A DNA stretch of 64,000 nucleotides from Alphaproteobacteria bacterium (GTDB lineage: Bacteria > Pseudomonadota > Alphaproteobacteria > SHVV01), in assembly GCA_965261735.1 (NCBI GenBank), contig OZ253470.1:160001-224000 (forward strand), written 5' to 3'. The notes beneath the pieces were generated by a model, which saw only the letters and a list, made by a program, of their open reading frames with translations, searched no databases and was not told where the DNA came from. Both the position numbers and the translations under genes were made by a program. The first letter of the stretch is position 1. Each line of letters starts with the position of its first letter. Shown here one piece after another: positions 1 through 64,000 of this stretch.

Positions 1-579
1 GTGCCGCTCGATGAATTCGTCGACGCCTTCACCTTCACTCGCTTCGAGCCCTCGGGCATCGTCGAGGGCAACGAGGTGATCAAGATGTCGACCTCGATCG
101 TCGACTACGTATTCCGGGAGCTCGCGGTCTCCTATCTCAACCGCGAGGACCTCGCCCATGTCGACCTCGAGGACCTGCGCCACGACAGTATCGGCAAGGG
201 CGAGGCTCGCGCCGACACGGACGAAGCGGCGCATTCCGATCTGCGCCCCGCGGCGGACATGGGGCTCACCAGCATCGGTTATGTGCGCAACAATCTTTAT
301 GTGGTCAACGGCGGCTCGTCCGCCAAAGAGACCATGGCCGCGGCGCCCGCCGCGGTTATGACGGCGACCGTCGGTGTCCAGGCCGACGGCGACGCCGAAC
401 CCGCCGCCCTCGCCACGATGGCGGCGGCCGCGGTCGACGGCAAGCTGACGCGTATCCGCGAGGCGCGGATGCGCGGCTATGAGGGCGACGCTTGTAGTGA
501 GTGTGGCAACTTCACGCTGGTACGCAATGGGACCTGTCTCAAGTGTGACACCTGTGGCGCCACCAGCGGCTGCTCCTGA
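1..579 (+). CDS. nrdJ: Class II (B12-dependent) ribonucleotide reductase, C-terminal part (5' truncated by window)
   Basis: [10 protein letters not shown]...[15 protein letters not shown] segment and terminal Zn-ribbon [22 protein letters not shown] typical of alphaproteobacterial NrdJ. Confidence 0.9.
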
Positions 580-621
580 CCGCACGGTAGCGTACGCGTA
601 AGCATTGGTAGTCCTCCCTGC

Positions 622-657
622 AAAAAGGGGCGCGCTTACCGGCGCGCCCCTTTTTTT
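622..657. terminator. Bidirectional rho-independent terminator
   Basis: AAAAAGGGGCGCGC-ttaccg-GCGCGCCCCTTTTTTT hairpin with A and T tracts, between convergent genes. Confidence 0.9.
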
Positions 658-673
658 GTCCTGGGCGGCTCGC

Positions 674-931
674 TCAGGACCCGGGCGGCGATTGCTTGCC
701 GCCGCGCTGACGCCCGCGTCGACCGCGAAAGCGCAACATCAGCCCGAGAACGACGACACCTAGACCAAAGAGCGCCAGCGTCATCGGCTCGGCCAACACG
801 GTCAAAGCAAGCGGGTCCGCAACATCGAATGGGGTGATGCGCGCCGCTTGGGCGAGCGCGTTACCGTGCCAGGCAGCGAACGCCGCAAGGCACGCCATCC
901 CCACGCGCCACATCGAGAGGTGAAAAGCCAT
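674..931 (-). CDS. Miniature PEP-CTERM-like sorting-domain protein
   Basis: Signal peptide ending ALA, about 20 residues of passenger, then AEPMTLALFGLGVVVLGLMLRFRGRR (xEP motif, TM helix, Arg cluster). Start may be up to 943. Confidence 0.75.
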   Translation of the reverse strand: MAFHLSMWRVGMACLAAFAAWHGNALAQAARITPFDVADPLALTVLAEPMTLALFGLGVVVLGLMLRFRGRRGRQRGGKQSPPGS

Positions 932-975
932 GTCACGCACCAAACTCGTTTACAACCGTATCCAGCCCAAAACCG

Positions 976-992
976 TGCAAATATCACACCGA
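976..992 (-). promoter_or_regulatory. Putative sigma-54 (-24/-12) promoter
   Basis: Minus strand TCGGTGTGATATTTGCA = GG-N10-GC with TTGC at -12, about 45 bp upstream of the PEP-CTERM gene. Confidence 0.6.
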
Positions 993-1054
993 ACGGAAAA
1001 AAGACGCAATTACAAAGTTTTAATGAATTAACAGCCCCGCCCGCGCCCAACGAC

Positions 1055-1071
1055 TGTAAACTCTTCCGACA
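1055..1071. promoter_or_regulatory. Enhancer-binding-protein box (TGT-N11-ACA), PrsR-type
   Basis: TGTAAACTCTTCCGACA. Confidence 0.6.
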
Positions 1072-1157
1072 CCCCCGAGTGCATCGCGCTCAGGGAAATG
1101 CGTCAAACGCCCTGGTTTTACTAGAGATTTGGCGCCGCCATCAGGATTTGGCCGAAC

Positions 1158-1174
1158 TGTCAGGTTTCTTTACA
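1158..1174. promoter_or_regulatory. Second enhancer box (TGT-N11-ACA), inverted
   Basis: TGTCAGGTTTCTTTACA; reverse complement TGTAAAGAAACCTGACA resembles box 1. Confidence 0.55.
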
Positions 1175-1252
1175 GAGTTAGCCGGATTGGGCTCGACCTC
1201 CGGATTTACAGGGACGCGGCGCTGAACTACGGTAGCGACGCACGGAGTTGTC

Positions 1253-2410
1253 ATGTCGACCACACCCGCCGCCGAAAAGCCCAAGTTCGCCGTTCATATC
1301 GCTCGCGACGACGGCGAGCGGCAACGCATCTTCCGTTTCCGCTACCAATGCCTGACCCAAGAGATGGGCGCCGACTCGGTGCACGCGGATCACAATAAGA
1401 AGACGCTGAGCGACGACCTCGACGCCCGCGCGATCCAGCTCTACATGACCGAGGGAGGTCAGGTGATCGCGGCCGTGCGAATAAACGTGGTCGAGGACGG
1501 CATACCGCAGCCGCTCTCCGACCATCTCAAATTCGAGGCGTTCAAGGACTTTCCCGCCAGCTCCCTAACGCTTACCTCGCGCCTGATGGTGGCCGCCGAC
1601 TGGCGCGCCTCGGGGGCGACACAGGTGCTTCTCGGCGCCGCCTACAAGATCGCGCAAAAGCGCGGCAGCCGCTTCGATTTCTGCGCTTGCGGCCCGGCAC
1701 TGGTGGAGATTTTCGAACTCCTCGGCTACCGCCGCTACACGAGCAATTTCGTCGATGAGGACGACGGTTATCAGATACCGCTCGTCATGGTCATGGAAGA
1801 TGCCGCCTATTTGCTCGCGATCCGATCGCCGTTCGCACGGCTCGCCATCGAATCGAAATCCGGAGACAATGCGGTCGCTTGGTTCACGAAGCACTTTGGC
1901 GACCACGTGGCGCCGGTGCTCACGCGGCGCATGAACGAAGAGCAGTTCTGGGAGTTCCTCACGGAACGCATGCACCAGACGCCCCTCGTCGGCATCCCGC
2001 TGCTCGAAGGCATCCGCTTCGCGGACGCGAAGCGGTTGGTCAAGGCGGGCACGGTGTTGCGCTGCAAGGCCGGCGACCGGATCGTACGCGCCGGCGAGGT
2101 CGGCCGCGAAATGTTCGTCGTCCTCAGCGGCGCCGTCGAAGTGCAGGGCGACGCCGGGAACGCCCTGACCACGCTCGGTGCCGGCGCCCTGTTCGGGGAA
2201 ATAGGCCTCTTCAGCCAGTCGCCGCGCACGGCCAACGTCGTCGCCAAACAGGATGTCGAGGTGCTGGTGCTAACCCAGGACTTCATCACACGAAGCATGA
2301 AATCCATGCCCGAAGTCGCAGCGGCGCTATTGTTCAACCTGTCGCGGATCCTTAGCGCGAGGCTGCGCGACAGCACGCGCCAGTGGATCGACGCTTGCCT
2401 ATCCGGTTAA
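1253..2410 (+). CDS. GNAT-fold N-acyl amino acid synthase (FeeM-like) fused to a cNMP-binding domain; C-terminus replaced by IS1595
   Basis: RQRIFRFRY and SRLMVAADWRASG in the N-terminal half; MFVVLSGAVEV...FGEIGLFSQSPRTANV phosphate-binding cassette; last codons (CLSG*) come from the IS end. Confidence 0.75.
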   Translation: MSTTPAAEKPKFAVHIARDDGERQRIFRFRYQCLTQEMGADSVHADHNKKTLSDDLDARAIQLYMTEGGQVIAAVRINVVEDGIPQPLSDHLKFEAFKDFPASSLTLTSRLMVAADWRASGATQVLLGAAYKIAQKRGSRFDFCACGPALVEIFELLGYRRYTSNFVDEDDGYQIPLVMVMEDAAYLLAIRSPFARLAIESKSGDNAVAWFTKHFGDHVAPVLTRRMNEEQFWEFLTERMHQTPLVGIPLLEGIRFADAKRLVKAGTVLRCKAGDRIVRAGEVGREMFVVLSGAVEVQGDAGNALTTLGAGALFGEIGLFSQSPRTANVVAKQDVEVLVLTQDFITRSMKSMPEVAAALLFNLSRILSARLRDSTRQWIDACLSG

Positions 2411-3634
2411 CGCCCATGACCGCTACATGTAGGGTGCCACCACTCTCCCGAGTAAAGCTCGGCATAGGTTGGAGCAGAGGTGTCGCCCGCGATGCCGAGC
2501 AATGAGCGGAAGGCGTTGAACGGGTAGAACCGCCTGTTGAAGCGGAAGGTGAACTCGTTGAGGTAGGCTTGTAGGTGCTGGTGGCTAACGCCGTGGTGGA
2601 TACCGATCAGCCACGTCTTCAGGTTGGCGAAAACCAGATGGATGATCGGCAGGTATTGCTCGGCAACCTCTGGATCACCACACTCGGCAACAGCGAAGTG
2701 CTCATAGCCGCGCTTACCGAGGCCAGCATAGCCGCTCCAATCGTCAGTAACGATCAGCGATCGCGGCGCGACGGTGCTCTCGACGAACCCACAGAGCGAC
2801 TCGGCGCTAGGGAGTATCCGGAATTTTGTGCTTTGGGCCATAGTGATGAAAAAGAAAGGAGCATCCTATGGCAATCGAGAAGGAACTATTGGACCAGCTG
2901 TTGGAGGGGCGTGATCCGGAAACGGTATTCACCCAGGACGGTCTGCTTGACGAGTTGAAGAAAGGGCTGTCGGAACGTGTCCTGAATGCGGAGCTCGACG
3001 CGCATCTCGATGCGGAAACGGCGGATGGAAAAACCAATCGCCATAACGGCCGATCGCAGAAGACGGTCCTCACGGGTACGTCGAAGGTGACGCTGGATAT
3101 TCCACGTGACCGGGCCGGCACCTTCGATCCGCAGCTGATCGCTAAATACCAGCGCCGGTTCCCGGACTTCGACGAGAAGATCATCTCCATGTATGCCCGC
3201 GGCATGACGGTCCGCGAGATCCGCGGTCACCTTCAGGAGCTGTACGGTATAGAGGTCTCACCGGACCTGATCTCAACGGTCACCGATGCCGTTCTCGAGG
3301 AGGTGAGCGAATGGCAGAACCGGCCGCTGGATGCCTGCTACGCCATCGTTTTCTTCGACGCCATCCGGGTCAAGATCCGCGACGAGGGGTTCGTTCGCAA
3401 CAAGGCGGTGTATATCGCCCTCGCCATTCTTCCCGATGGCACCAAGGAGATCCTCGGTCTGTGGATCGAGCAGACCGAAGGCGCCAAGTTCTGGCTGCGC
3501 GTCATGAATGAGCTCAAGAACCGGGGCGTGCAGGACATCCTGCTCGCCGTCGTCGATGGTCTCAAGGGCTTCCCCGAGGCGATCAACGCCACCTTCCCCG
3601 AGACTGTGGTTCAGACCTGTATCGTCCACCTGAT

Positions 3635-5028
3635 GGCTGTGTCTCGAAAGTGGTGGAAATTTGAGGATGGCGTAATCTCCGGGTGACAAGACAACCACCC
3701 AATCGGCGGCTAGCACCGCCAAGGAGATCACGCCATGAAGAACACTACCGAGACTTCCGCGCTTTCGCTACTGGCCAATGACGCCGGCTATGATCCGATC
3801 GAGGACCGGCTGCGGGAGAACATCAGATCCACGATCGAGGCCGTTTTTGAGGAGGAACTTGCGCAGTTTCTCGGGCGCTGCCGATACGGTCGAGAGGACG
3901 CGCTTCGGCAAGGGTATCGGAACGGGCACCGGGAGCGGCAACTGACGGGGACATTCGGGACCGAGAGGGTGAGCGTGCCGCGTGCGCGGATCGTTGAGGA
4001 AGACGGTCGGGCGTCGGAATGGCGTTCGCGGGCGCTGCCGCGCTACCAGCGGCTGACCAGAAAGGCCGAGGCGCTGATCGCTTCGGTGTATCTGTCCGGA
4101 ACCAACACGCGGCGGGTGAAACGCGCGCTGTTCGGGCTCTTCCGGGGTGCTGTGAGCAAGGACGTTGTGAGCCGGGCGTGGCGCAAGGTGAAGGTCGATT
4201 GGGACGCCTGGTGCAGCCGTGGCCTCGCGGATGAGGATATCGTTCGGCTGATCCTTGACGGCACTGTGATCAAGACCCGACTGGACCGCAAGGCCACCAA
4301 CATCTCGGTTCTCGCGGCTATAGGGGTGCGCCGGGATGGCCAGAAGGTCTTGCTTTCGATCGGGAATATGGGCGGAGAAAGCCAGGCGGCGTGGCGCCAG
4401 TTCCTCGACGACCTTGATGCGCGTGGACTGAAACGGCCCGGGTTTGTCATCGTCGATGGCGCGCCGGGACTGGAGGCGGCTCTGTCGGCGCTTTGGGGCG
4501 ATGACCTTCCCGTTCAACGCTGCACCGTGCACAAGCACCGCAACCTTCTGGGTCATGCTCCCAAACACATGCATGACGAGCTGAGCGAAGATTACCGCGA
4601 TATGATCTATGCCGACACTGCCTCCGAGGTGGAAACCCGCCGCAAGGCGTTTGTCCGCAAGTGGCGGCTGAAATGCAGGGCCGTCGCGGACAGCCTCGCA
4701 GAAGCGGGCGACAAGCTCTTTACCTTCACGCGCCTGTCCAAGAGCCAATGGAAATCAGCCCGAACGACCAACGCCATTGAGCGTCTCAACGAGGAGTTCA
4801 AGCGCCGGATCAAAACACAGACCGTGCTGCCGTGTCCCGAAACAGTGCCGATGCTCCTCTGGGCACTCCTCGCTTCCGGCCAAATCCAGATGCGCAAAGT
4901 CGATGGATGGGAAACCCTCGATCAGCTAATCGCCGACGAAACCCTTGACCGCGCAGCCTGACCGCCGCAAAACTCAACCCGCTCGGAGAGGCGCCAAAAC
5001 CAATTTCCACCACTTTCGAGACACAACC
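3635..5028 (+). mobile_element. IS256-family element B, apparently intact
   Basis: 27-bp IRs GGCTGTGTCTCGAAAGTGGTGGAAATT with 1 mismatch; TSD CACCTGAT/CGCCTGAT. Confidence 0.95.
3735..4961 (+). CDS. IS256 (Mutator-type) DDE transposase
   Basis: LILDG, IVDGAPGL, QRCTVH, TTNAIERLNEEFKRR motifs; RBS AAGGAG. Confidence 0.95.
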   Translation: MKNTTETSALSLLANDAGYDPIEDRLRENIRSTIEAVFEEELAQFLGRCRYGREDALRQGYRNGHRERQLTGTFGTERVSVPRARIVEEDGRASEWRSRALPRYQRLTRKAEALIASVYLSGTNTRRVKRALFGLFRGAVSKDVVSRAWRKVKVDWDAWCSRGLADEDIVRLILDGTVIKTRLDRKATNISVLAAIGVRRDGQKVLLSIGNMGGESQAAWRQFLDDLDARGLKRPGFVIVDGAPGLEAALSALWGDDLPVQRCTVHKHRNLLGHAPKHMHDELSEDYRDMIYADTASEVETRRKAFVRKWRLKCRAVADSLAEAGDKLFTFTRLSKSQWKSARTTNAIERLNEEFKRRIKTQTVLPCPETVPMLLWALLASGQIQMRKVDGWETLDQLIADETLDRAA

Positions 5029-6094
5029 CGCCTGATCCGCCATTCCATGAATTTTGCGTCATGGAAGGATCGAAAACATGTGGCCAAGGCGCTCAGGGAC
5101 GTATACCGGGCCAAGGACGCCGATGCCGGCCTGGCGGCGCTGGATGCCTTCGAGGCCGGCCCCTGGGGCGAGAAATATCCGGCCATCGCACAGAGCTGGC
5201 GGCGCAACTGGGAACACGTCTCGCCCTTCTTTGTCTTCCCCGAGGCGGTACGCAGGATTGTCTACACCACAAACGCCATCGAGTCGCTCAACGCCAAGAT
5301 CCGGCGCGCTGTCCGCACCCGCGGCCACTTCCCCAGTGACGAGGCCGCCTCGAAGTTGTTATATCTCGTTCTCGATCATGCGGCCGAGACGTGGAAACGT
5401 CCGCCGCGGGAATGGTTCGAGGCCAAAACACAGTTCGCCGTCATCTTCGGCGAAAGGTTCGTCAATGTCTGACAAAACGGCCCGAGCACAAATCTTCTGA
5501 CACTCCCCGGCGCTACGGTCGAGCACGACGGCGAGCCGAACGCGTCCGGCATAGCGTCCGTCTTTCCGGTTGTCGAGCTTGGTGCCCGGCTTTCGATGAC
5601 GCACCTCGATGGCACAGGAGACGGGAACCTTGTGGTGAACACCACGGCCTTCCCCACGCGTTCGCCCGCCAACCCAGGTTTCGTCCACCTCAACATGGTT
5701 CTTGGGCTGTCCACCGATCCTGTCTTGGTTGGGCCGCACCATGCCCGAGCGGAGCTTGTGGAGAATTTGAAAGGCCGTCTCGTAGCGCGAAAGACCAAGT
5801 TGCCGCTGAAACTGCACGGCGGACATGCCGGGCGTCTGACTGGCGACCAGATAAGCGGCCCAGAACCAGACGTTCAGCGGAGTGTGGCTACGCTCCATCA
5901 CTGTTCCCACCGTCAGCCCGGTGTTCTGGCGGCACTTGCGGCAGCGCAGGACGCCAGGGCGGTTTTCAAAGTGGAACGGCTCTCCCGCCGTGCCGCAGTG
6001 CGGGCAGGCAAAGCCGTCTCCCCAGCGGGCTTTCTCCAGGTAGGCGGCGCAGGCCGCATCATCGGGGAAAAGTCGCTGGAACTCGGGTAGCGAA

Positions 6095-7528
6095 GATCGT
6101 GTCCCGCGGAGTGGTGTAAGAGCGTTGCGCTCTACGCGGCTCCCGGCGGGTAGGGCCGGGACGTTCAGGCTGCCACGGTGGGCAGCGTGATGGGGACACC
6201 ATCGCTCAGCGGAGCGATGGATTCCAGCGTCATGTATCTCCTTGAGACGGCCCACTCGTCGTTCTGCTCGAGAAGGATGGCGCCGACGAGCCGTGTGATG
6301 GCGGCTTCGTTGGGAAAGATACCGACGACGTTGGTGCGACGCTTGACCTCGGCATGGAGCCGTTCGATCGGGTTTGTGGAGTGCAATTTCTGGCGGTGCT
6401 CCCTGGGGAAGCTCATGTAGGCGAGGACGTCGTGCTCGGCTTCGTCCATGAGAACTGCCAGCTTGGGCACCTTGGGCCTGAGCTGGTCGGCGACCTGGCG
6501 CCACTGGACCTTCGCGCTGTCGGCGTCCTCCTGGGCGAAGGCGGAGACGACGCGCCGGCCCTGGCGGCCGGCATGGGCCAGCAGGTTGCGGGCGAAGTGC
6601 ACGCGGCAGCGCTGCCATGTGGCGCCGAGGATCCGGGTCGCGGCGGCCTTCAGGCCCTTGTGGTCGTCGGAGATCACCAGCTTCACGCCGCGCAGCCCGC
6701 GCCGGGCCAGCGAGCGCAGGAACTCGGTCCAGAAGGTCTCGGCCTCCGACGCGCCGATCGCCACGCCCAGGACCTCGCGGCGGCCTTGGTCGTTGACGGC
6801 CACAGCCACGGTCACCGCGACCGAGACGATGCGTCCGGTCTGGCGCACCTTCACGTAGGTGGCGTCGAGCCACAGATAGGGTCAGTCGCCCTCCAGCGGT
6901 CGATCGAGGAAGCCGGTGACCTTATCGTCGATCTCGCCGCACAGCCTGGAGACCTGGCTCTTGGAGGCGCCCGACATCCCCATCGCCTGGACCAGATCGT
7001 CGACCGAGCGGGTCGACACCCCCTGGATGTAGGCCTCCTGGATCACCGCAGCCAGCGCCTTCTCGGCCATCCGCCGCGGCTCCAGGAAGCCCGGGAAGTA
7101 GCTTCCCTTCCTCAGCTTCGGGATCTTCAGCTCGACCGTGCCGGCCCGCGTCTCCCAGGACCGGTCGCGGTAGCCGTTGCGATGGGTGATACGATCCGCC
7201 GAGCGCTCGCCGTGCCCGGCGCCGGTCAGGCCCTCAACCTCCAGTGCCATCAGCCGCTCGGCCGTGAAGCCGATCATCTCGCAAAGCAGATCGGCATCGG
7301 AGCTCTTCTCCAAAAGCGCGCGCAGGGTCATCATGTCCTGGGTCATCGTGGTTCTCCTTCGGGTCAGGTTGGTTTGCACTAGCCCAACCCTAAACCGGAA
7401 CCGCGATGGCCTCCGCTGTGGATAGCCGGCTTGCCTACGCCAGACTCTCGGCGGTCGCTACGGCAAGCCGCCTACCCACAGCTACCAGAGGCTCCAACAA
7501 CTCCTACACCACGTCCTGGGACACGACC
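6095..7528 (-). mobile_element. IS256-family element C
   Basis: IRs GATCGTGTCCC...GTGGTGTA / TACACCAC...GGGACACGACC; TSD GTAGCGAA (6087-6094, 7529-7536). Confidence 0.93.
6165..7346 (-). pseudogene. IS256 transposase with premature stop
   Basis: In-frame TGA at 6882-6884 where Trp is expected (LEGD*PYLWLDATY); remainder has QRCRVH and STNPIERL. Confidence 0.9.
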
Positions 7529-7654
7529 GTAGCGAATGCGGGAATGGGAGATCGGCGCGGTCGAGAACATCCATGGCGCGCTCCCCTATATCCGGTTTGC
7601 GCCCATTCTAGCCCTAGTGGGTGTGGGTGTAAACCGGATAAGCAAGGATCGACG

Positions 7655-7740
7655 CCGTTGGCGGCACGGCCGCGGCCAGCGATGCGCCAGAACCGGAGGG
7701 CGAGGCCGCGGCGGCGGGCGCGGGCGAGGCCGGTGCCTAG
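7655..7740 (+). pseudogene. Orphaned original C-terminal tail of the acyltransferase-cNMP gene
   Basis: Removing the IS and one TSD gives in-frame ...RQWIDAVGGTAAASDAPEPEGEAAAAGAGEAGA*. Confidence 0.85.
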
Positions 7741-7767
7741 CCCCCTCCGCCGATAGCGCCGAGCCCG

Positions 7768-9549
7768 CTAGTCCTTCGGTTGCGCTGGGAGCGCCAAGCG
7801 CACATGAAGCTCTTTGAGGTGGCGCTCCGAAACCGGCGCCGGTGCCCCCATCATGAGGTCCTCGGCGCGCTGGTTCATCGGGAACATGATGACCTCGCGA
7901 ATATTGGGCTCGTCGGCGATCAGCATGACGATACGATCGATGCCCGGCGCGATGCCGCCGTGCGGAGGCGCGCCGTAGCGCATGGCGCCGAGCAATCCGC
8001 CGAAACCCTTCTCGACCTCGTCACGGCCGTACCCGGCAATCTCGAACGCCTTGTACATCACCTCCGGCAAGTGATTGCGTATGGCCCCACTCGACAGTTC
8101 GACGCCGTTGCACACGACGTCATATTGGTGGCTGAGGATGGTCAGCGGGTCCTCGGTCGCGAGCGCTTCGAGCCCGCCCTGAGGCATCGAGAACGGATTG
8201 TGGCTGAACTCGAGGCGGCCGTCGATTTCGTCGCGCTCGTACATGGGAAAGTCGATCACCCAGCAAAAGCGGAAGGTGTCCGCCTCGATCAAATCGAGAT
8301 GCTCGCCGATCCGGGTGCGCGCGCGACCCGCCAGCGACGCCGCGTCGGGCGCCGCGGCGCAGGCGAAGAAGACCGCATCGCCGGTGGCGGCGCCGGTGGC
8401 GCTGCGGATGGCGTCGAGGCGGGCGTCATCGAGCTGCTTGGCGATCGGGCCGCGCGCGCCATCCTCGGCGAACACGATGTAGCCGAGACCGGCCGCGCCC
8501 TCCGCGCGCGCCCACTCGTTCATGCGGTCGAAGAAGCTGCGCGGCTGCGACGCCGCTCCCGGCGCCGGGATGGCGCGCGCCACCGCGCCGCGGGCGATCG
8601 CGGTGGCGAAAATACGAAAATTGGAGCCGCGGAAAGCTTCGGACACGTCGGCGATTTCGATCGGGTTACGCAGGTCCGGCTTGTCGGTGCCGTATTTCAG
8701 CGTCGCCTCCGCGTAGGGAATTCGCGGGAACGGCATCGGCGTGACCCGGCGGCTCGAAAACTCCGCGAATACCCCGTGAAGGACCGGCTCGACCGCCGCG
8801 AACACATCCTCCTGCTCGACGAACGACATTTCCACGTCGAGCTGATAGAACTCGCCGGGAGACCGGTCGGCGCGGGCATCCTCGTCGCGGAAACACGGAG
8901 CGATCTGGAAATAGCGGTCGAAGCCCGCGGCCATCACCAGCTGCTTGAACAATTGCGGGGCCTGCGGCAGGGCGTAGAAGCGGCCCGGATGCAGCCGGCT
9001 CGGCACGAGAAAATCGCGCGCCCCTTCAGGCGAGCTCGCGGTAAGGATCGGCGTTTGAAACTCGTTGAAACCCCGCTCCAGCATGCGCCTGCGAATGCTG
9101 GCGATCACCCGCGAACGCAGCATGATATTGTCGTGCAATCGCTGCCGGCGAAGGTCGAGATAGCGGTAGCGCAACCGAAGGTCCTCGGGATTGGGGTGAT
9201 CGCCGAACACCTGCAGGGGGAGTTCATCGGCCGAGGACAAAATTGCGAGATCGGCAATTCTCACCTCGACCTCGCCTGTCGGAATGGCGGGGTTGATCGT
9301 GTCCTCGCTACGCAGAACGAGGCCGCCCGTCACCGTAATCACGCTCTCGGGGCTCGCCGCGTCGAGCTGGTCGAACACCGTGCCGCCCGCCTCGGCCACA
9401 CATTGGGTCACGCCATAATGGTCTCGGAGGTCGACGAAAAGGAGGCCGCCGTGGTCGCGCTTGCGGTGCACCCAGCCCGACAGCCGCACGTCCTCGCCCA
9501 CCGAGTCCCGGCGCAGCTCGCCACAAGTATGGGTTCGATATTTGCGCAT
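7768..9549 (-). CDS. aspS: Aspartate-tRNA ligase (probably non-discriminating Asp/Asn type)
   Basis: [38 protein letters not shown]. Confidence 0.98.
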
Positions 9550-9671
9550 GCCCCGCCCTCGGCCGTCGCGCCGGCCGCGGGCCGGACCGCACAACGGCAC
9601 GTTCGGCCACGGCTTGTCAAGCGCTTGTCGGTGCGGCAGCGCCGGACTTGGCGCGCCGGGCGCGGACCGCG

Positions 9672-10847
9672 ATGAAGATCGTTACCGAGAGCGCGGAATT
9701 GGCCGCGCTATGCCCGGCATTCGCGGCCTCGCCCTACGTCGCCGTCGACACCGAGTTCATGCGCGAGACGACGTATTGGCCCAAGCTCTGCTTCGTACAG
9801 CTCGCCGCGGGGGGCCAGACGGCGGCCATCGATACGCTCGCCGAGGGTCTTGTTCTGGACCCGCTCTTCGACCTGATGCGTGCCACAGAGACGCTCAAGG
9901 TCTTTCATGCCGGGCGCCAGGACCTCGAGATTTTCCATCACCTGGGAGGCGTCATTCCGACGCCCCTGTTCGACACCCAGGTCGCGGCGATGGTCTGCGG
10001 GTTCGGCGACTCGGTGGCTTATGATCGGCTCGTCGCCAAGCTCGTTGGCGCGCGCATCGACAAGACCTCGCGCTACTCCGACTGGTCGCGACGCCCGCTC
10101 ACCGAGCGGCAGGTCCGCTATGCGCTCGACGACGTCGTCCATCTCGGCGCCGTTTATGAGACGCTCGCCCGGCAGCTCGAGTCCTCGGGCCGGACACGAT
10201 GGCTCGATGAGGAGATGGCCGTGCTGAGCGATCCCGCGACCTACGAGGCCCCGCCCGACGCCGCGTGGCGGCGCATCAAGGCGCGCAACACGAGCCCGCG
10301 CTTCCTTGCCGTGCTGCGCGAGGTCGCGGCATGGCGCGAGATCGAGGCGCAGACTCGCGACGTCCCGCGCAACCGAGTCCTGCGCGACGAGGCCTTGCTT
10401 GAGATTGCCGGCACGGTCCCGCGGACGAATGATGCGCTCGAACGCATCCGCGCGGTGCCGGGCCGTTTCGCCGCCGGCGAGCGGGCCAAGCCCCTGCTCG
10501 CCGCGATCGCGCGCGGCGCCGAGGCAACCGACGAGGAGCTCCCCCACTCCGAGCGCAGGCCCGCGCTTCCCGGGGGCCTCGGTCCCCTCGTCGATCTCCT
10601 CAAGGTGTTGCTCAAGACCAAGTGCGAGGCTAACGACGTTGCCCAGAAGTTGGTCGCGAACACCGCCGACCTCGAGCGCATCGCCGCCGAGGCCCACGCC
10701 GACGTGCCGGCGCTTAAGGGCTGGCGGAACGAGCTATTCGGGCGCGACGCCCTGGCGCTGAAGGCCGGCCGGCTCGCGTTGGCCGCCGACCGCCGCGGTG
10801 TGCGGCTCGTCACCGTCGACGGAGCGGGCCGCGCGCCCAAAAACTAG
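9672..10847 (+). CDS. rnd: Ribonuclease D
   Basis: [34 protein letters not shown] domain. Confidence 0.96.
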
Positions 10848-12382
10848 GTGTTCGTGGGCCCGACCATGGCGGCGCTCATGCCCGCGACTTCGACGTGCGC
10901 CGACTTGCCCACGGCCTCTGCGAGCTTGTCGAGGCGGCGGCGCACGACCTCACCCATCAGGTCGCGGCCGTCGGGCGATAGCCGCAACGTGAGTCGATCG
11001 CCGGTACACTCCAGCGCTACGTTGGCGAGGGCTTGCGCCGAGGGTGGAATCAGCGTGTGGGCGAGCCGCAGGGCGATGCCGATCTTGCGCGCCTCTTCGG
11101 CGGAAGCATCCGTGATCAAGCCATTGACCCGGGCCGCCGCGGCTCCGACGATGCCGCCGTCATAGCGCGCATGCACTGCTAGCCCGACGAACACCCGGCC
11201 GGGGTGATCGATACCGGCCAGGGGCGCGCTCAGGACGTGCTGCAGGGCCTCCTCGGCTCGGTAGTCGGACTGGGCGCGCCAGGCAATGTCGCTGAGGATA
11301 CAGGCCGCATGGCGAAGGCGTGCGGCGGCGGCGCTCTCGCCGGAAAAGAGGGGCGCCGTCCAATCCCTGAGGACCGAGCCGTGCTCCCGCAACCGCCCGG
11401 CCCAGGCGACCAGCCCGAGACAGCCCTCGATCAGCGGATCCTGGCGTTGGACCGCCAGGGGTAAGCGGTCGTAGACGAGGCCTTCGCGAAGCCCGTGGGC
11501 CGAGAACACGACGCGGTCGGGCTTGCCGAGGTCGAGCAATCGAACGAGTGTGAGCGCGCCGAGCGGTAGGACATCACGGCGTTTGCGCGGGATACCGTTC
11601 CGCCGTGCGGCGTCCGGGCTGTCGAGCCCGGAGATATCGTCCGCCAACGCACGGATCTCGGCCCGCGGCAGCATGTAGTGGTGGAGCACCCGCAACGGGT
11701 AGTCGCGTTCCGCGATATGCAGCCGGGCCAGGGCGCGCCAAGCGCCGCCAACGGCATAAAACGCCCGCCCCTCGAGATCGGCGAGCCAGGGGACCTCGTG
11801 GAGCGCCGCATCGATGGTCGCTCGGGCGGCTCGCGCATCGCCCGTCCTCTTGAGGCGGAGCGGTCCGAGCGGCAGGGTTGCACCGGCGCCAGGCACGCCG
11901 TGGTCGAGGGCGACCAGCTCGACGCTGCCGCCGCCGATATCGCCCATGACGCCATCGGCGTCAGGAATGCCCGAGATGACGCCGAGGGCGGCCAGGCGGC
12001 CCTCCTCCTCGCCCGACAGTACGCGCACCTGGAGGCCGCACACGTCGGCGATCGAGGCGACGAAGTCGGCGCCGTCCACGGCCTCGCGTACCGCCGCCGT
12101 CGCCACCACGTCGACCAGCTCGACCTTCATGGCACCGGCCAGCGCCACGTAGCGCTTGAGCGTGGCCCGGGCGAGGCGCGTGCCGTCGGGATCGAGCCGG
12201 CCGGTGACCGGCAGGCCGCGGCCGAGCCCGCACAGCACGCTCTCATTGAATATCGGCGCCGGTGCCCGGCTCAGTCCGTCGTGCGTGACCATGCGCACCG
12301 AGTTCGACCCGATATCGATGATCGCAACCGGACCGCTCGTGGCGTCCGGCCCGGGCTGGAGGCCGCCGGTTTGAGCCACCAT
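10844..12382 (-). CDS. ppx: Exopolyphosphatase Ppx/GppA
   Basis: IDIGSNSVR, ATAAVREA, DIGGGSVEL, GLREG. Confidence 0.95.
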   Translation of the reverse strand: MVAQTGGLQPGPDATSGPVAIIDIGSNSVRMVTHDGLSRAPAPIFNESVLCGLGRGLPVTGRLDPDGTRLARATLKRYVALAGAMKVELVDVVATAAVREAVDGADFVASIADVCGLQVRVLSGEEEGRLAALGVISGIPDADGVMGDIGGGSVELVALDHGVPGAGATLPLGPLRLKRTGDARAARATIDAALHEVPWLADLEGRAFYAVGGAWRALARLHIAERDYPLRVLHHYMLPRAEIRALADDISGLDSPDAARRNGIPRKRRDVLPLGALTLVRLLDLGKPDRVVFSAHGLREGLVYDRLPLAVQRQDPLIEGCLGLVAWAGRLREHGSVLRDWTAPLFSGESAAAARLRHAACILSDIAWRAQSDYRAEEALQHVLSAPLAGIDHPGRVFVGLAVHARYDGGIVGAAAARVNGLITDASAEEARKIGIALRLAHTLIPPSAQALANVALECTGDRLTLRLSPDGRDLMGEVVRRRLDKLAEAVGKSAHVEVAGMSAAMVGPTNT

Positions 12383-12384
12383 GT

Positions 12385-14538
12385 CTACGGGTTGTGGTGG
12401 ACGAGCTCCGGCCCCGAGGCAGCCCTCAGAGCCTTTCCCCGCCCCGACAGGCTCGGGTTGGTCATAAAGAACTCATACGCGCTAAAGGCGTCGGCCCCTT
12501 GCGGCGCGCGCCGGTAGGTGCCGTCGGACCGTAGCTGCCAAGACTGTGTTTCATCCCTGAGATTACACACCATTATTTGGTCGAGGACCTGCTCGTGCAC
12601 CGTCGGGTTGGCGATCGGAACCATTGTCTCGACGCGCCAGTCGAAATTGCGCGGCATCCAGTCGGCCGAGGTGATGTAGACCTTGGCGTCGGGTGAGGGC
12701 AGGCCGTGGCCGGCGCCGAAGCATAGGATGCGGGAATGTTCGAGAAACCGGCCGACCATGCTTTTGATGCGGATGTTTTCCGATAGACCCGGCACGCCGG
12801 CGCGCAGGCAGCAGATACCGCGCACGACCAGATCCACCGACACACCCGCCTGCGAGGCGCGGTACAGCGCATCGATGGCCTCGGGGTCGACGAGGGCATT
12901 CATTTTCGCCCAGACCGCGGCCGGGCGGCCGGCGCGCGCGTGGGCGATCTCGTCGCCGATCAGCCCGAGGACCGTGGCGCGCAGGTCGCTCGGTGAAACC
13001 ACGAGCGATTCGTAGCGCTCGGGCTCGGCGTAGCCGGTGAGGTAGTTGAACAGGCGCATGGCGTCACGGCCCAGCGCCGAATCGGCCGTGAAGAAAGAAA
13101 GGTCGGTATAGATCTTGGCGGTGACCGGGTGGTAGTTCCCGGTGCCGAAGTGGACGTAGGAGCGTACCGCGTTGCCCTCGCGCCGGACCACGAGCGAGAC
13201 TTTGGCATGGGTCTTGAGGTTCATGAAGCCGTAGACCACCTGCACGCCCGAGCGTTCCATGTCCCGGGCCCAGCGGATGTTGGCTTCCTCGTCGAAGCGC
13301 GCCTTGAGCTCGACCAGCGCGGTCACCGACTTGCCTGCGTCGGCGGCTGCGATCAGCGCCCTCACGATGGGCGAATCCTCGCTCGTGCGATAGAGCGTCT
13401 GCTTGATCGCCAGCACGTCCGGATCGGCCGCGGCCTGACGAATGAACTGCACCACGACGTCGAAACTCTCGTAGGGGTGATGGACGATAATGTCCTTGTT
13501 GCGAATCGCCGCCAGGCAGTCGCCGCCAAAATCGCGAATGCGCTCCGGGAAGCGCGGCGGATAGGGCGTGAATTTGAGGTCCGGGCGGTCGTCGACGAGG
13601 AGCTGATCGGTGTCGACGAGACCGACGATGCCGTCGACGACGACGATCATCGAGTCGGCGACCTCGAGTCGCTCGGCGACAAAGCGCAGCAGGTCCTGGG
13701 GCATCGCCGCGTCGACCTTGAGGCGAATGACGCGCCCGAGGCGGCGGCGCTTGAGCGCGGATTCGAAGAACCGCACCAGGTCGTCGGCCTCTTCCTCGAC
13801 CTCGATGTCGCTATCGCGCAGGACACGGAATTGTCCGCGGCCGACGACCTCGTACCCGGGGAACAGACGGTCGACGAACAGCTCGATCGTGTCCTCAACG
13901 GACAGAAATCGAATACGCTCGCCGGGGAGGCGCACGAATCTATCGACCTGCGGCGGCAGCCGGAGCAGCGCGTTCATCGCCCGCCCGTCGGCGTGGCGGC
14001 GCAGCTCGAGGACGAGCCCGGAGCCGAGATTGGGTATGAAGGGGAACGGGTGTGCCGGGTCTACGGCAATCGGCGTCAACACCGGGAAGATGTGCTCGAG
14101 AAACCGGTTCTCAAGCCATGCCCGCTCGCTCTTCGTCACCTCCTCGACGCCGATCACGGCGATGCCCGCCGCACGTAACTCGCGCCGCACCGTGCGCCAG
14201 GTATCTTGCTGCCGTTTCGTCAGCGCTTTCGCCCCCTCGACAACGCGGTCGAGTTGCTGCGCGGGCGAGAGCCCGTCCTGGCTCACTTCCTCGATGCCCG
14301 CCATCACCTGTTGGCGCAGGCCGGCGACCCGCACCATGTAGAACTCGTCGAGGTTGAACGCCGAAATCGACAGAAATCGGACGCGCTCAAGCAGCGGGTG
14401 GGCCGTGTTATCGGCCTCCTCGAGGACACGCTCGTTGAACGACAGCCAGGACAGCTCGCGGTTGATGAACCGGCGGCTGTCGGTAATGCCGATGGTCTCG
14501 ACTGCCGACCCCCGGGCGGGGTCAGGAGTGTTCACCAC
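12385..14538 (-). CDS. ppk1: Polyphosphate kinase 1
   Basis: [31 protein letters not shown]. Confidence 0.98.
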
Positions 14539-14649
14539 GGGTTCCCTCGTTCATACACCGTTCGGCAGCGGTCGCGCCGGCGCACGCTACAACAGAACGA
14601 AACCAGTGTCATGACGCGGCGCCGGCGGGTACTGGCCTAATTCGGCCAC

Positions 14650-15263
14650 TCATGGCTGACCGCCCTTGATTACCGTGAACCGTCCGACCTTCCGACCTTG
14701 CGGCTCAGGCAGCGTGCCATCGAGCGCCGCGTCCAACAACTCGCCAATCGTCCAGATATGGTCGGTCACGTCCAAGGCCATTGCGGGCGTGATCCGCCAG
14801 GGCCTGGTGGACCCGTCAGAGATTGTAGTGCGCCACGTAGAGGCTCACGGCTGCCGCGTGGTTCTCTAGCTTCTTGGAGAAGCCGTTGCTGAGGCGGGCA
14901 AAACGCTTCTGGCCCATGCGGAGGGTGAGATTCTGGCGCTCGACGTAGGACGTTGCAATGTGCCGGGGGAAGCCGACTACCCGCTGGCGGCTTACGGCTA
15001 CTACTACGGCTGGGGAGTAGCGTCGGGCTGCCTCTAGGCCGGGGTCTGTCGCGTAGTGCTTTTCGATGGTGCCGAACCGGCAATCGTTTCCGAATGCCCG
15101 CTCGACAGCATCCGGATAGGCTGAGAACGCATCGGAGGAAATCTCTGGCGCGCCCAGCACCCGGTCCCGCAGGTCCGCCAGGAAGGCACGGGTGTTCTCG
15201 CCGTTCCGCTTGCCGACGCGGTAGCTCACGATGGCCTTCGCGCTATCGGCCAGGGCAATGAAA
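14650..15263 (-). pseudogene. IS1-like transposase, C-terminal half
   Basis: ISSDAF, TSYVERQNLTLRM, FSKKLENH, TPAMA motifs; TGA at 14816-14818 and a +1 frameshift just downstream. Confidence 0.85.
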
Positions 15264-15348
15264 CCCGCATTTCCCAGGTAGCTCATCTATTTGATGCCGT
15301 TTCCACTTGATTTTGTTATAAGAATCATAGGTTTAGGCTAGATAGAGG

Positions 15349-16705
15349 GTGGATCGCATGCGGAACCCGGAGGGTGAATCGGATCGGCGGCCTCTGCGGC
15401 CTTGTTTAGACCGTCGCCTGAAGCTGGAGTTCCACGGTTCACGGGTCACGTCGGACGCCGGTCTGCTCGCCTATCGGGAACTCGATGATATCCTTGGCCT
15501 CACCGCCCTGGCGAGCAATGTCCTGGCTGACAGCCGGACGGGCAAGAACGGCTGGCACGACGTTGTCGGACTGCTGCGTCAGTCCGTCTATGGACGTCTC
15601 GCCGGATATGAGGACGTGAACGACGCCGACCGGTTGGGGCGCGATCCTGCGATGCGGTGGATCGTCGGCGGAAAGGCCGTCGAGCGCGGCGGCGCATCGA
15701 CCAGCCAGATGAGCCGCTTGGAGACCGAGTTGCTGTCCAAGGACGAGAACCTCACCTCCCTTGCCGACCTGTCCGGGCTTTGGATCGACCGGGTTCACGA
15801 CCGCCGGCCGCCGGTCAAGATCATTCTCGATATGGATTCCAGCGTCAGCCCGACCTACGGTGACCAGGAGGGCACGGCCTACAACGGTCACTTTGGCTGC
15901 ACCTGTTATCATCCCCTGTTCCTGTTCAATCAGTTTGGCGACCTGGAGCGATGTCGCCTACGTCCCGGCAACGTTCACAGTGCCGATGGATGGCGCGACG
16001 TTCTGGAGCCGGTGGTAGAACGCTACAAGGCCACGAAGGTTCGGCTCTATTTTCGCGGTGACGCGGCGTTTGCCTCGCCGGACATTTACGAATACCTCGA
16101 AGCCGAGGGCTTTCTGTATGCGATCCGCCTTCCGGCCGACACGGTTCTCCAGGAAAGCATCGCCCACCTGTTGACCCGGCCCGTTGGTCGGCCGCCCAAC
16201 CATGTTCGCCGCTACTACACCAACTTCAGCTATCAGGCCGGTTCGTGGAACAAGAAACGTCGTGTGGTTGCCAAGGTCGAATGGCATCCCGGCGAACTGT
16301 ACCCCCGCGTCGGCTTCATCGTCACCAACCTGAGTCGTCCTGCCGAGCGGGTGGTTGCGTTCTACAATCAGCGCGGCACCGCCGAGCAATGGATCAAGGA
16401 AGGCAAGAACGCCATCAAGTGGACGCTTGTCCTGCCGCAAGTTCGACCACAATGCCGTCCGGCTCCAGCTGCATGCACTGGCCTATAACCTCGGCAACTT
16501 CATGCGCACCCTGGCGTTGCCCGATTCCGTGGAGCAGTGGTCGCTGACGACGCTGCGGGAGAAGCTGATCAAGATCGGCGCGAAGATCGTCCGCCACGGC
16601 CGCTACGTCATCTTCCAGATGGCCGAGGTCGCCATCCCGAGAGACCTCTTCGCCGACATCCTGCGCCGCATCGACCGGCTCAGACCGACGCGCACTCCGG
16701 CATGA
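15349..16705 (+). pseudogene. IS1380 transposase, frameshifted near 16425
   Basis: VTSDAGLL, LDMDSS, CYHPLF, RGDAAF, YNQRGTAEQWIKEGK; AIKWT/RLSCR split across two frames. Confidence 0.9.
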
Positions 16706-16849
16706 CCGACGGCATCCCGCTCATCCACGCAGACGACAGGATCGGTGCATCTGGTATGCAGCAGAAGAGTCCGTTTGCCCCGCCACCCCCGCCAATTGTC
16801 CCTCCATCCGATGGAATCGGATTACAGGCGGCCGCAGGACGCAAGCCAG

Positions 16850-16878
16850 TTGCAATGCGAGCGGTTCCGAGTCACGAT
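16850..16878 (+). promoter_or_regulatory. Putative outward sigma-70 promoter of IS1380
   Basis: TTGCAA-17 bp-CACGAT, about 40 bp upstream of the cargo gene. Confidence 0.45.
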
Positions 16879-16913
16879 CAACTCGCCGATGAGGTGTCCG
16901 AAGGAGCGGTTGG

Positions 16914-17669
16914 GTGAGCATGTATGAGAAGCTTTCTGAAAGACTGATGGCTGCTCTGCATATGGCGGTACCGCCGGTGGCGGTCAGTTTTCCAAGCCGA
17001 GCACCGTCGGCGATGGCCAGGCCGGCAACCCCGGTAGCGGCTGGCTGTGCATTCTGGGAGCAAGGGGCAAATCGAGCGGTAACTACTACCGCGAGTGACC
17101 ATCGCTTCTGCTCTATCGGGATACACACCCATAACATCGCTGGAGCACCCGACTCCCAAGCGGGCGAACTGCAGGATGCGCTCGCGGCCATGCAGGGCTT
17201 GGACTATGTGCGGCCCGACGAGGTTGCAGCCCTTCCGGTTATGAAGAATTCGGTATCCTATGTTGTCTATTGCCCCTTGGGAGAGATGGCAGAGCAACCC
17301 CAGGTAGTGCTGCTGTTTGCACATTCCGCCCAGGGCTTGGTGTTATCCGAGGCATTGGCGCGGGTGGACGGCGCCGTGCCAATCGCCATGGGGAGACCTG
17401 CCTGTGCACTGATTCCCCAGGTTGCAAACAGTGCACGCTCGGCCGCGAGCTTGGGCTGCTGCGGCGCCCGAGCGTATCTCGACGTACTGAGTGATGATGT
17501 GGCAATGTGGGGTCTGCATGGTGGAAAGATCGAGCAGTATGTCTCGGAGATCGAGACCCTAGCCAAGGCTAACGCGATACTCACTCAGTTCCACGAACGA
17601 CGGCGCAGCGACATAGAGTCAGGCGAGTTGCCAAGTGTCGCCGAGTCCTTGTCCCGCCTGCCCGGTTAG
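16914..17669 (+). CDS. DUF169-family Cys-containing protein (cargo)
   Basis: PPVAVSF, GCAFW, DHRFCSIG, GRPACALIP, SLGCCGAR; start 16914 (GTG) or 16920 (ATG). Confidence 0.75.
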   Translation: MSMYEKLSERLMAALHMAVPPVAVSFPSRAPSAMARPATPVAAGCAFWEQGANRAVTTTASDHRFCSIGIHTHNIAGAPDSQAGELQDALAAMQGLDYVRPDEVAALPVMKNSVSYVVYCPLGEMAEQPQVVLLFAHSAQGLVLSEALARVDGAVPIAMGRPACALIPQVANSARSAASLGCCGARAYLDVLSDDVAMWGLHGGKIEQYVSEIETLAKANAILTQFHERRRSDIESGELPSVAESLSRLPG

Positions 17670-17705
17670 CCTCTTCTAAAGCGGATACGCGAGGCCATCC
17701 CCGTT

Positions 17706-17989
17706 ATGAAGGTTGTCCTGATCAACCCGTATGAGCTGGGCCGCCAACCCTTCGCCCTCGCGCAGCCGGCAGCGTGGCTCAAGGAAGCGGGTCACCAGGT
17801 GTGCTGCCTCGAGCTGTCCTTGCAGCAGTTAGACGATGTTGCACTGGGCCATGCCGAGCTTGTTGCCGTATACGTAGGCATGCATACAGCAGCTCGTATT
17901 GCCGCGGAGGCTTTGCCCCGCATCCGCGCGCTTGCGCCCCAGGCGCACGTTAGCGTCTACGGTCTATATGCTCCGATGAACGATGGTCT
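17706..17989 (+). pseudogene. N-terminal B12-binding fragment of a radical SAM protein (resembles CUAEP/CCAEP-tail family), cut by IS3
   Basis: MKVVLINPYELGRQPFALAQPAAWL...MHTAARIA...YGLYAPMN, then runs into the IS3 left end. Confidence 0.7.
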
Positions 17990-18215
17990 TGGAGTGACCC
18001 CCTAAAAGTGGTCCAGATTTGTTAAGAGAGTTTGGCGCATTTTGCCCCCTCGAAAGGAGGACAAAATGAGCCGTAAACGCTACACCCCAGAACAGATTAT
18101 CAGCATGTTGCGCGAAGCCGAGGTGGCCTTGGCGCAGGGCCAGTCCGTTGGTCAAGCTTGTCGCACGCTCGGCGTATCGGAGCAGAGTTACTATCGCTAG
18201 CGCAAGGAATATGGC
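17990..18215 (+). mobile_element. IS3-family (IS407-like) left-end fragment
   Basis: TG-starting IR TGGAGTGACCCCCTAAAAGTGGTCCA, RBS AGGAGG, orfA from 18066 MSRKRYTPEQII...SEQSYYR*RKEYG, truncated. Confidence 0.85.
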
Positions 18216-18493
18216 TGAAAACGTACTGGTCGCCGACGTTCGCGCCGTCCTCTGGCTTCACCATGCGCTGCTTCTTGGCGACGTAGGACCAGGCTTCGTC
18301 TAGTTCGATCCGGTTGACGTGAAGATCGCGCATCATCGCGTCATGGAGCTTGGCGCAACCAGCGCCGACGCTCGCGCCAAGTCGCATGATGGTGCCCCGG
18401 TTCGCGCCCGTCAGGCGCTCGGTGGCGCGAATGGAGCATCCCTCAGATAGTGCGGCGATTGCCGCCACCTGGCAGTCAAAAGGGAGAACGTTC
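18216..18493 (-). pseudogene. IS1-like transposase, N-terminal half
   Basis: (M)NVLPFDCQVAAIAALSEGCSIRATERLTG HTH and IELDEAWSYV; ATG broken by IS1595. Confidence 0.85.
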
Positions 18494-19066
18494 CTTGCCT
18501 ATCCGGTTTACACCCACACCCACTAGGGCTAGAATGGGCGCAACCCGGATATAGGGGAGCGCGCCATGGATGTTCTCGACCGCGCCGATCTCCCATTCCC
18601 GCATTCGCTACCCGAGTTCCAGCGACTTTTCCCCGATGATGCGGCCTGCGCCGCCTACCTGGAGAAAGCCCGCTGGGGAGACGGCTTTGCCTGCCCGCAC
18701 TGCGGCACGGCGGGAGAGCCGTTCCACTTTGAAAACCGCCCTGGCGTCCTGCGCTGCCGCAAGTGCCGCCAGAACACCGGGCTGACGGTGGGAACAGTGA
18801 TGGAGCGTAGCCACACTCCGCTGAACGTCTGGTTCTGGGCCGCTTATCTGGTCGCCAGTCAGACGCCCGGCATGTCCGCCGTGCAGTTTCAGCGGCAACT
18901 TGGTCTTTCGCGCTACGAGACGGCCTTTCAAATTCTCCACAAGCTCCGCTCGGGCATGGTGCGGCCCAACCAAGACAGGATCGGTGGACAGCCCAAGAAC
19001 CATGTTGAGGTGGACGAAACCTGGGTTGGCGGGCGAACGCGTGGGGAAGGCCGTGGTGTTCACCAC
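18494..19066 (+). mobile_element. IS1595 copy 2, left half only
   Basis: Near-identical to copy 3 up to GTGTTCACCAC, then unrelated sequence; no right IR or second TSD. Confidence 0.93.
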
Positions 19067-19378
19067 TATGATTCGCTTGAAGAAGAGCAAGAGGAGCCGA
19101 GTGAGGGGATGGTGGCTGTCACACCTGCGCTAAACAGCGATGAGCGTCTCCCTACTCAGGGAAAGGCACGGCACATACCGCTGTCAAGGCCGGGCGAGCG
19201 CACGCTGTTCTCATACAACTTCGAACCCTCGGGAAGCCTGAGGTTGGTCGTGGACGCGAGCGTTGATGTGGAGCAAGCGCTGCATGTCGTGGAGACGCTG
19301 GTCAAGGTGAAGCGAGAGGAACTCAAACTGATCAGTGAGCTAGCGGCTACACGACGGTCTGAGTCTGAACCAGAGTAG
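18566..19378 (+). CDS. Chimeric ORF: IS1595 transposase N-terminus fused in frame to C-terminus of an unknown passenger protein
   Basis: Junction ...GRGVHH/YDSLEEEQ... at 19066/19067; IS promoter TTTACA-17-TAGAAT (18507-18535) intact. Confidence 0.6.
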   Translation: MDVLDRADLPFPHSLPEFQRLFPDDAACAAYLEKARWGDGFACPHCGTAGEPFHFENRPGVLRCRKCRQNTGLTVGTVMERSHTPLNVWFWAAYLVASQTPGMSAVQFQRQLGLSRYETAFQILHKLRSGMVRPNQDRIGGQPKNHVEVDETWVGGRTRGEGRGVHHYDSLEEEQEEPSEGMVAVTPALNSDERLPTQGKARHIPLSRPGERTLFSYNFEPSGSLRLVVDASVDVEQALHVVETLVKVKREELKLISELAATRRSESEPE

Positions 19379-19459
19379 CCGCGCTTCAGGTGTCCCAACT
19401 TAGGACAAGCCACCCGGCTCTTCCTGGCAAACTAGGCCACCCAGCCTCAAACTCGGCCA

Positions 19460-20137
19460 CTACCCGCCGGCGGGGGACCGCGCAAGGACATCGCGGGCCA
19501 ACGCGATCGTGACGTTGCGGCCCTCGGCGAGCGCCGCGCCGTCGAGCGCTCCGACGCACGCGCGAGCCGCGGCGAACGAGCGTTCCATGCGCGTCACCAG
19601 GTAGCGGATGACGCCCTCGTCGACGCTGAGCTGGCGGTCATCGAACAGCTTGGCGAGAACCGCGGCGAGCAGCGCATCGTCGGGCGCGGCGAGGCCGACG
19701 GCGGGAAGCCCGCGCAGCCGCGAGGCTAGATCCGGGAGCGCCACGCGCCATCGCGCCGGCGCGGTGCGCGCGGTCATCAGCAACGAGCCACCGGCCTCGC
19801 GCAGCCGGTTGTAGAGGTGCAACAGCCCGGGCTCGCCGACGCCTCCATCGGCGCCCTCTAGCGCGACCGCCCTGTGCATCTCCGCTTCGGGCGCAAAAGC
19901 CATGCCGCCCAGGGCGCCTGCCGTCGCGACCCGTGCGCCGGAACGCGCCTGCCAGACGCGCACGAGGTGCGTCTTCCCACTAGCCGGCGGGCCGAACAGG
20001 ACGAGACCGTGGGCCGGCCAATCGGGCCAGCGGTCGAGCCACGCGACGGCAGCCTCGTTGCCGGGGGCGACGAAAAAATCTTCCTCCCCAAGGGCCGGCC
20101 GGTGGGGCAGGTCGAACGCCAGCTGCCGCGTCGTCAT
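19460..20137 (-). CDS. hdaA: DnaA regulatory inactivator HdaA
   Basis: QLAFDL clamp-binding motif, GPPASGKTHL, PDLASRL, MERSF; stop codon supplied by the IS end. Confidence 0.9.
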   Translation of the reverse strand: MTTRQLAFDLPHRPALGEEDFFVAPGNEAAVAWLDRWPDWPAHGLVLFGPPASGKTHLVRVWQARSGARVATAGALGGMAFAPEAEMHRAVALEGADGGVGEPGLLHLYNRLREAGGSLLMTARTAPARWRVALPDLASRLRGLPAVGLAAPDDALLAAVLAKLFDDRQLSVDEGVIRYLVTRMERSFAAARACVGALDGAALAEGRNVTIALARDVLARSPAGG

Positions 20138-21225
20138 GGCTCCGGCGGCCCGCCCGAAGCGGCGCCACCGGGGCCGAGGAAGACGCGGCTCGTTTGGTAG
20201 CGATGGAGCAGGAAACGGGCGAGGACGCCGAGGACGGCCGCGGCGGGCACCGCGATAAGCACGCCGATGAACCCGAACAGTGCGCCCCCCGCCAGGAGCG
20301 AGAAGATGATCCATACCGGATGCAGGCCGACGCGCTGACCGACCAGCCACGGCGAGAGGAAATTGCCTTCCACCGCTTGACCGACCGCGAAGATGGCGAC
20401 GACGAGAACGATAGGGGTCAGGTCGGGCCAGAACTGCAGGAAGGCGAACAGCAACGACACGGCCAGGGTGACGATAGCGCCGACATAGGGGATGAATGCC
20501 AGGATCCCGCCGAGCAGGCCGATGACCAGGCCGAAATCTAGGCCGATGAGCGACAGCGCGGCGGCGTAAAAGACGCCAAGCGATAGGCAGACGAGGGCTT
20601 GGCCGCGCAGGAAACCGGCGAGCGCCGCGTCGATGAGCCCGAGCTGCTCGCGCACGACGTCGGCGTGCTGGCGCGGCAACCAGCCATCGACTCTGGCCAC
20701 GAGGTGATCCCAGTCGCGCAGAAGATAGAAGGTGACGACGGGCGTTATGAAGATCAGGGACAGGACGTTGAAGAAAGCGATGCCGCCACTCCACAGGCGC
20801 GCGATCAGGTGGCCGACCCAACCCGCGGCACCGTCGACGAGCCCGGGCAGCGCTTCGCGCACGTCCTGGCCGGCCTCGATCGATAGGGCGGATACGAGCC
20901 GATCGGCGATCGGCGCCGCGGCCTCTTGGACCGAGCGTACGTAGGCCGGCAGACGCTCGACGAATCCGAGGACCTGCCCTTGGACGACGGGGAACAATAG
21001 GATCGCCAACGCGATGACGAGGGCGAAGAAGACCGCCGTGACCACACTCGTCGCCAGGGTGCGCGACAGGCCCCAGGCCTCGAGCCGATCGACGAGGGGA
21101 TCGAGGAGATAGGCGACGCCAAGCCCGGCGACGAACGGCAACAGGATGCTGCGGAGGACGAATAGAACGAGGGCCGCCACGAGCAAACCGGCGAGCCAAA
21201 AGAGGAGTTCGCGGCGTGCCGTCAC
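20134..21225 (-). CDS. AI-2E (PerM) family transporter
   Basis: AYLLDPLVD, FIPYVG, VGLHPVWIIFSLLAGG. Confidence 0.92.
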   Translation of the reverse strand: MTARRELLFWLAGLLVAALVLFVLRSILLPFVAGLGVAYLLDPLVDRLEAWGLSRTLATSVVTAVFFALVIALAILLFPVVQGQVLGFVERLPAYVRSVQEAAAPIADRLVSALSIEAGQDVREALPGLVDGAAGWVGHLIARLWSGGIAFFNVLSLIFITPVVTFYLLRDWDHLVARVDGWLPRQHADVVREQLGLIDAALAGFLRGQALVCLSLGVFYAAALSLIGLDFGLVIGLLGGILAFIPYVGAIVTLAVSLLFAFLQFWPDLTPIVLVVAIFAVGQAVEGNFLSPWLVGQRVGLHPVWIIFSLLAGGALFGFIGVLIAVPAAAVLGVLARFLLHRYQTSRVFLGPGGAASGGPPEP

Positions 21226-21767
21226 CGCGCGTCACCCAAGCCCTGGGTGCGCCGAACCCATGCCACCAGATACGTCGCGCCCGACAACAGGGTCGTCGTG
21301 GCGACCAACAGGATGAGTGCCATCTCGATGACGGGAAACGCAACCTCGAACCCCGTTTGTCCGAGCACGAGCGCCGCCAGCCCGATCTGCAGCGCGGTAT
21401 TTGCCTTGCTAACGATTAGCGGGCGCATCCAGAGAGGCTGTCCCAGCGTGAAGGCGAGAAGAGCGCCGCCGATAATGAGGAAATCGCGCGATACGACGAG
21501 GATCACGAGCCACAGCGGCAGATGACCTTGTTGGCCGAGGGTGACGTAAATGGTGACGAGTAGGACCTTGTCCGCGATCGGATCGAGGTAACGGCCGAGC
21601 TGCGTGGTCGCGTTGAAGCGCTTGGCGAGGTAGCCGTCGATGGCATCCGACAGGCCGGCGGCAAGGAAGACCCAGAACGCGAGCCGCATGTTTCCGACGA
21701 TCATCAACCACACGGTGAGCGGCACCGCGAGCACGCGCCCGAGGCTGATCAGGTTGGGCAGGTTCAC
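21222..21767 (-). CDS. CDP-alcohol phosphatidyltransferase
   Basis: NLPNLIS, SDAIDGYLAK...GRYLDPIADK. Confidence 0.93.
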   Translation of the reverse strand: MNLPNLISLGRVLAVPLTVWLMIVGNMRLAFWVFLAAGLSDAIDGYLAKRFNATTQLGRYLDPIADKVLLVTIYVTLGQQGHLPLWLVILVVSRDFLIIGGALLAFTLGQPLWMRPLIVSKANTALQIGLAALVLGQTGFEVAFPVIEMALILLVATTTLLSGATYLVAWVRRTQGLGDAR

Positions 21768-22927
21768 TGCTTGACCGCCGGCCCCGGCACCGCGGTGGAC
21801 GCGGGTGCGCCCGCCCCACCGAAGCGCAGCGTCCAGAAGCCGTCCTCGGACTCTGCGAGATCGAGATCGCGCTGCGCCAATTCGGTGGCCAGCTGGCTCG
21901 CGTCACCCAGGTAGTGAAGGACGACCTGCGCCGAGTTGCGCGACAACGATTCGAGCTCGACTTCCTGGACGAGCGCCGTCTCGCCGAGCCGTTTTCGCAT
22001 CGCTACCCATTCGGCGAGCCCGGAGAGCGGAACGGTGGCACTGAGGCGGACCTCGCGGTCAAAGCGAAGGAGCGTTTCGCTCTTCCAGCGCTCCTGAATG
22101 CCGACGTCAAGCGCGGCAACAGCCTGCGCCAGAAGCGCCTCGACTTCGTCGCGTGACTCGCCGGTAAAGCTCTCGATCACGACACCCCCGCCCGCCCCCA
22201 GGTAGCTGCGCAAGCTTACATGCAGACGCGGGCGATTGGCGGCAAGATCGACCTCCAGCCGGGCATCCGCGACGACGATGTCGGCGACGCCGTGGTGGGC
22301 CGCCAGTACCCCCAGGCGCCCGGCGTTGCCGACACGCGCCTGAGCCGCGCTAATGGCGACGACATCGGCTAGGTCACCCTCCGGCAAGCGCAAGGACACC
22401 GGTGCGTCGCCATCAACCGGACGGTTGCGCCACGCGGCAAACCAGGGGTTGGGATCGTCCCACAGCAAGAGGGCCCCGGCGACCTCGTAGAGCGGTAGAA
22501 CCAGAAGCGGCTTTCGGGTCGCTTCAGTGAAAGGAATCCCGTCGTCTCTTAGCATGCGGCGCACACTCTTGTTCTTAAAGCCAACGGTTAAGGTTGCGAG
22601 ATAACGTACGGAGGACGTGCGCTCGTTCGATATCTGCAGGCTACTGACGAGAGCGGTGACCTGGGCGTCGTCGAGCCTCGGATGGCGCGCATGGTCGGCG
22701 CGCAGCGTGAGCCGGCGCAGGAGCCGGTCGAGGGCGCGGCGCTGGCCATCGATCAGTGCCAGGTCGCGGGCCTTGGCGGCGGTTTCCGCCTTGGCGTCCA
22801 CTTCAACTGCCGCAACCGTGAAGAGTTCCGCGGGCTCGGCCAGGACCGCGTGCGGCGCCGCGAAAACCAGGCTGGCGATGACGAGCCGCAGGACGCGCGC
22901 GCGTACCAAGCCCCGCGGAAGGAACAT
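21764..22927 (-). CDS. DUF2066-family periplasmic protein
   Basis: Signal peptide, LFTVAAVEVDA...ARDLAL, LWDDPNPW; conserved context next to the pur genes. Confidence 0.75.
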   Translation of the reverse strand: MFLPRGLVRARVLRLVIASLVFAAPHAVLAEPAELFTVAAVEVDAKAETAAKARDLALIDGQRRALDRLLRRLTLRADHARHPRLDDAQVTALVSSLQISNERTSSVRYLATLTVGFKNKSVRRMLRDDGIPFTEATRKPLLVLPLYEVAGALLLWDDPNPWFAAWRNRPVDGDAPVSLRLPEGDLADVVAISAAQARVGNAGRLGVLAAHHGVADIVVADARLEVDLAANRPRLHVSLRSYLGAGGGVVIESFTGESRDEVEALLAQAVAALDVGIQERWKSETLLRFDREVRLSATVPLSGLAEWVAMRKRLGETALVQEVELESLSRNSAQVVLHYLGDASQLATELAQRDLDLAESEDGFWTLRFGGAGAPASTAVPGPAVKQ

Positions 22928-23077
22928 TGCAAACGATCCGTGATGGAGTATGTTCGAGCCCCTAGGCCAAGCATATCGTATCGGTGGGGACACCATCAAC
23001 CGCCACGCCCTTACGACGGTACCCGGCGGATGGGCCGCGGCGGCGTGCTGGCCCGGCAATAGAGCACGCTTTCGGCC

Positions 23078-23725
23078 ATGGCTCGCCTAAGAGTTGCGGC
23101 GCTAATCTCAGGCCGCGGCAGCAATCTCGAAGCCCTCGCCGACGCCTGCGATTCACCCGACTATCCGGCCGAAATCGCGCTGGTCGTCTCCAACAACCGC
23201 GACGCGGCCGGGCTCGATCGAGCGGCGCGGCGCGGCATCGCACGATGTGTGGTCGACCACCGCGAGTTCGCCGACAAGTCATCGTTCGAGGCCGCGCTTA
23301 CGGCGGCGCTGGAAGCCGCCGGCGCAGAACTCGTGTGTCTCGCCGGCTTCATGCGGCTCCTGTCGGCCCCCTTCGTCGAGCGCTGGCGCGATCGGCTGAT
23401 CAATATTCACCCCTCCCTGCTACCCGCGTTCCGCGGCCTCCACACCCACGAGCAGGCGTTGGCGACCGGCGTGCGAATCGCCGGCTGCACTGTTCATTTC
23501 GTGCGCGCCGACATGGATGCGGGACCGATCATCGTGCAGGCGGCGGTGCCGGTCGCGCCTGGTGATTCGGCAGAGAGCCTGGCGGAGAGGGTGCTCGCGG
23601 CGGAGCACCGCTGCTACCCGTTAGCGGTACGCTGGATCGCGGAGGGGCGTGTCAAGGTCGAGGGCGAGTCGGTGGTGATCGCGGGCGCGGAGGCGGCTCA
23701 CGAGCCGTTGATCAATCCGCTGTAG
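23078..23725 (+). CDS. purN: Phosphoribosylglycinamide formyltransferase
   Basis: LISGRGSNL, LAGFMRLL, INIHPSLLP, GCTVH. Confidence 0.97.
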   Translation: MARLRVAALISGRGSNLEALADACDSPDYPAEIALVVSNNRDAAGLDRAARRGIARCVVDHREFADKSSFEAALTAALEAAGAELVCLAGFMRLLSAPFVERWRDRLINIHPSLLPAFRGLHTHEQALATGVRIAGCTVHFVRADMDAGPIIVQAAVPVAPGDSAESLAERVLAAEHRCYPLAVRWIAEGRVKVEGESVVIAGAEAAHEPLINPL

Positions 23726-23727
23726 CC

Positions 23728-23755
23728 CTGAGAACCGGGCGCGCGCCCGGCTCAG
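23728..23755. terminator. GC-rich hairpin between convergent purN and ndk
   Basis: CTGAGaaCCGGGC-gcgc-GCCCGGCTCAG; no U tract. Confidence 0.35.
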
Positions 23756-23762
23756 CCCGGCC

Positions 23763-24185
23763 TCACCCCACGATGTCGATGACGCCGAAGAAGAAGGCGA
23801 TCTCGAAGGCAGCGGTCGCTTCGGAATCCGACCCGTGTACCGAATTGGCTTCGATCGATTTGGCGAAGTCCTTGCGAATAGTGCCCGGCGCCGCGTCGGC
23901 GGGATTAGTCGCTCCCATGATGTCGCGATGAAGGGCGATGGCGCCCTCGCCCTCTAGGACCTGAGCGACGACCGGGCCCGTCGTCATGAAGTCGCACAGC
24001 TGATCGAAAAAAGGCCGCTCGCGATGCACCGCGTAGAAGTCCTCGGCCTGGGCCCGCGTCAGCTGCAGCCGGCGCTGCGCGATAATGCGAAGGCCGGCTT
24101 CCTCGAAGCGGGCGTTGATCGGCCCGGTCAGGTTGCGTCGCGTGGCATCGGGCTTGAGGATCGACAATGTTCTCTCGACGGCCAT
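23763..24185 (-). CDS. ndk: Nucleoside diphosphate kinase
   Basis: [24 protein letters not shown]. Confidence 0.98.
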
Positions 24186-24371
24186 GGCGCCAACATCCGG
24201 GAGTGAGGGCGGAACGCCGCGCGTTATAAAGGCTTGCCTTCGCCCCGGCAACCGCAATGCTAGCCTTCGCGCTTCTTGGTGCTTCGAGGAGGGCCGATCG
24301 TGAACGCAGAGGCGCGCGGCCGGACCGCGCTAGGGCCTCAAGAACGAGGCCGGCGCGCTGAGACCGCGGCC

Positions 24372-24821
24372 TCAGTCGGCCCGCCGCCAGGCGCCGTCCG
24401 CCGACTGCTGCCAGTAGGTGAGCGCGTGGCCGCTCGCGCTCAGGGCCTTCAAGCGCTCGCGGGCGTGGGCCACGGCGTCGGGGTCGTTACCATCGAACAT
24501 ATCGAGGCAGCGGTCGAACGGGTCGAGATGGTCCGGTACGACGCCGTCGACGAGGACGAGGACGTTCGCGCGGTTGGGGTTGTCCTCGCTCGTCGCGAGA
24601 TAGATCGGCTGATCGGCGGCGTTGCCGTCGTGGGGGCCGCCGTGAGGCAGGAACGAGCGCTGCTCGTACGTCCACAGCGCCCGGTTCAGCGCTTCGAGGC
24701 GCTCCTCGGAACCTACCAACACGAGCACCCGGTGGCCGCGCTCCAGGACCTTTTCCAGCAGTTTCGGGAGCGCCCGCTCGAGCGCCACGCGCTGTAGATG
24801 GTAAAAGCTGATGTCCGTCAA
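24372..24821 (-). CDS. holC: DNA polymerase III chi subunit
   Basis: ISFYHL, LPKLLEK, LWT...SFLPHG; TTG start inferred. Confidence 0.93.
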   Translation of the reverse strand: MTDISFYHLQRVALERALPKLLEKVLERGHRVLVLVGSEERLEALNRALWTYEQRSFLPHGGPHDGNAADQPIYLATSEDNPNRANVLVLVDGVVPDHLDPFDRCLDMFDGNDPDAVAHARERLKALSASGHALTYWQQSADGAWRRAD

Positions 24822-24837
24822 CACACGCCCCGCGGGG

Positions 24838-26334
24838 CTAGCCCTCGTAGTGCTCGGCAACTAGGCGATCGAGGAGCCGGACACCGAAGCCCGTACCGCC
24901 CTTGGGCACGGTGGGGGTCGCCTTCTTCGACCAGGTCGTGCCCGCGATGTCGAGGTGCGCCCATGGCGTCTTGTTGACGAAGCGCTGCAGGAAGAGTGCC
25001 GCGCTGATGCTGCCCGCGCTGCGCCCGGCACCGACGTTCTTCATGTCGGCGATATCGGAGTCGATGTCCGTTTCATAGGACTCGTGGAGGGGCAGGCGCC
25101 ACACATGCTCGGCCTCACAGAGACCGGCGTGCATGATCCGAGCCGCGAGCTCGTCGTCGTTGGAGAACAGGCCGGCGTGGCTATGCCCGAGTGCGACGAT
25201 AATGGCGCCGGTCAGCGTCGCCAGGTCGATCATCGCCTTCGGCTTGAAGCGGTTCTGGGTGTACCAGAGGGCATCGGCAAGGACCAGCCGGCCCTCGGCA
25301 TCGGTGTTGATGACCTCGATGGTCTGACCGGAGAGGGACTTGACCACGTCGCCGGGCCGCTGCGCCGTCGCCGACGGCAGGTTCTCCACCAGGCCGATCA
25401 CGCCGACGGCGTTGACCCCTGCCTTACGCGCCGCCAGGGCCCGCATCAGGCCGATGACGACGGCCGAGCCGCCCATGTCCCACTTCATCTCTTCCATCCC
25501 GGAGCTGGGCTTGATCGAGATTCCACCCGAGTCGAAGGTCACGCCCTTGCCGACGAAGGCAATGGGCTTGCCGCCCTGCCGGCGTGCGCCGTTCCATTGC
25601 ATCACGACGAGCTGGGGTTCGTGCGAGCTGCCCTGGGCCACGCCAAGCAGGGCCCTCATGCCCAGTTTGTCCATGCGGGCCCGGCCCATTACCTCGACCT
25701 TGACGCCCAGTTTGGAGAGGCCGCGGGCGTGCTGCGCCAGGCTCTTGGGGAAGATCACGTTGGCCGGCTCGGACACCAGGTTGCGCGTTAGGATTACGCC
25801 ATCCGCGATATTGTCGAGACGGGTGTAAGCGCGGCGCGCCCTCGCCGCCTGCGCCACCATCATCGTCAGCGTCTTCAGGCTCGGCTTCCGGTCCGGCTTC
25901 TCCTTGGTCCGGTAGTGGTCGAAGCGGTAGCCGCCGAGGCGCGCTCCGTAGGCGATGTGTGCCGCGGTATCGGCCGCCCTCATTTTCGCGCCTGCGATCC
26001 CGTCCACGGTTATGCAGGCCACACTCTCGCCCGACTTGTTGAGGAGGCCGACGATCTTCCCGCCAAACGCCTCCATCGCGAGTGCGTCGATGTCACCGGC
26101 CTGGCCCAACCCAGCCAGCACGATCCGGCTTGCCGCGATGCCAGACGGCGCCACGATTTCGAGCTGCTGGTTCTTGTCACCGGTGAAGCGGCTCGAGCGC
26201 AGCGCTCGCTTCACCGCGCCCCCGGTTCGGCCGTCAACCAACCGCGCGGTGGGCGTGAGCTCGCCACCTTTGAGGACGCCAACGACGATGGCGCCCCGGC
26301 GCGGTAGAGTTATGTCCTTGAATTCCGTCTTCAT
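24838..26334 (-). CDS. pepA: Leucyl aminopeptidase
   Basis: VGKGVTFDSGG, MKWDMGG, NTDAEGRL. Confidence 0.97.
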   Translation of the reverse strand: MKTEFKDITLPRRGAIVVGVLKGGELTPTARLVDGRTGGAVKRALRSSRFTGDKNQQLEIVAPSGIAASRIVLAGLGQAGDIDALAMEAFGGKIVGLLNKSGESVACITVDGIAGAKMRAADTAAHIAYGARLGGYRFDHYRTKEKPDRKPSLKTLTMMVAQAARARRAYTRLDNIADGVILTRNLVSEPANVIFPKSLAQHARGLSKLGVKVEVMGRARMDKLGMRALLGVAQGSSHEPQLVVMQWNGARRQGGKPIAFVGKGVTFDSGGISIKPSSGMEEMKWDMGGSAVVIGLMRALAARKAGVNAVGVIGLVENLPSATAQRPGDVVKSLSGQTIEVINTDAEGRLVLADALWYTQNRFKPKAMIDLATLTGAIIVALGHSHAGLFSNDDELAARIMHAGLCEAEHVWRLPLHESYETDIDSDIADMKNVGAGRSAGSISAALFLQRFVNKTPWAHLDIAGTTWSKKATPTVPKGGTGFGVRLLDRLVAEHYEG

Positions 26335-26456
26335 GGAAGCCTCTGGCTGAGGAGCGGCGGGTTTTGGGCGGGCACATATTAGTCAACTGCCGGACAAAGG
26401 AAAGACGCAACTGTGCGGGCTACCCTCCGCGCGCCGAGAACGACTAGAATGGCGGC

Positions 26457-27578
26457 ATGAGCGGCGCCACACGCTACATCCTGAGGCAGTTGATCGGGCC
26501 GGTGATCTTCGTCACCTTGGCGCTTACCGGGGTCGTGTGGTTGACACAGAGCCTCCGCCTCCTCGACCTCATCATCAACCGCGGGCTCTCGGCCACCAGC
26601 TTCTTCACCATGACGATGCTGCTGCTACCGGGATTCCTCGCACTCATCCTGCCGACGGCCCTGTTCTGCGCCATTATCTTCGTCTACAACCGACTCAGCG
26701 CCGACAGCGAGCTCGTGGTCATGCGGGCCACCGGCCTCGGCCCGATGTCGCTCGCGGCACCAGGAATCCTGCTGGCGATCATCGTTGCCGTTATCGGCTA
26801 TGCGCTCGCGCTCTACTTCATGCCGGCCGGATTTCGTAGCTTCAAGGACCAACAATCCGAGGTGCGCGGCAACTACGCGACGGTCCTGCTTCAGGAAGGA
26901 ACATTCAACAACTTGGCCGACGGATTGACGGTGTACGTCCGAGCCCGCGAACGCAGCGGCGAGTTGCTCGGCATCTTGATCCACGACAGCCGCAATACGG
27001 AAAAGCAGGTCACGATGATGGCCGAACGAGGGGCCCTGCTCGCCGGCGCCGAGGGCCCGCAATTCGTCATGTTCAGGGGCAATCTCCAAGAGTTCGATGC
27101 CCAGCGCGAGCGCGTGTCGTTGCTTCACTTCGACCGCTACACGCTCGACCTCGGGCAGTTCAATGCGACGCGAGGGCCGCGCTGGCGCGAGCCCGGGGAG
27201 CGCTTTCTGTATGAGCTGTTGTCGCCCGGTGACAGCGCCGACGACCGCCAGAATGTCCTCAAGTTCAAGGCCGAGGCGCACCGTCGCCTGACCACGCCGC
27301 TGCTTGCGCTTACCTTTGCTTTTGTCGGGCTCGCGAGCATTCTTTCCGGCGAGTACAACCGGCGGCTCGCCTGGCAGCGCATCCTGCTCGCGGCGGCGGT
27401 GGCGATCGCGGTCCAGGCCGTGGGCCTGGGCCTTACGCCTCTGCTGGAACGTCGGCCCGAGTTCGCGCTCCTCATGTACCTCAACGTCGTCCTGCCGATT
27501 GTCGCCAGCGTCGTCGTCCTTCTGGGTCCGCGTTGGCGCTGGTCGCGCTCTGCCGGTGCGCCGGCACGGGCCGGCTGA
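26457..27578 (+). CDS. lptF: LPS export permease LptF
   Basis: RYILRQ, DSELVVMRATG; operon context. Confidence 0.92.
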   Translation: MSGATRYILRQLIGPVIFVTLALTGVVWLTQSLRLLDLIINRGLSATSFFTMTMLLLPGFLALILPTALFCAIIFVYNRLSADSELVVMRATGLGPMSLAAPGILLAIIVAVIGYALALYFMPAGFRSFKDQQSEVRGNYATVLLQEGTFNNLADGLTVYVRARERSGELLGILIHDSRNTEKQVTMMAERGALLAGAEGPQFVMFRGNLQEFDAQRERVSLLHFDRYTLDLGQFNATRGPRWREPGERFLYELLSPGDSADDRQNVLKFKAEAHRRLTTPLLALTFAFVGLASILSGEYNRRLAWQRILLAAAVAIAVQAVGLGLTPLLERRPEFALLMYLNVVLPIVASVVVLLGPRWRWSRSAGAPARAG

Positions 27579-28672
27579 TGCGGCTTTCCGCCACCCTGCT
27601 GGCCTATCTCGGCCGCCAGTTCCTGGTCGGTATCGGCGTGGCGCTGTGCGTGCTGCTCTTCCTCGTGCTCCTGTTCGACATCGTGGAGCTGATGCGCAGG
27701 GCCTCGGGTCGCGAGGCCGCCACGTTCAATCTTCTGGTCGCGATGGCGCTTTTGAAACTGCCGTTCCTGGCACAAAAGGTGCTGCCCTTCGCCACCCTGT
27801 TCGGCGGCCTGTTCGTTTTCCTTCGCCTGACCCGCAACCAGGAACTCATCATTGCACGCGCTGCGGGTGTTTCGGTGTGGCAGTTCCTGATGCCGGCCCT
27901 TTTCATCGCCGTGCTCGGTGGGACCTTCGTGGTCACGGCGATCAATCCGCTGACCTCGGCGACAATGTCGCGCTACGAGCAGCTCGAGGCCAGGTACCTG
28001 CGCGGCCGCCCCAACCTGCTCTCGGTATCGCCATCCGGCCTGTGGCTGCGCCAGGCCGACGCCAACGGCCAGTCGGTGATCCACGCGGCCAGCGTGTCGC
28101 AGAAGGGAACCGATCTCGAGAACGTCACCATCTTCCTTTACCAGGAGGGTGATCGCTTCGAGCGCCGGATCGACGCGCGCCGCGCGCGGCTCGCCGACGG
28201 CTTCTGGCTGCTCGCCGACGCCATGATCACCGGTCTTGAGGGGGCGCCCCAGTTCCGCACCCGCTACCGAGTCGCGACGCCGCTCACCGAGGCACGCATT
28301 CAGGACAGCTTCGCCTCCCCCGAGACGATGTCCTTCTGGGCATTGCCGGAGTTCATCAAGATGATGGAGGCGGCGGGATTCACGGCTGTCAAGCATCGGC
28401 TGCACTGGCATTCCGTGATGGCGCTGCCGCTCCTGCTCAGCGCAATGATCCTGATTGCAGCGGCGTTCTCGCTGCGTCACATGCGCCGCAGCGGCACGGG
28501 CCTTCTCATCGTGGGCTGCGTGCTCGCCGGGTTCCTGCTGTATTTCCTCTCCGACCTGGTGCTCGCGCTCGGCCTGTCGGGAGCCATTCCGGTCGTCCTG
28601 GCGGCGTGGGCGCCGGCCGGCGTGAGCACGCTCCTCGGCCTCGCCGCGCTCTTTCATCTCGAAGACGGCTAG
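27578..28672 (+). CDS. lptG: LPS export permease LptG
   Basis: ELIIARAAGVSVWQ, LWLRQ, C-terminal HLEDG. Confidence 0.92.
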   Translation: MRLSATLLAYLGRQFLVGIGVALCVLLFLVLLFDIVELMRRASGREAATFNLLVAMALLKLPFLAQKVLPFATLFGGLFVFLRLTRNQELIIARAAGVSVWQFLMPALFIAVLGGTFVVTAINPLTSATMSRYEQLEARYLRGRPNLLSVSPSGLWLRQADANGQSVIHAASVSQKGTDLENVTIFLYQEGDRFERRIDARRARLADGFWLLADAMITGLEGAPQFRTRYRVATPLTEARIQDSFASPETMSFWALPEFIKMMEAAGFTAVKHRLHWHSVMALPLLLSAMILIAAAFSLRHMRRSGTGLLIVGCVLAGFLLYFLSDLVLALGLSGAIPVVLAAWAPAGVSTLLGLAALFHLEDG

Positions 28673-28675
28673 CCG

Positions 28676-30817
28676 ATGAGGCCTGGGGGCCGCGCCCTCG
28701 CGCTCGCGCTCTTGATCGTCCTGGCGATCGTGTCGGGCGGCGAAGTCTTGGCTCAGGCCGACGAACGGCCGGTGCTGCTCCAGGCGGACGAGATTAGCTA
28801 CGACCAAGCGCGCGGTATCGTCGTCGCGACCGGCCGCGTCGAGATCAGCGTCGACGACCGTATCCTCCTGGCTGACCGGGTCTCTTACGACGAGCGCGCC
28901 GACACGGTGGCGGCGACCGGCAATGTCAGCATCCTGGATCCCAATGGCGATGTCTTTTTCGCCGACCAGGTCGAGCTGTCGAACCGCCTCCGCGATGGCT
29001 TTCTGACAAGCTTCCGCGCCCTGCTCGCGGACCGGTCGCGGTTCGCCGCCGCGGGCGCACGGCGTACCGGCGGCAACCGGACGGAGATGTTCAAGGTCGT
29101 GTACTCGGCCTGCGAGTTGGTCCCCGGCCGCCCGCACCGGGCCCCTCTGTGGCAGTTCAAGGCCGTCAAGATCGTCCACAATCAGCGCGCGCAGCGCATC
29201 GACTACCAGGATGCCGTCCTCGAGGTCTTGGGCGTTCCGGTCGCCTATACGCCGTTCTTCTCGCACCCCGACCCCACGGTGAAACGGCAATCGGGCTTCC
29301 TCGCGCCGAGCTACGGGAGCTCGACCGCGCTCGGGCTCATGCTGGAAGTCCCGTACTATTTCATTATCGCGCCCCATCGCGATGCGACCTTTGCACCGTT
29401 GTTCACGAGCAAGGAGGGCGTCGTTCTCGGCGGCGAGTACCGACAGCGCACGGAACGCGGTAACTTCGACATCAGCGGCAGCGTCACGCGCCCCGAACGA
29501 CGCGACGACAACAACCAGCTCGTTGGTGGCCGGCAGACCCGCGGCCACGTCTTCTCCAAAGCCCGGTCGGCCCTCGACGACACGTGGCGGTGGGGATTCG
29601 ATGTCCGCCGCTCCACCGACGACACCTACTTGCGCCGCTACGAATTGAGCACCGAGGATACTCTCACGAGCAACGCATTCATCGAGGGCTTCCGCGGGCG
29701 CAACTATGCGAGCGCCAACGTCTACAGCTTTCAGGGGCTGCGGGAAGACGACGACCCGGGTCAGACGCCGCTTGTCCTGCCGCTCGCGGAGTTCCACCAC
29801 CGCGGCGAGCCGGGCCACCTCGGTCAACTGCTCAACCTCGACAGCAGCTTGCTGGTGACGGAACGCAACGAGGGTACGGACACGCGGCGGTTATCGCTCG
29901 ATGGCGGCTGGATGCTCCCCTACACCTCGCCGGTCGGTGAGCGTTACACCCTGAGCGCCAGTGTGCGTGGCGATCTCTATTGGGTCACGGATGTCGCCGC
30001 CGCCGGCGGAGGCACCAAGGACAACTTTACCGGGCGGCTCTTTCCACAGGTCGGGCTGGACTGGCGCTACGCGCTGATCCGGCCGGGCGAGCGGGTGAGC
30101 CAGACCGTCGAGCCCGTCGTCATGGCGATCCTAGCGCCCAACGGCGGCAACCCGGGCGACATTCCCAACGAAGACAGCTTGAGCTTCGAGTTCGACCACG
30201 CCAACCTGTTCCGCGCCAAGCGCTTTCCGGGGCTCGATCGGGTCGAGGGCGGCGCGCGCGTTAATTACGGCCTGAGATGGAGCGCCCATGGCAGCGCCGG
30301 CGGCTCGGCCGCGGCCGTGATCGGCCAGGTACTCCGCCTGCGCGAAGACGACACCTTTGCCGACAAGACCGGGCTCGAGGACAAGCGCTCGGACTATGTC
30401 GGGGCCGTCAACGTGGCCCCGGCGGACTACCTCGGGTACACCCATCGCTTCCGACTCGATCGCGATTCACTGTCAATTCGGCGCAACGAAATCGACCTTT
30501 CAGCGGGGCCTGCCTTCTTCAAGATCAATCTCGGCTATGCCCTGCTCAGCCGCGAGCTCACGGCCGACGAGTTCGGCTCGCGCGAGGAACTCACCACCAG
30601 CGCTTCCGCCCGCATCACGCCCTACTGGACAGCCACGGCGAAGTCACGCCATGACCTCACCGAGGGCGGCGGGACCCTCAAATACGGCTTCGGCATGACC
30701 TACCAGGACGAGTGCCTCACGTTTCTCGTGGATTTCGAGCGCAACTTCACGTCGGATCGCGACGTGCAGCCCTCGACGTCGATCTCGTTCCGCGTCAAGC
30801 TCAAACATATCGGTTGA
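28676..30817 (+). CDS. lptD: LPS assembly protein LptD
   Basis: LQADEISYD, PDPTVKRQSGFL, PNEDS, YQDEC. Confidence 0.93.
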   Translation: MRPGGRALALALLIVLAIVSGGEVLAQADERPVLLQADEISYDQARGIVVATGRVEISVDDRILLADRVSYDERADTVAATGNVSILDPNGDVFFADQVELSNRLRDGFLTSFRALLADRSRFAAAGARRTGGNRTEMFKVVYSACELVPGRPHRAPLWQFKAVKIVHNQRAQRIDYQDAVLEVLGVPVAYTPFFSHPDPTVKRQSGFLAPSYGSSTALGLMLEVPYYFIIAPHRDATFAPLFTSKEGVVLGGEYRQRTERGNFDISGSVTRPERRDDNNQLVGGRQTRGHVFSKARSALDDTWRWGFDVRRSTDDTYLRRYELSTEDTLTSNAFIEGFRGRNYASANVYSFQGLREDDDPGQTPLVLPLAEFHHRGEPGHLGQLLNLDSSLLVTERNEGTDTRRLSLDGGWMLPYTSPVGERYTLSASVRGDLYWVTDVAAAGGGTKDNFTGRLFPQVGLDWRYALIRPGERVSQTVEPVVMAILAPNGGNPGDIPNEDSLSFEFDHANLFRAKRFPGLDRVEGGARVNYGLRWSAHGSAGGSAAAVIGQVLRLREDDTFADKTGLEDKRSDYVGAVNVAPADYLGYTHRFRLDRDSLSIRRNEIDLSAGPAFFKINLGYALLSRELTADEFGSREELTTSASARITPYWTATAKSRHDLTEGGGTLKYGFGMTYQDECLTFLVDFERNFTSDRDVQPSTSISFRVKLKHIG

Positions 30818-30841
30818 GGAGTCCGCTGCGCGGCCGGACGG

Positions 30842-32191
30842 ATGCTCCTATACTCCCGACCTCACTGGGCGTTTCGGGGACTTCAATTGCGTGTTCGCCG
30901 CACAGCCGCACCGCCTGCCGTGCCGGCGCCTGGGGCGCTCGGCATCAAGGGCCTGTTCATCGCGCTCCTCGTGATCGTCGTGGTGCTTCCGGTACGGGCG
31001 CAGCAGGTGCTGTCCATTGCGGCCGTCGTCAACGACGAGGTGATCTCACTCTACGACGTCGAGCAGCGTGTCACGTTGGTCATTGCCAGTACCGGGCTCC
31101 AAAGCACGCACGCCATTCAGCGGCGCCTGCGTCGGCAGGTCATCAATGACCTGATCGAGGAAAAGCTACAACTGCAGGAAGCGCAGAGGCTGAACATCGG
31201 CGTGTCCGCCGCCGACGTGGAGCGTGCCTTTGCGTTCATCGAAAACCAAAACAAGCTTGCGCCCGGAAGGCTCGATGCCTTCCTCGCCTCTCGCAACATA
31301 GAAAAGAGCGCGCTTGAACGGCAGCTTCGAGCCGAAATCGCGTGGGCAAAGGTGATCCGCCGGCGGCTCAATCCCTCGCTCTTCGTCAGCGAGGACGAGG
31401 TTGACGAGGTGATCGCGCGGATGGAGCGGAGCGCCGGCCAGCCGGAGTTTCTCGTTGGCGAGATCTTCCTTGCCGTCGCCTCTCCTACGGAAGAGGCCGA
31501 CGTCAAGCGCCGGGCGGACGATCTCGTCGAGGAACTGCGGCGCGGCGCCGTGTTTCCGGCCGTTGCGCGCCAGTTCTCGCAGGGTGTCACGGCGGGCATC
31601 GGGGGCGAGGTCGGCTGGGTAGAGGCCGGACAGTTGGCGGAAGAGCTCGACCAGGTCCTGCGCGAGATGAAGGTCGGGCAGGTCACGCCTCCCATTCGGT
31701 CGAGTGGCGGCTTCTACATCCTCGCGCTTCGCAACCGGCGCATGATTCTTGCGGTCGACGACAGCGAGGTCGAGGTCACGCTCAAGCAGATCTTCCTGCC
31801 GTTGACGAGAAACACCGACGGCGCCGAGATCGCTTCGCAGCGCGCCTTGGCCAACACCATCGCGGGCTCGATTCAGAACTGCGAGGACGTCGATCGCTTG
31901 ACGGCGGCGCTACGATCCCCCGAATCGGGGGATCTCGGCACGGTGCGTCTGAGCGAACTGCCGCCGGACTTCCGCTCGGCGGTCGCGTCCCTTGCGGTCG
32001 GCAAGCCGAGCGAGCCGGTCGTCGCGCCCACGGGCGTCCACATCTTCGTGGTGTGCGAGCGTAACGAGCCGAAGGCCAAGGTGCCGGATCGCGCGGCCAT
32101 CGCCGAGCAGCTCGGGCGCACGCGCCTGGCCATGATGGCGCGGCGCTACCTGCGCGATCTTCGGCGCGACGCGGTCGTGGAGCTCCGCTGA
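30842..32191 (+). CDS. surA: SurA-type peptidylprolyl isomerase (start uncertain)
   Basis: IAAVVNDEVIS, ARQFSQ, GGEVGWV, YLRDLRRDAVVE. Confidence 0.88.
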   Translation: MLLYSRPHWAFRGLQLRVRRTAAPPAVPAPGALGIKGLFIALLVIVVVLPVRAQQVLSIAAVVNDEVISLYDVEQRVTLVIASTGLQSTHAIQRRLRRQVINDLIEEKLQLQEAQRLNIGVSAADVERAFAFIENQNKLAPGRLDAFLASRNIEKSALERQLRAEIAWAKVIRRRLNPSLFVSEDEVDEVIARMERSAGQPEFLVGEIFLAVASPTEEADVKRRADDLVEELRRGAVFPAVARQFSQGVTAGIGGEVGWVEAGQLAEELDQVLREMKVGQVTPPIRSSGGFYILALRNRRMILAVDDSEVEVTLKQIFLPLTRNTDGAEIASQRALANTIAGSIQNCEDVDRLTAALRSPESGDLGTVRLSELPPDFRSAVASLAVGKPSEPVVAPTGVHIFVVCERNEPKAKVPDRAAIAEQLGRTRLAMMARRYLRDLRRDAVVELR

Positions 32192-33219
32192 TGGGGCAGG
32201 CGTCTGGCCTACCGCTGGCGCTGACGATGGGTGAGCCGGCGGGGATCGGTGGCGAGATCGCCCTTAAGGCGTGGTGCGGCCGCGCGCGAACGGGTGTGCC
32301 GCCGTTCTTCGTCATCGACGACCTCTCCCGCCTGTCGCGGCTCGCCGCACGGCTCGAGCTCGACGTGCCGATGCGGGAAATCGGCGACGCCGAAGCCACC
32401 CTCGACATCTTCCCGGCGGCCTTGCCGGTATTGCCGATCGAACTTGCAACGGCATACGAGCCGGGCCTCCCCGACATCGCCAACGCATCGGCCGTGATCG
32501 CGGCGATCACGCGGGGGGTCGAGCTCGTGACAGAGGGGCACGCGGACGCGCTGGTCACCAACCCGATCCACAAGGAAACGCTCAACCGAAGTGGTTTTGC
32601 GCATGCCGGCCACACCGAGTTTCTCGGCGCCCTCTCGGGCAACGGGGCGCGGCCGGTGATGATGATCGCGTGCCCGGGCCTGCGCGTCGTGCCGGTCACG
32701 GTCCACGTGGCGCTCGCGCGGGCGCTCGCCGATCTCACCGAAGCGGCGATCGTCGAGTGCGGGCGCATCGTTGCACGCGCGCTGCGGACCGACTTCGGCA
32801 TCGCCGAGCCGCGGCTGGCCGTCGCCGCCTTGAACCCGCACGCCGGCGAAGGCGGCATGCTCGGTCGGGAAGAGGTCGAGGTGATCGCGCCGGCTATCGC
32901 GTGCCTGGAGCGCGAAGGGCTGCGCGTTGCTGGTCCGACGGCCGCCGACAGCCTGTTTCACGTCGAAGCCCGCCGCGGCTACGATGCCGTCCTGTGCATG
33001 TACCATGACCAAGCCCTGATCCCACTCAAGACCCTCGATTTCGTTCACGGCGTCAACATCACTCTTGGCCTTCCGTTCGTGCGTACCTCGCCCGACCACG
33101 GCACGGCGCTCGACATCGCCGGCACCGGAAAGGCCAGCGAAGCCAGCCTGGTGGCGGCGATGGCAACCGCGTCGGCGCTCGCCCGCCGGCGCGCGGCCGG
33201 TGCCGACGCCCGGTCCTAA
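32191..33219 (+). CDS. pdxA: 4-hydroxythreonine-4-phosphate dehydrogenase
   Basis: TMGEPAGIG, LNPHAGE, MYHDQ, RTSPDHGTA. Confidence 0.97.
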   Translation: MGQASGLPLALTMGEPAGIGGEIALKAWCGRARTGVPPFFVIDDLSRLSRLAARLELDVPMREIGDAEATLDIFPAALPVLPIELATAYEPGLPDIANASAVIAAITRGVELVTEGHADALVTNPIHKETLNRSGFAHAGHTEFLGALSGNGARPVMMIACPGLRVVPVTVHVALARALADLTEAAIVECGRIVARALRTDFGIAEPRLAVAALNPHAGEGGMLGREEVEVIAPAIACLEREGLRVAGPTAADSLFHVEARRGYDAVLCMYHDQALIPLKTLDFVHGVNITLGLPFVRTSPDHGTALDIAGTGKASEASLVAAMATASALARRRAAGADARS

Positions 33220-34054
33220 CGCCGCCGGGCGCGCCCCGCTCCGCGACGTCATCGCGCGCCACGGCCTGACCGCGCGTAAGGGCCTCGGCCAGCACTTCCT
33301 CCTCGATCGCAACCTCATCCGGCGCGTCGCGCGCGCCGCCGGCGAGCTCGACGGCATCAACGTGCTCGAGGTCGGGCCCGGCCCGGGTGGACTGACCGAG
33401 GCCCTCGTCGAGGCCGGGGCACGGCTCGTGGTCGCGGTCGAGCGCGACCGGCGCTGCGTGGCCGCCCTGTCCGAGCTTGCGGCCGACTTCCCGGGTCGGA
33501 TTCGCGTGATCGAGGGCGATGCGCTGGGGCTCGACGAAACCGGGCTCGTTCCCGGCCCGGCCAAGGTCGTCGCCAACCTGCCGTATCAGATCGCGACCGC
33601 CTTGTTGCTGAAATGGCTGCGAACGCCGCGGCGCTATCGGAGCCTGACGCTGATGTTCCAGAAGGAAGTCGCCGAGCGCCTGGTCGCGCGCCCGGGGAGC
33701 AAGATTTACGGCCGACTGTCGGTGCGCACGCAATGGCAGTTCGAAGCCCGCAGGCTGTTCGACATAGCACCCGCATCCTTCGTGCCGCCGCCGCGCGTGA
33801 CCTCGACGTTGGTCAGCCTGGTTCCGCGAGAGCGACCGCTCGCCGCGGCCGATCCGGTAGCTCTCGAGCGGGTGCTGGCCGCGGCGTTCGGCCAGCGGCG
33901 CAAGATGCTGCGCACGAGCCTGAAGCAGCTCGGCCACATCGCGCCGGCGGTGATCGAGGCGGCCGGCGCGGCGCCGACGGCACGGGCCGAGGAACTCGCC
34001 ATCGATGCGTTCTGCGCGCTGGCGCGCGCGCTGCGCCAGGTCGAGGCGGACTAG
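33200..34054 (+). CDS. rsmA: 16S rRNA dimethyladenosine transferase
   Basis: LGQHFL, EVGPGPGGLT, ANLPY, MFQKEVA; GTG start inferred. Confidence 0.95.
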   Translation: MPTPGPNAAGRAPLRDVIARHGLTARKGLGQHFLLDRNLIRRVARAAGELDGINVLEVGPGPGGLTEALVEAGARLVVAVERDRRCVAALSELAADFPGRIRVIEGDALGLDETGLVPGPAKVVANLPYQIATALLLKWLRTPRRYRSLTLMFQKEVAERLVARPGSKIYGRLSVRTQWQFEARRLFDIAPASFVPPPRVTSTLVSLVPRERPLAAADPVALERVLAAAFGQRRKMLRTSLKQLGHIAPAVIEAAGAAPTARAEELAIDAFCALARALRQVEAD

Positions 34055-34686
34055 GCGCGCTCGCGCAGCGCGGCAACGAAATCGGCGAGGCCGGTCCGGC
34101 GCTGGCGCTTCAGCCGCTCGCCCCTGAGGACCGCGTGAATGCCGTCGAGGCTGCGATCGGCGTCGTCGTTGACGACGGTGTAGTCGTATTCGGCCCAATG
34201 GCTGAGTTCGTCGGCGGCGCGCGCCATACGGCTGGCGACGACCTCGTCGCTATCCTGGGCCCGGGCATGCAGCCTGCGCCTGAGCTCTTCGATCGAGGGC
34301 GGGAGAATGAAGATGCTGACGATGTCGTTACTGGCGTTCTGCACCAGCTGCTGAGTGCCCTGCCAGTCGACGTCGAACAGCACGTCGCGGCCCGCCGCGA
34401 GCGCGGCCTCGACCTGTGCCTTGGGTGTTCCGTAGTGGTGGCCGAAGACCACCGCATGCTCGAGAAACGAGTGCGCGAGGACCATCTCGGCAAACCGCGC
34501 CTGATCGACGAACACGTAGTCGCGGCCATCGACCTCGCCCGGCCGCGGCGGCCGCGTGGTGACCGAGACCGACATCTCGAGATTGTCCTCGCGCTCGAGG
34601 AGCCGGCGCGAGAGCGTCGTCTTGCCGGCGCCCGAGGGCGAGGACAGGACCAGCATCAAGCCGCGCCGGGGGATGTCGACCGCCAT
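34051..34686 (-). CDS. gmk: Guanylate kinase
   Basis: SSPSGAGKTT, TTRPPRPGE, DVDWQG. Confidence 0.97.
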   Translation of the reverse strand: MAVDIPRRGLMLVLSSPSGAGKTTLSRRLLEREDNLEMSVSVTTRPPRPGEVDGRDYVFVDQARFAEMVLAHSFLEHAVVFGHHYGTPKAQVEAALAAGRDVLFDVDWQGTQQLVQNASNDIVSIFILPPSIEELRRRLHARAQDSDEVVASRMARAADELSHWAEYDYTVVNDDADRSLDGIHAVLRGERLKRQRRTGLADFVAALRERA

Positions 34687-34693
34687 CGGAGGA

Positions 34694-35581
34694 CTACTCG
34701 ATGTTTTGCAGCTGCTCGCGCAGACGATCGACCGCCGCCTTGAGCTCGAGGCCGATGGCGGTGAGCTCGGTATCGGCGGATTTCGCGCACAGGGTATTGC
34801 TCTCCCGGTTGAGCTCCTGGGCGAGAAAGTCGAGCCGCCGGCCCGCTGCGCCCTCGCCCGCGAGCAGGGCGCGGGACTGGGCGGCGTGAACCTCGAGGCG
34901 ATCGAGCTCTTCGCGCACGTCGGCCTTGACCATCAGCAGGGCCGCCTCCTGGGCCAAGCGCTCCTCGGGCAGCGCGGGCACCGCCTCGAGCAGCGCCGCC
35001 ACCTGCTCGTTCAGCCGCGCCCTAATGCGTGCCGGCTGCGCCGCCGCGGCCTCGCGGGCCGCGGTCGTCAGCCGCGCAAGCTCGTCGAGTTGCGCGCCGA
35101 GCACGGCACCAAGGCGGGCGCCCTCCTCCTCGCGCGCCCGTGCCAACGCATCCAGGGCCGTGCCCAAGGTGGCGCGCAGCGCCCCCTCTCTGGCGGCGCG
35201 CTTGTCCTCGTCGTCCTCGGGCTCGCCGAGCTCGACGACGCCGCGCGCCGCGAGTAAACCATCGAGGCGGGGCGGCGCCACACCCGGCGTATCGGCGAGC
35301 TCGCCGGCGAGGCCGATGAGCTGTTCGAGCAGCGGCCGGTTGATCCGTGCCGCCCCGTTTGCGGCGGTACGCGTGAATTGCAGCGACACCGAGACGCTCC
35401 CGCGCGCGAAGCGCTCCGTCACGGCCCCCCGGACGATCGGCTCGAGGCTCTCCATGCCGGGGGGCATTCGGCAGCGCACGTCGAGCGAGCGACCATTGAC
35501 GCTCTTCGCCTCCCATGTCCAGCGCGCGCCATCGGCCTCGCCGTCGGCGCGCGCGTAACCGGTCATGCTGGCAAGCGACAC
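34694..35581 (-). CDS. YicC/YloC family endoribonuclease
   Basis: SMTGY, KSVNGR, EELDRL, GRRLDFLAQELNRESNT. Confidence 0.93.
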   Translation of the reverse strand: MSLASMTGYARADGEADGARWTWEAKSVNGRSLDVRCRMPPGMESLEPIVRGAVTERFARGSVSVSLQFTRTAANGAARINRPLLEQLIGLAGELADTPGVAPPRLDGLLAARGVVELGEPEDDEDKRAAREGALRATLGTALDALARAREEEGARLGAVLGAQLDELARLTTAAREAAAAQPARIRARLNEQVAALLEAVPALPEERLAQEAALLMVKADVREELDRLEVHAAQSRALLAGEGAAGRRLDFLAQELNRESNTLCAKSADTELTAIGLELKAAVDRLREQLQNIE

Positions 35582-35707
35582 AAAGACCTCGCGGGGCCGT
35601 TCCCATCTGCCGAGAACGGCATCGGTGAGCGTGTATCGCCCACTCTATTATGGCGCTCCCTGGTCAACAACCCTGGGCCGCGCGGCGCGCGATCAGCCGC
35701 TGGTGCG

Positions 35708-36691
35708 CTAGTTGCCGCGTAGGCGGCGCCAGCGGGCGACGTTCTTCAGGTGGTCATCCAGGTTGCGCGCAAACGCGTGGCCCCCGGTCCCGTCGGCCAC
35801 GAAATAGAGCTCGTCGGTAAACATCGGGTTCATCACCGCGATGATGGACTCGCGCCCGGGATTGGCGATCGGGCCGGGTGGGAGGCCGGAGATCACATAG
35901 GTGTTGTAGGGGTGCGGCCGGCGAACGTCGGCCCGCGTCAGCGCGCGGTCGAGCGGGCCGACGCCGCCGGTAATGCCGTAGACCACCGTCGGGTCCGATT
36001 GCAGCCGCATGGACCGGCGTAGCCGATTGATGAAGACGCCGGCGATACGCGGCCGCTCGTGGGCCAGTGCCGTCTCCTTCTCGACGATCGAGGCAAGAAC
36101 GCGCGCCTCGGCCGCGTCGCGAAAGGGTAGCTCGGGCTGGCGCCCGCGCCACTCGGCCTCCAGCGCCTCGTCCATGGCGCGGCCCAAGCGCGCGATCAGG
36201 TCGGTCCTCAGATCGCCGTACGCGAAGTGGTAGGTGTCGGGCAACAAGGAGCCCTCCGCCGGAATCGCGTCGATGTCGCCGGCGAGCCCCTCGGTGGCGT
36301 TGAGGATGGCGACGATCTCGCGCGAGGTCAGACCCTCCGCCAGCGTGACTCGACGCACGACCGTCTCGCCGCCGACAAGGAGATTCATGATCTCGCGCAG
36401 GCTCGCCGCGGCGGCGATCCGGTACTCGCCCGCTCGGACCTTGCGGCTATTGCCGCTCACGCGGACGCCGAGCGTGAAGAGCGTCGTATCGCGGATGGCG
36501 CCGGCGGTGGCGAGGTGGTGGCCGATCGCTTCGAGCGAGCTGCCGCGGGGAAGGACGAGCGTGATGTCGCGCACCGACGGGCCCGCCCCATGGAAGGCGC
36601 TCACGCCCCAGCCGAACAGCGCAAGCCCGGCGGCGACGGCGACGGCAACACCTAGGAGTACGAAGCGGACGAGAGTGCGCCGCGCCGGCAT
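35708..36691 (-). CDS. mltG: Endolytic transglycosylase MltG
   Basis: LASIVEKET, LQSDPT, YNTY...GLPPGPIANPG. Confidence 0.95.
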   Translation of the reverse strand: MPARRTLVRFVLLGVAVAVAAGLALFGWGVSAFHGAGPSVRDITLVLPRGSSLEAIGHHLATAGAIRDTTLFTLGVRVSGNSRKVRAGEYRIAAAASLREIMNLLVGGETVVRRVTLAEGLTSREIVAILNATEGLAGDIDAIPAEGSLLPDTYHFAYGDLRTDLIARLGRAMDEALEAEWRGRQPELPFRDAAEARVLASIVEKETALAHERPRIAGVFINRLRRSMRLQSDPTVVYGITGGVGPLDRALTRADVRRPHPYNTYVISGLPPGPIANPGRESIIAVMNPMFTDELYFVADGTGGHAFARNLDDHLKNVARWRRLRGN

Positions 36692-37950
36692 TACGGCGCC
36701 TGGGCAAACACCAGCGACGCGTTGGTCCCGCCGAAGCCGAACGAGTTGGACAACACCACCCGCACGTCACGCTTCCTGGCCACATGGGGAACGAGATCGA
36801 TATCGCAGTCGTCGGAGGGGTTGTCGAGGTTGAGGGTCGGCGGCACGACACCATGGACGATGGACAGGATGGAGAAGATGGCCTCCACGCTACCGGCGGC
36901 GCCCAGCAGATGGCCGATGGCCGATTTCGTCGACGACATCGACAGCGCGTATGCGTCCGGGCCGAACAGCCGCTTGACCGCGGCGACCTCGATCTCGTCA
37001 CCGAGCGGCGTCGATGTACCGTGCGCATTGATGTAGTCGATGTCGCCGGTGTCGAACTCGGCCCGACGCAGGGCCATGCCCATGGACCGGAAGGCGCCGT
37101 TGCCGTCGGGGGCCGGCGCGGTGACATGGTTGGCATCGCCCGACATGCCGTATCCCTTGAGCTCGGCATACATGCGCGCCCCGCGCGCGCGCGCATGTTC
37201 GAACTCCTCGAGCACGAGCACGCCCGCGCCCTCACCCATGACGAACCCGTCGCGGTCACGGTCCCAAGGCCGCGAGGCCCGAGCCGGCGCGTCGTTGAAC
37301 CGCGTCGACAGCGCGCGTGACGCCGCGAATCCGGCGATCCCCAGCCGGCACACCGCCGCCTCCGCGCCGCCCGCAACCATGACGTCGGCGTCGTCGAACT
37401 GAATCATGCGGGCCGCGTCGCCGATCGCGTGGGCACCGGTCGAGCAGGCGGTGACCACCGCATGATTGGGACCCTTGAAGCCGTAGCGGATCGATACGTG
37501 ACCAGACAGCAGATTGATGAGCGCGGCGGGAATGAAAAAGGGGCTGAGGCGCCGGGGTCCCTTCTCGTGAACGATGATCGCACCCTTTTCGATGCCGGGC
37601 AGGCCTCCGATACCGGATCCCAGCAGAACACCGGTGCGCACGCGCGCTTCCTCGTCCTGGGGCATCCAGCCCGAGTCCTCGACCGCCTGTTGCGCCGCGG
37701 CCAGGCCGAACAGAATGAAATCGTCGATCTTCTTCTGGTCCTTGGCGGAGACCCATGCGTCGGGGTCGAACTCCCCCGCACCGGACCCCCTGCTGACCTG
37801 GCACGCAACCTTGACCGGCATGTCCGAGACATCAAAACCGGTGATGCGATTGGCCCCCGACTCGCCTTCGATCAGGCGGTCCCATGTTGCGTTCACGCCG
37901 CATCCCAGCGGCGTGACGAGACCTAATCCAGTGACGACAACGCGTCTCAT
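36691..37950 (-). CDS. fabF: Beta-ketoacyl-ACP synthase II
   Basis: VTACSTG, NAHGTST, GHLLGAAG, SNSFGFGG. Confidence 0.97.
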   Translation of the reverse strand: MRRVVVTGLGLVTPLGCGVNATWDRLIEGESGANRITGFDVSDMPVKVACQVSRGSGAGEFDPDAWVSAKDQKKIDDFILFGLAAAQQAVEDSGWMPQDEEARVRTGVLLGSGIGGLPGIEKGAIIVHEKGPRRLSPFFIPAALINLLSGHVSIRYGFKGPNHAVVTACSTGAHAIGDAARMIQFDDADVMVAGGAEAAVCRLGIAGFAASRALSTRFNDAPARASRPWDRDRDGFVMGEGAGVLVLEEFEHARARGARMYAELKGYGMSGDANHVTAPAPDGNGAFRSMGMALRRAEFDTGDIDYINAHGTSTPLGDEIEVAAVKRLFGPDAYALSMSSTKSAIGHLLGAAGSVEAIFSILSIVHGVVPPTLNLDNPSDDCDIDLVPHVARKRDVRVVLSNSFGFGGTNASLVFAQAP

Positions 37951-38022
37951 GGGGTGCTCGGGCGAGCTAGAGCGCCCGCCCGCATCCAGCTTTCTATTCT
38001 TGGCGAGGGCGTCCGCTCGCGC

Positions 38023-38262
38023 CTAGGCCGAGGCATGTTCCTCGATATAGGAGATCGCATCCTTGACCGTTAGGATCTTCTCGGCCGCATCGTCGGGAAT
38101 CTCGCAGCCGAACTCTTCCTCGAACGCCATCACGAGCTCGACCGTGTCCAAACTGTCGGCCCCGAGATCATCGATGAATCGCGCATTATCGGTGGTTTTT
38201 TCGTCGTCGACGCCAAGGTGCTCGATAACAATCTTCTTAACCCGTTCAGCGATGTCGCTCAT
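38023..38262 (-). CDS. acpP: Acyl carrier protein
   Basis: [20 protein letters not shown]. Confidence 0.98.
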
Positions 38263-38419
38263 TCTTGTACCTCGACCTCGTCCTCGATGACCTGAAGTGG
38301 GAAGAACGCCTCACGCGTGGAAAAGTCCGCCGAACGGGGCGTTGTCGGATTTCGTAGCACACTTTCCGAGCCTTGACCAGAAGCCCCAAAAGGGGGCCCA
38401 CGCACCCCCGAATCGGCCC

Positions 38420-39157
38420 TTAAATCATGATCATCCCGCCGTTGATATGTAGTGTTTGGCCGGTAATGTAGGCGGCCTCCTCGCTCGCCAGGAAGGCGGC
38501 ACAGGCGGCCACCTCGTCGCTTCCGCCGAACCGTCCGGCGGGTATGCCTGCCTTGAGGCGCGTGCGCTGCTCCTCACCAAGGGCGTCGGTCATGGCCGTT
38601 TCGATAAAGCCGGGCGCGACGGAGTTCACGGTGATGCCGCGGCTCGCCACCTCCTGCGCGAGCGACTTCGTCAAGCCAATCAGGCCCGCCTTCGCGGCCG
38701 CGTAGTTGGCTTGTCCGGCGTTGCCGGCAACGCCGACGACGGAGGTAATGCTGATAATGCGCCCCCAGCGCCGCTTCATCATCCCCCGTAGCGCCGCGCG
38801 GCACAGCCGGAAGGGGGCGCCAAGATCGAGGTCGAGGACCGCGTTCCAGTCCTCGTCGCGCAGCCTGAGCGCGAGGTTGTCGCGCGCGACGCCGGCGTTG
38901 TTGATGAGAATGTCGAGCCCTCCCATCACCTCCTCGGCGGTGCCGATCAGGGTGCCCGCCGCGGTTGGATCGGCGAGGTCGGCCGGTGCCGCGTGGGCGC
39001 CGGCGCCAAGCTCGGCGGCGAGCCCTTCGAGGGCCTCGCGCCGGGTCCCACTCAACGTCACGGCTGCGCCCTGGGCGTGGAGCGCACGCGCAATGGCGCC
39101 GCCGATGCCGCCCGAGGCGCCGGTCACCAACGCGCGCTTGTCTCGCAGTGTAAACAT
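38420..39157 (-). CDS. fabG: 3-oxoacyl-ACP reductase
   Basis: TGASGGIG, NNAG, NYAAAK; fab cluster. Confidence 0.96.
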   Translation of the reverse strand: MFTLRDKRALVTGASGGIGGAIARALHAQGAAVTLSGTRREALEGLAAELGAGAHAAPADLADPTAAGTLIGTAEEVMGGLDILINNAGVARDNLALRLRDEDWNAVLDLDLGAPFRLCRAALRGMMKRRWGRIISITSVVGVAGNAGQANYAAAKAGLIGLTKSLAQEVASRGITVNSVAPGFIETAMTDALGEEQRTRLKAGIPAGRFGGSDEVAACAAFLASEEAAYITGQTLHINGGMIMI

Positions 39158-39166
39158 CGGCCCCCC

Positions 39167-40108
39167 TTACAGGCTCTTGAGGAACGCCTCGACGTCCTCG
39201 GGCGACTGCACGGCCTGAGCGGCGAGATCGCGATCGATGCGCCGCGCGAGACCCGTGAGCACCTTGCCGGCGCCGAGTTCGACCAGCGAGTGGACACCGT
39301 TGTCGCGCATGAATTCGACCGACTCGCGCCAGCGCACGGTGGCGCAGACCTGTTCGACGAGCAGCTCGCGGATTGCTTCCGGATCGCTCTCGGCCCGCGC
39401 CGTGACGTTGGCAATCAGCGGGACGACGGGTTGGAGGAGCATCGCCTCCGCCAGTACCTCGGCCATCTCGTCGGCCGCCGGCCGCATCAGGGCACAGTGG
39501 AACGGCGCACTCACCGGAAGCATGACGGAACGCTTCACGCCGCGTTCGCCCGCGAGCGCCGCGGCGCGCTCAACCGCTGCCACGGCACCACTCAGCACGA
39601 CCTGGCCGGGCGCGTTGTCATTGGCGACCACACACACCTCGCCTGACGCGGCGTCCTGCGCGATCGCGGCCGCCACGGACAGGCTAGCGCCGAGCAGGGC
39701 GGCCATCGCCCCCTCGCCCACCGGTACCGCACGCTGCATGGCGCGGCCGCGGCGCTTGAGGAGCCGCGCGGCATCGGCGAGGTCGAGCGCCCGGGCCGCG
39801 GCCAGGGCCGAGTACTCGCCCAGCGAGTGGCCTGCAACGAAGGCGGCCGCGCTACCGATATCGACCCCGCCTTCCTCTTCGAGAACCCGCACGACCGCCA
39901 TGCTCATGGCCATCAGCGCCGGCTGGGCGTTCTCGGTGAGTGTAAGCTCGTCGTCGGGGCCCTCGAACATGAGGCGCGAAAGCCGCTGCTTCAGAGCCTC
40001 GTCGACCTCCTCGAAGGTAAGCCGCGCCGCCGGCATGGCGGCGGCCAGATCGCGCCCCATGCCGACGGTCTGCGAACCCTGGCCCGGAAAGACGAACGCC
40101 GTGGACAT
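39167..40108 (-). CDS. fabD: ACP S-malonyltransferase
   Basis: FPGQGSQ, GHSLGEY, VSAPFH. Confidence 0.97.
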   Translation of the reverse strand: MSTAFVFPGQGSQTVGMGRDLAAAMPAARLTFEEVDEALKQRLSRLMFEGPDDELTLTENAQPALMAMSMAVVRVLEEEGGVDIGSAAAFVAGHSLGEYSALAAARALDLADAARLLKRRGRAMQRAVPVGEGAMAALLGASLSVAAAIAQDAASGEVCVVANDNAPGQVVLSGAVAAVERAAALAGERGVKRSVMLPVSAPFHCALMRPAADEMAEVLAEAMLLQPVVPLIANVTARAESDPEAIRELLVEQVCATVRWRESVEFMRDNGVHSLVELGAGKVLTGLARRIDRDLAAQAVQSPEDVEAFLKSL

Positions 40109-40327
40109 CGAACCGCTTGCTCCGCCGCGCCCCGTACCGTGCGCGCCCGGCGAGGGTGTGAAAGCCGCCGAGCCTACCATGCCGAGCGACACCTCGGACC
40201 CCTTGCTCGCGCGATGGTTTGATGTATAGTGCGGCGCTTCGTGCCGCCGCCGGCCGCCGGCCGCGAGCACGCCATCCGGCGCGCGCACAATTTGGAGCCC
40301 AGGCGCGGCCACTCGGAGCCATATCGC

Positions 40328-40861
40328 ATGCCGTTGTATGAGAACGTATTCATCGTGCGTCAGGACGCCTCGACGCAGCAGGTCGAGGGGATGACGGACC
40401 ATTTCAGCGACATCGTGAGGGACCAGGGCGGCGAGGTCGCGAAGACCGAGCATTGGGGCCTGAAGACGATGGCCTACCGGATCAAGAAGAACCGCAAGGG
40501 CCATTACGTCATGATGAACCTCGACGCAGCCCCGTCGGCAGTCGCGGAACTCGAGCGCAACCTCCGCCTCAACGAGGATGTCCTGCGCTACATGACGATC
40601 CGCGTTGACAAGCTCGAGGAAGGCCCCTCGGCGATGATGCGGGCGAAAAGCGGGCGCGAGGACCGGCGCGGCGACGGCGATCGGGGGCCGGCCCGTGGGG
40701 CGCCTCCGCGGGCCGAAGGCGGCGCCGAGACGGCGGCCACACAAGCTCCACCGGTGCCAGCGCCCGAAGGCAGCGCGCCCGCGCCTGAAGGCGACGCGGC
40801 TGCCCCCGCGGGCAAAACCGAGGAGCCGGTCAAGGCCGAGGCAGAGGACACCTCCACATGA
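40328..40861 (+). CDS. rpsF: 30S ribosomal protein S6 with long Ala/Pro/Glu tail
   Basis: [25 protein letters not shown]. Confidence 0.96.
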
Positions 40862-41121
40862 GCTCACGAGGTGAGGGTCGAGGATCGGGTGGCGGCATGC
40901 GCAGGCCGTTCTTCCGGCGCCGCAAGTCGTGTCCGTTCTCCGGGACGAACGCCCCGCAGATCGACTACAAGGACGTCAAGCTCCTGCAGCGCTTCATGTC
41001 GGAGCGCGGCAAGATCGTCCCGAGCCGGATCAAGGCGGTGTCGGCAAAGAAGCAGCGCGAGCTGGCGAGAGCCATCAAACGGGCGCGCAACCTAGCCCTG
41101 CTTCCCTACGTCGTCCGATAG
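40858..41121 (+). CDS. rpsR: 30S ribosomal protein S18
   Basis: RRKSCPF, IDYKD, AIKRAR..ALLPY. Confidence 0.97.
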
Positions 41122-41147
41122 CGCGCCGCGCCGGCGCAGAAAGGCCG

Positions 41148-42089
41148 ATGGCCAAGGACTCTCCGATCAGCCTCGGAGCCGGCGCAGCTAGCGCGGTTCT
41201 TTACCTCGCACTTCTCATCGGCTCACCGGGCGCGATCGTACTTGCGCTGCTCGCGCCGCTGCCGCTCTTTCTGGTCGGCCTGAGCCGTGGCGCGATACCG
41301 GCGCTCGATGCCTGCGCGGTGGCGGCGCTCGTGGTCGCCGTGACGACAAGCATTGCGGCCGCAACCCAGTTCCTGCTCGTTAATGGCGCGCCGGCGGTTT
41401 GGATCGTGTACCAGGCTCTACGCTCCCGGCAACGGGCGGGCGGCCCGGCGTGGGCGCCGCCGGGATATCTGATGATCCAGCTCGCCGGGTTCGCGGCGCT
41501 CTATTTCCTCGCCGCCGCGTTGTGGTATGCCGGCGCCGAGGGCGGCTTACAAGGAGAGCTCGCGCGCCTTATCGACGCCGTGGCGGTCCGCCTCGCGCCG
41601 GCAACCGCCATCGTCGCCGACCCGGCGCTGATAGCGACCTGGGCTACCCTCATGCCGGCGATGATTGCCGTGTGGTGGATCCTCGTCGTGACCGCCAACG
41701 GGATGCTCGCCCAATCGGTGCTGCGTCGCTTCGACCGCAACCTGCGGCCCTCCCTCGTCATGGCCGACTTCGAGCTTCCGCGCGGGCTCGCGGTGGCGGT
41801 CGGGGCTTTGTTGCTGCTCGCGTTTGCACCCGATCCGGTGGGCTTCCTCGCCCGCACGCTGGCAATCATCGCGCTCGTGCCCTTCTTCTTTCTCGGGCTC
41901 GCCTTGGTGCATGCGATTGCCGCGCGCCGGCCGGGCCAGACGTTCCTGCTGCTGGCTTTCTACATGCTGCTTGTTTTGCTCGCGTGGCCCGTGATCATGG
42001 TGGCAGGTTTCGGTATGATCGAACACCTTGCCAAGCTGCGCCGGCGCTTTGCCGGACCGGCCCGCGGCAGTGATGAGGAGGACGAGTGA
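41148..42089 (+). CDS. DUF2232 membrane protein
   Basis: Polytopic membrane ORF ([16 protein letters not shown]) in the usual rpsR-rplI position. Confidence 0.8.
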
Positions 42090-42733
42090 TGCAGGTTATT
42101 TTGCTCGAGCGCGTCGACAAGCTCGGGTTGATGGGCGATGTCGTCTCGGTCAAGCCGGGTTTTGCGCGCAATTACCTGCTGCCGGAAAAGAAGGCGCTGC
42201 GGGCGACGAAGGAGAATCTGGCGCGCTTCGAGGGCGAGCGCGGGCAGCTCGAGGCCGCCAACCTCACACTCCGCACCGAGGCCGAGGCGGTGGGAACCAG
42301 GCTCGACGGCCTATCCCTCGTGATGCTGCGTCAGGCGAGCGAGGGCGGCCAGCTCTACGGATCGGTTACCGCGCGCGACATCGCGGTCGCGGTGTCGGAG
42401 GCCGGTTTCACCGTCGAGCGCCGGCAGATCAAGCTCGAGGCGACCATCAAGACCCTTGGCATCCACCGCGTGCGCGTGGCGCTTCACCCCGAGGTCGCGG
42501 TCGGGATCGCCGTCAACGTCGCCCGCTCCGAATCGGAAGCCGAAGCGCAAGCAGCCGGCGAAACCGCGCCGCCGGACGTGGAGGGCTATTTCGAGGACGC
42601 CGAGCTCGCCGCCCAAGCGGAAGCCTCGGCGCGCGCGGCTGGTGACGAAGGGTCGGCGGAACCGGAAGGCGATCCCGGCGCCCAGGGCCCGGCGGCCGAG
42701 GAACCACCGGTCGTCGCCGCGGAAGGTTCGTGA
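42089..42733 (+). CDS. rplI: 50S ribosomal protein L9
   Basis: [26 protein letters not shown]. Confidence 0.97.
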
Positions 42734-42782
42734 TCGTCGCTCCCGCGATCGGGCCCCACACGGACTGAGCATCGAGACGCCC

Positions 42783-44006
42783 ATGCTACTCGGCCTGCTG
42801 CTCAAGTCGCTCATCAAGGTCGGCACGCTGCGCGTCGTCGACGCCAACGGCAAGGTGCACGCCTTTTCCGGTGCGCCAGGACCCACGGTTACCCTGCGGC
42901 TTGGCGACCGGCGTCTACACCGCTCGCTGTTCTTCGACCCCAATCTCTATGTCGGCGAAGCGTACATGGAGGGCTCGCTCACGATCGAAGACGGCGACGT
43001 TTACGACTTCATGGCGCTGTGCATGATGAATCTCGACATGGGTCAAGGTCATTGGTTGCAAGAGCTTATCGGCGCCGGGCGCCGCCTCGCCAGGCGCCTC
43101 GCCCAGCACAATCCCGTGCCCCGGGCGCAGGCCCACGTCGCTCACCACTACAACCTCTCCGAGACCCTCTACGAGCTCTTCCTCGACAAGGACCGCCAAT
43201 ACTCCTGCGCCTACTTCGAGAAGCCGGGCGACAGTCTCGACCGCGCCCAGGACAACAAGAAGCGCCACATCGCGGCCAAACTGCTGCTGGAGCCGGGCGC
43301 GCGCGTACTCGACATCGGCTGCGGATGGGGCGGGCTCGCGCTCTACCTGGCGCAGGTCTCGGGCGCCGATGTGACGGGCGTTACCTTGTCGAGCGAGCAG
43401 CACAGAGTGGCGCAGGAGCGCGCCGCGGCTGCGGGGCTTTCCGATCGCGTCCATTTTCATCTTCAGGACTACCGCCACGTCACGGGCGCATTCGACCGCA
43501 TCGTCTCGATCGGCATGTTCGAGCATGTGGGGGTCGGCCATTATCGCGAATTCTTCGACACCGTGCGCGATCGGATGAGCGCGGGCGGAGTCGCGCTTCT
43601 CCACTCGATCGGCCGCTCGGACGGACCCGGCGCAACGAATCCATGGATGCGCAAGTACATCTTTCCCGGCGCTTACACGCCGGCGCTGTCGGAGGTGCTG
43701 CCGCGAATCGAGCGCGCCGGGCTCATCGTTACCGACGTCGAAATCCTGCGGCTCCACTACGCCGAGACGCTCAAGGCGTGGCGGGCCAACTTCAAAGCCA
43801 ACCGTGCCCGTATCGCCGCAATCTATGACGAGCGCTTCTGCCGGATGTGGGAGTTCTATCTGGCCGCCAGCGAAGCCGCTTTCCGCCACGGCGGCCTCAT
43901 GGTCTTCCAGATCCAGCTGGCCAAGCGCCAGGACGCGGTCCCCCTGACCCGCGCCTACATCGCGGATTGGGAGCGGCGGCAGGGACAAACCTCGGCCGCC
44001 GCGTAG
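42783..44006 (+). CDS. cfa: Cyclopropane-fatty-acyl-phospholipid synthase family methyltransferase
   Basis: AHHY, QYSCAYF, LDIGCGWG, SIGMFEHVG, KYIFPG. Confidence 0.92.
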   Translation: MLLGLLLKSLIKVGTLRVVDANGKVHAFSGAPGPTVTLRLGDRRLHRSLFFDPNLYVGEAYMEGSLTIEDGDVYDFMALCMMNLDMGQGHWLQELIGAGRRLARRLAQHNPVPRAQAHVAHHYNLSETLYELFLDKDRQYSCAYFEKPGDSLDRAQDNKKRHIAAKLLLEPGARVLDIGCGWGGLALYLAQVSGADVTGVTLSSEQHRVAQERAAAAGLSDRVHFHLQDYRHVTGAFDRIVSIGMFEHVGVGHYREFFDTVRDRMSAGGVALLHSIGRSDGPGATNPWMRKYIFPGAYTPALSEVLPRIERAGLIVTDVEILRLHYAETLKAWRANFKANRARIAAIYDERFCRMWEFYLAASEAAFRHGGLMVFQIQLAKRQDAVPLTRAYIADWERRQGQTSAAA

Positions 44007-44014
44007 TCCAACTC

Positions 44015-44139
44015 TTATCCACAACCGCGCCCGCACATGCCGGTGCCGCAGGCCGGGAGCACCTTTCAGGGCCTTTTTGCCCCCCCTGAAGTCCCCTCTG
44101 TCACCGCTATCCACAGCGTGTGAATTCGCGTTGCCCACA
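44015..44139 (+). promoter_or_regulatory. DnaA-box cluster upstream of dnaB
   Basis: TTATCCACA (44015, perfect), CTATCCACA (44107), TTGCCCACA (44131), all co-oriented. Confidence 0.65.
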
Positions 44140-44194
44140 AGATTTTGTTGTTGTTCCACTGCTGTTCTCCGCGTCGACATGATATGGTTCGCCC

Positions 44195-45703
44195 ATGGAC
44201 CCCATGGCCTCGGATCTCGGCCCGGCGTACCCGGACGGCGCCGACGGCGCCTCGCTGCAACGCACCATGCCGCACAATCTCGAGGCCGAGGAGGCCCTGC
44301 TCGGCGCCATTCTCGTCAACAACGACGCGGCCCTGCGGGTCTCGTCGTTCCTCGAGCCCGAACATTTCTTCGAGCCGCTCCACGGGCGCATCTTCGCCGC
44401 GGCGATGAAGCTTGTCGGGCGCGGCCACATCGCCACCCCGGTGACGCTGAAGACGTATTTCGAGGGCGAGGATGCGCTCACCGACATCGGTGGCGCCACC
44501 TACCTCGCCCGCCTCGCCGGGGCGGCGACCACCATCATCAACGCCGAGGACTACGGCCGCCTCATCTACGACCTCGCCCTGCGCCGCCACCTCATCGAAA
44601 TCGGCGAGGATATGGTCAACACGGCATTCGATGCCGAGCCCGATCAGACGGCGCTGTCGCAGATCGAGGCCACCGAACAGCAGCTGTTCACGCTCGCCCA
44701 GAAGGGCACGATCGAGAGTGCTTTCCGGCCCCTCTCCGCCGCGCTCGGCGAGGCCATCGAGAACGCCGAGGCCGCGTTCAAGCGAGACGGCCACCTCTCC
44801 GGCATCGCCACCGGGTTTCGCGACCTCGACGACAAGCTCGGCGGCCTCAACCGGTCCGATTTGGTGATTCTGGCCGGTCGGCCGTCGATGGGAAAGACCG
44901 CGCTGGCCACCAACATTGCGCTCAATGCGTCCCGCGCCCACCGCACCGAGACGGGCGAGAATGGCGAGCGCCGCACCGTCGATGGCGCGGCGGTGGCGTT
45001 TTTCTCGCTGGAAATGTCGGGCGAGCAATTGGCGACCCGGCTGCTGGCCGAGGAATCGGGTATCTCGTCGGTCAAGCTGCGCCACGGCAAGATCACCGAC
45101 GACGAATTCGCTGCCGTGGTCGGCGCGAGCCAGGAGCTCGAGCGCCTGCCGCTGTTCATCGACGACACGCCGGCGCTGACCATCGCCGCTCTGACCGCCC
45201 GGGCGCGGCGCCTCAAGCGCACCCACGATATCGACCTTATTATCGTCGACTACCTGCAGCTCCTGAGGCCCGCCCGCCAACGCCGTGACGAAAGCCGCGT
45301 GCTGGAGATCTCCGAGATCACGCAGGGGTTGAAGGCGTTAGCCAAACTACTCGACGTGCCGGTCCTGGCGCTGTCGCAGCTCAACCGTGCCGTCGAGCAG
45401 CGCGAGGACAAGCGGCCCCTGCTCGCCGACCTGCGCGAATCGGGCGCCATCGAGCAGGACGCCGACATCGTCACGTTCATCTATCGCGACGAGTACTACC
45501 TCGAGCGGCGCAAGCCCGCCGACGGCACCGCCGAGTTCGACGACTGGAAAGCCAAGATGGAGGCGATCCACGGCGTGGCCGAGATCATTATCGGCAAGCA
45601 TCGTCACGGCCCGACCGGCACCGTCGAGCTCGCATTCATCGGCGAACTGACGAAGTTCGGCAATCTCGCCAAGGCCGACCGCGTTCCCAATGTCCCGTTC
45701 TAG
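44195..45703 (+). CDS. dnaB: Replicative DNA helicase
   Basis: PHNLEAE, AGRPSMGKT, DYLQL, DLRESGAIEQDAD. Confidence 0.98.
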   Translation: MDPMASDLGPAYPDGADGASLQRTMPHNLEAEEALLGAILVNNDAALRVSSFLEPEHFFEPLHGRIFAAAMKLVGRGHIATPVTLKTYFEGEDALTDIGGATYLARLAGAATTIINAEDYGRLIYDLALRRHLIEIGEDMVNTAFDAEPDQTALSQIEATEQQLFTLAQKGTIESAFRPLSAALGEAIENAEAAFKRDGHLSGIATGFRDLDDKLGGLNRSDLVILAGRPSMGKTALATNIALNASRAHRTETGENGERRTVDGAAVAFFSLEMSGEQLATRLLAEESGISSVKLRHGKITDDEFAAVVGASQELERLPLFIDDTPALTIAALTARARRLKRTHDIDLIIVDYLQLLRPARQRRDESRVLEISEITQGLKALAKLLDVPVLALSQLNRAVEQREDKRPLLADLRESGAIEQDADIVTFIYRDEYYLERRKPADGTAEFDDWKAKMEAIHGVAEIIIGKHRHGPTGTVELAFIGELTKFGNLAKADRVPNVPF

Positions 45704-46805
45704 CCGTGCCGGAGCCGTTCTCACCATCGATCTCGGCGCCGTCGCCCGCAATTACCGCACCCTGCGAGACCGGTTGAAGGGCGCCGCGTGCGCCGCTGTC
45801 GTCAAGGCTGACGCTTACGGACTGGGCGCGAGGCGCATCGTGCGCGAGCTCGCCGCGGCTGGGTGCGACACCTTCTTCGTCGCCACGCTCTCCGAGGCGC
45901 AGGGGCTGCGCCGTGCGCTGGAGGCGCGGGAGCCGTTCCGCATCTTCGTCCTCAACGGAGCCCTGCCGGGGCGCGAGCCCGACTTCGTGGCCGCCGGCCT
46001 CGTCCCGGTCCTCAATACGCCCGAGCAGATCTCCGACTGGGGTGCGCTCGCGCGAGCGCGCAAGACTCGGCTGGCGGCGGCGTTGCACCTCGATACCGGC
46101 ATGTCGCGCCTTGGCCTCGGTGGCGCCGAGACCGAAGCGCTGGCCGCAAGCCCGACGGCGCTCGAGGACATCGACGTCGCCCTCGTTCTCAGCCACCTCG
46201 CCTGCGCCGACGAGCCCGCGCATGAGATGAACGCCCTGCAGCTCGCCCGCTTCGACCGGCTGCGCCGCTGGCTGCCGGCGGCGCCGGCGAGTTTGGCCAA
46301 CTCCTCGGGCATCTTCCTCGGCCCCGACTACGAGCTCGACCTGGTGCGCGCCGGGGTCGCCCTGTACGGCGCCAATCCGTGCCCGGGCCATCCCAACCCG
46401 ATGGCGGAAGTGGTTCACCTACAAGCAAAAATCGTTCAGGTCCGCTACGTTGACAGCCCCATGACCGTTGGCTATGGTGCCGCCCATCGCGTCGTTCGGC
46501 CGGGGCGAATCGCAACCGTACCTGTGGGTTACGCCGACGGATGGCCCCGCGCACTCAGTCATCGTGGCGCCGCCTACATAGCGGGTATTCAAGTCCCCCT
46601 CGTGGGTCGAGTTTCGATGGACCTCACGACCTTCGACGTTACCAGCGTGCCGGAGCACCTTAGTCGACCTGGGTGCGCCGTCGAACTGATCGGCGCGAAC
46701 GCACCGATCGATGAGGTAGCTGGCGCCGCTGGCACCATCGCCTACGAAATTCTCACACGCCTCGGGGGCCGTTACCGCCGCGTCTTTGTTGGCGGCCGGA
46801 CCTAG
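45690..46805 (+). CDS. alr: Alanine racemase
   Basis: AVVKADAYGLG, DTGMSRLG, GYADG, GRVSMD. Confidence 0.97.
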   Translation: MSRSSRAGAVLTIDLGAVARNYRTLRDRLKGAACAAVVKADAYGLGARRIVRELAAAGCDTFFVATLSEAQGLRRALEAREPFRIFVLNGALPGREPDFVAAGLVPVLNTPEQISDWGALARARKTRLAAALHLDTGMSRLGLGGAETEALAASPTALEDIDVALVLSHLACADEPAHEMNALQLARFDRLRRWLPAAPASLANSSGIFLGPDYELDLVRAGVALYGANPCPGHPNPMAEVVHLQAKIVQVRYVDSPMTVGYGAAHRVVRPGRIATVPVGYADGWPRALSHRGAAYIAGIQVPLVGRVSMDLTTFDVTSVPEHLSRPGCAVELIGANAPIDEVAGAAGTIAYEILTRLGGRYRRVFVGGRT

Positions 46806-46808
46806 CGC

Positions 46809-47597
46809 ATGACCGACCTCGCCGCCGACTCGCTAGCGCTCATCGGCCGCCTCTTCATCGCCTTTCTCGCGGAGATCGGGCGGCTCGTCCTGTTCGCCGC
46901 GCGCGCGGTGTCGCACTGCGTACGCCCCCCCTTCTATCCCCGCCTGCTAGGGCAGCAGATGCTGACGGTTGGGTACTATTCGCTGCCTGTGGTCGGCCTC
47001 ACCGCCCTGTTCACCGGCATGGTGCTGGCCCTCCAGATCTATACCGGCTCGGCCCGCTTCAACGCCGAGGGCGCGGTCGCAACCATCGTGGTCATCGGCC
47101 TTACGCGGGAATTGGGGCCGGTCCTGGCGGGCCTGATGGTGGCGGGCCGCGTCGGCGGCGCCATCGCGGCGGAAATCGGCACCATGCGCGTGACCGAGCA
47201 GATCGACGCCTTGACCACGCTGTCGACGAGCCCGTTCAAGTACCTAGTGGTACCGCGGCTGATCGCCGGCGCCACCATGCTGCCCCTGCTGGTCTTGGTC
47301 GGCGATATTATCGGCGTCTTCGGCGGCTATCTGGTGGGCACGCAAAAGCTCGGCTTCAACGCCGCGAGCTACCTGCGCAATACGGTCGACTTCCTGGAAC
47401 CGCTCGATGTCATCTCGGGCCTCGTGAAGGCGGCGGTGTTCGGCTTCATCATCACGCTCATGGGATGCTACCAAGGGTTTTACAGCCGTGGCGGGGCGCA
47501 GGGCGTGGGCGCCGCGACGACCAACGCGGTGGTCTCCGCCTCGATCCTGATCCTCGCCGCCAACTACGTTATCACCGAGTTGTTCTTCGCCCGCTAG
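46809..47597 (+). CDS. mlaE: MlaE family ABC permease
   Basis: RELGPVL, AEIGTMRVTEQIDAL. Confidence 0.93.
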   Translation: MTDLAADSLALIGRLFIAFLAEIGRLVLFAARAVSHCVRPPFYPRLLGQQMLTVGYYSLPVVGLTALFTGMVLALQIYTGSARFNAEGAVATIVVIGLTRELGPVLAGLMVAGRVGGAIAAEIGTMRVTEQIDALTTLSTSPFKYLVVPRLIAGATMLPLLVLVGDIIGVFGGYLVGTQKLGFNAASYLRNTVDFLEPLDVISGLVKAAVFGFIITLMGCYQGFYSRGGAQGVGAATTNAVVSASILILAANYVITELFFAR

Positions 47598-47608
47598 GCG
47601 GCAGTGAG

Positions 47609-48382
47609 ATGAGTGCACCGGCGAAAATCTCCCTTCGTGACGTGCACATGGCGTTCGGCTCCAAGGTCGTGCTCGACGGGTTCGACCTCGATGTTCAGGT
47701 CGGCGAATCGCTGGTCGTCATCGGCGGTTCGGGGACGGGCAAGTCGGTGATGTTGAAATGTATCCTCGGGCTCCTCAAGCCGCAGCGCGGCAGCATCAGG
47801 ATCGATGGCGTCGACGTCATCGGCATGCGCGCCGGCGAGCGCGAGCGGAGTTTGGGCAAGATCGGTATGCTGTTCCAGGGGGCAGCCCTGTTCGACAGCC
47901 TTCCGGTCTGGGAGAACGTGGCGTTCGGACTGATTCAGGGCGCGCATATGGGGCGCGAGCAGGCCAGGGACATCGCCATCGCCAAGCTCGGCCTGGTCGG
48001 TCTCTGCGCTGAGGTCGGGGAGCTCGGCCCGGCCGAGCTGTCGGGCGGCATGCGCAAGCGCGTGGCCCTGGCGCGCGCCATCGCCACCGAGCCCGAGATC
48101 ATCTTTTTTGACGAGCCGACGACCGGCCTCGACCCGATCATGGGCGACGTCATCAACGAGCTGATCGTCAATCGGGTCAAGGAGCTCGGTGCGACGACGT
48201 TGTCGATCACCCACGACATGGCGAGCGCGCGCAAGATCGCGGACCGCGTCGCCATGCTATATGGTGGCCGCATTATCTGGGCCGGCGCCGTCGACGAGAT
48301 CGACCGCTCGGGCAGCGCTCATGTCGAGCAGTTCATCCACGGCAGCGCCGAAGGCCCCATCCAGATGGACGTGAGGTCATGA
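47609..48382 (+). CDS. mlaF: MlaF family ABC ATPase
   Basis: GGSGTGKS, LSGGMRKRV, DEPTTGLDP. Confidence 0.92.
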   Translation: MSAPAKISLRDVHMAFGSKVVLDGFDLDVQVGESLVVIGGSGTGKSVMLKCILGLLKPQRGSIRIDGVDVIGMRAGERERSLGKIGMLFQGAALFDSLPVWENVAFGLIQGAHMGREQARDIAIAKLGLVGLCAEVGELGPAELSGGMRKRVALARAIATEPEIIFFDEPTTGLDPIMGDVINELIVNRVKELGATTLSITHDMASARKIADRVAMLYGGRIIWAGAVDEIDRSGSAHVEQFIHGSAEGPIQMDVRS

Positions 48383-48411
48383 GCGACGCCGCCGCGCAGG
48401 AGCCACTCTAG

Positions 48412-49797
48412 ATGGCGCGCGCGGAAGCCCGGTACGTGTGCCAGGCGTGCGGCGCGAGCACCGGCAAGTGGGCCGGCCATTGCGATGCCTGCGGCGCCTG
48501 GAACACGATTGTGGAGGAGGCGCCGCGGGACGCGCCGCCGCGCGGACTGGGCCCCGCGCGAGGCCACAGGATCGAGTTGGTGGGGCTCGCCGGCGAGGTC
48601 GAGGCCGCCTCTCACGTGGCCAGCGGAATCAGCGAATTCGACCGCGTGTGCGGTGGCGGACTGGTGCCGGGCTCGGCGCTCCTCGTCGGCGGCGACCCGG
48701 GCATCGGCAAGTCGACCCTGCTGTTGCAGGTCGTCGCCAGCCTCGGAGCGAGCGGCCTCGACTGCGCTTATATTTCGGGTGAGGAGGCCGTCGATCAGGT
48801 GCGGCTGCGGGCGCGCCGGCTCGGGATCGGCGATGCTAGCGTCGTGCTCGCCGCGGCAACCAACGTGCGCGACATCCTGGCCACGCTCGATGTTGGCGCG
48901 ACGCTCCACGCCGTGGTCATCGACTCGATCCAGACCATGTATGTCGATAGTCTCGATTCGGCTCCCGGCACGGTGGCGCAAGTCCGCGCCTGCGCCCAGG
49001 AGCTCATTCGCCTCGCCAAACGGCGCGGCACGACGATGCTGCTCGTCGGCCACGTCACCAAGGAAGGATTGATCGCGGGCCCGCGGGTGCTCGAGCACAT
49101 GGTCGACACGGTCCTGTACTTCGAAGGCGAGCTCGGCCATCAGTTTCGTATCCTACGCACAGTCAAGAACCGCTACGGACCGACGGACGAGATCGGCGTG
49201 TTCGAAATGACGGGCGCCGGCCTGCGCCAGGTCGCCAATCCGTCCGCCCTGTTCCTCAGCGAGCGCTCCGGTACGGAGACGGGCGCCGCGGTATTCGCCG
49301 GGATCGAGGGAACGCGCCCCTTGCTCGTGGAGATCCAGGCCCTGGTCGCGCAGTCGCCCCTCGCGACCCCGCGCCGGGCCGTCGTCGGTTGGGATTCGGC
49401 GAGGCTCGCGCTGGTGCTGGCCGTGCTCGATGCGCGCTGCGGCCTCGGCGTTGCCGGGCGCGACGTCTACCTGAGCGTTGCCGGCGGCCTGAAGATCGCC
49501 GAGCCCGCGGCCGACCTCGCCGTCGCGGCGGCCCTCGTATCGTCGATTTCCGGCGTCCCGGTGCCTAAGGAAACGGTGGTGTTCGGCGAGATCGGCCTCG
49601 CCGGGGAGGTCAGGAGCGTCAGCCAGATCGACACCCGGCTTAAGGAAGCCGCCAAGCTCGGCTTCTCGCGGGCGCTCGGACCGGCGGGGTCGGGCCGGCG
49701 CGAGGCTCCGCTCGAGGTGACCGAAATCGCCCGCCTGTACGAGCTGGTCGAACTCTTCAGCGAGCGCACGGTTGCGGCGCTCCAGCGCTCGTCCTAG
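48412..49797 (+). CDS. radA: DNA repair protein RadA
   Basis: C4 Zn finger, GDPGIGKST, KNRYG. Confidence 0.97.
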   Translation: MARAEARYVCQACGASTGKWAGHCDACGAWNTIVEEAPRDAPPRGLGPARGHRIELVGLAGEVEAASHVASGISEFDRVCGGGLVPGSALLVGGDPGIGKSTLLLQVVASLGASGLDCAYISGEEAVDQVRLRARRLGIGDASVVLAAATNVRDILATLDVGATLHAVVIDSIQTMYVDSLDSAPGTVAQVRACAQELIRLAKRRGTTMLLVGHVTKEGLIAGPRVLEHMVDTVLYFEGELGHQFRILRTVKNRYGPTDEIGVFEMTGAGLRQVANPSALFLSERSGTETGAAVFAGIEGTRPLLVEIQALVAQSPLATPRRAVVGWDSARLALVLAVLDARCGLGVAGRDVYLSVAGGLKIAEPAADLAVAAALVSSISGVPVPKETVVFGEIGLAGEVRSVSQIDTRLKEAAKLGFSRALGPAGSGRREAPLEVTEIARLYELVELFSERTVAALQRSS

Positions 49798-49802
49798 CCG
49801 CC

Positions 49803-50477
49803 ATGGACCCCCTGACCGGCAACGTAACCGACGCCGTGGTCATCGCCATCGTGGTGGTGTCGGGCGCGCTTGCGTTTTCGCGCGGGCTCGTCAGGGAGGT
49901 ACTCGTCGTGGCGGCGTGGATAGGGGCGGCGATGGCGACCCTCTACCTGTTCCCCATCCTAAAGGTATTCCTGCGCGACCTTATCGCGCTGACCCTGATT
50001 GCGGACGGCATCACCGGAGTCGCCATTTTCGTCGTCACGCTGTTTATCCTGTCGCTAATCAGCCACCGAATCGCCTCGCGCGTGCGGCGAACACAGGTGA
50101 GCACGCTCGACCGGTCGCTCGGCTTCGTATTCGGCTTGGCCCGCGGCAGCCTCATCGTGTGCATCGCGTACCTGGCCCTGACATGGTTCGTTCCCGCCAG
50201 CGACCAGCCGGAGTGGGTGCGCGGCGCTCGCGTGGCCCCCCTCGTCCGCTTTGCCAGTGCGCGCCTCCTCGAGCTCGTGCCGGACGACGCCGCGAGCCGA
50301 GGTGGCGCGGTCGCCGAGAGCCTAACGCGCAACGCCAGGCTCACCTCGAGCGCGGCCGAAAGCCTCAGGATTCTGGCGGCACCGCCCGCCTCCGACTCCG
50401 CGCCCGAGGCCGGCTATGGGAGCCTGCAGCGGCGTGCGCTCGACCAATTGATCCGCGCGCAGCAACAGGGCGGCTGA
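49803..50477 (+). CDS. cvpA: CvpA family protein
   Basis: RGLVRE, DRSLGFVFGLARG; upstream of purF. Confidence 0.9.
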   Translation: MDPLTGNVTDAVVIAIVVVSGALAFSRGLVREVLVVAAWIGAAMATLYLFPILKVFLRDLIALTLIADGITGVAIFVVTLFILSLISHRIASRVRRTQVSTLDRSLGFVFGLARGSLIVCIAYLALTWFVPASDQPEWVRGARVAPLVRFASARLLELVPDDAASRGGAVAESLTRNARLTSSAAESLRILAAPPASDSAPEAGYGSLQRRALDQLIRAQQQGG

Positions 50478-50478
50478 T

Positions 50479-51951
50479 TTGCTTTCCCGCCCATGGCTTC
50501 CGGACCCGACCGGCTTGGCGCTCGACAAGCCGCGTGACGAGTGCGGCGTGTTCTGCGTGTTCGCCCACCCCGACGCGGCCGCCCACACCGTGCTCGGCCT
50601 GCACGCCTTGCAGCACCGCGGCCAAGAGGCGGCCGGCATCGTCAGCTTCGACGGCACCCACTTCCATTCCGAGCGCGGGCTCGGACACGTCGCCGACAAT
50701 TTCAGCTCGGCCGAGGTCGTGCAGCGCCTGCGCGGGGCGTCCGCCATCGGGCACGTCCGCTACTCGACCACCGGTGAAACGATCCTACGCAACGTCCAGC
50801 CGCTGTTCGCCGAGTTCGCGTTCGGCGGCCTTGCCGTCGCGCACAATGGCAACTTCACCAACGGCTATGAGGTGCGCCAGCGGCTCGTGGAGCGCGGCTG
50901 CATCTTCCAGTCGACGACTGATACCGAGATCCTCGTCCACCTTATTGCGACGAGTCCGGCGCGCGGCGTGGTCGACCGCATGATCGACGCGCTGCGCCAG
51001 ATCGAGGGCGCCTATTCGCTGGCGGCGATGACCAACGACGCGATCATGGGCGTACGCGATCCGCTGGGGGTGCGCCCCCTCGTGATCGGCAGCCTGGACG
51101 GGGCCACGATCCTCGCGTCAGAGACCTGTGCGCTCGACATCATAGGTGCCACTTACGTGCGCGACGTGGCGGCGGGCGAGCTCGTCGTCATAGACGCCGA
51201 GGGCGTCCATAGTTATCGCCCGTTCCTTCCGGCGGCGCAGCGCTTCTGCGTCTTCGAGTACATCTACTTCGCGCGGCCCGACAGCATCGTCGAGGGCACC
51301 AGCGTCTACGAGGCCCGCAAGCGCATCGGCGCCGAGCTCGCGCGCGAGAGCCACGTTCCCGCCGACGTCGTCATCCCGGTACCGGATTCGGGAACGCCCG
51401 CGGCCATCGGCTACGCTGCCGAGGCTGGCGTTCCCTTCGAGCTCGGCATCATCCGCAACCACTATGTGGGGCGTACGTTTATCGAGCCGGGCGAGCAGAT
51501 CCGCCATCTCGGGGTCAAGCTCAAGCACAACGCCAACCTGGCGGAAATCGAGGGCAAGAGGATCATCCTCGTCGACGACAGCATCGTCCGCGGCACGACC
51601 TCGACCAAGATCGTCGAGATGGTGCGCAAGGCCGGCGCCCGCGAGGTGCACATGCGCATCGCCAGCCCGCCGACGACCCACTCGTGCTACTACGGGGTCG
51701 ACACCCCCGACCGGAGCCAGCTCCTCGCCGCCAACCACGACGTCGCCAGCATGCGCGAATTCATCGGCGTCGATAGCCTGGAATTCATCTCGATAGACGG
51801 GCTCTACCGGGCGATGGACCAAACCGGCCGCGATCCCGTCCAACCCCACTTCTGCGATGCGTGCTTCACCGGCGATTATCCGACCCCGCTCACCGACCTC
51901 CAGAATGGGCCCCAACCGGCACAGCTTTCCCTGCTTTCCGAGCACGGGTAG
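50479..51951 (+). CDS. purF: Amidophosphoribosyltransferase
   Basis: ECGVF, LQHRGQE, VDDSIVRGTT. Confidence 0.97.
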   Translation: MLSRPWLPDPTGLALDKPRDECGVFCVFAHPDAAAHTVLGLHALQHRGQEAAGIVSFDGTHFHSERGLGHVADNFSSAEVVQRLRGASAIGHVRYSTTGETILRNVQPLFAEFAFGGLAVAHNGNFTNGYEVRQRLVERGCIFQSTTDTEILVHLIATSPARGVVDRMIDALRQIEGAYSLAAMTNDAIMGVRDPLGVRPLVIGSLDGATILASETCALDIIGATYVRDVAAGELVVIDAEGVHSYRPFLPAAQRFCVFEYIYFARPDSIVEGTSVYEARKRIGAELARESHVPADVVIPVPDSGTPAAIGYAAEAGVPFELGIIRNHYVGRTFIEPGEQIRHLGVKLKHNANLAEIEGKRIILVDDSIVRGTTSTKIVEMVRKAGAREVHMRIASPPTTHSCYYGVDTPDRSQLLAANHDVASMREFIGVDSLEFISIDGLYRAMDQTGRDPVQPHFCDACFTGDYPTPLTDLQNGPQPAQLSLLSEHG

Positions 51952-51978
51952 CGGCCGGAACGCGGCCGCCCCATCCTC

Positions 51979-52695
51979 GTGGCCGGGCCTCCTGGCAAGC
52001 GCCTCGATCAGCGCATCGCGCTCATCACGGGGGCCTCGCGCGGTATTGGCGCCGCGATCGCGAGCCGCTTTGCCGCGGAAGGCGCGCGCCTGATCCTTAC
52101 CGCGCGCACCACCGGTGGTCTCGAGGAGGTCGACGATGCGGTGCGCCGGGCCGGATCGAGCGCGACCCTGGTGCCCTTCGATCTCGCCGAGGCCGAGGCC
52201 ATCGACCGGCTCGGCCACTCCGTCGCCGAGCGCTTCGGGCGGCTCGACGTCCTGGTCGGCAACGCCGCCGCCCTCGGGCGGTTAGGACCGCTCGGCCACC
52301 TGCCGCCAGAGCAATGGGAACAGGTTCTCGCCGTCAACCTCACGGCCAACTGGCGCCTGATACGAGCGTGCGATCCGCTGTTGCGCCTGTCCGACGCGGG
52401 CCGCGCGATCTTCGTCACCTCCGGCGTGACGCGCGCCCCGAGCGCCTATTGGGGCGCCTATGCGACAACCAAGGCGGCACTCGAGAGCATGGTCAAAACC
52501 TACGCCGCCGAGATCGCCAAGACGAAGGTGCGCGCGAACCTGCTCGATCCGGGAATCGTGCGTACGCGCCTGCGCGCCGAGGCCTTCCCGGGCGAGGACG
52601 AATCGCGCCTGGCGGCACCGGAGAGCGTCACCGAGGCTTTCGTCACCCTCGCCGAGCCGGCGTTCACCGGCAATGGCGAGATTGTTCGGGCGTAG
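51979..52695 (+). CDS. SDR family oxidoreductase
   Basis: TGASRGIG, YATTK. Confidence 0.9.
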   Translation: MAGPPGKRLDQRIALITGASRGIGAAIASRFAAEGARLILTARTTGGLEEVDDAVRRAGSSATLVPFDLAEAEAIDRLGHSVAERFGRLDVLVGNAAALGRLGPLGHLPPEQWEQVLAVNLTANWRLIRACDPLLRLSDAGRAIFVTSGVTRAPSAYWGAYATTKAALESMVKTYAAEIAKTKVRANLLDPGIVRTRLRAEAFPGEDESRLAAPESVTEAFVTLAEPAFTGNGEIVRA

Positions 52696-52715
52696 CCGCG
52701 ACGCCTCGCGGTTCT

Positions 52716-54059
52716 CTAGGGTCGGGCGCGCCCGCTGCTGCGGAGCTGCAGGCGGATTGGGGTGCCGGCGAGCACGAAGGTCTCGCGCAAGCCGTTGACG
52801 AGGTAGCGCACGTAAGACTCGGGGAGGCCCCGGATGCGGCTCGCGAACAGGACGAAGCTCGGCGGGCGCGCCGCCGCCTGGGTTAGATAGCGCAGCCGAA
52901 TGCGGTGCCCGTCGACGAGCGGCGGGGGGTGGCGCTCGGCAACCCCCGCGAGCCAGCGGTTGAGAACCGCGGTCGGAATACGGCGCGCCCAGACGTCGTA
53001 TACGTGCAGCACCGCCGGCATCAGCTCGGCCACGCCCGCGCCCGTGAGGGCCGATAAGGGAACCACCGGAACGCCACGTATCTGGGCGAGGGATTTTTCC
53101 ATCCTTCCGGTCACCGCCGCGAGGGCGCGCCGCCGATCACGCACGGCATCCCACTTGTTGAGCGCGACAACCAGTGCCCGCCCCTCCTCCACCGCCATCC
53201 TGGCGATGGAGAGGTCCTGCTTCTCCAGTGGTGCCTGGCCATCGATCATCACCACCACGACGTCGGCGAGTCGCACCGCGCGCAGGGCGCTGGCCACCGA
53301 AAGGCGTTCGAGGACACCCGTCACTTTGGCCTTGCGGCGCAGCCCGGCGGTATCGATGAGGCGAATCCGGCGCCCGCCGACCGCCCATTCGACAGGAATG
53401 GCGTCGCGGGTAATCCCCGACTCGGGCCCGGTCAGCATGCGGTCGCTGCCGAGGAGCCGGTTGACGAGGGTCGACTTGCCGACGTTGGGCCGGCCGACGA
53501 TGGCGAGCCTTAGGATGCCCTCCTCTGCGTCCTCTCCCGGCTCCGCATCGGCGACCGCCTTGAGCGCCGCATCGCGGGCGTCGAGCACGTCGTATAGGCC
53601 GTCGAGACCCTGGCCGTGCTCCGCTGAAATCGCTACCGGGTCGCCGAGACCCAACGAATAGCCCTCGAGCACGCCGGCTTCTCCGCCCCCGCCCTCGCAC
53701 TTGTTGGCGATGAGCACGACTGGAGACCTGCCTTTGCGCAGGAGATTGGCGAAGTGGCGATCGGCCGGCGTGACGCCGGCGCGGGCATCGATCAGCATCA
53801 GGGCGATGTCGGCGTGTTCGAGCGCGGCTTGGGTCTGAAGCCCCATGCGGTCACGCAGGGTGCCGGGCTCGGCCTCCTCGAGCCCCGCGGTGTCGATCAG
53901 GCGGAACTCAAGCAGGCCCAGGCTAGCATCGCCCTCGCGCCAGTCGCGGGTGACGCCGGGTTCCTTGTCGACGAGCGCCACACGCCTGCCGACAAGCCGG
54001 TTGAACAGGGTCGACTTGCCGACATTGGGGCGGCCGACGATCGCCACGGTGAGGCCCAT
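52716..54059 (-). CDS. der: Ribosome biogenesis GTPase Der
   Basis: Two GRPNVGKS / DTAG domains. Confidence 0.97.
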
Positions 54060-54063
54060 CCCA

Positions 54064-55395
54064 TCACCTCAACGCGATCAAATCGGCGTCGTCGGTAAGA
54101 ATGTAGATCGTTCCAGCGGCGACGACGGGTGCCACGCGGGCGCCCTCGGGCAAGCGCAAGCGGCCCAGGATATCGCCGCTGTAGGGCGAGACCGAAAGCG
54201 CCTCCGCCGACGACGAGACGACGATGAGGCGGTCGCTCGCCAGCACGGGGCCGCTCCACAGAATCAGCCCCGTCCGGCTCGATTCGTTCTCGTAGCGCGG
54301 CAGCTGCGTGACCCAGCGGACTCGCCCGTTGCGCCGCCACAGACACACGATCTCGGCGTCCGCGGTAACGAGGTAGATGAAGTCGCCGGCGAGCCAGGGC
54401 GACTGCGTTCCGTCGATGAGCTGGTCCCACACGCGCGCGCCGTTGCGCAGATTGATGGCCACCATGCGGCCGCCATGACTGACCGCGTAGACGTGCTCGC
54501 CGGCGATGATGGGGCGGCCGCTGATGTCGCTCACGGCCGCCCTCGAGGCGAGGCGGCCGGTGCGCGTCAGCGAGTCCGACCAGGCGACGCGGCCGTTGTC
54601 GACGCGCAGCGCGAACAACTCGCCCGACGAGTAGGGCGCGACCACGATATTGCCGGCGACCGCTGGGCTGGCCGCGCCGAGGAGGCCGGCCGCCTCGATG
54701 ATTCCCTGATGAGCCCACAGAACTTCGCCATCTGCGGCGGCGAGCGCGTGAAGCTTGTTGTCGTAGCTGATGACGAAGAGGCGACCGTCGCTGTAGGTCG
54801 GCGCCGCGCGTATGGGAACGCCGAGGGGCCGGCGCCAGATCTCCGCGCCGGTCGCGGGATCGAGGGCGAACACATCACCAAAGCCGGTGGCCGCATACAC
54901 GGCGGTCTCGGCCACGGCGACGCCGCCACCGTATCCACCGTCCTCTTCGTCCGCCGGGTTGAGGCTGACCCGCCAGAGGCGCTCGCCCGTCTCGACGTCG
55001 AGGGCAACGGCATCACCTTGTGCGTCGAGCGCGAAGATCCCCAAGCCGGAGACGACGGGAGCGACCAGCAGCCGGCGATACCTGCTGGAGCCGCGCCCCA
55101 GCCTGACCCGCCAGACCTGCTGCGGCGCGGCCGCCACCGCCACATGCTGCATCGCGTGGCTCGCGCGCCCTCCGGCCTGCGGCCACTCGGGATTGATCCG
55201 GGGCCGAGGCAGCCGCACCTCGAGATCGGCGAGGCCGGGATCCGGCTCCAGTGATCGCTGTAGCGATAGGACGGAAATACGCTCGCCCGGGAGCGGCGGC
55301 CCCTCGCCCTCGCCGAGCCAACCGTCGGGCAGCAGGCCACAGCCCGCAAGCAACGCCACCACACCGACCGCCGCTGGCAGCGACCGCGCCGCCAT
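54064..55395 (-). CDS. bamB: PQQ-repeat beta-propeller lipoprotein (BamB-like)
   Basis: Lipobox [15 protein letters not shown], repeated G...W blades; context between YfgM-like gene and der. Confidence 0.82.
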
Positions 55396-55399
55396 CGTC

Positions 55400-56050
55400 C
55401 TACTCCGCAGCGCGGAGGGCGGCCAGGAGTTCCGCCGCACGGGCGCGGATACCGGGCGGCGCCTCGGGGTCGTCGACGAGCCCCTCGTAGCCGCGGCGCG
55501 CCTCCTCGGTACTACCCGTGCGCAGGTCCAGCAGGGCCCTGAGCTCGCGCGCCGAGAAGCGCCACGGGCTTTCTGCATCCATCAAGGGCTCAAGGCGGGT
55601 GATGAGCTCGTCGCGGTCGCCCGAGTCGACGAGATGTTGGGCGGCGAGCAACCGGGCGAGGCCGCGCAGCCTCGCGTCGACGCCGGTGTCCGCGGCGACG
55701 CGGTCGTAAAGCGCGATGGCTCCCTCGCGATCACCGGCACGCGCCTGGGCCGAGGCCTGCTCGAGGCGGGCCAGGACCGCGTAGCCCGCGCCCGCTGAAT
55801 CGGCCAGGCCGGCGAACGCGGTCGCCGCCTGTTCGCTGGCGCCGCCCCGGCTCAGATTCAGGGCTGCCGAGAAGGCCGTACTGTCGGCCTCGCGCTGCGA
55901 GCGAGAAAAGTCCCGCCACCAGACCCCCGACGCCGTCGCCACGACGATGGCGACCGCGACGGCCACGAAATACCGGCCATACGCCTGCCAAAGCTTGGCG
56001 TAGCGTTCTCGGCGAACGTCCTCTTCGACTTCCTTGAAAATGTCGGACAC
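55400..56050 (-). CDS. YfgM-like TPR membrane protein
   Basis: MSDIFKEVEEDVRRE..LW..YG, one TM helix, helical repeats. Confidence 0.85.
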   Translation of the reverse strand: MSDIFKEVEEDVRRERYAKLWQAYGRYFVAVAVAIVVATASGVWWRDFSRSQREADSTAFSAALNLSRGGASEQAATAFAGLADSAGAGYAVLARLEQASAQARAGDREGAIALYDRVAADTGVDARLRGLARLLAAQHLVDSGDRDELITRLEPLMDAESPWRFSARELRALLDLRTGSTEEARRGYEGLVDDPEAPPGIRARAAELLAALRAAE

Positions 56051-56136
56051 AGGAAACTCCGTAGCGTGGGCTCTCCGGGTAAACCCCTCGGGAACCCCGT
56101 TCGCCGGGGCGCCGCCAGGAAATCCCGGTGCCTACC

Positions 56137-56691
56137 TCACGCCTCTTTCCACTTGATGGAACAGCCGATGCTCGGCACCTGCTCCGCGGGGCCTTGGCCG
56201 GTCCTGGCTACCAGGAGCATCGCTTCGAACAGCTCGCGCCTGGCGTTGGCGACGGGCTTGACGCCGGAGGCGTCGAGGCGACCGCGATATTCCAGCTCGA
56301 GATCGGCGTTGAAGCCGTAGAAATCGGGCGTGCATACCGCCTCGTAGGCGCGCGCGAGGTTTTGGCTGCGGTCGATCACATAGGGGAACGTGAAGCCCTT
56401 CTCCTGTGCCACCCGCCGCATGTTGTCGAACGAGTCCTCGGCGTGGGCCTGCGGATCGTTGGGCATGATCGCGATCGCGCCAACACCCTTGGTCTTCAAC
56501 TCGGTCACGTCGCGGACGACGCGGTCGATAATGGCCTTGACGTAGGGACAGTGATTGCAAATGAACATGACCAGCGTGCCTTTTTCACCACGCACGTCAG
56601 CCAGGCTATAGCGCTTGCCATCCACCCCCTCGAGGTCGAAATCGACGGCCTCCCACCCGATCTCGCAAATGGGCGTTGTCGTCGCAACCAT
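56137..56691 (-). CDS. Thioredoxin-family (AhpC/TSA-like) protein
   Basis: FICNHCPYV, AVCTPDF, YRGRLD, SIGCSIKWK. Confidence 0.92.
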   Translation of the reverse strand: MVATTTPICEIGWEAVDFDLEGVDGKRYSLADVRGEKGTLVMFICNHCPYVKAIIDRVVRDVTELKTKGVGAIAIMPNDPQAHAEDSFDNMRRVAQEKGFTFPYVIDRSQNLARAYEAVCTPDFYGFNADLELEYRGRLDASGVKPVANARRELFEAMLLVARTGQGPAEQVPSIGCSIKWKEA

Positions 56692-57507
56692 GGCACACCT
56701 CCAGGCTCATGCGACCGCGAGGCGTACCTCACGATCACCGTCGCGCCGGTTTTAGCATGAAGGGCGGGCGCAGGCACAACGCCAATTGAGCGTAGCGACG
56801 CGGCGTGCCCGCGCTCGGCGCGGCGCGCTAGGCGATGACTCTATCTGCAGGAAAGCGCATGGCGACGGTCGTTCCCGAGCCCGGAACGCTGGCCAGCGTA
56901 AGGACACCGCCGTGCAACTCGACGAGTGCCTGGACCATCGGCAGGCCCAGGCCCGTACCGCGCGAGCGCCGAGTGAGGCTGCTTTGCACCTGTCCGAACG
57001 GCGCCATTGCCGTCGGGATGTCGTCGGCAGCCATGCCCACGCCCGTGTCGCGCACGGAGATCACGAGCTCGCCACCGGGTTCCATGCCCGCCTCAACATC
57101 GACGCTGCCGCCATCGGGGGTGAACTCGATCGCGTTGGAAACAAGATTGATCAACGCCTGCTTGAGCTTTCGGGCATCGCCGCGGAGCGCGACGAGGTCA
57201 TCGGGGCAGATCGATTCGAGAGCAACGCCGGCGTCCTCCGCACGGCCCCCCATCATGCGCAGGCAGGAGGCGATGCTCTGGCAGACATCGACCGGCGCCT
57301 CGTCGAGCTCGAGCATGCCGGCGTCGGCTTTCGACATGTCGAGGATGTCGTTGATGATGCTCAGGAGGTGCGCACCACTGTCCTCGATAGTCTTGGCATA
57401 ATCGAGATATTTGGGGTGGCCGAGCGGCCCATAGAGCTGGGCCGACAATACCTCGGCGAAGCCGATGACGGCATTGAGCGGCGTACGCGCCTCGTGGCTG
57501 ATATGCG

Positions 57508-58590
57508 CTAGTGGATTGATTCCAACGTTTGGAACCCTCTGTTTCGTGCGGCGATGATATGATCGGGGTCGGCTTTCCAGATGAAGGGTTTTGGGTTTGC
57601 GTCATTGTATTCGCGGACAAATCGGTTGATGGCGTCCTGAAGGTCGACGACGGATTGGAAGACGCCGTATTTGAGCCTGCGCCGCGTTAGTTTGGCGAAG
57701 AAGCCCTCGACGGCATTGAGCCACGAGCACGAGGTTGGCGTGAAGTGGAAGGTCCAGCGTGGATGGCGGGCGAGCCAGGCGCGGACCTTGTCCTTCTTGT
57801 GCGCGGCGTAGTTGTCGAGGATGACGTGGACGGCCTTGTCCGTCGGCACCTCGCGCTCGATGCGGTTGAGGAAGCGGATGAACTCCTGATGGCGGTGGCG
57901 CTGCATGTTCTGTGCGATGACCGTACCGTCCAGCACGTTGAGCGCGGCGAACAGCGTCGTCGTGCCATGCCGTTTGTAATCATAGGTCATCGTACCGGCG
58001 CGGCCCTTCTTCATCGGCAAGCCGGGTTGGGTGCGGTCGAGCGCCTGGATCTGTGATTTCTCATCAACCGACAGCACCACGGCATGGGCCGGCGGATCGA
58101 CATACAAGCCGACGATATCTGTGAGCTTCTCGGCGAAGGCGGGATCATTGGAGAGCTTGAAGTGCCGCCAGCGGTGCGGGCTGAGGCCATGGGCCTTCCA
58201 GATCGCTTGGACCGTCGACGCCGCGACGCCAGCAACCTTCGCCATCGCGCGCAGCGTCCAGTGGGTCGCCTCGTGCGGCGGCGCTTGCTGGGTCAGGCGG
58301 ACGATCTCGGCGACGCGCTCCGGCGGGATCGGCGCTTTGCCAGGCGGACGGGACCTGTCGCGAAGCAAGCCGTTGACACCCTCGTGCATGAACCGCTCCT
58401 GCCAGCGCCAGACACAGGTCTTGGACTTGCCGGTCTCGGCCATGATCGACGAGTTCCCGAGCCCCTCGTCGCTCTTCAGGATGATCCGCGCCCGCCAGAC
58501 ATGTTTCTGCGAGCTCTTCGGGTCCGCGACGATAGCTTGCAATCGCTGACGGTCGCCAGACGTGACAGTAAAATGGATGCCGGTGCGCAT
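57508..58590 (-). CDS. IS630 transposase, apparently intact
   Basis: SVDEKSQIQA, ILDNYAAHK, SWLNAVE; TAG stop uses the target TA. Confidence 0.93.
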   Translation of the reverse strand: MRTGIHFTVTSGDRQRLQAIVADPKSSQKHVWRARIILKSDEGLGNSSIMAETGKSKTCVWRWQERFMHEGVNGLLRDRSRPPGKAPIPPERVAEIVRLTQQAPPHEATHWTLRAMAKVAGVAASTVQAIWKAHGLSPHRWRHFKLSNDPAFAEKLTDIVGLYVDPPAHAVVLSVDEKSQIQALDRTQPGLPMKKGRAGTMTYDYKRHGTTTLFAALNVLDGTVIAQNMQRHRHQEFIRFLNRIEREVPTDKAVHVILDNYAAHKKDKVRAWLARHPRWTFHFTPTSCSWLNAVEGFFAKLTRRRLKYGVFQSVVDLQDAINRFVREYNDANPKPFIWKADPDHIIAARNRGFQTLESIH

Positions 58591-58659
58591 AGCACAGACT
58601 CGCATGACACCGCACAATACGGAATCTCAAATCGGACTCTTTCGTTCCGATCAATCCAC
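57511..58659 (-). mobile_element. IS630-family element
   Basis: IRs (TA)GTGGATTGAT / ATCAATCCAC(TA); TA duplication within a CTAG target. Confidence 0.95.
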
Positions 58660-59147
58660 TAGGTAGCGTGTCATCGAGTGAACCGGCTCGATGGCGGCTT
58701 CGGGCGCGCCGCGGCTCGAAGCGGACGGTGCATCGTCCTCACGCGCCGTCGCCACAACCTGGGCGATCTCGCCCGTACCGTTGGCGATCGCCGCGAGGTG
58801 CCAGTGCAACGGCTTCGTCTCGCGTGACGACATCTCACGCGCGCCGTCGATGCTGCGCGGTCCGTGCCCCGCGAGAACGGCCTCGACGGCGGCACGCGCT
58901 CCTCCGGCCACGGCTGGCGCCAGTTCCCAAAACGGGCGGCCGCGGATGTCGTCGAGCGAGCGGCCACATGCTTGGCCGCCGGCCGCGTTCCCCCAAGAAA
59001 CCCGCCCACGCCCGTCGAGAAGAACGACCGGAACGGGCAGCGCATCAAGGACGGCGGCGAGTTGTGGATCGACCTCGGACAAAGATACCCTCACTACCCC
59101 CGGCGGGTTGCCCTTTTCAACAAATGGGAGGCACAGGGAAAATGTAC

Positions 59148-60253
59148 CTTGCCTATCCGGTTTACACCCACACCCACTAGGGCTAGAATAGGCGCAAACC
59201 GGATATAGGGGAGCGCGCCATGGATGTTCTCGACCGCGCCGATCTCCCATTCCCGCATTCGCTACCCGAGTTCCAGCGACTTTTCCCCGATGATGCGGCC
59301 TGCGCCGCCTACCTGGAGAAAGCCCGCTGGGGAGACGGCTTTGCCTGCCCGCACTGCGGCACGGCGGGAGAGCCGTTCCACTTTGAAAACCGCCCTGGCG
59401 TCCTGCGCTGCCGCAAGTGCCGCCAAGAACACCGGGCTGACGGTGGGAACAGTGATGGAGCGTAGCCACACTCCGCTGAACGTCTGGTTCTGGGCCGCTT
59501 ATCTGGTCGCAAGTCAGACGCCCGGCATGTCCGCCGTGCAGTTTCAGCGGCAACTTGGTCTTTCGCGCTACGAGACGGCCTTTCAAATTCTCCACAAGCT
59601 CCGCTCGGGCATGGTGCGGCCCAACCAAGACAGGATCGGTGGACAGCCCAAGAACCATGTTGAGGTGGACGAAACCTGGGTTGGCGGGCGAACGCGTGGG
59701 GAAGGCCGTGGTGTTCACCACAAGGTCCCCGTCTCCTGTGCCATCGAGGTGCGTCATCGAAAGCCGGGCACCAAGCTCGACAACCGGAAAGACGGACGCT
59801 ATGCCGGACGCGTTCGGCTCGCCGTCGTGCTCGACCGTAGCGCCGAGTCGCTCTGTGGGTTCGTCGAGAGCACCGTCGCGCCGCGATCGCTGATCGTTAC
59901 TGACGATTGGAGCGGCTATGCTGGCCTCGGTAAGCGCGGCTATGAGCACTTCGCTGTTGCCGAGTGTGGTGATCCAGAGGTTGCCGAGCAATACCTGCCG
60001 ATCATCCATCTGGTTTTCGCCAACCTGAAGACGTGGCTGATCGGTATCCACCACGGCGTTAGCCACCAGCACCTACAAGCCTACCTCAACGAGTTCACCT
60101 TCCGCTTCAACAGGCGGTTCTACCCGTTCAACGCCTTCCGCTCATTGCTCGGCATCGCGGGCGACACCTCTGCTCCAACCTATGCCGAGCTTTACTCGGG
60201 AGAGTGGCGGCACCCTACATGTAGCGGTCATGGGCGTTAACCGGATAGGCAAG
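59148..60253 (+). mobile_element. IS1595 copy 3, full length (1106 bp)
   Basis: IRs CTTGCCTATCCGG / CCGGATAGGCAAG; TSD AAATGTAC (59140-59147, 60254-60261); promoter TTTACA-17-TAGAAT (59161-59189). Confidence 0.96.
59220..60240 (+). pseudogene. IS1595 transposase with +1 frameshift
   Basis: CGCCAAGAAC at about 59425 versus CGCCAGAAC in copies 1 and 2; Zn ribbon, VEVDE, TDDW, YLNEFTFRFNRR. Confidence 0.88.
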
Positions 60254-60283
60254 AAATGTACAGGCCGAATACTGTGTGTTTCC

Positions 60284-61831
60284 TTACTCCCATTCTATCG
60301 TGCCGGGCGGCTTGGAGGTAACGTCATAGACCACCCGGTTGACGCCCCTCACCTCATTGACGATACGGCTCGCCACGCGCCCCAAGAAATCCGCCGAAAA
60401 TGGATAGAAATCAACCGTCATGCCATCGACCGAGGTAACGGCGCGCAACGCCAGGACGTTTTCATACGAGCGCTCGTCACCCATGACGCCGACCGCGCGG
60501 ACGGGCAACAACACGGCAAATGCCTGCCAAATCGCGTCATACAATCCCGCTGACCTGATCTCTTCGATGTAAATCGCGTCGGCCGCCCTCAGGATGGCGA
60601 CCTTCGCGGCCGTGACGGCTCCCGGGATGCGAATCGCCAAGCCCGGGCCGGGAAACGGATGGCGCCCAATGACGGCATCCGGTAGCCCCAGTTCATGGCC
60701 GAGCCGGCGCACCTCGTCCTTGAACAGTTCGCGCAGCGGCTCCACCAGGGCGAGGCGCATACGCTCGGGAAGGCCGCCAACGTTGTGGTGCGACTTGATC
60801 GTGGCACTGGGCCCGCCGGTGAAGGACACCGACTCGATCACGTCGGGGTAGAGGGTGCCCTGTGCGAGGAAGTCGGCGCCGCCGATCTTGGCCGCCTCCT
60901 CCTCGAAAATGTCGATGAACGCCGCACCAATGGTGCGGCGCTTGTCCTCCGGATCGATCACGTCCTTGAGGCGGTCGAGGAAGATCGACGACGCGTCGCG
61001 ATGGACGAGCACCATGTTGTGGCGCTCGCGAAACAGGGAGGTGACCTCATCGGCCTCGCCGGTGCGCAGCAGGCCAGTATCGACAAAGACACACGTGAGC
61101 TGGTCGCCGATCGCCTCATGGAGCAGTGCCGCGGCAACCGTCGAATCGACGCCGCCCGAGAGGCCGCACAGCACGCGCCCGGTGCCGACCTGTTCGCGCA
61201 CCCGCGCCACCGCTGCGGCACGGAATCCAGCCATGGACCAGTCGCCACGGCAGCCCGCGACATGATGGGTGAAGTTGCGCAAGAGCGCCGCGCCATCCGG
61301 CGTGTGCACGACCTCGGGGTGGAACTGGACCCCGTAGAAGCGCTTCTCCTCGTCGGCGATAGCGGCGAAAGGCGCACCCTCGCTCACGGCGACGGTGCGG
61401 AAGCCGTCGGGCAAGCGCACGACCCGGTCGCCATGGCTCATCCACACCTGGTGGCGCTGGCCCGGCCTCCAGACGCCGTCGAAAAGCGCGCACGGCTCCT
61501 GGACATCGAGGAACGCACGACCGAATTCGCGATGTTCGGCGCGCTCGACCTCGCCGCCGAGCTGCGCGCACATGGACTGTTGGCCGTAGCAGATCCCGAG
61601 CACCGGCACGCCAAGGTCGAAGACGCGAGAGGGGGCCTGCGGCGGCGCCTCGTCGGCGACGGAGGCCGGGCCGCCGGAGAGTATGACGGCGCGCGGCGCG
61701 CCATCGTCGAGTGACGCTTCCGCGCGGGTGCAGGGAACGATCTCACAATAGACGCCGCTCTCGCGCACGCGGCGCGCGATGAGCTGGGTCACCTGCGATC
61801 CGAAATCGACAATCAGGACGCGGTCGCTCAT
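60284..61831 (-). CDS. guaA: GMP synthase (glutamine-hydrolysing)
   Basis: [32 protein letters not shown]. Confidence 0.98.
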
Positions 61832-61927
61832 GTGCGAACGTAGCCGCCGCGGGCGGCAGGGGTCCAGCGCCGCGTGCCGCGGTTCGGGGTCAGCGCCCTC
61901 ACCGCGGGGGATCGGCCGCGGCGGAGG

Positions 61928-62446
61928 TCAGTAGCCCGTGTTGTGGGTCTTTTTGTATGCGGATATGGCCTTGTTCAGCTCGCGATACGCATCGCAATCG
62001 TAAGCGCAGATCTGGCCGAGCTTCTTCAGATGGCTTCGCGCCATTTTTAGGTCGTCGGTCTCGAGATAGGCCTCCCCGAGGTACTCATGCGCACCCTGAT
62101 GGTCGGGATTGAGCTCGAGGGCCAGGGCGTAGTGCTTGAACGCTTTGTCGAAATCGCCGGCTTTGCGAAAGCTGAATCCGAGCCAGTTCTGAGCGTCGGC
62201 GTTGGTGCCGTCGTTGGACAACACTTGTTGTAGCAAGCCCACCGCGCGCGACCAGTTCTCGGCCTCGACCGCTTTCATCGCCGCCGCGTAGTTCGGATCC
62301 TCGCTGCGCGCTTTGGCCGCCGACTTGGTCGACGACGCGCTCGACCCACTGTCACTCCTGCCGACCGCGATCGCCGCCCCCGGCATCAAAACGAGTGCGA
62401 GCGCCGCCACCAACAGCGGGCCCAGGAAGATGCTTCTTGGTGTCAT
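61928..62446 (-). CDS. Exported tetratricopeptide repeat protein
   Basis: Signal peptide; ADAQNWLGFSFRK, YALALELNPDHQGAHEYLGEAYL. Confidence 0.85.
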   Translation of the reverse strand: MTPRSIFLGPLLVAALALVLMPGAAIAVGRSDSGSSASSTKSAAKARSEDPNYAAAMKAVEAENWSRAVGLLQQVLSNDGTNADAQNWLGFSFRKAGDFDKAFKHYALALELNPDHQGAHEYLGEAYLETDDLKMARSHLKKLGQICAYDCDAYRELNKAISAYKKTHNTGY

Positions 62447-62600
62447 GCCATGTCCCCGTCGTGCAAACCTAAAGAACTTTGTCGCTATCATAACGCTCGT
62501 GGTGTGTTGATTCTTCCATTATGGAGGTCACTTTTTCACACGCTTTCGCGATCTCCTTCGCCGGCCCGCCCTGTATCCGCCCGGCCGCCACGAAGCCGGC

Positions 62601-64000
<1,400 letters not shown>

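Follow-up and report, generated by a model that had tools for sequence, protein, structure and literature searches.

A probable one-ended transposition unit of a defective IS1380-family element carrying a DUF169 gene in an alphaproteobacterium

Units mobilized by ISEcp1 are bounded by 5-bp AT-rich repeats, use alternative right ends that match the IRR poorly (e.g., IRR1), and have truncated tnp genes at their end, as set out in the part of PMC6061673 devoted to them. In Paracoccus, the transposable modules (TMos) of ISPme1 and IS1247a arise when a lone IS1380-family element moves adjacent genomic DNA of varied length, and a similar case is IS1247 with a haloacetate dehalogenase gene in Xanthobacter autotrophicus (PMC3281130; its Table 2 gives IS1247 as 1,672 bp with 5-bp repeats). 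For Sphingobium herbicidovorans MH, the relevant passage of PMC5737581 describes an IS1380 element together with yfcG, gstB, and a partial rutE in four copies, one of which is longer. Judged by these portions of the literature, one-ended capture of non-resistance DNA by IS1380 elements is not new, including in Alphaproteobacteria (PMC3281130, PMC5737581). An initial annotation of the DNA studied here had placed its novelty in metabolic cargo in an alphaproteobacterium, a claim that the cases published from Paracoccus, Xanthobacter, and Sphingobium remove. Rolling-circle elements of the IS91/ISCR type resemble such systems in that one element mobilizes DNA lying to one side of it, in stretches of variable length; they are characterized in a section of PMC5737581 by an HUH transposase, oriIS/terIS ends, and the lack of IRs and of a target duplication.

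We analyzed 64,000 nucleotides of contig OZ253470.1 (the window), in which positions 15264 to 18215 (2,952 bp) are one insertion that lies within a TGAAA duplication and splits an IS1-family transposase gene (Table 1). With a probability of roughly 85%, we interpret this insertion as a transposition unit (TPU; TMo for ISPme1 and IS1247a) formed by one-ended transposition of an IS1380-family element. The unit has four parts, namely, an IS1380-family IS whose left IR is perfect, a DUF169 gene, the 5' fragment of a radical SAM gene, and the left end of an IS3-family element. It starts at the IRL and stops in DNA unrelated to the IS, inside an IS3 orfA, and the duplication encloses the whole, that is, the IS plus 1.3 kb. 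GC content is 0.61 in the IS, 0.60 in the cargo, and 0.54 in the IS3 piece, versus 0.66 in the whole window. The unit differs from IS91/ISCR elements in its DDE transposase, its IRL, and its 5-bp duplication. Its likeness to ISEcp1 units, as they are portrayed in the pertinent part of PMC6061673, extends to the single IS on the left, the weak surrogate end downstream, the 5-bp AT-rich repeats around the whole, the short distance between the IS and the first cargo gene, and the truncated transposase gene at the far end. The ISEcp1-style one-ended capture proposed in the initial annotation is thus supported by the IRL start, the unrelated DNA on the right, the enclosing duplication, and the empty site described below.

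Table 1. Positions of the features of the insertion and its target within the window
Feature	Position	Strand	Basis or remarks
Target-site duplication (TSD), left copy, TGAAA	15259..15263	.	Directly before CCCGCATTTCCCAGG (15264-15278)
TSD, right copy, TGAAA	18216..18220	.	Directly after CGCAAGGAATATGGC (18201-18215)
IS1-family transposase (target), C-terminal part	14816..15263	-	PF03400 and NF033558; 99% to P0001 residues 65-212
IS1-family transposase (target), N-terminal part	18216..18492	-	100% to P0001 residues 2-65
IRL CCCGCATTTCCCAGGT	15264..15279	+	Aligned to related IRLs; identical to the L074 16-mer, 1 base off L002
IS1380-family IS body without right terminus	15264..16899	+	79-81% nt identity to L002-L011 over 15262-16642/16808
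IS1380-family transposase pseudogene	15349..16705	+	One base missing near 16426
Deletion junction	16894..16899	+	43 nt lost, comprising the right IR and some 21 nt of flanking sequence; GTCC microhomology at 16896-16899
DUF169 gene, intact, 251 aa	16914..17669	+	PF02596, E 8.9e-15; GTG start, GGAG 8 nt upstream
CUAEP/CCAEP-tail radical SAM gene, 5' fragment, 95 codons	17706..17989	+	NF040546 positions 1-91 of 468
IS3-family left end: IRL TGGAGTGACC... and 5' part of orfA	17990..18215	+	226 bp, 93% to L001 from 9455; PF01527 HTH_Tnp_1
Putative surrogate right end GCGCAAGGAATATGGC	18200..18215	+	Located from the point where homology breaks off and from the duplication

The flanking repeat had been described initially as a 5-bp AT-rich TSD around the IS and about 1.3 kb of further DNA, and the sequence is as described. 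One could suppose that the repeat is coincidental and that the segment came in through recombination, whether homologous or illegitimate, or that it is an assembly chimera across repeats; the region is indeed repeat rich, and the relatives come from long-read metagenome assemblies, which are prone to indels and collapses. However, TGAAA occurs 28 times in 63,996 plus-strand positions, so that the probability of meeting it by chance at a given position is about 4e-4. Both fragments of the interrupted gene also meet at one residue, with the N-terminal fragment (18217-18468, minus strand) stopping at residue 65 (F) of P0001 and the C-terminal fragment (14819-15262, minus strand) beginning there. 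In the uninterrupted siblings P0001, P0122, and P0125, GDQYVFIALAD runs across the insertion site, representing an empty site at the protein level only. The initial annotation had allowed that an intact IS1-like gene might reveal TGAAA to be no duplication. Taken together with the shared residue 65, the uninterrupted siblings indicate instead that the duplication is real. Taking out the unit together with one TGAAA gives back the reading frame and, residue for residue, the sequence of the intact siblings, which again argues against coincidence; at the DNA level, we would expect the empty site to hold a single TGAAA in ...GGCAATGAAAACGTACTGG.... Junction ORFs found elsewhere count against a coincidence or chimera as well. 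In other assemblies there are 7 different chimeric ORF sequences that begin in the IRL (MSYLGNAGFIALAD...), indicating that the left junction is no assembly artefact and that the site is polymorphic, and a radical SAM/IS3 junction ORF of the window type is present on 33 contigs. We therefore regard a coincidental repeat as the least probable of the alternatives weighed here.

Details of the target gene complete this picture. For its N-terminal part, the upstream in-frame NVLPFDCQVAAIAAL agrees with P0122 and P0125, and its C-terminal part stops at a TGA where the siblings have Cys (...HYNLCRVHQ...). A search of the fetched related loci for an intact IS1-family homologue returned none. Plasmid IS1-family homologues (42 to 43% identity) were tried as an empty-site reference, gave contiguity only within 2 residues, and were superseded by P0001.

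Homology breaks define the same boundaries. On the left, homology to 77 related loci begins at 15261-15264. On the right, a complete IS3-family element (L001, 9455 to about 10741) is homologous to the window from 17990 to exactly 18215, in agreement with the initial description of a unit that ends inside an IS3 orfA. This boundary bears on the idea that the unit is the remnant of a composite transposon, with two IS1380-family copies around the cargo and the right copy since deleted. An inverted pair of copies about 2 kb apart does exist in a related locus (L007, 3242-4883 and 6910-8551). In the window, however, such a deletion would have had to reach exactly the duplication and leave no trace, whereas the right boundary lies inside IS3 orfA with homology ending at the duplication, and a self-BLAST of 14600-19500 against the whole 64 kb recovered IS1595-like repeats only and no second IS1380 copy. 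We consider a composite origin highly improbable. Near-identical DNA to 15200-18280 was also sought in plasmids, with no match.

The IS is a defective member of the IS1380 family and not of another family. Its DDE transposase matches PF13701 in two frames (347 bits over residues 19-359 and 93 bits for the C-terminal piece; cut-off, 34.7), which ties it to the family of ISEcp1, and a sibling from the same 90% cluster (P0457) is tied to that family by NF033539 (391 bits; cut-off, 180). Target-site duplications of 4 to 5 bp are a trait of the family, and TGAAA is present twice. Family members are elements of about 1.65 kb with an IR of about 15 to 16 bp at either end; the window retains the IRL only. 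When the 456-aa transposase of L002 was aligned to the window, residues 4-363 fell in frame 2 and residues 364-435 in frame 3; at the frameshift, the window reads KWTLVLPQ, versus KWTRLSCRKF in intact siblings of 449 to 455 aa. The resulting 376-aa truncated form recurs in 3 sequence variants spread over 14 contigs, indicating that the frameshift is real.

As first observed, no proper right IR follows the transposase. Nowhere in the window is there a 15-mer within 3 mismatches of the inverted IRL, and at 1,500 to 1,800 bp downstream of the IRL even the best 16-mer is mismatched at 7 positions, versus 2 to 5 in relatives. Two sibling proteins, P0406 and P0407, point to the reason. Their residues 1-66 correspond to window frame 1 up to 16899 and their residues 80-336 to frame 3 from 16896, while the window has nothing equivalent to residues 67-79 (KWGISGNMLQSMT). 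Both run through an intact IRR (KWGIS) into DUF169, and KW[EG]IS is the last common stretch before the flanks part in 9 other sibling ORFs. The window IRR is absent because a 43-nt deletion removed it. By this comparison the right IR is deleted and not just unrecognizable, a point that is new relative to the initial annotation. A degenerate IRR at 16896-16911 had been a candidate and was dropped once P0406 and P0407 revealed a clean 43-nt deletion.

The same siblings help to weigh the least remote of the alternatives, in which an ordinary two-ended IS insertion was followed by rearrangements that placed cargo DNA between the IS and the right duplication. IS debris fills the region, with IS1-, IS1595-, IS3-, and IS1380-family pieces all within 5 kb, and among the 48 related rows that have both IRs, 34 show no perfect duplication, so that recombination swapping the flanks seems to occur. 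However, in P0406 and P0407 the IS, its IRR still in place, already lies about 40 nt ahead of DUF169, and the linkage between IS and DUF169 thus predates the window insertion. Furthermore, no IRR lies beside the right TGAAA, whose neighbor is internal IS3 orfA. For 1.3 kb to land exactly between IRR and duplication, with precise loss of the IRR afterwards, would also demand several coincidences. We judge this two-ended scenario to be very unlikely and retain one-ended transposition.

In a one-ended event, the transposase would have made one cut at the left IR and the other, in place of the proper right IR, at a surrogate site lying 1.3 kb past the element. The surrogate end is not recognizably IRR-like. 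A terminal match to the IR of 7 of 15 positions had been reported initially; the poorness of the match is real, but what likeness there is stands at chance level, and we set it aside. Against the reverse complement of the IRL, the end matches at 7 of 16 positions, a score equalled or bettered by 10% of window 16-mers, and 20% of them do as well as its 6 of 16 matches to the L002 IRR. Since weak ISEcp1 ends are themselves documented in the passages on these units in PMC6061673, the poor match is compatible with membership. The sequence offers no explanation for the choice of the surrogate site.

Relatives of the IS are 1,641 to 1,666 bp long with both IRs, and the best genome-contig matches are 85% identical. 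Among the 64 rows of relatives examined (in which one copy is counted twice, as L007 and L008 overlap), 48 had a recognizable IRR, and 14 of these 48 had perfect 5-bp AT-rich duplications. The initial annotation would have been weakened had all copies shared one fixed right end. Most relatives stop at the canonical IRR; MAG CBDAPE holds two nested ones that extend further, and a separate duplication flanks each of them. At 85% amino acid identity, this MAG contains units of varied length with independent duplications (L004, L070, and L002). L004 is a canonical copy with a more diverged IRR and the perfect duplication GTTAA, which comes on top of the 14 just mentioned. In L070, GTAAG repeats enclose the IS and a further 255 bp. 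In L002, the identical 255-bp extension adjoins the internal IS3 site TTAAG, and the unit extends 469 bp (TTAAG plus 464 bp) into the IS3 element, is flanked by TTGAA, and is 727 bp longer overall. From these flanks, L070 and L002 are nested units: their right ends differ, and each has a separate 5-bp duplication. As a cause of the L070 boundary, insertion of IS3 into L002 was considered and rejected, because position 7833 of L002 falls inside the IS3 element, at the equivalent of L001 10684, and that element ends near 10741. Among siblings at ≥90% identity, whose right ends were read from translated ORFs only, radical SAM fragments with at least 5 different tails are only suggestive of the same variation, and these tails could stem from frameshift errors or from insertion of other ISs rather than mark alternative unit ends.

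The only complete cargo gene is DUF169. Its product is 98% identical to P0276, which belongs to a cluster of 140 member sequences, and 73% identical to the next relative; to our knowledge, DUF169 has no known function. The radical SAM fragment is 100% identical to the N terminus of the full-length 461-aa P0159 (589.7 bits to NF040546; cut-off, 500; C-terminal ...WYCCAEP...), and at 95 of 461 codons it ends before the CKHLCRHC cysteine motif of that protein. The initial label of the cargo as metabolic is thus unproven. In the IS3 orfA piece, TAG replaces TGG at 18198-18200. Locating a donor locus had been proposed as a check. In P0403, DUF169 is preceded by another sequence that lacks the IS; the radical SAM protein P0159 is intact, and L001 holds a complete IS3-family element. 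P0403 and P0159 indicate that the donor genes exist in unbroken form. The DUF169 protein had no match in plasmids, and neither it nor the radical SAM fragment matched the 77 related loci.

Sibling sequences suggest a history in five steps, of which we infer the order of the last three. The IS would first have landed some 40 nt ahead of DUF169, itself upstream of the CCAEP-tail radical SAM gene, and an IS3-family element would then have entered the radical SAM gene after codon 95. Third, a 43-nt deletion at microhomology would have taken out the IS1380 right IR. Fourth, the IRL end and the IS3 orfA site would have been joined to the TGAAA target in the IS1-family gene, with duplication of 5 bp. 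Finally, a one-base deletion would have inactivated the transposase. Whether the IRR was lost first, forcing use of a surrogate end, or an intact IRR was read through and decayed later is a matter of about even odds. With its transposase broken and its IRR gone, the window element gives no evidence of present activity. To judge from these lesions, the unit as it is cannot be expected to move without a transposase in trans, and for any later move another surrogate right end would be required.

The clusters are large for DUF169 (140 members), radical SAM (143), and transposase (112) compared with the neighboring single-copy ppk (11). Together with the 33 junction contigs and the radical SAM tails, these counts prompt a further reading, tentative and on balance unlikely, in which the frameshifted IS without IRR might be no dead end but serve as a non-autonomous launch pad with a left end only, mobilized repeatedly in trans by intact sibling transposases, with every move stopping at another downstream site and DUF169-radical SAM units of variable length multiplying in this lineage. 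Such a spread of DUF169 units could reflect selection for DUF169 dosage or for expression from the IS end.

Unlike ISEcp1 units with blaCTX-M, blaCMY-2, and similar genes, the window unit carries a DUF169 gene and gene fragments and no resistance gene. ISEcp1 units normally retain an intact IS, whereas the window IS has a deleted IRR and a frameshifted transposase. The TMos and IS1247, as presented in the sections of PMC3281130 concerned with them, combine a single IS1380-family element with non-resistance cargo in Alphaproteobacteria, a pattern that fits the window unit as well as L070 and L002. The TMos were caught functionally on trap plasmids, whereas the window unit is recognized from its sequence. 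The Sphingobium herbicidovorans MH case, in the passage that describes it, likewise joins an IS1380-family element to neighboring metabolic genes at several chromosomal sites (PMC5737581); its copies lie in one finished genome, whereas the window holds one copy and multiplicity is read from protein-cluster counts.

The window unit leaves knowledge of the mechanism unchanged. It provides a well-documented natural, environmental example of an IS1380-family element moving non-resistance neighbors by one-ended transposition, with empty-site, donor-state, and defective-end evidence combined in one lineage. For annotators, it is a warning that the boundary of this IS cannot be found by IR search, and the DUF169 gene and radical SAM stub should be read as mobile passengers and not as host genes. 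Finally, the 43-nt microhomology deletion of the right IR illustrates a concrete route by which such units can originate or become locked in.

A single 2,952-bp insertion splits a minus-strand IS1-family transposase gene (matches to PF03400 and NF033558) and is bordered on both sides by TGAAA, which occurs at 28 of 63,996 plus-strand positions of the window, a frequency that puts the probability of meeting it by chance at one given position at about 4e-4. The two gene fragments correspond to adjoining parts of the sibling protein P0001 and have its single F65 in common, with GTT TTC A and TT GCC as the in-frame codons on the two sides of the insertion. The siblings P0122 and P0125 are likewise uninterrupted (...GDQYVFIALAD...); at the N-terminus, both agree with the upstream frame of the window. 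Because the P0001 fragments meet at F65 and P0122 and P0125 are continuous, TGAAA is a genuine 5-bp target-site duplication. The initial annotation had proposed that it flanks the IS plus downstream foreign DNA and had named as a possible refutation an intact IS1-like gene showing the repeat to be no duplication; both the boundaries and the intact siblings, P0001 foremost, uphold the duplication. Chimeric open reading frames (ORFs) starting inside the left end of the IS (MSYLGNAGFIALAD...) were found as seven distinct sequences in other assemblies (P0002, P0121, P0123, P0124, and P0127-P0129), so the junction is reproducible and the insertion site is polymorphic. The target gene also carries a second inactivating change, a TGA stop at 14816-14818 at a position where P0121, P0125, and other siblings have Cys, followed in them by some 40 further residues (...CRVHQALADHARNGLG...). 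The IS1595-family copy beside the unit, starting at 18481, overlaps the IS1-family gene over its first codons.

Features of the insertion unit, its surroundings in the window, and units at related loci in the metagenome-assembled genome (MAG) CBDAPE
Feature	Position	Evidence or remark
Putative ppk ORF (717 aa)	12385-14538, minus strand	beside the IS cluster
IS1-family gene, C-terminal fragment	14819-15262, minus strand	P0001 residues 65-212, 99% identity
Left TGAAA	15259-15263	directly followed by CCCGCATTTCCCAGG (15264-15278)
IS1380-family IS	15264-16899	PF13701 at 347 bits
Transposase frameshift, one base missing	~16426	comparison with L002 protein and intact siblings
DUF169 gene, intact	16914-17669	PF02596
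CUAEP/CCAEP-tail radical SAM gene, first 95 codons	17706-17989	NF040546 positions 1-91 of 468
IS3-family element, left end	17990-18215	93% identical to complete L001 copy
Right TGAAA	18216-18220	directly after CGCAAGGAATATGGC (18201-18215)
IS1-family gene, N-terminal fragment	18217-18468, minus strand	P0001 (249 aa) residues 2-65, 100% identity
IS1595-family repeats	18481-19066; 59135-59721; 5632-6094; 7529-7651	97.6-100% identity
IS1595-family ORF	18566-19378	zinc-ribbon and NF033547 matches
L004, canonical element		duplication GTTAA
L070, IS + 255 bp ending ...TTCAAA	5910-7824	GTAAG on both sides
L002, 255-bp extension of L070 + further DNA	5910-8301	TTGAA on both sides

Identity of the IS3 piece to the related locus L001 stops exactly at 18215, which confirms a right boundary inside IS3 orfA. 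Within this fragment, 18198-18200 reads TAG in the window versus TGG (Trp) in L001. The radical SAM fragment matches, at 100% identity, the N-terminal part of full-length P0159 (461 aa), which scores above the family cutoff and ends in CCAEP; siblings without IS3 read ...NDGL-FRSLGAK..., and the window reads ...NDGL-GVTP-stop into the left inverted repeat (IRL) of IS3. The 456-aa L002 transposase aligns to the window in one frame over residues 4-363 and in the next over residues 364-435, and the window has KWTLVLPQ where intact siblings (449-455 aa) have KWTRLSCRKF. Since the truncated 376-aa form recurs on 14 contigs, in three sequence variants, the frameshift is not a local sequencing error.

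The ends of the IS were compared with 77 related loci, the best of them 85% identical at the protein level. Complete related elements measure 1641-1666 bp, with IRL CCCGCATT.CCCA.GT and a right inverted repeat (IRR) such as ATATGGGGAATCCCGG. No IRR of this type was found across the window, in line with the annotated lack of a proper right repeat after the transposase. A degenerate IRR read from alignment A1 was dropped, as the siblings P0406 and P0407 point to a deletion instead. These 336-aa proteins begin within the IS and continue through ...QLADEVS-KWGIS-GNMLQSMT-VRRSGWVSMYEK... to DUF169. Nine further sibling ORFs have ...SKW[EGV][IF]S in common, beyond which at least six different flanks follow, so KWGIS marks the canonical right terminus; its back-translation (AAR TGG GGN AT.) fits the IRR consensus. 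Residues 1-66 of P0406 align in one frame up to 16899 and residues 80-336 in another from 16896, with residues 67-79 having no counterpart in the window. The window IRR has thus been lost through a 43-nt deletion with GTCC microhomology at the junction, and some 21 nt of the flank originally lying upstream of DUF169 went with it. P0403, a DUF169 protein with unrelated upstream sequence (...RANTG-NMLQSM...), represents the IS-free state.

Comparison of related copies showed that right ends and duplications both differ between the extended units L070 and L002. In L002, the 255-bp extension abuts TTAAG and DNA matching an internal position (L001 10684) of an IS3-family element (L001 9455-10741, right end approximate), the same species of element as that captured in the window (93% identical); counted from TTAAG, the unit reaches 469 bp into this IS3. 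These units are one-ended captures, nested and successive, with their IRR still intact. L003 (5910-8301) has the full 2,392-bp unit in common with L002, with unmatched flanks (ACTAA versus ACGTC). Among 64 rows examined (one copy counted twice, as L007 and L008 overlap), 48 had a recognizable IRR; 14 of these 48 had a perfect 5-bp AT-rich duplication, to which L004 is additional. The other 34, including L005, L010, L011, L015, L022-L024, and L029-L035, had none, possibly reflecting recombination among the copies, extended units that went unrecognized, or wrongly placed ends. In a Kaistiaceae MAG, L007 holds two inverted IS copies about 2 kb apart (3242-4883 and 6910-8551; L008 covers the same region), with the duplication CTGAA at one and none at the other; the pair may be a composite transposon.

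The best reading of the unit is ISEcp1-type one-ended transposition, as first proposed, and the IRL, surrogate right end, duplication, and empty site agree with it. On this reading, the transposase cut at IRL and at a surrogate site within IS3 orfA, and the unit then inserted at TGAAA. The annotated resemblance of the surrogate end to the expected right repeat (7/15) does not rise above chance: it matches at 7/16 positions, a score equaled by 10% of 16-mers in the window, so resemblance to the inverted repeat does not account for the choice of site. Read-through of an intact IRR does occur in the relatives, and the loss of the window IRR is about as likely to have come after the move as to have come first and forced it.

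The protein collection holds 140 members of the DUF169 cluster, 143 of the full-length radical SAM cluster, and 112 of the transposase cluster, compared with 11 for the adjacent ORF that we take, by eye, to encode polyphosphate kinase and that serves here solely to show what cluster size to expect of a single-copy gene. The exact radical SAM/IS3 ORF of the window is present on 33 contigs, and other N-terminal fragments acquire different tails after residues 77, 82, 89, and ~112. Together with the cluster counts, these tails suggest many units with different right ends, although frameshift errors or other insertions could also produce them. DUF169 lies directly upstream of the CCAEP-tail radical SAM gene (16914-17989 in the window; P0159, P0276, and P0396). 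Within each of these large clusters the members are near-identical, while identity drops to 73% at the next relative of DUF169, suggesting a recently spread gene pair.

The cargo had been described as metabolic, which is not established: we know of no function for DUF169, and only a stub of the radical SAM gene is present. Nor is non-resistance cargo new to Alphaproteobacteria. Transposable modules in Paracoccus consist of a single IS1380-family element (ISPme1 or IS1247a) with adjacent genomic DNA of various lengths (PMC3281130), much like the unit in the window; the reference list of that paper includes a Xanthobacter haloacetate dehalogenase gene mobilized by IS1247, and Sphingobium has four copies of an IS1380 element accompanied by yfcG, gstB, and a partial rutE (PMC5737581). 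Hallmarks of ISEcp1 are given in PMC6061673. Against this background, the additions made here are modest: a documented IRR deletion and nested units in relatives.
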